Positions 1 to 64,000 of a stretch of 64,000 nt of DNA are shown piece by piece. The stretch is taken from NCBI GenBank assembly GCA_951406725.2, contig OX597815.1:24862001-24926000 (forward strand), read 5' to 3'. Positions within the stretch are counted from its first letter, which is position 1, and each line of letters opens with the position of its first letter. The DNA comes from Octopus vulgaris. Lineage: Eukaryota. The notes beneath the pieces were generated by a model. It had not been told where the DNA came from and searched no databases. It saw nothing but the letters and a program-made list of their open reading frames with translations. Made by a program: the position numbers and the translations under genes.

Positions 1-222
1 GGGGTACAAACACAGACACACAAACACACACACGCATATATATATATATACATATATACGACAGGCTTCTTTCAGTTTCCGTCTACCAAATCCACTCACA
101 AGGCTTTGGTCGGCCCGAGGCTATAGTAGAAGACACTTGCCCAAGGTGCCATGCAGTGGGACTGAACCCGGAACCATGTGGTTGGTAAACAAGCTACTTA
201 CCACACAGCCACTCCTGCTCCT
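1..222 (-). mobile_element. tRNA-derived SINE family A (CORE-like), partial at window edge
   Basis: Reverse complement of the head GGAGTGGCTGTGTGGTAAG...GGTTCAGTCCC...CCTTGGGCAAGTGTCTT seen in many other copies, e.g. 20319-20728. Confidence 0.9.
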
Positions 223-1080
223 ATTATATTTATATTTATATTTTGGTCAAGAAAATTGCTATACAAAAGGTAAAACACATATTTTTGGCTACCACGTTTT
301 GTGTAATAGCAATTAGCCACCAAGGTGATGCACAACTGCTATGGCTTTGTTGTCACCCACTCGCTGCAAATATTTGATTGGCAGATGAAAGTTTAACATT
401 TCTTTCATCTTTGTGGGAGAATTTTCATGTAGATAATTAAAAATGTCTGTGTCCTAGGCCTTTCTGTCTGTCTCTCTGTTGACCATGGTATTTTATAACT
501 GCTGTGGCAGCTAGAAGGACAGACATACTGCTGCAGAGATTGTGCCTAAATAGGTCCATTTGAACTTCGCCTGATATGGCTGAGGTCGTAGGTCAAAGGG
601 AGATGATTTATCATTTTTTGACAGGACAAAGAAAACCTATTTTCGTGCCTGTTGATCGTGGTGGTTTGGACAACCAAGAATCCTTAGACTTGATTTTGAA
701 TTTAAGCTTAGAGAAGGAAGTGTTAATTTTTACAAAGCTATTGATTATATATGCATGTAATAAATAATAGTTGATAATATTTACTCTGTAACATGATAGC
801 ATATTTTTCATAAAGGTTTTGAAATTATTCTAAACACTTTGTAAATATATTATAATGTTGGTAGGTAAAAATGCATGGCTTAATGGTTAGGGGTGTTGCA
901 TTCATAATTGCTAAATTGTGGGTTCAATTCCCAAGCTGGGTGGAACATTGTGTTTTTGTACAAAATATTTCATTTCATGTTACTCTGCAGATGGGAAAAG
1001 TGGCAGAATTGGTCTGTTGGCAGAAATGATTTATGGTATATCTTTCAGCTCTTAACATTCTGAGTTCAGATCCATCCTAC

Positions 1081-1175
1081 TTGGAGAAGGCAATAACAAA
1101 CCACTCTAGTATTCATCCTCAGTCTAGTAATGACAGTCGAAGTCACAGTAATCTATTTAACAGCAGCAGAGGAGG
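1081..1175 (+). mobile_element. Possible RTE-related SINE tail fragment
   Basis: GGAGAAGGCAATAACAAACCACTCTAGTATTC resembles the RTE/Bov-A-type GGAGAAGGCAATGGCAACCCACTCCAGTATTC motif; short and decayed. Confidence 0.35.
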
Positions 1176-1514
1176 ATACAAGCTTTCCCAGGTCGTATAG
1201 AGAGTGCTGGAGAAGGTTCGCATGCACAGGACTTACCCAAGGTCAGACCCCTGCTAGACTAGAAAATTGATAGAATTGGGTGTATACTGGACTAATAAAC
1301 CTGAGAAGTTCCTAATTTTTAAAAATCTCCTTCGGGGTAAGCAAAAATGTTAGTAGTGATTGTTAGAAACTTTGTGTTATTTGTTTTTTTTATCCTTTTG
1401 AGATTGCTAAAATAAGGTACCAGCCATGTACTGGGAGTTGTTGTAATCAACCAAGCCCTACCCCCTCTAAAACTGCTGGCCTTGAGCCAAAATTGGAAAC
1501 AATTATTATCTTAA

Positions 1515-1730
1515 CCCTTTAGCATTCAGATTTCTTCGTCAAATGTAATGCTCATTTATTCGTGTTGATAGGAATTAGTCATGCATTACTTCGTAGCTGT
1601 GAGATTTTAATGACTTGATTGTTTATTCTTAGAATGATATTGTAGGTTAAGTGCAAGAGGACAGATCTGGTTAGAGTGAAGACAGAACAGAATATTCTGG
1701 TTGAATAAGGCTGGTTTAAATACTAAAGTG
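1515..1730. mobile_element. piggyBac-like MITE
   Basis: TTAA on both sides (1511-14, 1731-34); imperfect TIRs CCCTTTAGCATT / AATACTAAAGTG. Confidence 0.7.
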
Positions 1731-1756
1731 TTAAAGCAGGCTTAAGAGTAACACTT

Positions 1757-1871
<115 letters not shown>

Positions 1872-1963
1872 CAAAGCTGAGAGTAGAGACAAATTTATTG
1901 TAAAACTTATTTTAACTCGGACTTGAAGTTTTGCCTGATGGCTTCTTCAACCACTCTGGTTAA

Positions 1964-2177
1964 CCCTTTCATTACCATATTTATTTTGAGGTGCTCTGCA
2001 TTTCTTTAAATTAATTTTAGATATAACAAAGAATTTAGTAAAACAACTTAGTTATCATTCAGCTAGTGTTAGGAGCATAAATTGTGACTAAGGTTTGGTG
2101 GAAGATTTTAATTCAAAATTTATGAAAACAAGACTACAGAGCCAGAGGCAGTTTTGGCCGGGTTGGTATCAAAAGGG
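1964..2177. mobile_element. piggyBac-like MITE
   Basis: TTAA|CCCTTTCATTACCA ... TGGTATCAAAAGGG|TTAA. Confidence 0.75.
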
Positions 2178-2254
2178 TTAAATAAGTTCTCACGTGAAAC
2201 TTAGAGTTACAGGCACCATGAATTTTACAATATTTATGTGTGTACATGTATATA

Positions 2255-2790
2255 TAATATAATGAACTTATTGTATACAGTGCTTAGGTGCACTATTATT
2301 CATCAGGAAATGCGTGTACAGTACATAGAATAAAGCACAGAAAGAGAACAGTGAATGAGTCATTAAGAAAAAATAGCAGAGGTCACTAGGTGTACAACTG
2401 GTGAATTTCAGGAAGCATGGATGCTTGAAAATTGTAGTGTTCCAACAACTTACAATGATGTAGGTAGTTTATTCCATGCTTCAGCAATTTTGAGCATGAA
2501 AAAATGTTTCTGAATGTCATGGGTGCTGTGTTGTTTTTTGATTTTGTAAGCATGTCCACAGGTGTTAGATATATGGAATTCAAAAAGGTGCTGTTGCAAA
2601 GATGGTGAATAATCTTGTGGGTGTCTGTAACAATTGCAAGATGTTGGAGCTTATTTTGTGTTCATGCACAGGGAAGCAAGACATTCAGAGTACAGTAGAT
2701 GCTTGATGGTGGATATTCATCTGGTTGAGCAATTTTAATGCGTTAGGAAGCTCATCCAATCATTGAAACCATGGTGTCACTGAAACCTGG
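2255..2790 (-). pseudogene. CR1-clade LINE 3' end (ORF2 C-terminus and 3' UTR), decayed
   Basis: Minus strand reads ...SNTCGHAYKIKKQHSTHDIQKHFFMLKIAEAWNKLP, the TRGH...FF..R....WN.LP C-terminus of CR1 ORF2; second copy at 15935-16300. Confidence 0.8.
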
Positions 2791-2809
2791 AGCAGTCCTT
2801 TGGCTTGTG

Positions 2810-3109
2810 GAGGCACATGGCCTAGTGGTTAGAGCAGCAGACTCATGGTCGAGGGATCGCGAGTTTGAATCTCAGACTGGGTGATGTATGTGTTTATAAG
2901 TGAAACACCTAAGCTCCACGCGGCTCCGGCAGAAAGTAATGGCGAACTTCTGCTGACTCTTTCACCACAACTTTCTCTCACTTTTTCCTTCTGCATCTTG
3001 CAGCTCACCTGTCACAGACTAGCGTCCTGTCCAGGAGGGGAACCTATTAGCCAAGGAAACCGGGAAACTGGCCCTTATGAGCCAGGTGTGGATTGAGAAG
3101 GAACAAACA
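2810..3109 (+). mobile_element. tRNA-derived SINE family C (V-domain-like)
   Basis: A box TGGCCTAGTGG, B-box-like GTTTGAATC, body CCTGTCACAGACTAGCGTCCTGTCCAGG; 5'-truncated copy at 61963-62120. Confidence 0.8.
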
Positions 3110-3874
3110 GTCCTTTGGCTTGTTGGCTTCTGTTAAACTGTTCAACACATCACAGTACAAAAAAAAAAAACAGACATTAAACAGCAATGGTGATGATGAT
3201 GTATATAAATATGTGGGGGTAAGAGCTGAGGTGCACTTGAGAGTGTGCACACACACACATGTGTGTGTGTGTGTGTGTGTGTGCATGCAGGTGTCTGTGC
3301 ATTCACGCATATATAAATACCTTTTTTGTTGTGAAAATATTTTTTTCACATTTTTCATTGTGTAGTTAGACAAGAAAGGTCAGTACACCTGACATTTACC
3401 AAGTCTCTGAGATGAGTGGGAGGAAAAAAGAGAGTAATCCTCAAAAGGAAGATCTATCCAGAAATGTTTGTAACAGAGTGAGCTCTACAAAAAGTACTTA
3501 GAAAATACACAGGTGATAGTGTGAAACTAGGAAGTGGAGTAGTGTTGAAATTGAAGTCATGATGAGAAATGACTAAAATAGGATTGGTAACTACAATTTA
3601 GTAAGGAAGGGCAAGGTGTGATGTTTATAAAGAGAGAGAGGAAGAGTAAGGAAATTATAATAATTCAAATAACACTGAGAATTTTTTCCCACAAAATAGT
3701 AGTCTTTGTGTTAATTTAATATTCTTCAAGCAGAGTTACCTGCAAAATGTACAGGTATTGAAACAAAGTAACATGAAATAGAATATTGTGATCTGAGGTG
3801 AAATTGGCTGCTATTTTGCACATGCTATGCTACTATGTAAAAATTTTGGTTGTTGGTGAATGCATGAGACTGAA

Positions 3875-4105
3875 GGCGATGAGCTGGCAGAAACGTTAGC
3901 ACGCCGGGTGAAATGCTTAGCGGTATTTCGTCTGCCGCTACGTTCTGAGTTCAAATTCCGCTGAGGTTGACTTTGCCTTTCATCCTTTCGGGGTCGATTA
4001 AATAAGTACCAGTTATGCACTGGGGTTGATATAATCGACTTAATCCGTTTGTCTGTCCTTGTTTGTCCTCTCTGTGTTTAGCCCCTTGTGGGTAGTAAAG
4101 AAATA
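3875..4105 (+). mobile_element. tRNA-derived SINE family B (Meta-like domain)
   Basis: Head GGCGATGAGCTGGCAGAAACG...GAGTTCAAATTCC, core GCCTTTCATCCTTTCGGGGTCGAT; imperfect TSD GAATGCAT(G/T)AGAC(T/A)GAA. Confidence 0.9.
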
Positions 4106-4787
4106 GAATGCATTAGACAGAAGGCTGCTATTTCTAACATGTCTAGTTACTGCATAGATGACTTGCTTGCTTTTTACAAACATATCAAGACTATAGAGGA
4201 TTGGGTAATCTTTTGTTGTATGAACACATAATGGTTGATAACAAAGTGAGACAAACTGAATGTTCAGTGAAGCAAAGTAAAAGATAAACTAAGAGTCTCA
4301 GACAACTGAAATATTATTGAACCAAATGAGAAACAAACACAGACACACACACACACACATGAGAATTACATGTTAAAGAATACCAGATATGAAAGTGTGC
4401 ATTTTATATCTAGGTTGATGATTAAGCACATGAAATTCAATTAACTAGATTTGAGATGCCAGCTGCAATGACCATAAACAACTGCCTGGGTCTTCTTGTC
4501 TGTATATCTTCAGGCAAGTGTCATCGGCTGTAGTCTTATATTAACCAATGTCTCATGATTAGATGTGGTAGATGGAGATTGTATAGAAGCCTCCATATGT
4601 ATGTAGAGATATGGATATATTTGATGCCAGCATGGCAGTGTGCTTAAGAAGTTTACTTCCTATCTAAGTGATTTTGGGTTCAATCCCATGGGATGGCACC
4701 TCAAACAAATGTCTTCAACATAGATATGTATGTAGAGTTTCACATTTCCATTCATCAGACAATACTGATAAACACTATATGTATAAA

Positions 4788-5210
4788 TATGTATGTATTT
4801 ATGTATGCATGCATGTATGTATGTATGTATGTATGTATGTATGTATGTATGTATGTATGTATGTATGTATGTATGTATGTATGTATGCATGCATGCATGC
4901 ATATATGTATGTATGTATATATGTATGTATACATGCATGCATGCATGTATGTATGTATATATTTATGTATGTATGTATGTATTATGTATGTATGTGTGCA
5001 TGTATGTATGTATGCATGCATGCATGTATATATGTATGTATGCATGCATATATGTATGTAGGTATGCATACATGCATGCATGTATGTATGTATGCATGTA
5101 TGTATGTATGTATGTATGTATGTATGTATGTATGTATGTATGCATGCATGTATGTATGTATGTATGTATGTATGTATGTATGTATGTATGTATGTATGTA
5201 TGTATGTATG
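4788..5210. repeat. (TATG)n / (CATG) compound microsatellite
   Basis: Direct inspection; source of the MYVC/HTYI pseudo-ORFs. Confidence 0.97.
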
Positions 5211-5309
5211 TCATTATTAGTTTTATTTCAAGATTTCTTGCCAATAGACAAGGAGCTGGTTTCTAACCTAGATCCAAGACTCCATTGGAATTTCAACAAC
5301 ATCAACAAC
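5210..5309 (-). mobile_element. ~100-bp short interspersed repeat embedded in (TATG)n
   Basis: Closely similar to 8863-8969 (GTCATTATT..GTTTTATTTCAAGATTTC..GGTTTCTAACCTAGATCCAAG..ATTGGAATTTCA); both copies sit inside TATG arrays. Confidence 0.75.
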
Positions 5310-5740
5310 TTATGTATGTATGTATTAGCATAGACGTGGCTGTGGGAATAAAAAATTCACTTTTCACTGCTTGGTTTTCAGTTCAGTTCCACTACATGGT
5401 ACCTTGGGTAATTGCCCTCTGCTATAGCCTTTTGAGAGGATTTCATAGATGGTTGGATGGTTTGGCATGATTGACATGTCCAAGGGCATCATGCTTCAAT
5501 ATTGGCACTGGCATAGTTTCAACACCTGATTACTTTTCCTAATGCCATTCACTTTACATGTATTGGGTGCTTTTCTTGTGGCACCTGCACTAGTGAGGTT
5601 GTCACGTAATTAGCAAGACTAAGATCCCTTTTGACTGATTGAGTCTACAGTGAGAGCAAGGGAGAGGATACGGGGGAGAGGGTATGCTTGAAGATAGGGG
5701 TTAATGTATGAGAAAAGGAGCTTGAGCAAACAGGTTTATT

Positions 5741-6160
5741 CATTTCTTTATTGCCCACAAGGGGCTACACACATAGGGGTCAAACAAGTACAGACAAATG
5801 GATTTAAGTTGATTATATCGACCCCAGTGCGTGACTGGTACTTATCTAATCAACCCCGAAAGGATGAAAGGCAAAGTCAACCTTGGCGGAATTTGAACTC
5901 AGAACATAGCGGCAGACGAAATACCTATTTCTTTACTACCCACAAGGGGCTAAACACAGAGGGGACAAACAAGGACAGACAAATGGATTAAGTCAATTAC
6001 ATCGACGTCAGTGCATAACTGGTACTTATTTAATCGACCCCAAAATACTGAAAGGCAAAGTCGACCTCGGCGGAATTTGAACTCAGAATGTTGCATTAGA
6101 CGAAATACTGCTAAGCATTTTGCCCTGCGTGCTAACGATTCTGCCAGCTCGCCGCCGCCT
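5741..6160 (-). mobile_element. SINE family B head-to-tail dimer
   Basis: Full copy plus 5'-truncated copy, flanked by one TSD CAGGTTTATT (5731-40, 6161-70). Confidence 0.9.
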
Positions 6161-6469
6161 CAGGTTTATTGCTGCGTAGGAGCAATCATGTCTACCCACA
6201 TTGTAGAAGAGGGGGTGGGAGTGACCAGGTTGGAGCTGGAAACAGAGATAAAATTGGTGGTGTTGAGATATCAGAGTGAATCTTCAGGGTTTGAAGTGCA
6301 CAGAAGTGAGTGAAGACAGGAAAAACAGGAAGTGTTGGTGAGCAGAGGTAGTAAGAGCATTTGGGAGAGTAGGAGGTGGTTACAGATGGGGAATTGGTGG
6401 GGTGAATGAATAAAGAACAAGTGTTGAGGGATGGTTAATAGGAATAGGTGTGGCAGGGAAGGATAGGTG

Positions 6470-6598
6470 TTATATATGTGTGTGAGTTTATGCATATATA
6501 TTCACACACATACACTCACACATGTATGTATATGTATGGGTATGTATATATATATACACACACACACACACATATACATACATACATACATACATACA

Positions 6599-6632
<34 letters not shown>

Positions 6633-6796
6633 CATACATACATACATACATACATACATACATGCATATATACATATATACATATATATATATATGTATG
6701 TATATGTATATATATGTATATGTATGTATATGTATGTATATATATATATATATATATGTATGTATATATATATATATATGTATGTATGTATATATA

Positions 6797-6840
<44 letters not shown>

Positions 6841-6890
6841 CATACCCATATGTATGTATGCATGTATGTATGTATGTATATATGTGTATA
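6470..6890. repeat. (CA)/(TACA)/(TA)/(TATG) compound microsatellite
   Basis: Direct inspection. Confidence 0.95.
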
Positions 6891-7362
6891 TCATCATCAT
6901 CATCGTCGTTTAACGTCCGTTCTCCATGCTAGCATGGGTTGGACGGTTCGACCGGGGTTCTGGGAAGCCAGAAGGCTGCACCAGGCTCCAGTCTAATCTG
7001 GCAATGTTTCTACAGCTGGATGCCCTTCCTAACGCCAACCACTCCGTGAGTGTAGTGGGTGCTTTTTACATGCCACCTACACAGGTGCCAGGCGGGCTGG
7101 CAACGGCCACGGTCAGATTGGTGTATTTTATGTGCCACCGGCACGGAAGCCAGTCGAGGCGGTGCTGGCATCGGCCACGAGTCAAATAGTGCTTTTTACA
7201 TACCACCAGACCAGGGATCCTGGCTGGTTCAATTCGATTTCGATTTCGCTTGCCCCAACATGTCTTCACAAGCAAAGGGGGTTGGCAAGGGTGCCTGTCG
7301 TACGGTCGCATTGGAGTATTTTACGTGCCACGGCCACGAGTCAGATAGTGCTTTTTACGTAC
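6891..7362 (-). mobile_element. RTE-LINE 3' UTR-derived element with (GAT)n tail
   Basis: Reverse complement matches the 3' end of the RTE at 40240-40433 (CCAACCCATGCTAGCATGG...GGACGTTAAACGA(T/C)GATG). Confidence 0.85.
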
Positions 7363-7367
7363 CATAT

Positions 7368-7413
<46 letters not shown>

Positions 7414-7769
7414 CAAGAGTGATGTATTGTAAACATGGGTATATTTTAAAACTTTTATCTCTTTTTATGTGAGTTCCTTTCAGTTTGTTTAGAAACCAGA
7501 TAGGAAAAAAAACATAAGTAAACAGCACATTTGTTTTTTAGACATTCTCTCACAAACTAGCTGAAAGATAATAGCTGTGATACATAAAACACAGCACAAT
7601 ACTAAATTAAACATACAGATAACAGTCACTAATCACAAACAGAAAGAAACTATGATAAACTATGATAAAATAAATCTAACGCCAAAAAATTTCAAATACT
7701 AGTCGGAACTTCTTACAGTAATTATAGTGATCCTACCTGCTAATGAAGAAGTGGCAAAATATGCTAACA

Positions 7770-8586
7770 TCCCTGTGCTTGGGAAGACTTGGCAACCCAA
7801 GTGAAAAGGTAGTCGGGGCTCATGCCAGTGTCACATGACTGGCATGTAAAAAGCACCCTTCAAACGTTGGGTGATATGCTGTGCTTGAGAAGACCTGTCG
7901 AGCTAAGTGAAATCCTAGTTGTGGCCAATACCTATTTCTTTATTACCCACAAGGGGCTAAACATAGAGGGAACAAACAAGGACAGACATAGGTATTAAGT
8001 CGATTACATCGACTGCAGTGCGTAACTGGTACTTAATTTATCGACCCCGAAAGGACGAAAGGTAAAATCGACCTCGGTGGAACTCACAACGAACTCACAA
8101 CGTAACGGCAGCTGAAATACCGCTAAGCATTTCGCCCGATGTGCTAACGATTCTGCCAGCTCACCACCAAATACCAGTGCAATGTGGCCAATACCAGTGA
8201 AATGTGATGGGCACCTATGCTGGTGGCATGTAAAAAGCACCGTTCAGACATTGGGCCCCACGGAGGCAGTGACAGGTGACTGAAACCTTTGATGATATAC
8301 CATGCTTGAGAAGACCTACTTGTCAGGCCAAGTAAGATCATAGTCATGGTCGACGCCGGTGTCACATAACTTGGCACCAGTTATGGTGGCATGTAAAAAG
8401 CACCCACTACACTTTTAGAGTGGTTGGTGTTAGGAAGGGCATCTGGCCATAGAAACCATAGAAACCAAATCAGATTGGAAATTGGTGCAGCTCCTGGCTT
8501 ACCAGTTCTCAGTCAAACTGTCCAACCCATGCCAGCATAGAAAATCTTTGTTCAACCCTTACAAGCATGGAAAAGTGGACAGTGAT

Positions 8587-8588
<2 letters not shown>
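7770..8588 (+). mobile_element. RTE 3' UTR-derived element, interrupted by SINE B
   Basis: Repeated GTGCTTGAGAAGAC and GGCATGTAAAAAGCACC modules and terminal CCAACCCATGCCAGCAT shared with the RTE 3' UTR. Confidence 0.75.
7931..8168 (-). mobile_element. SINE family B
   Basis: Full-length reverse complement of family B. Confidence 0.88.
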
Positions 8589-8628
<40 letters not shown>

Positions 8629-8629
8629 T

Positions 8630-8665
<36 letters not shown>

Positions 8666-8862
8666 ACACGTGTGTATGTGTGCGTATTTTAATTGAGGGT
8701 TAATAAGGTTACCAATGCAGTGTTAAGCATTCACTCTCATTGTTTGATATTAGTGTATTTGTATGTATGTATGTATGTATGTATGCGTGTGTGTGTATGT
8801 ATACATTTGTGTGTATGTATGTATGTATGTATGTATGTATGTATGCATGTGTGTGTATGTAT

Positions 8863-8969
8863 GTCATTATTCAGTTTTATTTCAAGATTTCATGCCAATA
8901 GAGAATGAGTTGGTTTCTAACCTAGATCCAAGGCCCCTTCATTGGAATTTCAGCAACATCAACAGGGTA
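8863..8969 (-). mobile_element. ~100-bp short interspersed repeat embedded in (TATG)n
   Basis: Second copy of 5210-5309. Confidence 0.75.
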
Positions 8970-9907
8970 TTTTTGTATGTATGTATGTATGTACGTATGT
9001 ATGTATGTATGTATGTATGTATGTATGTATGTATGTATACGTGCAGAATTGTATGTTTTGTTTTATGTATGTATTCTCACACATATATGAGCATGTCTAC
9101 ACATTCTCATATATACTTAAATAATAAACTTCTGGAAAGTTTTACAAATTTATGTACGTGTTGTGTGTGTGTGTCTGTGTGTGTGTGTGTGCATGTGTGT
9201 TTGTGTGCGTGCATGCATGCATACATCTATGCATGCATGCATGTATGCACACACCTATGCATGTAAGCATGCATGTATGCATACATGTTTCCCATTAACA
9301 TTGTTTTGACCTAGTTTATCCTTTACTAAAACGAAGCATGAATTTACCTGTAAAAATATTTATTTGTTCAATGCATAAGTTTCTAGAAGAATCTAGAATC
9401 TCTGTATTGTGTGAGTAATTTGCTCATTATCCCTTTAGAAATCAGTCCCCCTGTGACTGCCTGTGATTCTATGAAACAACGCTCATTGTTTTGAAGTGTT
9501 CAGTATTAAATTAAAACCTCCTCTCATAATGTCATTACAGAATTTAATGTCAAGCCAAGTTCCAAATGCATGATTAAAGATCAAAAACAAAAAAACATGT
9601 TATTTTACTAAATCTTTCTGAATCCATGATTTTATGTTATTTTATTTCACATTTAATGGGAATGCTAAACTTTGTATTTCAGTAGGATTCTGGTCACACT
9701 GAGAAAGTATTTCAGTCAGACTATGTTTAGACACAGACCGTTTTCCATTTCAAATGTGGTCATAAAGGGTTCAGTATGTATCCTTTTTCCATGAGTGAAA
9801 AGAAAACTTCAATCTTCTTTAATGTAAATTTCTCAAATGGTGCCCTGTGATTCATTAAAGTCCCTATTTCCTATTACTGTAACTTATTTTATTAAAAATG
9901 TTTGAAT

Positions 9908-10322
9908 GTAGGAGTGGCTGTGTGGTAAGTAGCTTGCTTACGAACCACATGGTTTTGGGTTCAGTCTCACTGCATGGCACCTTGGGCAAGTGTCTTCTAC
10001 TATAGCCTCGGGCTGACCAAAGCCTTGTGAGTGGATTTGGTAGATGGAAACTGAAAGAAGCCCGTTGTATATATGTATATATATGTGTGTGTGTGTATAT
10101 GTTTGTGTGTTTGTGTTTGTCTCTCCAACATTGCTTGACAACCGATGATGGTGTGTTTACATCCCTGTAACTTAGCAATTCGGCAAAAGAGACCGATAGA
10201 ATAAGTACTAGGCTTACAAAGAATAAGTCCTGGGGTTGATTTGCTTGACTAAAGGTGGTGCTCCAGCAAGGCCACAGTCAAAGGACTGAAACAAGTAAAA
10301 GAGTAAAAAGAGGGTAAAGAGT
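9908..10322 (+). mobile_element. SINE family A
   Basis: tRNA-like head, CCTTGGGCAAGTG core, internal (TA/TG)n, tail GACTGAAACAAGTAAAAGAG repeats. Confidence 0.92.
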
Positions 10323-10344
10323 AATGTGTTGAAGGGAGTGATCA

Positions 10345-10545
10345 AGCAGAATCATAACCATGCCAGGCAAAATGCTTTGTGGAATCTCATACATCTTTAC
10401 ATTCTGAGTTCAAATTCTGCTGAGGTCAACTTTGCCTTTCATCCTTTTGAGGTCAATAAAATAAGTACCAGTTGAGCACTGGGGTTGATGTAATCAACTT
10501 ACTTCCCCACTGAAATTGCTGGCCTTGAGCCAAAATTTAAAACCA
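10345..10545 (+). mobile_element. SINE family B, older variant
   Basis: GAGTTCAAATTCTGCTGAGGTCAACTTTGCCTTTCATCC core. Confidence 0.8.
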
Positions 10546-11269
10546 ATAATTTGAATGCATTTATATTGAACACTCAGAAGAAGTAATAGAGTGAGTTTCA
10601 TTGGAACATACTGTTCTCAAATAGAGATCCAGTTTACAGTGACTTGCTTCTACATATGATTAAACGATATCAAATAACCCTGGTAACAGCTGTATCATAC
10701 AAAATCTGCTTTTGAAATCCTATAACAAAATCTGCTTTAATTTACAGTTCCATCTGTGACGACTTGTTTATTGTCTATATTCAGACTCACTGGATATGTT
10801 TTATTGTATATTTATTCAAAACAATTATTAGATGTGATTCAGTTCATTTAGCTGTTGGAAATGTGAACATCTCTCGTCTGCCTAATGCTATTAAATAGGG
10901 GCTTATGACAGCCTTTCTCTAACAGTTCTTAGCCCTTCAGATGCTTTTCTGCATAACTTTCTACACAATTACAGAAACCATCAACGTGTATTCAGGTGAT
11001 GAAAAATCATACATCATTTGGAACCATTTAATGGCAAATCAATTAAAATCCTTGTAAAGATAGATTGAAAACTAGTTCTGAGAGAGAGAGAGGAGGGGGG
11101 TATTGATTTCTGTGTGGTTGATTAGATTCTTTTCTCTACCCTTATTTTCCTTTTCAAATGAAACTTGAAGAAGTTCATCAAGGATTAACCAAAGAGAAAA
11201 GTGTTTGTCTTCAGCCCCTTCAATCTCATTCACCATGCAACCTCTATCGCCATGGCCACCAGGCATGTA

Positions 11270-12320
11270 AACACAGTCTTTCCATCTTGGTTAAAGGAAG
11301 GTGGTGGGGCTATCTTCACGATGGATTCAGTTGACAGCTGGATCTGTCCCACATGCGACAGCAGGTGTTTTACATAAACCCACAGGTCAGCAATACTCGG
11401 GCGTTGGATGAGTGCACGCAGGACATTTTTGTTGCCCTATGTGCATCTCAGACATGCTTGGCTGATGGCATTTCCATGCCTGTAAAGTTTATCTTGAACA
11501 GGCAAAGCTCTTCAATAGCTCTGCCAGGTCAGAGATTATTGGAAATTATCCATTGGTCCCGAGCTGAAGGTTCTCTGGAAAAGAGCGGCTAGTTGATCTT
11601 TTCACTTTTCCTTCAATAATCCTTTATAAAATACTAAAATGGACGTTTCACCTATTGCAGTGTCTGATTGGCTGAGGGCTGTGAGTGCTTGGAGACATTC
11701 CATTTACCAAATGCTTCCCATCAGTCTCTGTTTTACCCAGACTGCAGCTCTTTTAAAGAAACTAGCTGCGGAAATATGTGTCTGGTGAACAGCGACCACA
11801 CCTGTTCACCAAAAGGAAGCACTGGAAATGTTGTAGCCTCAGTGCATGCCTGTTCATCATTAACCATGGTATGTCCAGGCCACCATTCAGCGGGTGTTGA
11901 CAGCAGATAGACCACCTGACCATTGGGACATGTCCCTTCCATAAGAAGCAGAAGAGTGTACGTTCCAGTGTAATCAGACAGTGGCCAGGACAAGGCATGA
12001 TGGTCAAGCGATAGTAGATGACGGACATAATATACACATTAGCCACCTCTGCCCGACCTTTCAGGGATGGCTTTCTCTCTACCCATTTCTGGGTGAGAGT
12101 AGTCACCCTGCTAATTACCTTGTCCCTGATATTGACCGTCTGGAGGTCCAAACCGAACCAGACCCTGAGCAATTTAACCGGTTCATCTGTTCAGTGCCCA
12201 ATGATGCAGTTGCATGGCTTAGGCTTGCTTCTCCAGGTGCCGTGCCACAAGCCCACTGATTTTATAATGATAATCCTTTCTACTGTAGGTTCAAAGCTTG
12301 ACATTTTAAGGTGTGGATAG
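11270..12320 (-). pseudogene. L1/Tx1-clade LINE ORF2 fragment (post-RT and zinc-binding region)
   Basis: ORF 11762-12172: WVERKPSLKGRAEVANVYIMSVIYY...FLWKG...HPLNGGL, matching L1/Tx1 W....LSL.GR...FLW...GGLG; frameshifts and stops. Confidence 0.85.
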
Positions 12321-12329
12321 AGTTACTTG

Positions 12330-12476
12330 ATTACATCATTCCTAGTGCTCAACTGCTACTTATTTTATCAACCCCAAAAGAATGAAAGGATAAGTCAACC
12401 TTGGTGGAATTTTAACCCAGAACATAAAGCTGGACTAAGCATTTTGCCCAATGTGCAACGATTCTACCAGCTCACT
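12330..12476 (-). mobile_element. SINE family B, decayed
   Basis: GAATGAAAGGATAAGTCAACCTTGGTGGAATTTTAACCCAGAAC. Confidence 0.7.
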
Positions 12477-12849
12477 GAGGGTGTTCTGTGTACTTCGGTT
12501 GGCAATTCATCTTGTGCTGCTCTATTTCATTGTAGGTGCAAATCTGATAAACACACAACGGAAGGAATAACCTTATAGCAACCAGCTTGTTCTTGTAATG
12601 ATGGAAAAAAATGAGAAAACAAGTAACTGCTAAGGTTATGGACATGTCAGATGGAACTCTGAGGGTCAACAAGAGGACCCATAGTCACGCATGGCAGGAG
12701 AATGCAGAAGATTAGACTTCCATTGGTTGTCATCCGCAACTGATCCTAAGAGCACAAAAACAACTCTGTATCACAGGAAAAAACATGGAGGTTGGGAAAA
12801 GAAAGTTGAAGATCAAAAGTGCTGGTTAAAATCTGATAACAAGATTCAT

Positions 12850-13700
12850 TTTGAGTGATTCAATGAAACCAAAGCACTTTGTAAACATGGCATTGGAAAA
12901 AAATGTCCAGCAAATTTGGAATGAAAAAGGAATTATTGAGTCTGGTGTGATCCAACTTATGCATCAAATCTGTTATGCAGAAAAAGAACTGAGGAAATAA
13001 TAGAAGTGTTGAGAGAAGACTGCAAGATCTGAATGAATTTTGATAAACCTTTAGAAGAAAGTAGCAATGAAATCATTGTCAATGTACTTCAGAGCACAGA
13101 GGAGGCTATAGTAAGAAGGATTAGAGGAAATTAGGACAGTGACAAGGATATAAGGAAGTATGCTTGTTAAGATTAAGCACTCCAGGTAGAGTTACCCTCT
13201 GGTCTGGAGGATTATGAATTGGAAGTACTTGAGAACCTAACTAAATTCATAGTGTGTAGTAACCAACAAAATTTAATCAACCTACAATTAGTTGATAAAG
13301 AAAAGAACTGCTTAGTGAAAACATGAAGGTAAATGATATCTGTGGTATGCACAGGTGGATGATATCACTGAATTATGGGATTTGCTTAGGACAGTTGAGT
13401 TGTAGAAGAATGTAAAGTTGAAGGTTGAACTAGAAAGAATATAGAACACCTCTACGAAAGTTCACTTGTAGGGGCTGGAATACTGGGATCCGTTCCAAAG
13501 AAATTTCAACAATTCTTTTGATCAACTTAAAACCAAACGATATTGGCACTACACAAATAACTGCCTTATAAGGAACTGCTCATACCCTGAAATGTTTTCC
13601 CTGTTTGAAATATCACAGCTGATGGAAAAACCTTAAAGTAAAACCAACCAGACCTTATTTTAGAGAAATTAAAATTAAAAAAATTATAATAATAATAATT
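12850..13700 (+). pseudogene. Heavily decayed R4/Dong-like (RLE) non-LTR element
   Basis: Fragments LKVELERI..., GILGSVPK, TAL*GTAHTL resemble the C-terminus of R4/Dong ORFs; ends in (AAT)n. Confidence 0.55.
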
Positions 13701-13940
13701 AGCTTATTTTATACTGTGCACTAAAGTTTTAGTTCAGTTACAGTAGCTGCAAAATTCTCAGAATAAATGCTTTTTTTTTCTTTAATCTTTAACATCCTGT
13801 TAATGACTAATGAACAACTGATCTCTACATCTGTGTGCACATTAATTTATTTGTTAGAGATGTTACTGATGGAATATCTCCATCAAAATTTGTGTAAGAT
13901 GAAAGTATAACAGATCATTCTATTTGATTTGTTATACTTA

Positions 13941-15228
13941 AAGGGGTTGGACAAAATAATAAAAAACACCTAGCATCATAGCATCATAATTTTGAAATAT
14001 TTATAAAACTATCAAACGCTTGTTTATTTTTATACTTTTTGATTTATTATTAGTGTTGCTTAATATGTTTTGCTAAAGCTGCTGTTTCTTTTCAGATATC
14101 ATCAGAAAAAGGTAATTAAAATTCATTAAAATGACAGATCAATCGGACTTTCAAAGAGTTAAAATTTTTGGTGCTTGTATGGCATGCCTTAGCATAATAA
14201 AAACAGCTGAAATGTTTGGTGTATCAAGAAGTACTGTCTCGAAAGTAATGACAGCTTTTGAGAAAGAGGGAAAAAACCTCCTCGTCGAAACAGAACTCTG
14301 AAAGAAAACCAAAACTTTCAGATAGGGACTGTTGGACTCTTACGCGAATTGTTAGAAAGGATCACAAAAGTACAGCTCCCAAAATTACTGCAGAGCTTAA
14401 TGACCACCTCAAGAACCCAGTTTCCACAAAAACTTCACCGGGAACTGCACAAAGCTGGATTTCACGGGGGGGGGGGGGGAGGGACTGCAATCAGAAAACT
14501 ACTATTTCCAAAAACAAATGTTGCAAAGTGTTTAGAGTGGAGCAAAAACCTTCAGAATTGGTCCCTAGAGCAGTGGAAGAATGTTATTTTCTTGGACGAG
14601 TCATCCTTTGCCTTATTTCTAATCACCAGCTGATTATAAATGTGGAGACAACCAAAAAAAGCATATGATCCACACTGCCTTCTTCCAACTGTTAAATATG
14701 GAGGAGGATCTGTGATGATTGGCCGGTGGGATATATCTTGGAAATTCGCCGGCCCAATGGTTTCCCTTCATGACAGAATTAATATTCAAGACTTTTTAAG
14801 CATTTTATCTTATCAAATTCATCCTATGGTTGTGGAACTGTTTCCGGAGGGAAATGCAATCTTTCAGGATGATAATGCACCAATTCACACAGCTAAAATT
14901 GTTACTGAATGGCATGAGGAACGTTCTAGTGAAGGTGAACATCTTATCTGGCCACCACAGTCCCCAGATCTCAATATTATTGAAAATTTATGGTGCATTT
15001 TAGAAAAATAAGTAAGGAGTTGATATCCTCCACCATCATCACTACAAGAACCGGAGACAGTTTTAGCTAAAAAATGGACAAAACTTCTTTTGGAAGCAAT
15101 TCAATCTTTGTACAGGTCCATACCTTATAGAATTCATGCTGTAATTAGTGCCAAAGGCAGTCCTAACCCACATTAAAATTAATTTGTTTGAAATTTTAAG
15201 GTGTTTCCATTATTTTGTCCAACACCTG
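13941..15228 (+). mobile_element. Full-length Tc1/mariner DNA transposon (DD36E type), defective
   Basis: TA|aAGGGGTTGGACAAAATAAT..AAACACCT and AGGTGTTTCCATTATTTTGTCCAACACCTG|TA TIRs with TA TSD; internal transposase. Confidence 0.95.
14131..15177 (+). pseudogene. Tc1-family transposase pseudogene (frameshifts and stops)
   Basis: MTDQSDFQR..., VIFLDES, TVKYGGGSVM, FQDDNAPIH, WPPQSPDLNIIENLW spread over ORFs 14258, 14349 and 14640. Confidence 0.93.
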
Positions 15229-15934
15229 TATATCTTATAAAGGTTTTGATGGAGATATTTCACCAATACTTTTATATTACGAATATAACCATTGTGTCCC
15301 GGAAGTTTTATATTATTTTTATCTATAGAACTACTATTTTTGCAACATTTTCAGACACCTATTTATAATTTGGGTGACACCCTCCTCAGTGTAAATACCA
15401 ACGTCTCCATCCAGAATTCTTCTATACCTATTATTATTTATTATTTCTGGTTGTAAAAGCACATTCTCCAAAGTGAGAGCTAACATCCTGGTTGTTATCC
15501 CAAGATAGATTACCTTGGTTATCTATGTTGCTGTCAGATACTTCCTAGTAACATAGTCATGCATGACCTTCTGTTGATATGCATAAAGTACTTATCTAAT
15601 AACCTTTTGCAGTAGATTTGTGTACTTCTTCTGGGTATATATCCTTAAAATCAGTGAGAGATCACTTTTCAAGAAGCACTTTTTCTGCAAAATTTGATTT
15701 ATACATGCACCTTGATACATGGTGGTTAGTAGATGTTATCAGGGGAAATGATGCAACATTATAAGTCTGTTTGAATTGACATCAAGTCTTAGCTGCCTTG
15801 TTTGTATTTAAAAACTCTCTCCGGACTACCCATGATTCTATGATGGTTCTAGAATTATCTAATTTAAAACATTTCATCAATTTTTTTATGTTATATCCCA
15901 AACAACAGACCACCATGTATCGAGTTATATATAT

Positions 15935-16300
15935 AATATAATGGAATTATTGTATGCAGTGCTCAGGTGCACCACAACTTGTAAAAAGTGCGTATAAAGC
16001 ATATGCAGTAATGTACAAATGTCTGGGAAGTGAACAGTGTATGAGTCAGATACATGCTTGCATATGTATGGAGGGGAGAAAATCAGGTGTAGTGTTGGCG
16101 AATCTCAGGAAGCATGGAAGTTTTGAAGGATGCAGTGCTCCGACAACTAACAACTGATGCCAGCAGTTTGTTCCATGCTTTGTGTGAAAAAAATGTTTCC
16201 GAAAGTCATGGGAGCTGTACTGTTTTCTGACTTTGTAAACATGTCTATGGGTGTTAGACAGGTGGAGTTTGAAAAGGTGCTCAGAGTTAGTGCATGCGTA
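15935..16300 (-). pseudogene. CR1-clade LINE 3' end
   Basis: Homologous to 2255-2600; minus strand reads KVRKQYSSHDFRKHFF...WNKL. Confidence 0.8.
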
Positions 16301-16469
16301 AACACAACTTTGCAGATAGTATCATGAGAGGTGAAAAAGTGCTCCTTGGAAAGTAATCCCTCACTGATTTTAAGAATATAAACTCAGAAGAAGTGCACAA
16401 ATCTACTGCAAAAGGTTATTCAATAAGTACAGTATGCATATCAACAGGTCATGTGTGGCTATGTTACTA

Positions 16470-16660
16470 AGCTGGCAGAATCATTAAGGAACTGGGCAAA
16501 ATGCTTACTGGCATTTCGTCCGTTTTTACATTCTGAGTTCAAATGCCGCCAAAGTTGACTTTGCCTTTCATCCTTTTGGGGATCAATAAAATAAGTCCCA
16601 GTTGAGCACTGGTAATTGACTTACTCCCTCCCTGAAATTGCTGGCCTTCTGTCAAAAGTT
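16470..16660 (+). mobile_element. SINE family B variant
   Basis: GCTGGCAGAATCATTA...GAGTTCAAATG...TTGCCTTTCATCC. Confidence 0.8.
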
Positions 16661-16675
16661 GAAGTCTGCCTGCCT

Positions 16676-16985
<310 letters not shown>

Positions 16986-16996
16986 TCATCATCTAT

Positions 16997-17529
16997 CATC
17001 ATCATCATCTTTAACGTCTGTTTCATCATCCATGCTAGCATGGGTTGGACAGTTCAACTGGGGTCTGGGAAGCCAGAAGGCTGTGCCAGGCCCAGTCTGA
17101 TCTGGAAGTGTTTCTACAGCTGGATGCCCTTCCTAATGCCAACCACTCCGTGAGTGTAGTGGGTGCTTTTTACGTGCCACCTGCACAGGTGCCAGACGAT
17201 GCTGGCACATGGCCATGATCAGAAGGTGCTTTTTACATGCCACCGGCACGGGGGCCAGTGCCGCCTTGATTGGCTTCTGTGCCAGTGGAACATAAAAAGC
17301 ACCAACCAATCGTGGTGGTTGCCAGCCTCCCCTGGCACATGTGCCAGTGGCACGTAAATGGCACCCACTACACTCTTGAAGTCGTTGGCATTAAGAGGGG
17401 TATCCAGCTGTAGAAACACTGCCAGATCAGACTGGAGCTTGATGCAGCCTCCTGGCTTTCCAGACCCCGGTTAAACAGTCCAACCCATACCAGCATGGAA
17501 AACGGACGTTAAACGATGATGATGATGAT
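16997..17529. mobile_element. Two RTE 3' UTR-derived fragments in inverted (head-to-head) orientation
   Basis: Left (CAT)n..TTTAACGTC..CCATGCTAGCATGGGTTGG and right CCAACCCATACCAGCATGG..GACGTTAAAC(GAT)n. Confidence 0.85.
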
Positions 17530-17540
17530 ATAGACACAAG

Positions 17541-17703
17541 TGTAGCTGTGTGGTAAGAAGCTTGTTTACCAAACAAATAGTTCAGTCTCACAGCATGGTA
17601 CCTTGGGCAAGTGTCCTCTACTATAACTTGAGTTGAATGAATCTGGTAGATGGAAACTAAAAGAAGCCTATCATATACATATATACATCCATACATATAT
17701 ATA

Positions 17704-17796
<93 letters not shown>

Positions 17797-18636
17797 GTAT
17801 GTATATCAGCCCCTTCACACTTATTTCGTTCTTTCCACTCTTCTTTCTTTCATTCCCCCTCTCTCACATTTCCTGGCTTTCTCTTTATTCCCACCTTCCC
17901 TCCTCTTTCACTTCACTCTGTCCCTTTTCTTTTTATCTCATCCCTCTCTAATTCTTCTATCCCTCTGTCTTTACCTCTCTTCTCTCTCTCTCCACGTGAC
18001 CGGTGTTTGGCCAAGCCTGACCTTTCTTTCTTGGTTCATCTACCATCCGTTCAACATCTATATTCCTCCCCATGCCTGTCATCTCTTATGTCCCTGCCAT
18101 AAGGCTTTGCTTCCACACACACCAACTTAATTTAATTCGTCCTTAGTAGAAAGACACCTGTTGTTAATGTCCTGTTATTTGCATTTGTATTTGTGTACCA
18201 TTTCTCCGTTTTTTTCCGTCCTTGTTTTCGTATACATTCGCTGCTTTCTTCCAAGGAATGTAATGCTCTTAGCTTAGTTTTTCCTTGGGGCTGGGCAGAT
18301 TGGAATAATCTCGAGTATAATCAGCTGAAATTGCAAAGATAATCTGGAACTCGATTGAGGATAGAAAAATCCGAATGACCCGTCCTTGTTTTTTCTTGTC
18401 CCTTTTTTGTATCATCTAACTGTCTGGATGTTTTGCATTCTTGTATGCGTGTGTCTGTGTGTGTGTGTGTATGTGTGTGTGTGTGTGTGTGACTTTGCCC
18501 GCTTGTCCTCGCCACCATCACTTGACAAGTGATGTCTGTGTGTTTACATTTCCGTAACTTCAACTAGAACACCTTTTCACAGCGGTGCTCCAGCATGGCG
18601 CAGTTAAATGACTGCAACAGATAAAAGAATAAAAGA
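17541..18636 (+). mobile_element. Decayed SINE A split by a nested insertion in its internal microsatellite
   Basis: 5' half 17541-17675, 3' half 18490-18636. Confidence 0.7.
17805..18445 (+). mobile_element. ~650-bp unclassified non-coding interspersed repeat
   Basis: Reverse complement homologous to 37856-38545 (CACGTGACCGGTGTTTGGCCA..., CTTAATTTAATTCGTCCTTAGT..., GAAATTGCAAAGATAATCTGGAACTCGATTGAGG); both flanked by microsatellites. Confidence 0.8.
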
Positions 18637-19437
18637 TACTCTCTCACACACACACACACACACACACATGCACACTCACACACGCACGCATACAAATAAA
18701 TCTAAACAATATTTTTAATCCAAGGGAAAGCACTCTGTAATAAGGCAGTTTGAATATTTATAGTTATTTCCCTTCATCTACGTACTAGCTGAAACAAAAA
18801 GTATCACAAAGTATGTATTTCGACTCTTTTCCAATTCTTAACTTTTATTACTTTGCCACAAAATATGAACATTCTTATAAATTATTAGAATGGCTCATTT
18901 TTCAATTTCATCAGTTTCTTTATACTTATATCATGTTCTACTTTAGTAGAACATTGTATAAAATATTTCTGTTTCAGACTTTATGCTGGAAATATATTGA
19001 GACAAGGGAGATAATTAGTTGAATTATCTTTGTTTAGACCAAGGGAGATTACTTTGAACAGCAAATGCAGAGACTGAGTTATTTGGTTTACAGTTGATAT
19101 GAAGTTTATATAATGGATTAAACCGGGAATGCACTTGAGGCAAACAATTTTAAATGAATACAGTATTTGGCGTTTCTTTTACGCAATATTTGATACATTT
19201 AGAGCGATCCAAACAGTCTAAAACTTTACGTGCCAGGTTGCGTAACTTTTTAGCATTCAATTATTTTACCTTCTGGTTCAAAGAACAAATGTTACTGAAT
19301 TCGTTTGATAAGACATGATATTTTTTATTTGCTTCCCCTACAAGATTTTACCTCTGTTTTACTATCTAGACTATTGCAACATGGTGAAATGGACGAAGAG
19401 AACAAAGAGAATGTGTGGTGTTAGTGGTGTTACGGGC

Positions 19438-19698
19438 TGTGATGGAGCTATGTGGTGTTGGTGGAGGGGATTGCAGACGAAGTGGACGGAAGTAGGGACT
19501 GCATGGGGCCTGTGACACAGGCACAGGGCATGCGTGGGCAAGAAGCACGTGTGGTCAGTTCGAGCAGAGACGGCAGTGAGACAAGACGTGTTCAGTTCGT
19601 GAGAGTGACCGCTATTTCTGTCGAGGTCAACAGGTAAAGCCTTTTGCATCTCTTTCTCCCGTTTGCTTCTTTTTCTGTTGTGCTTTTCCTCCATCACA
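19438..19698. mobile_element. Candidate solo LTR or short TIR element
   Basis: Perfect 10-bp terminal inverted repeat TGTGATGGAG...CTCCATCACA (TG...CA), GC-richer than flanks; no TSD found. Confidence 0.35.
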
Positions 19699-20318
19699 CT
19701 ACAGAACGCAAGTAAAGAACAATATACAAATCGCTTCAATATAGGTAAATGTCTCAAATAAAAGTTGGTCAGATGGAAGACCTAAGAATCTGTCCGATTT
19801 AGCATCATACCTAGTCTTTGGTTTCTTTTAGAGAAGCCATTGTAAGCATTTGGATCACACGTCCGAGTCTTCTTAGTAGACATTGTTTAACTGGGTATCT
19901 GGATCATAAGTCTCGTTAGTCTTGGAAATTCCAGAGATCGTGAGCATTGTGTCCTTGCTACTGATATAACGTGGGATTGTAATTTCCAATATTGTTTACT
20001 AGAATCCTCCCACAACAACAGTAAGATCATCAATAAAAATCCCTTCTCTTCCATTTGACTAGGGTTCGGAATGACATCAGGGATTTAAGGACTTTCATCC
20101 CTAAACGCAAACCAGACAGGGATGTAAATAAATTCTCAAAAACTAGATCAGATGATACTACAAATGTATGCGCAATTTCTGAATATTCCATTTAATAGTG
20201 AAAGTAAAATAAAATGAAACTAGAAGAAAAATTGAAAGCAGAATAAACATAAACAATAGTTCAAAATTTCTTACCCAAATAAATAGATAAATAAATAAAA
20301 TAAATAAATAAATAAATA

Positions 20319-20728
20319 GGCGCAGGAGTGGCTGTGTTGTAAGTAGCTTGCTAACCAACCACATGGTTCCGGGTTCAGTCCCACTGCGTGGCATCTTGGG
20401 CAAGTGTCTTCTGCTATAGCCCCGGGCCGACCAATGCCTTGTGAGTGAATTTGGTAGACGGAAACTGAAAGAAGCCTGTCGTATATATGTACGTATATAT
20501 ATATGTGTGTGTTTGTTTGTGTCTCTGTGTTTGTCCCTCTAGCATTGCTTGACAACCGATGCTGGTGTGTTTACGTCCCCGTCACTTAGCGGTTCGGCAA
20601 AAGAGACCGATAGAATAAGTACTGGGCTTACAAAGAATAAGTCCTGGGGTCGATTTGCTCGACTAAAGGCGGTGCTCCAGCATGGCCGCAGTCAAATGAC
20701 TGAAACAAGTAAAAGAGTAAAAGAGAGA
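20319..20728 (+). mobile_element. SINE family A, near-consensus young copy
   Basis: GGCGCAGGAGTGGCTG... to AAAAGAGTAAAAGAG tail; CpGs retained. Confidence 0.95.
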
Positions 20729-21114
20729 GTAACTGGATCCAAAATAGAAAAGAAATCGTTTTCTTACAATTGCATCTTGTACAGAAATGAAGTTCATTGT
20801 TTGCATCAGATTGATTGGGCTACTGTAAATGAACTGGTATAAACTGAGACTCTCAGGTCTTATCAGTCAGTGTGTTATGACTCATCCTTAGCTGTTACTG
20901 TTCACAGTGACCACTTCAAGCTGGTCGCTTAAGTCAGAAAAACAACCTTATGTCAAGTACTTTGCCACAATACTGATTCAGTCAACAGAAATTCCCAACA
21001 ATCCTTAGGGTCTCCTCACTTTCTGTTAGACGGCATCGTCCGTGCATCACTCCCAGCAGTCATAATTCAATTGTTTATTTTAATTTTATAATTCAAATTC
21101 TTAAGAAAATTAGC

Positions 21115-21278
21115 TGCAGACACGGTGTGTGGTTAAGAAGTTCACTTTGCAACCACGTGATTTCAGATTCAATCCCACTTCGTGGCCCCTTGGGTAAGTG
21201 TCTTCTACCATAGCCCTTGACCGACTAATGCCTTGTGAGTGAATTTGTGAATTTGTAGACAGGACTGTGAGAATCCTG

Positions 21279-21280
<2 letters not shown>
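21115..21280 (+). mobile_element. SINE family A 5' half, decayed
   Basis: GTGTGGTTAAGAAG...CCTTGGGTAAGTGTCTTCTA. Confidence 0.75.
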
Positions 21281-21328
<48 letters not shown>

Positions 21329-21398
21329 CCTCTTCATCCTTTCTATCGAAGAGCGTAAGCTCGAAACGTAAAAGACTTCCCATTCTTCCTGAGCGTTA

Positions 21399-21463
<65 letters not shown>

Positions 21464-21513
21464 TATATATATGCATATATATATGCATATATACATACAT
21501 ATATGTACATACC

Positions 21514-21617
<104 letters not shown>

Positions 21618-21629
21618 CATGCATATATA

Positions 21630-22168
21630 GGTACAGGACATCAAGAAAACGTTGAACACAATGAGAAACGTAAACATAAAATCTAAAACATAGGAACGAA
21701 CTTTTTTTTGAACAACGACAAAAAAAAAACAAAAAGAGAAATGAGACATACAACATAAAGAATATTCCCCTTCAGTTGTCCCTGTTTCATCTACTCCACG
21801 AACCGAAAGCAAGGACAAAACGCGACTTCGTTGAAACAGTCCTTCCCGCAAAGCAAATTAAATAAAATTTGAAATTATTTGCGGAGGGTGAAAGTGGTAA
21901 CAAGAACAGGACAAGTAAGTTTTATCTTAATAATTACGATACGCACTCTTCTACATTTACTATCTCTTCTGTGTCTATCTATCTTCCCATCTTGTTTTCT
22001 CTCCCACTCTTCCCTATTCTTCTCTCCTCTTCCCCGTTCCCTCTCTCTCACTCCTCCTCCTCGACTCTCTCGTCGCTGACACGTGACGAAATATCCCAAA
22101 TTTTATTTAATTTGCTTTGCGGGAAGGACTGTTTCAAAGAAGTCGCGTCTTATCCTTGCCTTCGATAC

Positions 22169-22171
<3 letters not shown>
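21630..22171. mobile_element. Unclassified repeat with a 75-bp internal inverted repeat
   Basis: 21797-21871 is the reverse complement of 22097-22171; flanked by (TA)/(TG) arrays. Confidence 0.6.
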
Positions 22172-22255
<84 letters not shown>

Positions 22256-22411
22256 GTGTGTGTAAAAGTAAAAAATATACAAACTGGGACAAGAACGTGA
22301 AACATTTAGAAGACGACACAAAAACCGGATCAGTCAAGAACCGGATCATCTTCGCAATACACGTTCTGAGTTCAAATGTCGCCGAGGCCGACTTTACATT
22401 TCAACCTTTTA

Positions 22412-22829
22412 GGCGCAGGAGTGACTGTGTGGTAAGAAGCTTTCTTCCCAACCACATGGTTCCGATTCAGTCCTACTGTGTGGCACCTTGGGCAAGTGTC
22501 TTCTGCTATAGCCTTGGGCCGATCAAAACCTCACGAGTAGATTTGGTAGACGGAAACTGAAAGAAGCCCGTCGTATATATATATATATATATATATATGC
22601 ACATATATATTTATATATATTTATGTGTGTGTGTGTTTGTGTCAGTGTTTGTTCCCATATCACCGCTTGGCAATCGGTGTTGTTGTGTTTACGTCCCCGT
22701 ATCTTAGCGGTTCGACAACAGGGACGATAGAATAAGTACCAGGCTTTAAACAGTAAGTACCGGGGTTGATTCATTCGACTAAATATTCAAGGCGTTGTCC
22801 CAACATTTCCGCAGTGTAATGACTGAAAC
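22412..22829 (+). mobile_element. SINE family A
   Basis: Head GGCGCAGGAGTGACTG to tail GACTGAAAC. Confidence 0.9.
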
Positions 22830-23421
22830 CCTGCACCGTTGGTCACTTTTCGTGACGGTGAATTATTTCGTTTTAGGTTTTAAATTGCGTCTAGCCACCT
22901 TAATTACACACACGCGCACACAGTGGACGTCAACTAGTGACCGATTAAGATCACTTTCTAAACTCAGTAAACTCCGAGTGTCCAAGAGGTTCCAGTGTGT
23001 GAATTTGCTTTGAGTGGATAAAGTTTTGCACAGCACCGAACCCACTTTTTAGCGCAATCAGTTATAAAACCTGTGGCACAACAGAGACTGGGACCACCAG
23101 AAACCAACTGCACTTCAGGTATTTTCTATGTGAGTTTATCTTTTTGTAGAAGGAGCTTCCAACGAGATCTAGGGGTCCTTCATTCCCAGTGGTTCACATT
23201 CTAATTAAGCCATAGCTGAAAACTTAACAAGTATATAACGCCAGGTCAGTGTAGACCTGGGAACAATAGTGGCTAAAGGGTGGTTGCTCACTCCTCAAAA
23301 ACCTGAAACTTCCATATAACCTTACCATCGGCTTCAGTTTGAAGTCATACCTAGGGCACACACACACAAAGCCTTATTACCAGCTGCAGCTTAAAGTCAT
23401 ACCCAGGACCCCCCATACACA

Positions 23422-23979
23422 CAGGGTGTGTCAAATATGTGTAAACAAAATTTTAAACAAATGTAAGTGGCCCAAACTTAAATTAAATATCCTTTTACTT
23501 TTTTACACCTCTAACACGGAAGCTTCGAATCTAACGCAGACGATGAAATGTCAGGCCGTTCTCGACGCCTTACCCGCCAACCAAAGTGATTCTGAAATTG
23601 CAACGTTCTTAAATGGCTCCGAGTGTTTCGTCTTTAGACCCAGAAAAGAGCTCCTGGTTTCTGGCGGGAATGTGGATTCCTCGGCGAAAAGGAAAATAAA
23701 GAACATTTTCGACGGTCAGACATTGTCAGAAAAGTCGAGTTTGTCCAGCAAGTTCAGAGCATAATAAACGTGAATCACGGCAAGTTAATGAGGGACATTG
23801 CCAATCATCTCCATTTGTTGAAGTCAATGATTAGACATGTGGTGCACGAGAACATCGGATATAAACGCTACGTTATTAGAAAAGGGCCGCTCATATTCGA
23901 TAAGACAGGCGAGAACCGCGTGATCCGGTTGAAGTGCTTGCTGAACAAACTCAAGCATCCTGAGAGCCCGACTAAATAA
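23422..23979 (+). pseudogene. maT/DD37D-like mariner transposase, 5' fragment
   Basis: CAGGGTG start; SEIATFLN...RKELLVSGGNV...KRK; MRDIA...IRHVVHENIGYKRYVIRKG...LLNKLKHP; catalytic triad absent, so family is assigned from N-terminal similarity. Confidence 0.75.
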
Positions 23980-24287
23980 TTAAGCGTTAATAACATTTAG
24001 TGCACAGCTACCAGACATGATCACCACGAACTGGTCTAGTCATTGTATTTGCCTTACATTCGAAACGTTTCAGAAGTATCAAGACATAACTAACTGCGTA
24101 CTCCACTAATCTGCACCATATATTGCACCCTCAACCCTGTATATTCAGATGGAATCTGTGTGTGTGTGTGTGTGCGTGCAAGCATGTGTGTGTCTACGCG
24201 CGCGTGAAAGAGGAGTCAATATCAAAACGGAGTTTCTTACTTTTCTGCTTGAAGACTAAACTTTAATATATATCTTTTTCTAGAATT

Positions 24288-24636
24288 ACGGAGATGTATT
24301 TGCATAGCAAGTGACCTGATCTGAGATCGTGTGCTGGAACGAAAACAATTGCAGCATGGAAGGTGTTTATAAGCCATTTAAGAAACACACAAAATCCGTT
24401 AGATTCACTTCAACATTTAAATTTAATTTGTCAAAATATTTTTGTTGCTTTGAAACCGCGACCTGTTCACTGACAAAATTCCGTGCTGCATCTCGGAATT
24501 TTGTCAGTGAACAGGTCGCGGTTTCAAAGCAGCTGAAATATTTTGACAAATTAAATTTAAATGTTGAAGTGAATCTAACGGCTTTTGTATGTTTCTTGAA
24601 TGGCTTACAAACACCTTCCACGCTGCAATTGTTTTC
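24288..24636. mobile_element. Hammerhead-bearing ~200-bp repeat plus inverted partial copy (143-bp arms)
   Basis: 24341-24483 pairs with 24494-24636 around a 10-nt spacer; same family as 29488-29690 and 32447-32644. Confidence 0.9.
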
Positions 24637-24789
24637 TCTAGAGTGTTATAACTATTACTTTATGTTTAGTTCACTGACTATTAAAAGCGACGATTACTAC
24701 CGTATCAATCGTTGCTGTCATTTGCTTCTCCATCACCACTACTTGCAGATTTTTGTTCATTGCTATTATCATTGAGAAGTCGCTTTTCG

Positions 24790-25810
24790 GGTAAGGGCTA
24801 TCCCTTGCATTACTGATTTGAAACTTTTCTACACTAACATTTACCTATGATGACTTCTCGTATTTTGTTGGTCGCTTTAGTTATCCTGCAGGAATTACTA
24901 AACTCATCCACTTGTTTCAATCTTCATGCATAAACAATTTTTTTATAATTATAATGAGTTCTTGATCGATACATCCAGTTGTAGCAAATGCAACGTTAAA
25001 ACAGCCAAAGATAAACTGCTTGTTTATATTTTAATTGCTGAAGGTTGTTTCTTTTGTTGTTTTGTTTTGTGTGCTTGGTGTTGATCTCACTCGAGTAATG
25101 CTGTTTTCTTCAACAGGCTATCTGAACGTCATGACTAAACTTGCTTTCCTCAGTCAGAATTTCACAGAGCATTTTTCCATCAACCTCTCGTTTTTGGACA
25201 TTAAGAATACCCGGTGAAATAATTTCCCTATGTATTGCTTTTCATCTAGGCGGTAGCTTGAGTCGTCTGCACAACAGGCCGAAATAACAGTATAGTTTTC
25301 TTTTTTATTTCAAATCCAGTCATTTTTATAATAACCGTCTCCGCTCCTATATTTTCAACTGTTCTATTTGATAAAGCATCGAATGTTAATGACACTTCAG
25401 CGATATTACTTATTTGCCATTGCTCATAATTTGTTTTCGTCCAGGAATCGATCACGTATATGTGAAACTCTAGAAAATTTTCTTCATATTTTTCAACCAT
25501 TCCTTGTACAATCCTAATCTTTTCTCTCGTGTTTAGATCGTATCTATTCACAAAACGCTAACACTAAGATAAACACCCAGCTAACTCATCGGCCGTTGTA
25601 TTTCTCCTTCCTGAAAGCTCATGGTTTTTTAAAAATCTTTTATTCTTATTTTGTTTAATATTGCTTCCTGTTTTCTCCATTCACGATAATTTTTTTCGGT
25701 TGGTGGTGGTGGTGTTGGCAGCCGTGTTGTTTGGCATTTTCGGCAACTTAGAGCTTTTATGTTTGTCTTCTCGGCTTAGTTGCAATTGTACAGTGACATA
25801 GAGGAGTATT
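24790..25810 (-). pseudogene. pogo-like (POGK-type) transposase, decayed
   Basis: ISNIAEVSLTFDALSNRTV..GAETVIIKMTG (cf. GNMDEVPLTFD.PSNRTV..KG.KT..IKTTG); LLKKTALLE*DQHQAH; LQLDVSI; PAG*LKRP. Confidence 0.8.
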
Positions 25811-26082
25811 TTAAGCCGAATAAATTGACAGCTAAACAGATGGCGTCTACTTCGGTGTTACTTTGCCTGCCTCCAGTTAGCGTGTGAAGTGTTTTCATTG
25901 TTGATTCACAATAAAACAACATTCTATTATCGGTGTCGGTAAATCCTTGTAAATTTCTTAAAATCACAACCAAAACATTATAAAACTAAAGCAAAAGAAA
26001 CAAAAGCAGCTATAGGACTGAGATATATTTATTATATATAAATTGTAAGTGTAGGCTTGCTAGTGTTCTGGGGAAGACTGAA

Positions 26083-26314
26083 TACCTATTTCTTTACTAC
26101 CCACAAGGGGCTACACAGAGAGGGGACAAACGAGGACAGACAAATGGATTAAGTCGTTTATATCGACCCCAGTACGTAACTGGTACTTATTTAATCGACG
26201 AAAGGATGAAAGGCAAAGTCGACCTCGGCGGGATTTGAACTCAGAACGTAGCGGCAGACGAAATACCGCTAAGCATTTCGCCCGGCGCGCTAACGTTTCT
26301 GCCAGCTCGCCGCC
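26083..26314 (-). mobile_element. SINE family B
   Basis: Full-length reverse complement of family B. Confidence 0.92.
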
Positions 26315-26557
26315 CTAAAGCGGGAAAACTAAATAACCACTGTCGAACTCCACTCACAACCTACCCTTTTAATAAGACGCGGGGTTATTTTCTGGTTAAT
26401 TTTTAAATAATTTTTTTTCTGGGAAACAAGGAAATGTTAGTGAGGTTAACAAACCAGCTTAAAGATTAATTCTGGTCAAGAAAGGCAGTGGGGGAAACTA
26501 TCCTGTAATTTAAATGAATTGAAAATTATCGAAAATGGAATGAAAACAAAAAGGATA

Positions 26558-26795
26558 GCAGCTAAGTTACGGGGACATAAACACACCAGCACCGATTGTC
26601 AAGCAGTGGTGGGGTGCAAACACACACACACACACACACACAACAGTTTTCTTTCAGTTTCCGTCTACCAAATCCACTTACAAGACTTTGGCCGCCCTGA
26701 GGCTATCCTAGAAGACACTTACCCGAGGTTCCATGCAGAGGGACTGAACCTGAAACCATGTGGTGGGGCAGTAAGCTACTTACCACACAGCCATG
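26558..26795 (-). mobile_element. SINE family A, partial
   Basis: CTTTCAGTTTCCGTCTACCAAATCCAC...TTACCACACAGCC. Confidence 0.85.
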
Positions 26796-26879
26796 CAAAG
26801 ATAAAATCTGACATTTATAAGCCGCTGTTAGCTTTAAATTCATATATATTTACATTCTATCCTTCTGTCATGAAGATTG

Positions 26880-27282
26880 TATGATTAAAAAAAATTGTGG
26901 CAATTCACTGAAGTACTATTAAACCCTGTCCAAAATTTACTCACCACTTCTAAAACCGTCACAGTCGCTGAAAACTTAGTGTGCGTCACTCTGGGGGAAA
27001 TCAGAGAGATATGAACCATAACCAACTGTTATTTCTCCTGTTAGACCTAATCTTGGTCGAAGATTTTCGCATCAGAGAAAAACTAAAACAAGTGTTTTTA
27101 ACCTTATGTAATTGCTTGACACGGCTTTCTTGTATCGCTGCAGATATAAATTGGCCCCTCCTCAGCACGCATAACTTGTATATAAAGTCCTCGTGCATCA
27201 CAGTTCTTTGGCGACGGCCCTCATTGATTTTTCTGAGATCATCATCGACAATGTTTTGATCGTGTTGGGTGAATTTCGGGGC
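26880..27282 (-). pseudogene. maT/DD37D-like mariner transposase, internal fragment
   Basis: [63 protein letters not shown]; same family as 23422. Confidence 0.75.
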
Positions 27283-27289
27283 ATAAATA

Positions 27290-27819
<530 letters not shown>

Positions 27820-28354
27820 CTTTTGATATACACGCATAATGCATTCACACATGTATGTATATGCATATACAAACAAACAAACGTACAAAGATGTGTGCGT
27901 GTGCGATTGTATGTATGTGTGTGTGTGTGCGTCGTCTCCGTCGTGGGAATAAAGTGCTATGCCATTCGAGGTTCGGAAGGAAGCAAATCTTCTAAGCCTG
28001 GTGATCACGACATTTGTTGCATTTGTGTGGGAAGGGCAATGAATAACTTAACAATTCACATAGCCACCTACTTTGAGGAAATAATGTATTAGGGTAAGAA
28101 AGAAATAGAGAGAGAGAGAGAGAGAAAGAGGGAGAGAGAGAGAGAGAGAAGGATATATAAAGAAATATTTCTCAAGCAATATAAAAGCAACTTGCCCCCA
28201 AAAGTTATTGTACAGCATACAGTATCTAGTGATTGAGGAAATGAGTGATGGCTATGCGAATGACTTAAAATTATGAAATGTGCAAGAAAGATGTAGAAAA
28301 TGAGATGTAAAGATGCAGAAATGGCTATTAAAGCCAACAAACATCCTGATGTTT

Positions 28355-28472
28355 GTTGGAACCCATCTTTTACATTGTCACCCTTGACTTCCAATATTTC
28401 TTCAAACTCCAGAGTTGGAACCCATCTTTTACATTGTCACCCTTGACCTCCAATATTTCTTCAAACTCCAGA
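28355..28472. repeat. 59-bp tandem duplication
   Basis: GTTGGAACCCATCTTTTACATTGTCACCCTTGAC(T/C)TCCAATATTTCTTCAAACTCCAGA x2, one mismatch. Confidence 0.95.
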
Positions 28473-28499
28473 GCTGATGCGTCTTTTGGTTCTGAAGAG

Positions 28500-29258
28500 G
28501 AAGACTTGTCGTTGAGATGAAGTTTTTGCTATATTTTTAACGGGAGACTAAAGGCTAGGTCATCAATAATTGCGAAGACTAGAATTTGTTGTGACTTTGA
28601 AGCTGTAATTGCATATTCCCCAAGATAGAGAAGATGGGGGAGAAAATTGCTTCTTTGATATGGTAGATTATTTGTTCTTGCGAAGGTGACAATAATGGCA
28701 TATCTTAACGGCAATGTTTCCAAAGTCTCTGGAGACAGTGCAGATATGACTTGCTGTATAAGTTGTGTATTGATGTCGTTTGTGTGCAGAAGGTTAAGAG
28801 GTGAAAAGTGGCATAATTTGAATGACTGTTATTGGAGATGACAGCAAGAGAATCGATAATGTACAATAGGGAGAGAGGTGAGTGACGTAACCAAACCTGA
28901 AGCACATGTGTATCAGAGAAAACTAATCAGTGTTCGTTGTGGTGATACGGTCTGAGAAAAACCTAGGAGATTAGAGATGTGTGAAGTTCTTAGACTAGCA
29001 GCTTAGCTAGGAAATCTCTCTGCCTGATATGGTCGAAAGTTTCAATGATGTTAGGTGCAACCGCATTACTTTTCCCAGTTGCCGAGAAGAGAGAGAGAGA
29101 GGGAGAGGCTCAAGAAGCTGATTATTGAGAGTGTTTTCATTACCTTTGAAGTATTGAAAATGAGAGTGGTAAGTTCAAAACTGACTTGATCGTTGTCGTT
29201 GTTCTATTTCAGGTTGATGCACAATACTGTAGCGTTTCCCAAAGATCAAGATCAAGGG
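28500..29258 (-). pseudogene. Ancient CR1/Jockey-like RT fragment
   Basis: SKVMKT..NNQLL; AVAPNIIETFDHI...LAKL (cf. ALDISKAFD.VWH..LL.KL); SPLSLLYIIDSLAVISN (cf. SP.LFLLYINDL). Confidence 0.6.
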
Positions 29259-29267
29259 AGAAAGAGA

Positions 29268-29308
<41 letters not shown>

Positions 29309-29487
29309 AAGAGAGGTTACATTTATAAAGTTGGTAGACTACACAAATAGTAACACCCATAGTCTTCATTTGATTAAAAATTAATGAGGCCCAAAGCTGT
29401 ATAAAGCGTGGAGCTTTATATGTGTTGAAAACACATAGGTAATCAACAGAAAGACACCTTAAGATCCATAGAAATAGTAACTAAATC

Positions 29488-29690
29488 ACGGAGATGTACT
29501 TGCATAGCAAGTGACCTGATCTGAGATCGTGTGCCGGAACGAAAACAATTGCAGCGTGGAAGGTGTTTATAAGCCATTTAAGAAACACTCACAAACCATT
29601 AGATTCACTTCAACATTTAAATTTAATTTGTCAAAATATTTTCGTCGCTTTGAGACCGTGACCTGTTCACTGACAAAACTCCGTGCTGCA
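29488..29690 (-). mobile_element. Hammerhead-bearing ~200-bp repeat
   Basis: ACGGAGATGTACTTGCATAGC...GACAAAACTCCGTGCTGCA; same family as 24288 and 32447. Confidence 0.9.
29627..29677 (-). ncRNA. Minimal type I hammerhead ribozyme-like motif (G3-C8 variant; one stem II mismatch)
   Basis: TTTGTCA GTGAACA G GTCAC GGTCTCAAA GCGAC GAAA ATAT T T TGACAAA. Confidence 0.6.
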
Positions 29691-29932
29691 TCCCTCTCAT
29701 AAAAACGTAACTAAACCCCTCTCATAAAAACGTAGGGATCAACTAGTCAATACAGAGGACCTCGGTAGGATTAGAACTCCGAACACCATGAGACGTGGCT
29801 AAATTACTCATATTTCCATGCGGTTCAAATGATGTTTTGCCACTCGTTCATGTCTTTTTGTTTTAGACGATAGCCTGGACAAGACACACACAACTTTTAG
29901 GGAAAGAAAATTGAAAGTAGTGGCCCGCGTAC

Positions 29933-30008
29933 CTTGTCCTACAACATTAGTTTGTGAAAGGACTTGTCCTACAACATTAGTTTGTGTCCTACAACATTAG
30001 TTTGTGAA
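29933..30008. repeat. Three imperfectly spaced tandem copies of GTCCTACAACATTAGTTTGTG
   Basis: Direct inspection. Confidence 0.9.
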
Positions 30009-30045
30009 TTAAATTGGACTTGAAATCGGGTCACAAATTTGGCTG

Positions 30046-30463
30046 GGATCTTTTCGGTTTGAACGGCAGTTTTTTCTAGCGGTGTCATATCAAATTGTCA
30101 CCCATGATTATGACCCTAGTATCGATCTATTGCATTTCAATCTATTTTAGGGTTAGGGTTAGGGGTGGGGGGAAGGGTATCTTTTTTTCTTCAGAAATGT
30201 AAATAAACCCAATCTATTTCTTAAACGAGGGACATTTTCATACGGCACTGAATGTTTTCACCTCAATAGACGGTCATTGATTGGTTGAAATTGCAGAAAT
30301 TGAAGAAACAAAACAACAAATATCTTACAAACTATAGAATTTTCTCAATAAAGCCAAGAGAAAAAGATGCTTTATAAACACATTCTACCAGTATACGAAG
30401 TTTAAAAGTGTTTGGTTACGTGGAAATTATTTTAAAAAACTGCCGGTCAAACCGAAAAGATCC
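30046..30463. mobile_element. MITE with 30-bp TIRs and 8-bp TSD (Merlin-like GG...CC ends)
   Basis: TTTGGCTG|GGATCTTTTCGGTTTGAACGGCAGTTTTTT ... AAAAAACTGCCGGTCAAACCGAAAAGATCC|TTTGGCTG. Confidence 0.9.
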
Positions 30464-32446
30464 TTTGGCTGTCTTCTTATCTAAGGTGTTTACCAATCAG
30501 ATGGCTGTTGATTTCTATTGACAAGACATTAGGTTTTATATATTTTCAACGTACGGAAGATGATGTAGCGGCATTCATCGAGTCCACTCTCACCAAAAGT
30601 GTGGACTCGCAGACTCACTTTTTTTTTTCTTATTTTTGTTACTAAATAAAACTTTTTCATTCAAATTTGCAGGATGTGGATTTTTCCCCGTCAGTAATGT
30701 AAACATATTCACTTTCAACAAGACGTCTGTTTTCCTCATTAGTGTCCATGCAGACGTATTGGCCTACCGCTACTGCATTAGATTGACAGCAGCAGAAATA
30801 TTAGTAGCGGCAAGCTAGTGTTTTCCTTGTTTTTCTTCCCCTCCCACTTTTCGAATAAGAAAAGAAAGACTTCGGTGTGCACAACATATGTCACGGCAAG
30901 ACTGGTTTCTCTCTCTCTCGCTCTCTTTCGTCATGAAACACAATGGAACAGTTGTCGTTTGGATTCTTGTAATCGTTATTGAGACACAACACTCATGTTC
31001 TTCAATGAAATTAGGTTTAAGAACTTGTTATATTTCGAGGTAGAAGATGAGATAAAAACACGTTGGAATTATTTATACTGTACACAATTTACCAACCCTT
31101 AATAATAATAAAAAATCTTTCTTTTAACTTCTTTTTTCTTTTGTTTTTATATTGGTTTCAAATTTTGGCAAAAAGCCAGCAGTTTCGAGGGGGAAGTATT
31201 AAAATTTATTTATTTATTTATTTGTTCAAAATGCTGGGTTCGGCTAGCCAACATTATATGTAATAGGTTTATATAAATATCTTAATACTTAGTGCAGTAT
31301 CTTCGTAGACAAAACAAAGGGATCAGTTTGACCAGTCTAATTCAGTATGGGGATTTCATCACACTCTGCGTACCCCCAGAAGAACTTCCTGTTACTTTGG
31401 GCTTAAGTATTTAAGGATTGGCCGATTTTCATATCTTAAAGATTTGACAACGAAAATATTGCATATAGAGACATCTATATACTACATCTACATACAGTAT
31501 TAACTGTTACTTATAGTATTGACTAAAATCTATAGATATACATTGTAGAGAAGCAGAGCGCTGTTAACACACCAGTTATTTATTAATTGCAAATAATATA
31601 ATCATAGTATATTATCCCAGCAAGATTATGTCATTTAATGACATTGGTTGATATATCTCAGCAATGAGATTGCTTCTAGAGTCAGATGTTCTACTGTGGC
31701 GTTGTAGTGTCTATATGGGCACGCTTCCGGTTAGAAATGTCAGACAAACCCCTTAAACTACACCTTACCATCTTAAAAAATGGAAAGGAAAGACATTTGA
31801 TGCTGGAGTCCGGATGAAATGAAAAAACCCAAGACAGGATGATCACAATTGAAATGGTTTTGATTATAAAGGGGTTGACTTGACCCTATACAATAACAAC
31901 AAAATTGTTTTTATAATTAAATAAAACTGGTATGGTTTTTTTTTTTTAGAAATTAATTAATATTTATCATCATCATTATCATCATCATTGTGGGTGAATG
32001 TGAGAAAAAGGGAGGGAGAAGTGTGTGTACTAAGGGATGTCGTAGTTACGACATTGTTATGACATATTTATTTAACCTCTTGAGAGTTAAAAACTGAGGT
32101 TACAAACTAACTTTTCATTTTTAAAAAAATCATGTTTTAAATACAAGATAACTTGAATTACACGTACGAGAGCTTTACTGAAGTCAGCAACAACAATATT
32201 GCTTTTGATGAAGTTCTTTCGGGGTAGAGAGAACACTAGTGAGTGACACAGAAGAGCATGTGTTTGACATATCTGTCTTTATGAAAGGAAAGGTGCGATT
32301 GTTAACAATTGCTTTTATGACCATTGAGTTGTTGGGAATGAGAGCGATAGGTCGGAAGCTTGCAAGAGGTTACCTTTTTAAGATGAGACACACTGTAACA
32401 CGTTTCAAAGATTGCAATAGATTTCTATAAGAATTAAAATATTGTT

Positions 32447-32644
32447 ACGGAGATGTACTTGCATAGCAAGTGATTTGATCTCAGATCGTGTGCTGAAACG
32501 AAAACAATTGCAGCGTGGAAGGTGTTTGTAAGCCATTTAAGAAACACACAAAAGCCGTTCGATTCACTTCAACATTTAAGTTTAATTTGTCAAAATATTT
32601 TCGTCGCTTTAAGACCGCGACCTGTTCACTGACAAAAATCCGTG
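32447..32644 (-). mobile_element. Hammerhead-bearing ~200-bp repeat
   Basis: Third locus of the family. Confidence 0.9.
32586..32636 (-). ncRNA. Minimal type I hammerhead ribozyme-like motif (G3-C8 variant), best-preserved copy
   Basis: TTTGTCA GTGAACA G GTCGC GGTCTTAAA GCGAC GAAA ATAT T T TGACAAA: 7-bp stem I, 5-bp stem II, GAAA, 1-bp stem III with palindromic ATAT loop. Confidence 0.7.
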
Positions 32645-35303
32645 AGAAAAGTATGCCACTGTTAATATAACTTGGAGAGGACTGAACTCTGCCAAATTAA
32701 ATCGAGGAACTGCACGTGTACGCATAAAGAGACACTAAGGTTGAAAGTAACGTTTGGAATCGGGAAAACAAAATTGAGACCCTTCACTTCTTGAATGCAC
32801 CTGTCTATTTGCCTCGTAGTTTCATTCAGTTGTTAGTGTAGTTATCTTTATATATTCCTCTCTCTAAAGTATATCAGGTTCTGGATATAATTTGCTCTGA
32901 CTGTTTCATAATTTCTCTGGACGTTGCCTTCTCCAAACAAGGACAAATCCCATTATTTGCGACATGGTATTAACGATGTAAATAAAATGGAAAAACTACA
33001 AGAAATCGAAACCGGATGTCGAATTCGCTATGAGATTATTTTATATTCTCTCTAGCGAAAACTAAGTGCTTTTTTTTCCATTGGAACGATGTTTTACGCC
33101 TTAGGTAAGAGAAAAAACAGAAGTGTTTAGACTGTAAAGCAGATAAAGAGAATATGCCTTACGCGAATGGCTGTGGTAAATCGAAGCTTTTTATCGGTTG
33201 GAGAACTGCGAAAAGAAATTACTATTATAAAAAAGGGAAAGGAAAAGCGGGAGAGGGTGAGATTCTATTGCTTGAATAATGAGCACAAAAGTCATTGTGG
33301 TAGCATTGCCCTAACATGTCACCTTATATTAAGTATAAACAAAATACGGGTGATGAGCACTTGGATCAAGAGATTTCCTTGCGCTAGTTGGAAGCTAGTA
33401 GCTCGAGAATTGAGTGAATGGAACAGAGAAACCCGAGATTATTATTTTTATTTTATTTTATACTTCATATAAACGAGTTACCTTAATACTATACTTTTTA
33501 TAATTCTTTAAGACAATTATAGCTACCAGAAGCACCCGCTGATTTTCCGTGACTGGATAATACTCTTTGAAGGATGTGTAAAGAGTTACTGGATATATGG
33601 GCAGCGAACTCCAGAGCTAAGTCCAGAGCATCGATCAAGAGAACACGAACGTTTCTGATAGAAATTCAGCAACGTTCTTGATTTGGCAACGATAGCATTC
33701 TCCATTCATTTGTTTGTGTTCTTTGAACATTGGAATGTAGACTTTAGTTAAACATCTGAAATCTTTTTGTGCTGTGGAACAGGCTGTTATCACTATCAGA
33801 ATCTTCATTGCAAAACATAACTTCGTGGTGTTTCTGCGCTTTGTAGATAAATAGATAAAATGTGGTTCGGCAGTTGAGACATAAAGAACTGGGAAGCAAG
33901 CTTTTAATCTCCGACGAAACCTTCGTCTTTGTTCATAAGCTTCCAGTTTCTGTGTTGAATCTTCACCCCTTGGGAAAAGTATGTAAAAAAAAGGGTTTGG
34001 CAAGCAGCCCAACCTCATAAAACACAACAGTACAGACTCTAGTGACACAAGGTTATTAATATTGTGAACTCCATAAGGCGAAGTAGATTTCTTAGTTGAT
34101 ATAGTATATAGGTGTAATATTGTTAATTTTGAATTGGATTCTTTATACTCAGTAAATTTAATTAAAGATTAATTTGAGGCTGAAGTTTTTAAAAGAACTT
34201 TGACGCCAATTTTGGCAAAAGAGGCCAAATTTGTCGTTATGCATCATTGTAGCTCTAAACAAAGTAGAATTTTTTTTTTCCACTATTACAAGATTTTCAT
34301 GATATTTTCAGAGCGAAGTGTTGGCAAGAACCAAATTGTTTGATTCATGATAAATATTTTTGCCCATCTCTTTCATCATGAAAAAGAAATAGAAAAAAAT
34401 AAAAAAAAGGAATATATCTTCTCTGTACCATCTGTTTAGTCTATCATTAAATACCATCTTCTTTACTGCAGTCTTGCCTACATTAGTGGTGGAGAGTGAG
34501 GACCTATCTTTTATCGGAAACTTACAATACACAAGATCCCCACCGTTTCTCTCTCTCTCTCTCCCTCGCTCTTTCTCTTTATTTCTTTCTCTCTTACACA
34601 CACATGTGTGTGTGTGTATGTGTGTGTATTCCGTTCAGAATAGTTACAAAGCCTCACTCGTTCAATGAATGCATCAATCTCTTTCATATTCATGCTTCCT
34701 CTTCTGTGTTCACGTCGAGAACCCTCTCCCTCGTTCGTTGTTGTCGCCGACATTGACATGGTTGTTCGTCTTGCTTATGCAACTAAATTTTTTTTTCGCG
34801 GTGGTAGTAATTGTTCTCGTGCTAATGCTGCTGCTGATGATGCTGCTGTTGCTGCTGTCATTACTGCTGCAGCTGTTATTGCTAACGCTGTTGTTTGTTG
34901 CTGCAATCGCTGCTTCAGCGGTAGCCACATTCACAATATCTGCTGTAATTGTAGACAGTGTTGAATATGATGCCGGCGACGCATTCTTCTACTGCTGCTG
35001 CTGCTGCTGCTCGTGCTTCTCTTACTGCCTCTCGCGATTACGCGCACGCATGTGTGTGTTGGGTGTGCGTGCACGTGTCTGTGTTTATGTATGAAAAGAG
35101 AGAAGAAGAGCGATTGCCAGACGCTGCTTTCATGCACAATGCACTTACATACTTACAATCGCACTTAATACAAAGTAATTTTTACAGACAAGCGCCAACG
35201 TGAAAACTCGCTCTCCTCACACCCTTTCTCCTTCCTCTCCTTCGCTTTATCAACCAATCGTATGAGCTGACATTCGACAAACTCATGAAACAAAACACAC
35301 ACA

Positions 35304-35348
<45 letters not shown>

Positions 35349-35802
35349 TACGCTCTCACGCCCACCGATATACGAAGACACACGCACGTTCAAATTACCC
35401 ACAATCACTTTCTATAAAAGACACCGTACTCAAGTAGCAACACAAACAGCCACAGAAGAATATACACATATTAAGCAATCTCGTACAAAGAGTTGCATAT
35501 ATGAAATACGCGCATGGATACATGCGCGCACATACTTACACCCGCATAAACGCCCACACGAAAAGATACACTCATACTTTTACACCTGCACAGACGCCCA
35601 CACACACTCAAACACCTACACAAACCGTCATATAGAATACGAACATTATTCAGCCACTTACGTTGAAAGATTCATATATTTATACACCCACACAGATGAT
35701 AAACTCACTATAAATAATTCGATGACATAAACATCTATTTCCTTCATCCGACACAGTAGTCTCTTGTAAGCAGTACATTTACACTATGTGTCTCTCTTTG
35801 TC

Positions 35803-35875
<73 letters not shown>

Positions 35876-36219
35876 ATGATGATTGCTTCATCTTGGTAAA
35901 CGATAGCTGTCTCATTATTCATAAGATGTGTTGATATGAGATCTGTATATCATTGTACTATAAAGGCACACACTTCTACGACGCGTATTCTACCCTCTGA
36001 ATATTCATAGTTAAGTATCTAGTGGCGAGCAAGATGGCCGGAAAGTATTTCAATCACGGGTTTTATATATATCAGAGGGTCCACATCGACACGTTTCCAA
36101 TAAAAACATAGCTACAAATCAGTAGGTTTTTTAAAAAAAATTTATAGATTTCCTTCATCAAATAGTTTTACTGAGTACCCTGATAGAAAGCCGAATATTT
36201 TTACAACTAACTCACGCAA

Positions 36220-36498
<279 letters not shown>

Positions 36499-36515
36499 GA
36501 AAATGGAGAAATATT

Positions 36516-36728
36516 TTTTCTACTCTAGGCACAAGGCCCGAAGTTTTGTGGGAGGGACCCAGTCGATTAGATTGACCCCAATACGCAAGTGGTACTTAAT
36601 TTATCGATCCCGAAAGGATGAAAAGCAAAGTCAACCTTGGCGGAATTTGAACTCAGAACGAAAAGACAGACGAAATACCACTAAGCATTTCGCCCGGTGT
36701 GCTAACGTTTCTGCCAGCTCACCGCCTT
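36516..36728 (-). mobile_element. SINE family B with alternative tail
   Basis: TSD AAAATGGAGAAATATT (36500-15, 36729-44); tail ...GGGCCTTGTGCCTAGAGTAGAAAA. Confidence 0.92.
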
Positions 36729-37042
36729 AAAATGGAGAAATATTGATGAACAACAATTGACTTAGTTCAATTACTATTTATTTATTCAATACAAATAGAC
36801 TGCATTCCATCTAACAGCTGTTTCTGCTTCCAATGTTGTATGGCATTGCCATTGATATGCTAAAAATATTCATCATAGTTGGTAATAAAACCGATTTGAA
36901 ACATGGAGAGTCATCAGAGTGAAGAATAAATAAACAAGAAGAGCCTAGAGAAGAAAGAAGAGAAGTTGAATATGGTTGTAATCATCCCATTTTGCTTGTG
37001 TATCTCTTTGGGACGTTAAGTAAATGACTAATATTAAAATAG

Positions 37043-37165
37043 TATTTGGTGGATTAATCCTTTGTACGGGGTGGGGATAGAATGGATAAATAATAATAAC
37101 AATAATATATTGTTATTATTATTTATCCATTCTATCCCCACCCCGTACAAAGGATTAATCCACCA

Positions 37166-37169
<4 letters not shown>
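37043..37169. repeat. Perfect palindrome, 62-bp arms, 3-nt spacer
   Basis: 37043-37104 is the exact reverse complement of 37108-37169; followed by (TAA)n to ~37252. Confidence 0.95.
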
Positions 37170-37240
<71 letters not shown>

Positions 37241-37731
37241 TAATAATAATAATTATAGTGGGATACCCCAATAGGTTTTAGTCGGAGAAGGGGTGAAGAT
37301 ACAATAAGGTTTTAACATTTTTAATAATTATGTTTATAGTATTAATTAATAGCATTTATCACTTGTTGTCCAATGTGAGATAGGCCAATGTCCAACGTTC
37401 GAAATATTAGTCAGTTAAAATTTTTTTTTAAAAAACCCACAAAAAATACAAAACACTTGCTATTGAGACCATTGTACAGGGTAAGATAAATAAATGAATG
37501 AATGTATGCCCATGGTTAAACATAGGTAATATACTGGTAGTATAGTGGATACTTCTATCCCTTAGACGGTTATTTTAACCTCTAACTCAGCTGACCTATA
37601 TATATATATGTATTGATATATACGTATAGGCATCTATGTATGTTTATATGCATGAATACATACATACATACATACACAGTCACACACACACATATATATA
37701 TATATAGTATATAGGCATCTGTTTATACTTA

Positions 37732-37783
<52 letters not shown>

Positions 37784-37855
37784 TCTATGTATACGTGTAT
37801 ACATACATACATACATACATACATACATACATACATACATACATACATACATACA

Positions 37856-38545
37856 AAAATGGGACAAGAACGCAAAACCAGACAGTTAGGTGATACAAAA
37901 GTAGGACAACAAAACATCCAGACAGACGATACAAGGAAAACAAGGACGGATCATTCAGATGTTTTCTTTCCTCAATCGAGTTCCAGATTATCTTTGCAAT
38001 TTCGGCTGGTTACACTCGAGATTGCTCCAATCTGGCCAGCCCCAAGGAAAAAATAATTTAAGAGCGTTAGATTCCTTGGAAGACAGCAGCGAAACAAGGA
38101 CGGAAAAATCAGAGAAATGTTACACAAATACAAATGTAATTAACAGGACATAACAACAGGTGTCTTTCGACTAAGGACGAATTAAATTAAGCTGGGGTCT
38201 GTGGAAGTAAAGTCTTACGACAGGGAATAAGAGATGACAGACATGGGGAGGAATATAGATGTTGCACGGATGGTAGTCGAACCAAGAAAGAAAGGTCAGG
38301 CCTGGCCAAACACCGGTCACGTGGGGAGAGAAGAGAGAGACGTAGAGGCAGAGAGATAGAAGAATTAAGGAGGGGCGAGAAAAATGAAAGAGACACAGTG
38401 AAGTGAAAGAGGAGGGTAAGTGAGCATGAAGCGAAAGCCAGAAAATGTGAGAGAGGGGGAAAGAAAGAACGAAAAGTGGAATGAACGAAGTGTAAAAGGG
38501 GAGACAGAAATAAGGAAAGAATGAAAGAATACAAAGAATAATAGA
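37856..38545 (-). mobile_element. ~690-bp unclassified interspersed repeat (family of 17805-18445)
   Basis: Homology to 17805-18445; flanked by (TACA)n and (TA)n. Confidence 0.8.
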
Positions 38546-38557
38546 GTCGTACAAAAT

Positions 38558-40433
<1,876 letters not shown>

Positions 40434-40570
40434 TACGTTTATCACCCTTTTTTCTTCCATCTCTCTTTTCCCCCTTCCCTTCTATTTATCTCTATAACGG
40501 CTTTTGACTGCTTCTACTCACTTTTTCCCTCTCCGTATTCACAGTCTCTCTGTCGCTCTTTCTCCCCAGC

Positions 40571-40644
<74 letters not shown>

Positions 40645-40849
40645 CGTCTTTCTGTATCTATAGAGAGAAAGCGTTGACAGCCGCAAGTGTAATTAATGGA
40701 GAGGAATAAAATAGTAAATAATTATATTGTGTCGGAAATATATTTCACTCTCTTGAAGTTAAAATATTCCCGCTACAGGGCTTTTACAACGGTGAATTAT
40801 TATCGCCCACCACCACCGCACAATAATGATAACAGATATTTATTATGGT

Positions 40850-41640
<791 letters not shown>

Positions 41641-42110
41641 CATATATTTATATTGAGGCTATCTTATAAGAATTTTCCATCTGCTCGGTAGTCCGTCTGT
41701 CAAGAGTAAAGAACAATTACCAACCCATGGGTCTAGTTATGCCGTGCGAGACACCAAGCCTGATCATTTTGTTTCTTTCCTTAGTGCAAGGAACCGAGCA
41801 TCTAATGTGTAATTTTCTAAGACATTTGAGGGAAATTTGGCCACTGGTTTTAGAGGTAGAGCAGCTGCGAAGAGATTCCTTTGTAGTTGCTCTATAATGC
41901 ACTACATCTCCTAAAGTAGTAAACTGTCTCCCTCAGTGGATAGATAGTTTTATTTCGGCTGTTACAGGATGGTGCTTTGCACGATTTTTTTTTATAGTTG
42001 TAACGTGCGATGTTGGAAACAATATTGTGGAAGCAAAAATCAACTCCTCTTAACATTATGCGTAATAAATATATTGTAACATTTATGTTCACTTGAGAAA
42101 TGTTGCCTAA

Positions 42111-42406
42111 TCTTTATATATAAAAGAGAAGTTGTGTGTCTGTCTCCTACGATTTAGATTCCTAACTACTCCCACATTTTGCGGTGCAGTATAACTAAAA
42201 GCGGGTATCTTATAGTCGTGATTCACATCGAGCCCTTTTGGGTATTAGCGCGCGTCTACGATGAGTCTACGATTTTAAAAATAATTTACCATCATTTTTT
42301 TCCATTTTGAATGCATTTTTTTGCTATTTTTTGGCTATAACTCTCTAAAAATGCTTATATAGTTATTTCCCTTACAAACCCGAGCAACGCCGGGCGATAC
42401 TGCTAG
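42111..42406 (+). mobile_element. Non-autonomous Helitron
   Basis: A|TCTTTATATATAAAAG 5' end; subterminal hairpin CCCGAGCAACGCCGGG; 3' CTAG|T; no TSD. Confidence 0.88.
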
Positions 42407-43119
42407 TTAGGAATAGAAAGTTCCTAGATAAATTCGCGCGGACATCTGCAATGAATAGAGGTAAGTTATCTTTTCTTAACTTCCTTCATGACTGAGTATC
42501 CTCCATATAACCAAACTTCTTATAAAGGCCACTTCTAGCTAATGTCTCCATATGGTGCTATTAAGTTTCCAGGTGATGCTAATTAGTAAATCAAATTCCA
42601 CAGAAGTCAGCTTTACCTTTCATCCTTTGATATAATCAGATACTGTGAGAAATTAAGCTTTACTATTGCGGATATCGTCAATAGTGTGCAATTTTTCACC
42701 ATCCCGTTCAAGGTGCAGTTCGGCGGAATAGTTAGACGAAATGCCTTATGATTTCTATTCCCTTTCATTGCATCCTGAGTTCTTGTGTAATGGACTTCTC
42801 ATCTGCTTAAACACCACTACTTGGTCATTGTGTGGCTTTGATGGAGTCCACTCTATTGTAAGCATTCAAGAAGCTAAGTCTCCAGTCCATGGCTTTCTTT
42901 TTAACAGCTTTGGAGACCCTGAAAATATATCAAGTTATGGTACTGCCTTTCCCAGTGCGACAGACATAGAAAGCGAGAGACAGTGACAGGGACATAGAGA
43001 GAGAGAAAGAGAGTGAGAGTGAGAGAGAGTGAGAAAGAGAGAGAGAGAGAAAGAGTGAGAAAGAGAGAGAGAGAGAGAGAGAGGAAGAGAGACACAATGT
43101 GTGTATGTGACTCCTGTCT

Positions 43120-43495
43120 TTTATCTTTAACTTGTTTCATCTGAAAGATTAAGACGAACAAATCAACCACAGCACTTTTTCAAAACCTAGTATTTATTCC
43201 ATCGGTCCATTTTGTGAAGCCGCTAGGTTACAGGGACATGAACAACCAGCATCGGTTGTCATGCGGTTGCGGGAATCAGACACAAAATACAAAAACATAC
43301 ACACTTATTACAGGCTTCCACACCGTCTTGTGAGTGGATGTGGCAAACTTTCCGACAACCAGATCTACTCACAAGGCATTGGTCCGTCTGGGACTATTAC
43401 AGAAGACACTTGACCAAGGTGCCACGAAGTGGGACTGAACCCGAAACCACGTGGTTGCAAAGTGAGTTTCTTAATCATACAACTATACCAGCACT
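43120..43495 (-). mobile_element. SINE family A, diverged
   Basis: CAAGGTGCCACGAAGTGGGACTGAACCC; CAGCATCGGTTGTC. Confidence 0.8.
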
Positions 43496-43535
43496 TGTGT
43501 CTATTTTAAGTAAGTTTGATTCATTGATAACTGTT

Positions 43536-43953
43536 TCTATTTCTTTACTATCCACAAGAGGCTAACCACAGAGAAGACAAACAAGGACAGACAAACGGAT
43601 TAAGTCGATTATATCGACCTCAGTGCGTAACTGGTCCTTAATTTATCGACCCCGAAAGGATGAAAGGCAAAGTCGACCTCGGCGGAATTTGAACTCAGAA
43701 CGTAGCGGCAGACGAAATACCCATATCTTTACTACCCACAAGGGGCTAAACACAGAGAAGGCAAACAAGGACAGACAACGGATGAAGTCGATTATATCGA
43801 CCCCAGTGCGTAACTGGTACTTATTTAATCGACCCCGAAAGGATGAAAGGCAAAGTCGACCTCGGCGGAATTTGAACTCAGAACGTAACGGCAGACGAAA
43901 TACTGCTAAGCATTTCGCCCGGCGTGCTAACGTTTCTGTCAGCTCGCCGCCTT
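43536..43953 (-). mobile_element. SINE family B head-to-tail dimer
   Basis: Single 17-bp TSD ATTCATTGATAACTGTT (43519-35, 43954-70) around two units. Confidence 0.93.
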
Positions 43954-45478
43954 ATTCATTGATAACTGTTACGCTGAGGTGACGGAAACTTCAGAAAGAC
44001 GGACTAAAAACGCTTTGTGATTCATAAATAAGACTATTTGCATTCTGAACTCAAATTCCAATGTTGTTAGTTTCGCCGGAGTTCACTCAAAATGTCTCGG
44101 TCAAGTACTAGGGTCGACTGAGATATAACGCCCACCCATCGTCGTTCTAAGATCTGGTAAGTACGCGTCAGATTATACTGCGCTGAAAAGATCTTATAAG
44201 ATCGAAACGTCTTCGGAGTTATCACAAAACTTATCATCTGAGGCTCACTCTTCACTGCATGTCTCAATTTAATTTTTGAATCAGTTTAAACTTCAGAGTT
44301 CTTTTCTTTGTCTTTATTGTCAAGAATTGTCATTAATGCTAATTACCTTTCTTTTCATTACTGATGGAATTTCATTTCGTTAAACATTCCTTTCAGCTCA
44401 CTACATTAAGTATGTTAGAAATTTTTCACTTTTAGAAATTACTATGAATAATGGATTTGCAGAATCGGTAAAGTTTCGGGTTAAAAACCTGGCGAGATTG
44501 AACTATTACGAGAGTTGATAGAACCGATAAGATAAAATATCTAATCAAGCACTTGGGGATCAATTAATCGTGCGCATGCGTGCACACACGCTCAAACTTA
44601 CACACACACACAAATATGCCAACCCGTATTGCATAGTTAGAAATTAATATTTATCCAACGCAAGTGAGTGACAATTTTATCCGCTTAATGCTTCAAATGC
44701 GAGAGATAAGCAGTCGGCTGCAGGGTTCCTTGTGATGAGAAAAAAGATTGTCTTTATTAACTTTGTGCATAGAGAGTTTCTGCAGCTGTTATATAGACAG
44801 AACAATCGGCGAGTTGTATATCGTTCTGTCCCCATAGCTTTAAAATTCAGGCAACATAAAACCGCTTGTATCTGATACAGAAATTCCGAAGGGTTTTACC
44901 AGATTGTCAAAATTACAATAATCAACTGACTGTGTTAAATTCCATTTATTTATTATTGTTGTTATTTCCTTTTAGCTTTCAAAGAACTCAAGATATTCAA
45001 AGCTTGCAAGCGAACGTATATTTACATAAGCAACTGCACAATGACTTTGAAAAGAAAAGGTCAGATGATAAACAGAGTACAGAAATGGTAAATTACAATT
45101 TAAGATGCCACGGATTTGTTCCATTTCTCTTTCACTTTGAACGTTGTATTTACGAAATCTGGATAAATCATTTCCACATCAGAGTCTGATTATTGTTCCC
45201 GGCATGAATGTGTTTATATCAAATGGATGTTTTGGGAGTGAAAATTTTCCTTCAATGTGAAGCCTAGATTTTAAAGCAAAAATTTAGAGAAAGTGGAGCA
45301 AGAAAATCAAGAAAGTGAAATAAGAAAATACAGATATGAGAACCAAAAATAATGTTTTGAAACGCCAGCTAAAATTTCTTGGATCAGGCGACAATATTGC
45401 TTGAAGAACTGATATAAATGTGGAAAAGGGATATAAAACGACTATATAGAGAAGTATAATAGACGGATGACATCGTTT

Positions 45479-45536
<58 letters not shown>

Positions 45537-45618
45537 GGTGGTGGTGGTGGTGGTGGTGGTGGTGGTGGTGGTGGTGGTGGTAGTAGTTGTTGTAGTAGTA
45601 GTTGTTGTAGTAGTAGTT

Positions 45619-45650
<32 letters not shown>

Positions 45651-45660
45651 GGTGGTGGTG

Positions 45661-45728
<68 letters not shown>

Positions 45729-45878
45729 GGTGGTGGTGGTAGTAGTAGTAGTTGTTGTAGTAGTAGTAGTTGTAGTAGTAGTGGTGGTGGTGGTGGTGGT
45801 GGTGGTGGTGGTGGTGGTGGTGGTGGTGGTGGTGGTGGTGGTGGTGGTGGTGGTGGTGGTGGTAGTATAGTATTAGTG

Positions 45879-45919
<41 letters not shown>

Positions 45920-45941
45920 GGTGGCGGCGGCGGCGGCGGCG

Positions 45942-45982
<41 letters not shown>

Positions 45983-46031
45983 GGTGGTGGTGGTGGTGGT
46001 GGTAGTAGTAGTAATAATAGTAGTAGTAGTA
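45479..46031. repeat. Compound trinucleotide array (GTA/GTG/GTT/GCG)n
   Basis: Direct inspection; explains the poly-V, poly-P and poly-T ORFs. Confidence 0.97.
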
Positions 46032-46039
46032 AGTATGAA

Positions 46040-46418
46040 GCGTGCTACTGTCTGTCTGTCGAGTAGAGTGGATAAGAAATATATTTGGTAATCATGGAGT
46101 TCCACTGAAAAGAAATGACATAATCATACACCATAGAAGGTCTCAAAGAATGACATAGTAACCCAGTGGAGGGAGATTAAAGCAAACGCCCTAGATATTA
46201 TTATCAAAGACTATCAGAGTAAGATACGTTTTCAAAAAAGCATATAAATTCCAACAACGATATCTCTTGGTAAAAGAAAAAAAATTGAAAAACTGTCAAC
46301 ATTTAAACGCCAAGGTATAGACATAGCAAAAAATACGGGTATGGAAAACGAATAGTACCCATAATAATAAGTGTCTTGGGAATGATAAAAATAAATATAT
46401 AAAATATATATAGAAACT

Positions 46419-46452
<34 letters not shown>

Positions 46453-46459
46453 CTCACAT

Positions 46460-46513
<54 letters not shown>

Positions 46514-46600
46514 AGGCTGTTAATACTATATGCTGAGTCCTTTAAATACAAAGAAATACTGCTGCAAAAGACAAAACACAGCACATACCCAAAACAATGA
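46040..46600 (+). pseudogene. Decayed R4/Dong-like RLE endonuclease C-terminus
   Basis: REIKANALDIIIKD (cf. REIKANRPDI..KD), IEKLSTFK, IVPIIISVLGMIK (cf. IPIIVGALGMIK). Confidence 0.65.
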
Positions 46601-47022
46601 ACTGCAATGTTTTACAATGAAAAGCGTATAAAACTAAAAACTTCTGAAAGATCAGCAATTTTCGAGAAGTGGCCAAGGTGCTCCAGCATGGCCGTTGTCA
46701 AAACAAGTAAAAGAGTAAAAGAGTAAGAGTAAAGTCAATTAAATCGGCTTCTTTATTTAATTAATATTTATTTTAGCAGATAAAAAGCAATCTCTGAATT
46801 GAAACGAAATGTATGTACTATACGTAGCGGATTTTCAAGGCGTTTTCTCATAAACTTATCTATACTACTTCAGTACCATTCAGATCTTACTGTAGCGTTA
46901 TATATTAGCTCTTTGAACAGGCATTTAGCATTTTTTGAAGATACACTCAACCTGTTGAGATGATATAGTATTTCTGGGATTTGAGTTTTGGTAAAAGATT
47001 TGGAAGCTTATATTATCTAGAC

Positions 47023-47351
47023 CATGCCTGGTCAACTCGAATTACATTGCGGGCCACTTTAATCACAGAAAGTTTTTTGAGGGCCGCTTGTATACTTTAT
47101 GCGCTAATAGTCAAATAATCAAATTACAGAATCAAGAATTTTTCATACTTTTCGTTTGTTTGAAATTATAAAATTGTAGACTATTGCTTTATTGCCACTT
47201 TATTTCCACTTTTCATTACAATCTTTAATTTTTGATAAAATTTTAAAGATGTTTGTTTAAATAAACCCATTTCAAGAAAGTATCAAACGGGCCGCAAAAT
47301 ATAAGTCTGCGGGTCGCATGCGGCCTGCGGGCCTTAAGTTGGCCAGCCCTG
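47023..47351. mobile_element. hAT (Charlie-like) MITE
   Basis: 8-bp TSD ATCTAGAC/ACCTAGAC; TIRs CATGCCTGGTCAACT / AGTTGGCCAGCCCTG; subterminal GCGGGCC repeats. Confidence 0.85.
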
Positions 47352-47959
47352 ACCTAGACATTTGTAGCCCTCTCACTTGTAATGCAGCATTAGCAAGAAG
47401 TGGATGAAATTTTACGGAAATCTGAAAATACATTAAACAACGTACACAAAAGATATTTATGAGGAGTAAAATAATTTAGTTCGAGATTTAATATAACGTA
47501 AATATAACGGCAAACATGACAAAGAACTTCCTGTTTTCTTTAATTATAAACTCGTAATAGTATAGTTACCACAATATCTTTATTAATAAAAATACTGTTA
47601 AAAAGAAATATAACTCTCTTGATAATATTCCACCATAAACAAGACCTCAGTTTTATTGCATCTTCCCCAACAATCTGAATGTAACTTCATAAATACACTA
47701 AACTCTTCCCTCAATGGTAAATGTCTACAGAAATAGTAATATAAAAGCTACAACAAAAACAGTATAGAATGTCTAAATTGCATTTATAGTATCAAGAATG
47801 AACAACTTAAAAATCTGAGACATACAGCATATTTTTGTTTTTTAGAAACCCAGAAACAAAATTAACCCTACATAACTAATCCACCATATTTGGTAGCTTA
47901 AAGGTAGATTAATCAACAATGCCAAAATAACATGGCTTATTGTCGAAACTTCTAAGTGA

Positions 47960-49070
47960 TACAGAAACAGAAACAGGGGCTGCAATCTGTAAATTGCAGA
48001 GATGTATGGTAATAACATCAGACAATATTTTAAACAGAAGTTTGAAACAATATTTAAAACAAATTTTTACAGTTCCAGTGATGGCTTGGATCTTGCAGTC
48101 TTCGTATCAGCTTTCTCCTTTCTGGTTTTGAGAAGCCTAATTTCTCAAGATTGGTATTTAAGGCAGCGTGTTACATATCCTAGGGACCCAGTAATTACAG
48201 GTATAAACCTGAACTTGCAATCTGGATAGAGTAACTGCAAATTTCCCAATAGTTCAACGTAGTTATTCTTTTTTTCACTGATCTTCAGCTTCATGATAAC
48301 ATCCGCTGGGCAGCTGATTTCCACAACTGTACACAGTTTCTCTTCTCCATCCCAAATCATTATATCAGGCCTGTCGTGCTTACATTTTATTTAGGTCTTC
48401 ACTGGAATATTCCACTAGTACTCCATTTTATTATGAGTAGTTATGGGTTCTACCATACCGTGGGTTCTTATTTAGGTGTTATCCTTCCGACGGATTTCAT
48501 TATAGAGTGTCCTAGCTACAACATAACATCTCATCGGTAGGTAATACCGTGATAACATTTTCGGACAACCGCTTATGATTTAGATGATATCTTCGGTATT
48601 ACCGCCACAAAGTCTGCATCGGTTGTCACATTTTACAGCTTTTCCTACATCTACACCCCTTTTGTGCAACAGGTATTTGGTTGATATTTCTTATTCCTAA
48701 ATTGCAAATTCATACCCTTCAAAGTGGGAGATAGTAATCCGGTTATTGGTCCATGATAGACTGCTTTGATGATCAATGTTACTATCATCTCGGCGCTTTC
48801 TACTAACATATCCATGCATAGTCTTCTGCTCATATATGTTCATCCTTTCATTTGATGATACGTTGCAGTAGAGCCGTATTACTTCTTTGGGTATGTATTC
48901 TAGGTTATCAGATAAGGAATGTTGCTCAAGGAGCTGCCTTCCAAGTCTTATGATGTTATCAGCCTCATATACGCAAGGGATGCACTCTGACATTTGGTGG
49001 TTAAAAGATGTTGCCGAAGTGATATGATACGACATTCAAAGGTGTTTTGGACCGATGTTAAGCCTCTGCC
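47960..49070 (-). pseudogene. R4/Dong-like non-LTR element, 3' part (zinc knuckle and RLE endonuclease)
   Basis: KTMHGY..., EGYEFAI, CRLCGGNTEDII*IISGC, HDRPDIMIWD...EISCP...EKKNNY...IPVITGSLG. Confidence 0.85.
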
Positions 49071-49202
49071 TATGTATGTATGTATGTATGTATGTATGTA
49101 TGTATGTATGTATGTATGTATGTATGTATGTATGTATGTATGTATGTATTATGTATGTATGTATTTATGTATGTATGTATGCATATATATGTGTATATAT
49201 AT

Positions 49203-49580
49203 ATTCTTTTATTCATTTATTTGTTTCAGTCATTCGACTGCGGCCATGCTGGAGCACCATCTTTAGTCGAGCAAATCGACCCCAGGACTTATTCTATCGG
49301 TCTCTCTTGCCGAACCGCTAAGTGACGGGGACGCAAACACACCAGCATCGGTTGTCAGGCGATGTTGGGGGTGAGGGGCAAACACAAACACACAAAAATA
49401 TACGTACACGTATATATACGACGGGCTTCTTTCAGTTTCCCTCTGCCAAATCTACTCACAAGGCTTTGGTCGGTCGAAGCTATAGTAGAAGACACTTGCC
49501 CAAGGTGCCACACAGTGGGACTGAACCCGGAACCATGTGATTGGTAAGCAAGCTACTTACTACACAGCCACTCCTGCGCC
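49203..49580 (-). mobile_element. SINE family A
   Basis: Reverse complement of the consensus. Confidence 0.92.
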
Positions 49581-49884
49581 TATATGTATATATATATAGG
49601 TGCTCATTCCCTTGAACTGATTGTTAACACCGTCTTAAAATCACTTGCTAAACTTTTGGTAGATGATGAAGAGAGATATAATCAGAAAAATTATGTTATT
49701 AATCAAACAGAACCAAATAACTCCACTCACATAAATCATGCTTAACACCTTTGAGCGTTATTGGATGTGATAAGATCTATCACTGCAAGAATTGCTCCGG
49801 GAGAAAATTCTCCACCTAAACATATGTAAATACGGATTTTGCTTTGGGCTGGGAGTGGCGTCATTAAATTGTACGACGCATATG

Positions 49885-50300
49885 TCTCTCTCTCTTTCTT
49901 TTTACTCTTTTACTTGTTTCAGTCATTTGACTGCGGCCATACTGGAGCACCACCTTTAGTCGAGCAAATCGACCCCGGGACTTATTCTTTGTAAGCCCAG
50001 TACTTATTCTATCGGTCTCTTTTGCCGAACCGCTAAGTGACGGGGACGTAAACACACCAGCATCGGTTGTCAAGCAATGCTAGGGGGACAAACACAGACA
50101 CACAAACACACACACACATACATATATATACATATATACGACAGGCTTCTTTCAGTTTCCGTCTACCAAATCCACTCACAAGGCATTGGTCGACCCGGGG
50201 CTATAGCAGAAGACACTTGCCCAAGATGCCACGCAGTGGGACTGAACCCGGAACCATGTAGTTGGTTAGCAAGCTACTTACCACACAGCCACTCCTGCGC
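49885..50300 (-). mobile_element. SINE family A, young copy
   Basis: Closely matches the reverse complement of 20319-20728. Confidence 0.95.
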
Positions 50301-51159
50301 GTGTCGTTCTATTTCATTAGCTAAAAACACTAATTCAGTGTCTCCCAGCCCGGTAAGTATAGAAATATACTTCAGCAGATAAGATGTTTACTGATGTGCG
50401 TATCACTCGGTCAAGCTCGAAATAAGAATAATTGATACCACGCAAAGTAGCCTTGAATAAAATATATTCGCGTAAAGTCGCACGCTTCCGTGTCGTACCG
50501 TTTCCTCAGGTACGCAAAGTAACTCAGTCGCTGAGAGACCAAATAATTTGTACATTAATATACATTCTTCATGCTAATTTCATAAGTAAAATTCTATAAA
50601 TACCAGGATGTGAGCGACTGAGTTAGTTTGCATAGCTGACGAAGCAGAATGATGCAGAAATGCATGCATTCCAGGATGTAATGACGTCGATCGCTGCCCA
50701 AAACAAATTGTTTAGCTGGAAAATATTTTCCGGGGTCTATTCTTGCAGCGATAGTTCCTATCACGTTCAATTATACACAAACGTGTAAAAAATTCACACG
50801 AATACATTTTATTCATCGCTGCTTTGAGCGGCATTATATGCGTGTGTATATGTGTGTGTATATATACACATATATACATACATATATATATATATATATA
50901 GATATGTATGTATTTGTGTGTGCGCGTGTATGTGTGTTTGTGTGAGTATAAATGTAAATAAAGAAATATTTGTTGCTTTTATTAGAAGCGTTGAAATAGG
51001 TATTGTACGATATATATAAGAAGGTGGGACTTTTTCGAACGCAGAGTTACCGTTAGAACAGCAGACATACTGGGTAAATTACCCTTACAAGGCAGAAAAA
51101 TTTGTCAACAACCAGTCACGGGGCAAATTTCTCAACAACCAGCCATCTTGACAAATTTT

Positions 51160-54425
<3,266 letters not shown>

Positions 54426-54650
54426 AGTTTTATAGAGTTTCATCTAATGATGGAACAATGCTAATTTTATGGTAGACGGCTGAGAATTTTCCGGTAGTCT
54501 GTCTTCAACGTTCACGGTTATCAAATCCCGGTAGGATCAGACTCTCTTTTTATCTCGTTGAAGTTGACTTCGCTTATCATGACACGGTGTTTAGTAAAAT
54601 ATGAATTAGAAAGTAAGTGGTGAAATTTATACAAAGTTTCTCATTTAATA

Positions 54651-55065
54651 GGCGCAGGAGTGGCTGTGTGGTAAGTAGCTTGCTAATCAACCACATGGTT
54701 CCGGGTTCAGTCCCACTGCGTGGCATCTTGGGCAAGTGTCTTCTACTATAGCCTCGGGCCGACCAAAGGCTTGTGAGTGGATTTGGTAGACGGAAACTGA
54801 AAGAAGCCCGTCGCAAATATGTATATATATATGTGTGTGTGTATGTTTGTGTGTCTGCGTTTGTCCCCCTAGCATTGCTTGACAACCGATGCTGGTGTGT
54901 TTACGTCCCCGTCACTTAGCGGTTCGGCAAAAGAGGCCGATAGAATAAGTACTGGGCTTACAAAGAATAAGTCCCGGGGTCGATTTGGTCGATTAAAGGC
55001 GGTGCTCCAGCATGGCCGCAGTCAACTGACTGAAACAAGTAAAAGAGTAAAGAGCAAAGAGTAAT
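54651..55065 (+). mobile_element. SINE family A
   Basis: Full-length consensus-like copy. Confidence 0.95.
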
Positions 55066-55553
55066 AAAACAGACCGCAGTGGAGAAGCTCAAGAAATTAA
55101 AGTAACGTAAATGGCGTTGCCCCAGCAAGATCACAGCTAGAATAAGTAAAAGAATAAAACAAAGATACACGAAAGATGTGTTTTATATTTCTAGTTCAGA
55201 TCGTGCCAAGGACGTCTTCGTCGTGTTTTATTATCGGTTGACGTGCACTGCTGTGTACGGCAAAAGTATTCTAAGTAAGCTTTTAATACATTTAGAATAG
55301 GTATAAACTTTCACAGCCTCCAGTTATGTATCCGCTAAGATATAGTTTTTTTTTCTTTTTACCTCCTCAGTCAATCAAAATTCTACATGATTTCATAAAG
55401 TAACAAAAGGTTCGAGGGTAGCTTTGAATAAGCTAATTCCACCAATCAATTTAGGCAAAGAAGTGAAGTAGGCTAGAATACTTTCCACCTTCTTTTGTAT
55501 TACTGAAGATCAATGTGTTATAGTGAATTTCATTTCCTGCATAAAAAAAAACT

Positions 55554-55930
55554 GAGTGGCTGTGTGGTTCCGGGTTCATTCCCACTGCGTGGCACCTTGG
55601 GCAAGTGTCTTCTACTATAGCCTCGGGCCGACCAAAGCCTTGTGAGTGGATTTGGTAGACGGAAACTGGAAGAAGCCCGTCGTATATATGTATATATATG
55701 TGTATGTGTATATATGTTTGTGTGTCCGTGTTTGTCCACCCACCATTGCTTGACAACCGATGCTGGTGTGTTTACGTCCCCGTAACTTAGCGGTTCAGCA
55801 AAAGAGACTGATAGAATAAGTACTAGGCTTACAAAGAATAAGTCCTGGGATCGATTTACTAGACTAGAAGGTGGTGCTCCAGCATGACCGCAGTCAAATG
55901 ACTGAAACAAGTAAAAGAAAAGAGAAAGAG
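55554..55930 (+). mobile_element. SINE family A with a deletion in the head
   Basis: GAGTGGCTGTGTGGTTCCGGGTTC junction; remainder consensus-like. Confidence 0.92.
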
Positions 55931-55978
55931 AGATCTACATAATGAAATGAATGAAATATAAAAATACATTGTATTTAG

Positions 55979-56860
55979 TTAATTACTTGCAAGGACACAG
56001 TATTTCGTTTTGCAGCCATAATATATTACAAAGTAGGTTTACAAGTCAATACTGTGTCATATTTTTTGTGTTAGCAGTGCGATATTCCCGTTTTTAAGTG
56101 GTAAACTACAGATTTTCCATAGAATTCAAAGCCAGCACAGTTACGGCTTTTCGTATATGTATATGTCTATGTAAACAATGCGATCGAAGATAGTGAATAC
56201 CCACTAAGTTTAGTGGTGTAACACAAATCGGTCAATCGAATAGTTTTGCACTGCTAAACGAAGTGGGTATGTAAATAATGTGTTCGTGGATAGTTGATGA
56301 GTTGGTTGTAGTGCTGATGAAAGTGCAAGAACTCCTGAAAGATGCATACACATCCGTTACCTATTGTTCTATCTTCGATCACATGGTTTGCATCGACGCA
56401 TTCGTATACGAAAGCTCGTAACTTAAAGTGTTAACTGCAAATTTAACTTAAAAATGAGAATATCGCACTGCTAACACAAAAAGTAAGACACAATATTGAC
56501 TTGTAAATCTTTAATACACTTGGTAGTATATGACGGTTGCAAAACAAAATACTGTGCCCATGCAAGTAATTAATGTTTACCTACCAGATGCCAGGAATAC
56601 TTTTAATATGTGTTTATTATGTAAATTAGTCTATCCAGTAGTGTTACACAGCTAAACTTAGCGTATATTTAAGCAATGCGTTCGTGACTAGTTGATGGGT
56701 TGGATGTGGGATTGATGAAAGGGTAATAATTCTTGAATTATGCATATACAACCATTGCCTACTTTTTTCTATCTTCAATCGTATTCGTTACATAGACGTA
56801 GCCGTATACGAAACGTCGTAACTAACAGTACTGACTGTGAATTCTATAGAAAGTCTGTAG
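55979..56860. mobile_element. Fold-back element with ~210-bp imperfect inverted arms plus a third partial copy
   Basis: 55979-56193 vs 56369-56573 inverted; 56640-56860 repeats the interior. Confidence 0.7.
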
Positions 56861-57664
56861 CTCATTACTTTGAAGTTGTGTTTTGTGGAATGGTACAGAT
56901 AGTGTAAAACCAGATTTAGATACTTTGCGATACCGATCTAAAATAAAATTAATCCATCGGTGGCACTAAAGAATTGATTATTCCTTTGGTAATTATATTT
57001 CTAATAAGCAAATTGCTTATGTATTCCAATTAATTTTCAGTATAATCAAAGCATGGAAGGATTTAGTAAACAATATCTGTAACTTTAAATATAGTATCCT
57101 GTTATTTACCACGAAGTCAAACTTAATCATGAAGTCAGATTTGATTATGCAGATTTATGGTTAAAGGTGGTCTAGCTATGATCGGTCAGTCTTTCTCGCC
57201 AATTTTGTACATCTATAGCTATATTATACAATGAATTCTCTCCTTTTCTGAAAGCAAGGATGTAATTTGATGGATATTTTGTCAACTGTCTCTAGCATAT
57301 CGAGTGACTACATAGAAGCTGGTTCATTCTATCGTTTATATATTGGCTCTATACTATTGCATATTTATATATTAGTTGTTGGTTTGCAGTTGTTTAGTCC
57401 CTGGATCAGGATTTGTGGAACAGACATATGGTAAAAGGTACTCCAACCTTGATCATGCCGTCTTTTATTCAGCCAGTTTCCAATAAGTACATTAACAACT
57501 GCGACCTTTTCAAAAGTAGCAGGAGGTTTTGATTAGAGGAATTTTGGCTGCTATATTTTAGAGGTTGAAGAACAGTCTAACCGCTACGTCGTTGGCTCGT
57601 ACATATACACACACACAAACACACATACACACACATACACACACACACACACACACACATACAC

Positions 57665-57786
57665 AGGTGCTGGCTTGGTTGTGTGGTCAGAAGTTTGCTT
57701 CCCAATCACATGGTTTTGAGTTCCGTTCCACTGCATGGTACCTTGGACAAGTGTCTTCTATACCTTAGGGCGAGTGGTTTTGGCAG

Positions 57787-57885
<99 letters not shown>

Positions 57886-58030
57886 ATCCACCACCAACGT
57901 TTGACAAAAAGTCGGACAAAAGAAGCAGATAGAGTAAGTACCAAACTTTAAAAAAGAAGTGAAGAGCTGGCGTCGGTTTGTTCAACTAAATCTTTAAAGT
58001 CGGTGCTCCAGCATGACTGAAGCAAATATA
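57665..58030 (+). mobile_element. SINE family A, decayed
   Basis: GTGTGGTCAGAAG...CCTTGGACAAGTGTCTTC...GGTGCTCCAGCATGACTGAA. Confidence 0.8.
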
Positions 58031-58050
58031 AAACAAAAATATATTCATAG

Positions 58051-58109
<59 letters not shown>

Positions 58110-58426
58110 ATATATATTGGCGTGCTATGTTGGTGTTGATCAATTGGAACCTCAGGGCAATTTTTGTTATGACATTTTGATTATAAAATACCAATAGTTT
58201 CGTATTGGAGGCCTCGGTTGGATTGATATTAAAAAGGTTAACAAAACTGTGAGAAAATAAGGAAGCTAGTTGAGAGGAAAGTACAATACTGAATTACAAT
58301 TTCTTCTTGCAGGTTTACCGGGTGCTTACTGATGCTTAAGAAAACTATAATGTTGGTTAATCTTCAGGAATATTATACGCTTTGTCTACCTCATTATCTT
58401 GTTTCAGTATATTTTCTCAGTCAAAG

Positions 58427-58652
58427 GGCGGCGAGCTGGCAGAACCGTTGGCACGCCGGCGAAATGCGTAGCCGTATTTCGTCCGCCATTACGTTCTGAG
58501 TTCAAATTCTGCCGAGGTCGACTTTGCCTTTCATCCTTTCTAGGTCGATAAATTAAGTACCAGTTACGCACTGGGGTCGATGTAATCGACTTAATTCGTT
58601 TGTCTGTCCTTGTTTGTCCCCTCTAAGTTTAGCCCCTTGTTGGTAATAAAGA
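58427..58652 (+). mobile_element. SINE family B
   Basis: TSD TATATTTT(T)CTCAGTCAA. Confidence 0.93.
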
Positions 58653-59394
58653 TACATATATTTTTCTCAGTCAATTAATTGATTCTTCCAAGAATACTTG
58701 TGTACAACACTTGCCCTTTCTTTTTTCACTCTTACGTTGTTATTCTTAAGTATTATGCCTTGTGTCTTATTCTTATTCTTATGTCCATCTATACATTATA
58801 AATATTTAGTATTTAGGTCAGACATTTACAACTTTTTGTAAGACGTTTAAAGCATTGACATTGGCCTGTCATTTTGGAAATCCGTCATTTTCTTTTTAAT
58901 CTGGAGAACATTAATATACGATTCGATGCCAGTTATTAAAAGATTATTCTAATTGAGATATAAAAATATTTGCCCAAACAACCACATATATTGCTTTCAC
59001 TTGTTTTCCCTAAAGGTTTTCGTCTTTATCAGTCAACTTCAACATATTTCCTGTTACTCTTCCCTTCTAATAACATTTCAACGCGTTTTTATTGATAACC
59101 AATTTACCCTTTCCTTGTTATTTTTCGGTGTCAGTGTTTCTTTGCGCCTTTATATCTTCATAATTGTTCCCCAACGGCTTCAATATGTTCTTTCTCAGCA
59201 GTTTTAGTTATTAATATAATATTTTGCTTTATTTTCCCCGTAGATTATTTTCCATTAACAAAACATTCATTGGTTTCGTAAACTTATTTATGACAATTTC
59301 TCAAAAAATTCGAATACTTTGGGATTTTCTGTTGTTTTTTTGTTTTTTTGCAATAATGGTTTATCATTTCTGGAATCATCGTCATTATCGTCAT

Positions 59395-59690
59395 TATTCC
59401 ACCACCACCAAAACCACCACCACCACCAGTACTACCATCACCACCATCACCATCACCACCATCACCACAACCACGACGACGACGACGACGAACACCACCA
59501 CCACCACCACCATCACTACCATCACCACCACCACCACCACCATCACGACCACCATCACTACCACCACCACCACCACCATCACTACCATCACCACCACCAC
59601 CATCACGACGACGACGACGACGACCACCACCACCACCATCACGACGACGACGACGACCACCACCACCACCACCATCACCACCACCACGTC
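59395..59690. repeat. (ACC/ATC/ACG)n trinucleotide array
   Basis: Direct inspection; explains the poly-T, poly-H and poly-V ORFs. Confidence 0.95.
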
Positions 59691-59930
59691 GTTGTCCCTG
59701 TGGTAATCCATGATCGTTATTTATATAATTTAGCTTCTCTTTTCCTAATTACTCTATTAATGCTGAAAGTGTCGAGAGGCATCTCACTTGAACTAAGAAA
59801 CGTACACCACAATGGTAACCATCTCTTTCCACTGCTCAGTAATCTCAGCAGGAATAGCTGAGGACTTGCAGCTGGGCACCCGGAGAAACCAGTCCATGCT
59901 GATCAGCTTTGTGGTTCGTTAGACCGAAGA

Positions 59931-60160
59931 GGCGGCGAGCTGGCAGAAACGTTAGCACGCCGGGCGAAATGCGTAGCCGTATTTCATCTCCCGTTACGTT
60001 CTGAGTTCAAATTCCGCCAAGTCGACTTTGCCTTTCATCCTTTCGGGGTCGATAAATTAAGTACCAGTTACGCACTGGGGTCGATGTAATCGACTTAATC
60101 CGTTTCTCTGTTCTTGTTTGTCCTCTCTGTGTTTAGCCCCTTGTGGGTAGTAAAGAAATA
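59931..60160 (+). mobile_element. SINE family B
   Basis: Perfect 18-bp TSD GGTTCGTTAGACCGAAGA (59913-30, 60161-78). Confidence 0.95.
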
Positions 60161-61630
60161 GGTTCGTTAGACCGAAGATGCTTTGGGTCTGGTTCGAGTC
60201 AGACAAACAAGAAGTGATAGAAACTGAGATGAGGTTACGAGGAGGGTGGCCAGCCTTACTAAAAAATGGGCTAAGAGGAAGTTACCCCTGAAATGTCGGG
60301 CAAATGTAGTAAATACGTACATATCCATTGTATTTTATTATTGCCTAATTAATGTGCCTTAACTTAGTTTCCATTTGGTGAGGCTGGAGCGCCTACCCTT
60401 CCGCTTCTTGTGAAAGGGATGCGTCCAGTAGTCAACGGCCCCACTGCCACCGACACATACTGCGCAGAGGCTAGGTATTCCGTGCCCGTTCTGAAACTGC
60501 AGCATCTGTAGAGATTTCTATGTAGTGAAAAGGTGTAATTGCCACTGAGAAGTACGTTTTTTCCGTAGCCCGCCTTTTTGACAGAGTTTCCGTCTTGCGT
60601 CAAGGAAATACTAAGGTTAGGCACCTCACATCTGGAATATTGTCAAACATTTGCAGTTCTCTATCAGTTGCGTTATGTTGTCAGAGTTATGTTAACTATT
60701 GTATTTTATAGGGAGTAAGAGGCTTGAAAAAACAACGATGTTCTCGGAAAGATCAGGGTATCGACAAAGATCAATCGAGTGGCTTATTCTGGAGAATTTC
60801 CCACTCAGAAACTAAGGACAATTTTTGGAAATTCCATGGATTCACACCATAGAGACATTTTTAAAACTAAAAAGTGGGAACGCATTGGATAATGTAGTCA
60901 CTGGTATACAAAAATAACGTGATGGCTACGGCTGGAACGTCTGTTGGTCATAGGTCTGCTCGATTGCGATTCACTTGGGGTCATACAACAGCATCAACAT
61001 CGAGCTACGTGAATTTATATGACTACGGACACAACACAGAGTTATCAGTCGATTGAATTGACCTCAGTACAATGGAGATAAGTATGTTGTTAACACACGA
61101 GAAATGGAAAGCAAAACCATTCTCGCAGAATTTACACTCCCAGCATCGTGGAATGTTAATTGGATACCGAAGGCATTTAGTCTGATTCTACTATGTCTGC
61201 GATTCCACTCGCCTTATCTGATGATGGGTTGTACGACGGCCTCTCTAATGAGAATAGGGCTGTTCAGTAACTAAATTTTTACGCGTGAAACGAACATGTA
61301 TGCGGCTGGGTATTCCACAGACACGTGTATGTACTCTTCATACAATTTTTCAGACCGAGTCAATATGACAAGGGTGGACTTTGGGAATATAGATGCAACC
61401 AAGAGAGAAATGTGGGGATGGAGTTGGAGAGAAAGAAAGAAAGAAAGAAAGAAGGGGCGCACATGAAGAATCTACTCCAGTACAGGTGAAGATTCCCAAA
61501 AGGAAGAAATGCAAAGTTGACGTCAGTGGGATTTTAATTAAGAAGGGAGCAGAAATCAATACCGCAAGGTATTCTGACTGACTCTTTAATTACTTTGCCA
61601 ATTCGCTGCCTTTCTTACCTGGATATTAGA

Positions 61631-61963
61631 TATTCTTTTCTACTCTAGGCAGAAGGCCCGAAACTTTTGAGGAGGCGGCCAGTCGATTATATCGACCCCA
61701 GTATGCAACTGGTACTTAATTTAACGACCACGAAAGGATGAAAGGCAAAGTCGACCTCGGCGGAATTTGAACTCAGAACGTAAAGGCAGACGAAATACCA
61801 ATTTCTTTATTGCCCACAACGGGCTACATACAAAGGGGACAAACAAGGATAGAAAAACGGATTAAGTCGATTATATCGACACTAGTGCGTAACTGGTACT
61901 TATTTAATCGACCCCGAAAGGATGAAAAGCAAAGTCGACTTCGGCGGAATTTGAACTCAGAAC
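61631..61963 (-). mobile_element. SINE family B dimer with two different tails, 5'-truncated
   Basis: Junction GACGAAATACC|AATTTCTTTATTG at ~61799. Confidence 0.88.
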
Positions 61964-62120
61964 TCCACGCGGCTCTGGCAGAAGGTAATGGCGAACTTCT
62001 GCTGACTCTTTCGCCACAACTTTCTCTCATTCTTTCCTCCTGCGTCCAGGTGGAGAACCTATATGCCAAGGAAACCGGGAAACCGGCCCTTATGAGCCAG
62101 GCGTTGCTCGAGAAGGAACA
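61963..62120 (+). mobile_element. SINE family C, 3' part
   Basis: CTCCACGCGGCTCTGGCAGAAGG...GCCCTTATGAGCCAGG matches 2913-3085. Confidence 0.85.
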
Positions 62121-63116
62121 AAAAAAAACTGTTCATTCTACAAAGGAACAGCAACAGAAATAATCAATTGGTTATATTCCTCTGGCTCCAAGTGATCTAT
62201 TTCAAAGGTCAAATACTCGTTTGATAGTAAATGACAGCTTGAGAAAGTTAAATATTTTTCTTGTCCTGTCGATGCTTTTAAGATGGTAAGGAAAGCTGGA
62301 AGAATAAGCCTACATAATCATTCACGGAACGAAGACACACCTACAACAGTGTCTGTAATATAAAATCGCTCAGTACATGTGTGCATATTATTTTGTGAAT
62401 GTGTAAGGGCGCGCGTGTGGGTGCATGTGAGTGCGTGTGAGTGCGTGTGAGTGCGTGTGAGCGTGCTCGAGCGCATATGTATGTGTGTGCGTGAGCCTTC
62501 ACAGCAGGTGGAAGCAATAAAGCAATAAACGTAACTAAGAAGTTGATATCATAATATAATTAACAACAATTTCTTGGCTTAAGTAATACAAGAGGAGGAT
62601 TGTTCTTGTTATTGTTGTTTACCCCAAAGTCGTCCTTAATTAAATATGCCTATTACTAAAAGCGTTCCAGCCATGACCATCACGATTATTATTTTTTTAA
62701 GCTCATTCAATGTGTTTTTCGTTAAAAACAGTACGTGTAATCTGAAGGATATATGGCTGTTGTCTCGCCTCATAGAGGCATTTCCGTTGATTGCTTATAC
62801 GATTGGATGATGTTCATATCTTTAACAACGTTAGTAAAGTTGAAAGATTTCAGTATGGAATTAAAACTAGCAGAACGTGAATCTCTCTCTTGCTCAACAG
62901 CACTTATAATGTTTATAAAATGGCTTCTTTCTTAGGTATCATGTTAATTGATAAATTAACTTAGACATTTAGCTAATTGCACATTTAAATTAAATGATAA
63001 TTGCTAAAAGGGAACTGAGTGCAGTTAATTAAATTGATTCTGCTGTAATAGCATTGTCATCATCATCTTCGTTGTTACTGTTTCATCGAAGATATGTGAT
63101 CAAAGGTGTTCATACC

Positions 63117-63332
63117 TATTTCTTTACTACTCACAAGGGGACAAACAAGGACAGACAAACGGATTAAGTCGATTATATCGACCCTAGTGCGTAACTGGTA
63201 CTTAATTTATCGACCCCGAAAAGATGAAAACCAAAGTCGACCTCGGCGGAATTTGAACTTAGAACGTAACGGCAGACGAAATACGGCTACGCATTTCGCC
63301 CGGCGTGCTAACGTTTCTGCCAGCTCGCCACC
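63117..63332 (-). mobile_element. SINE family B
   Basis: TSD AGGTGTTCATACC on both sides. Confidence 0.92.
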
Positions 63333-63639
63333 TTTCAGAGGTGTTCATACCGTCCACATCTTCGATGAGTTTCTTTCAATCGCCCATTTTTTTTGAAGAC
63401 GGTAGAATGAGATTTAAGGGAAGTTTAGCATTTTTTTTTTGGGCGAGTACATTATTGTTACTTATAGGTTTAGCTATGAGGGATGAAAGACAAGCCCGAC
63501 CTCATGTAGGAGTTGAACGTAATGAATTACGACAGTAAGTAATATAATGTATTTTCTCTTGTGTTTTCCAGCATCAGCCATTTGCAACAATTCTATAACG
63601 CTAAGTAATAATTGTGTGAAACGTAATAGTTTCTGATTT

Positions 63640-64000
63640 AGGCACAATTCCAGCAAATTTGAAGGGAGAGTGTTAATGGATACCATCGATCCCAGTGCTT
63701 GTCTGGCACTTATTTTAACGCTCCTTCAGAATTAAAAGGCAAACTTAGCCTCCTCGGGATTTGAACACAGAATGTAAAAACTCTGAATAAAAGTACTTAA
63801 AGGCATTTCCCCGATGCTCTAACAATTCTACCAGCTCACTGCCACATTAATATTAAGTAATAATAATTTACATCATAGACACAGCAAAAATTTTGCGGGG
63901 AGGTGCCTACATCGACTCCAGTATTTGACTGGTACTTAATTCATCGACTCCAAAAGCATAAAGGGTAAAGTCGATCTTTGCGAAATTTGAACTCAGAACG
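63640..64000 (-). mobile_element. Two decayed SINE family B copies, the second running off the window
   Basis: GGATTTGAACACAGAATG; AAATTTGAACTCAGAACG. Confidence 0.75.

Follow-up and report, generated by a model that had tools for sequence, protein, structure and literature searches.

A hammerhead-like motif with a G3-C8 core pair at the end of a high-copy Penelope-like element of Octopus vulgaris

A repeat of about 200 bp in the Octopus vulgaris genome raises two questions: what kind of element it belongs to, and whether a hammerhead whose core pair is reversed can be a working ribozyme. C3-G8 is the core pair of the hammerhead and U3-A8 is a natural alternative (PMC3088659, PMC4209133), whereas the motif in this repeat reads G3-C8. 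In the literature found, G3-C8 occurs in engineered variants only (PMC11167929; PMC3884650; PMC8495972), and our search returned no published natural G3-C8 hammerhead, the surveys likeliest to list natural core variants lying outside its scope. In the hammerhead of a Penelope-like element (PLE), the engineered C3G/G8C swap partly restored cleavage (PMC11167929), the rescue being described as only partial (PMC11167929, PMC8495972), and PLE minimal hammerheads are themselves reported to cleave weakly and as dimers (PMC4209133).

The motif and its family-wide core

The repeat lies at 32447..32644, minus strand, of the window, the 64,000-nucleotide stretch of DNA analysed here, and is the copy described in the initial annotation. 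Its hammerhead-like motif occupies 32586..32636 (minus strand) and is exactly as annotated. It comprises stem I, the G3-C8 core, an unpaired G at position 9a, stem II with G10.1-C11.1, GAAA, a palindromic AAUAUU helix III and U16.1-U17. The swapped core box, G3-U4-G5-A6-A7-C8-A9, spans 32623..32629 and the predicted cleavage bond, U17|U1.1 in standard hammerhead numbering, falls at 32592..32593, both on the minus strand. Counting repeat positions from q1 at window position 32644 places G3 at q16, C8 at q21, the predicted cut at q52|53 and an ATG at q109. The RNAfold MFE structure of the isolated motif has 6 of the 7 possible bp of stem I and 5 bp of stem II, with a folding energy of −13.8 kcal/mol (z = −2.35; 5 of 200 shuffles equally good); the isolated AAUAUU duplex contributes only −0.2 kcal/mol. 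Compared with the PLE minimal hammerhead, the motif has stems I and II, G10.1-C11.1, the 9a nucleotide, GAAA, the palindromic helix III and UH, and departs from it in the CUGANGA box, where 3-8 complementarity is nevertheless retained. An Rfam scan of the window yielded no hammerhead among the best 150 of 381 matches; its top match was a miRNA model placed on an inverted pair of copies at 24288-24636.

The window holds four copies of the repeat, 92% identical to the query, which align to it over 24288-24485 (minus strand), 24491-24636 (plus), 29488-29685 (minus) and 32447-32644 (minus). The box GUGAACA appears in all four and the 3′ end ...ACATCTCCGT is common to the three full ones, both as annotated, while core and stem II are together intact only in 32586-32636. 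A second solo pseudo-LTR (pLTR) with tail, at 29488..29692 (minus strand), carries a hammerhead at 29627-29677 with an A-C mismatch in stem II. The third, at 24288..24493 (minus strand), is the left arm of a head-to-head pair, and its hammerhead (24427-24477) has G12A plus a stem II mismatch; the right arm, an inverted tail-less pLTR at 24494..24636 (plus strand), has a hammerhead (24500-24550) in which the 3′ arm of stem II is broken. The copy at 29488-29692 has GTAACTAAA on either side, with a 14-nt segment duplicated on the 5′ side; these flanks are a TSD-like repeat with extra templated bases. Another dispersed repeat of ~400 bp, 90-95% identical among its copies, occurs at window positions 49895-50300, 54652-55057, 20301-20722, 10070-10311 and 3-225. 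Open frames of at least 130 codons between 20000 and 44000 of the window include no convincing gene.

Across the 2.8-Gb, microsatellite-rich genome, exact-pattern counts, which are lower bounds, gave at least 7,572 matches with both halves of the G3-C8 core, compared with 4 for a control pattern. The 5′ half of the motif alone matched at least 6,291 times, a 21-mer at the start of the ORF described below at least 10,442 times, and a 33-mer just upstream of the motif at least 265 times. A count by eye gave G3-C8 in 93 of the first 100 copies listed; among aligned copies, 68 of 74 have it, and 59 of 72 keep all 12 scored core positions. The repeat is present in contigs of four sequencing runs, and for three of these the loose-end consensuses show the G3-C8 core. 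The genome counts and alignments thus support the annotated minimal type I, PLE-type hammerhead with a family-wide G3-C8 pair, as well as the expectation that CUGANGA-based searches would miss it, the box here being GUGAACA. Polymorphisms between subfamilies fall at 4 of 9 positions in loop II versus 1 of 42 elsewhere in the motif (p = 0.002 in a post hoc Fisher test), the sole change outside loop II being G-U-compatible. The greater constancy of those 42 positions over the non-coding flanks is not significant (1/42 vs 6/57, p = 0.23).

The parent element and the ends of its copies

Copies that extend upstream cross about 1 kb of microsatellite-rich sequence and then enter an ORF on the hammerhead strand. 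The resulting layout, which we refer to as family A, is a pLTR, one ORF of ~1,050 codons encoding RT, a zinc-finger-like linker and GIY-YIG, a ~1-kb microsatellite-rich 3′ UTR and a second pLTR. An RT/GIY-YIG ORF on longer copies had been proposed as a thing to look for, and it is present in the same orientation as the hammerhead. Direct pLTRs flank the ORF at two loci, L096 (hammerheads at 3742 and 8003) and L097, and 32447..32644 is 93-94% identical to both pLTRs of these long elements, which bears out the annotated Penelope pseudo-LTR. Since several loci on different contigs agree, ORF-linked pLTRs are unlikely to be assembly artefacts. The ORFs of L096 and L097 are interrupted by stops or frameshifts, the 5′-truncated L100 is open over 996 codons, and in no family-A copy examined do the ATG and an unbroken ORF occur together. 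Most RT-region copies among the matches listed are 95-99% identical to the query, so family A has expanded recently.

The protein is that of a PLE. Pfam GIY-YIG (PF01541) matches residues 886-976 of a representative sequence, P0001 (25.5 bits, cut-off 22.6), and its linker, C867-x3-C871-x2-C874, fits the CX2-5CxxC pattern reported from the Neptune and Nematis clades (PMC8557442). The RT motifs YVDD and DKSG, like the linker and GIY-YIG, are found in the protein of L100; Pfam RVT_1 has no match in P0001 itself and matches 4 of 26 aligned members. The predicted structure has a pLDDT of 85, and the top three Foldseek hits in the PDB are TERTs (telomerase RTs; E 2e-6 to 2e-5), with low TM-scores. 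Pfam searches with two ORF fragments gave nothing significant, and a PDB sequence search with the alignment gave two weak RT matches only. The element is a C-terminal-EN PLE with a Neptune/Nematis-type linker, which makes it a candidate member of these clades. That the 200-bp repeat is the pseudo-LTR plus tail, hence the 5′-truncated end, of a protein-coding PLE is close to certain. The ATG of the ORF lies at q109, so that the final 90 bases of the repeat encode codons 1-30 (32447..32536, minus strand, ATG at 32536, including the ~55-nt tail), and this frame runs on into the ORF in L096 and L097. The repeat had been described as non-coding and as a separate non-autonomous family; neither description is supported.

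We examined copy anatomy in the first 100 listed matches of the ORF-start 21-mer, position-ordered along one contig (C1) and aligned. Their 3′ ends fall at q136-145 in 46 and at q191-198 in 52, defining an optional tail of ~55 nt. At the 5′ side, 55 copies begin between q-13 and q3, just upstream of the motif, 40 between q6 and q104, one at q-20, and four beyond q-58. An inverted, head-to-head upstream partner accompanies 64 of the 100 copies and a (TA)n-like 3′ flank 53, while TSD-like repeats of at least 8 nt bound 6 of 32 solo copies (one of them TA-rich) versus 0.7 in shuffles. Such pLTR, tail, inverted-partner and TSD features have been described for PLEs (PMC3846280, PMC8557442), those of rotifers having ~200-bp pLTRs with the first codons, a tail, an inverted pLTR and 8-10-bp TSDs (PMC3846280). 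The stretch upstream of q-5, which adjoins the common 5′ stop, resembles the 3′ end of an intron: in L003 and at L096:3700-3722 a branch-point-like CTAAC, a pyrimidine run and CAG/TAG lie just before q-5. Splicing at this point is not supported, copies that start there having no common upstream exon.

The 100 sampled copies include none that starts at q51-55, no more than 2 nt from the predicted cut, whereas an even spread of the 40 internal starts would have put about 2 there; the eight that start at q56-62 do so in AT-rich sequence and are not counted as cut-site starts. The description of the repeat as ribozyme-processed is therefore unsupported. The absence of such starts fits an uncut template and gives no sign of cutting.

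Sister families and the 3-8 pair

Related families in the same genome were listed with a pattern excluding both G3 and C8, taking the first 100 of 274 matches and counting by eye. Among the matches listed, family B has C3-G8 in 16 of 23, family C has U3-A8 in 56 of 64, and an old family, E, has C3-A8 in 4 of 6; seven of the 100 are doubly decayed family-A copies, none of them C3-G8. The C3-A8 of family E (L120, L103) is not a Watson-Crick pair and could be a product of decay or a step on the way between C3-G8 and U3-A8. Upstream of family B there are GIY-YIG remnants at two loci, and no ORF was found for families C and E, save a tail peptide of C. Family D, by comparison, has open frames of 1,312 codons (L175, L176), with an ORF 55% identical to that of family A and a hammerhead with C3-G8 and C at position 9. 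It is a very young sister PLE, with hammerheads at L175:1630-1677 and 6218-6265, in L176 and at 18 of the 30 loci L145-L174. Its box CUGAUGC, with C replacing A9, is a second core variant, and C9 also occurs in a metagenome relative (L265). In the family D ORF (L175:1763-5698) a long asparagine-rich insert separates the RT from the N-terminal region, where family A has a short NH repeat only; it resembles the N-rich inserts that have been reported in rotifer PLEs (PMC3846280). A protein labelled Octopus vulgaris at its source (P0002) matches a sister ORF of this genome almost letter for letter by eye. Related families have the scaffold in common, and families C and D also have an N-terminal peptide similar to that of family A.

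Among nine metagenome loci, three have a hammerhead behind the ORF, with C3-G8 in L263 and L268 and U3-A8 in L265. Five (L264, L267, L269-L271) have no convincing hammerhead or lack the pLTR, and L266 has a possible 3′ half only, at its 5′ end; these six loci were left out of the covariation set.

Stem covariation and core fixation were examined in 11 chosen representatives, in all of which positions 3 and 8 form a Watson-Crick pair (CG in 6, UA in 3, GC in 2). Two-sided changes occur in 8 of 11 pairs, stem II is 100% paired, and the covariation score was reached by none of 500 shuffles. U4, G5, A6, G10.1, C11.1 and GAAA are invariant in 11/11, while the ORFs, where measured, are 29-55% identical. 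Because the representatives were hand-picked with patterns that presuppose the core, are interrelated (about six or seven lineages) and include three misaligned at stem I, the covariation supports rather than proves constraint. A quick tree with unnamed homologues makes A and D sisters and places other C3-G8 carriers outside them, so that G3-C8 is likely derived, by two transversions. It is a single event, and two changes at these positions would yield a Watson-Crick pair by chance one time in three. Together these patterns suggest that selection may have preserved pairing at 3-8 rather than the letters themselves.

On this sequence evidence, we assign a probability of roughly 70% to the reading that the repeat is a PLE end whose G3-C8 motif acts as a weak self-cleaving ribozyme, dimeric or helped by protein; cleavage by the motif would then be weak, though probably real. 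The principal competitor, which we consider unlikely though still to be taken seriously, keeps the PLE end and supposes that the motif no longer cleaves, persisting as a fold, a protein-binding site, part of an internal promoter or a recently dead ribozyme carried by a successful family. It would account for the lack of copies starting at the cut, and has parallels elsewhere: in the anole PLE, hammerhead mutants left insertion in vitro unaffected and no reads ended at the cut (PMC11167929), and Naiads are described as proliferating without canonical hammerheads (PMC8557442). Family E tolerates C3-A8, position 9 is C in family D, which is active, and the only partial rescue by the double swap in hammerheads that are already weak also counts against cleavage. 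What opposes a non-cleaving motif is that the pair was restored by two transversions and that U4, G5, A6, G10.1, C11.1 and GAAA have not varied across the representatives.

A proposed mechanism and its place among known systems

By analogy with the anole PLE, in which two internal RT starts within the ORF are reported on uncut RNA (PMC11167929), the protein of the element would nick AT-rich DNA and reverse transcription would start ~30 or ~90 nt inside the ORF. The cDNA would run back through the uncut hammerhead to the common stop, which lies 6-22 nt before stem I; judged by where copies stop, the stop near q-7 is most likely the RNA 5′ end, a structural block being the alternative. For Penelope, an internal promoter that lacks a TATA box has been reported (PMC2377424). 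The outcome would be thousands of copies of ~150-200 bp, often accompanied by an inverted partner joined head to head. In a full element, where 4.3 kb separates the two hammerheads, these could pair through AAUAUU and cut after U17, with G3 pairing with C8 and placing the 2′-OH of residue 8 as C3-G8 normally does. Cutting at U17 would process long transcripts, possibly aided by protein, whereas integration would use uncut RNA, and the cut is probably dispensable for making short copies.

The short copies might instead be a self-propagating non-autonomous family, retrozyme or SINE-like, whose source would be RNA that the ribozyme has cut or that is circular, with mobilisation in trans; this we regard as improbable. 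Short copies do far outnumber long ones, as the few that reach beyond q-58 indicate, and contig depth drops steeply beyond the tail. Seven sampled copies start at q-1, and in six of these (L203, L241, L242, L246, L247, L252) the 3′ end is at q138 and the inverted junction is the same, a sign that some compound units may themselves have been recopied; in addition, animal retrozymes are traced back to pLTRs in a preprint (10.64898/2026.07.22.740005). Against this, the short copies carry the ORF start and are 93-94% identical to long-element pLTRs, their ends do not match the cut site, and no full head-to-tail unit was found within 1.5 kb at 30 loci or in the window. The annotated retrozyme is not supported. 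The inverted partners would also suit a fragment of a TIR DNA transposon with a chance likeness to a hammerhead, but the head-to-head arms join at variable points, homologous motifs covary across families, and attachment to an RT-GIY-YIG ORF refutes an element with fixed terminal inverted repeats and a transposase, leaving this reading a negligible probability.

The core variant appears to be new, and this genome adds copy number and three pair types side by side. Since both the element class and its association with this ribozyme were already known, the gain is moderate. A natural, high-copy G3-C8 family beside C3-G8 and U3-A8 sisters nonetheless forms a matched series on 3-8 tolerance in minimal hammerheads, and lets one ask what importance cleavage has for PLEs. 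By implication, searches built on CUGANGA undercount hammerheads and may class some PLEs wrongly as lacking a ribozyme. More tentatively, at somewhat less than even odds, one PLE clan in one genome would combine C-G, U-A and G-C pairs with an active G3-C8 hammerhead in more than 7,000 copies and solo copies that are cDNAs of the RNA 5′ end, made by internal RT initiation on uncut RNA. If so, G3-C8 would be an active ribozyme at that copy number invisible to standard descriptors, and the solo copies a genomic record of internal initiation.

Family A has the organisation of EN+ PLEs of the Neptune/Nematis type: pLTR-ORF-pLTR, a telomerase-like RT, a C-terminal GIY-YIG and a zinc-finger-like linker (PMC8557442, PMC3846280), with the ORF start inside the pLTR, an optional tail, a head-to-head inverted pLTR, and TSD-like repeats of 8-14 nt at AT-rich targets. 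It differs in its tail, ~55 nt rather than 30-40, and in occurring overwhelmingly as solo pLTRs with a common 5′ stop. With the PLE minimal hammerheads of Cervera and de la Pena (2014; PMC4209133) the motif has in common an unpaired nucleotide between 9 and 10.1, G10.1-C11.1, GAAA, a short palindromic helix III, UH and its location in the pLTR. Natural U3-A8 covariation was already reported for that class, whereas G3-C8 in place of C3-G8 or U3-A8, a 7-bp stem I, and at 9a a G instead of the H of the published consensus set family A apart. Animal non-LTR retrozymes are likewise short repeats that have a type I hammerhead and are related to the pLTRs of PLEs (PMC7229834; 10.64898/2026.07.22.740005), but form non-coding head-to-tail tandem arrays, whereas family-A copies contain the ORF start and occur dispersed or in head-to-head pairs. 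In the anole Poseidon element PAc (Frangieh et al. 2024; PMC11167929), and probably in family A, two ORF-internal RT starts define the tail and insertion proceeds from uncut RNA; in both, a hammerhead lies near the start codon. The order of cut and start codon differs, the family-A ATG lying 56 nt after the predicted cut and the PAc cut 26 nt after its ATG, and C3G/G8C, an engineered rescue mutant in PAc (PMC11167929), is the natural state in family A.
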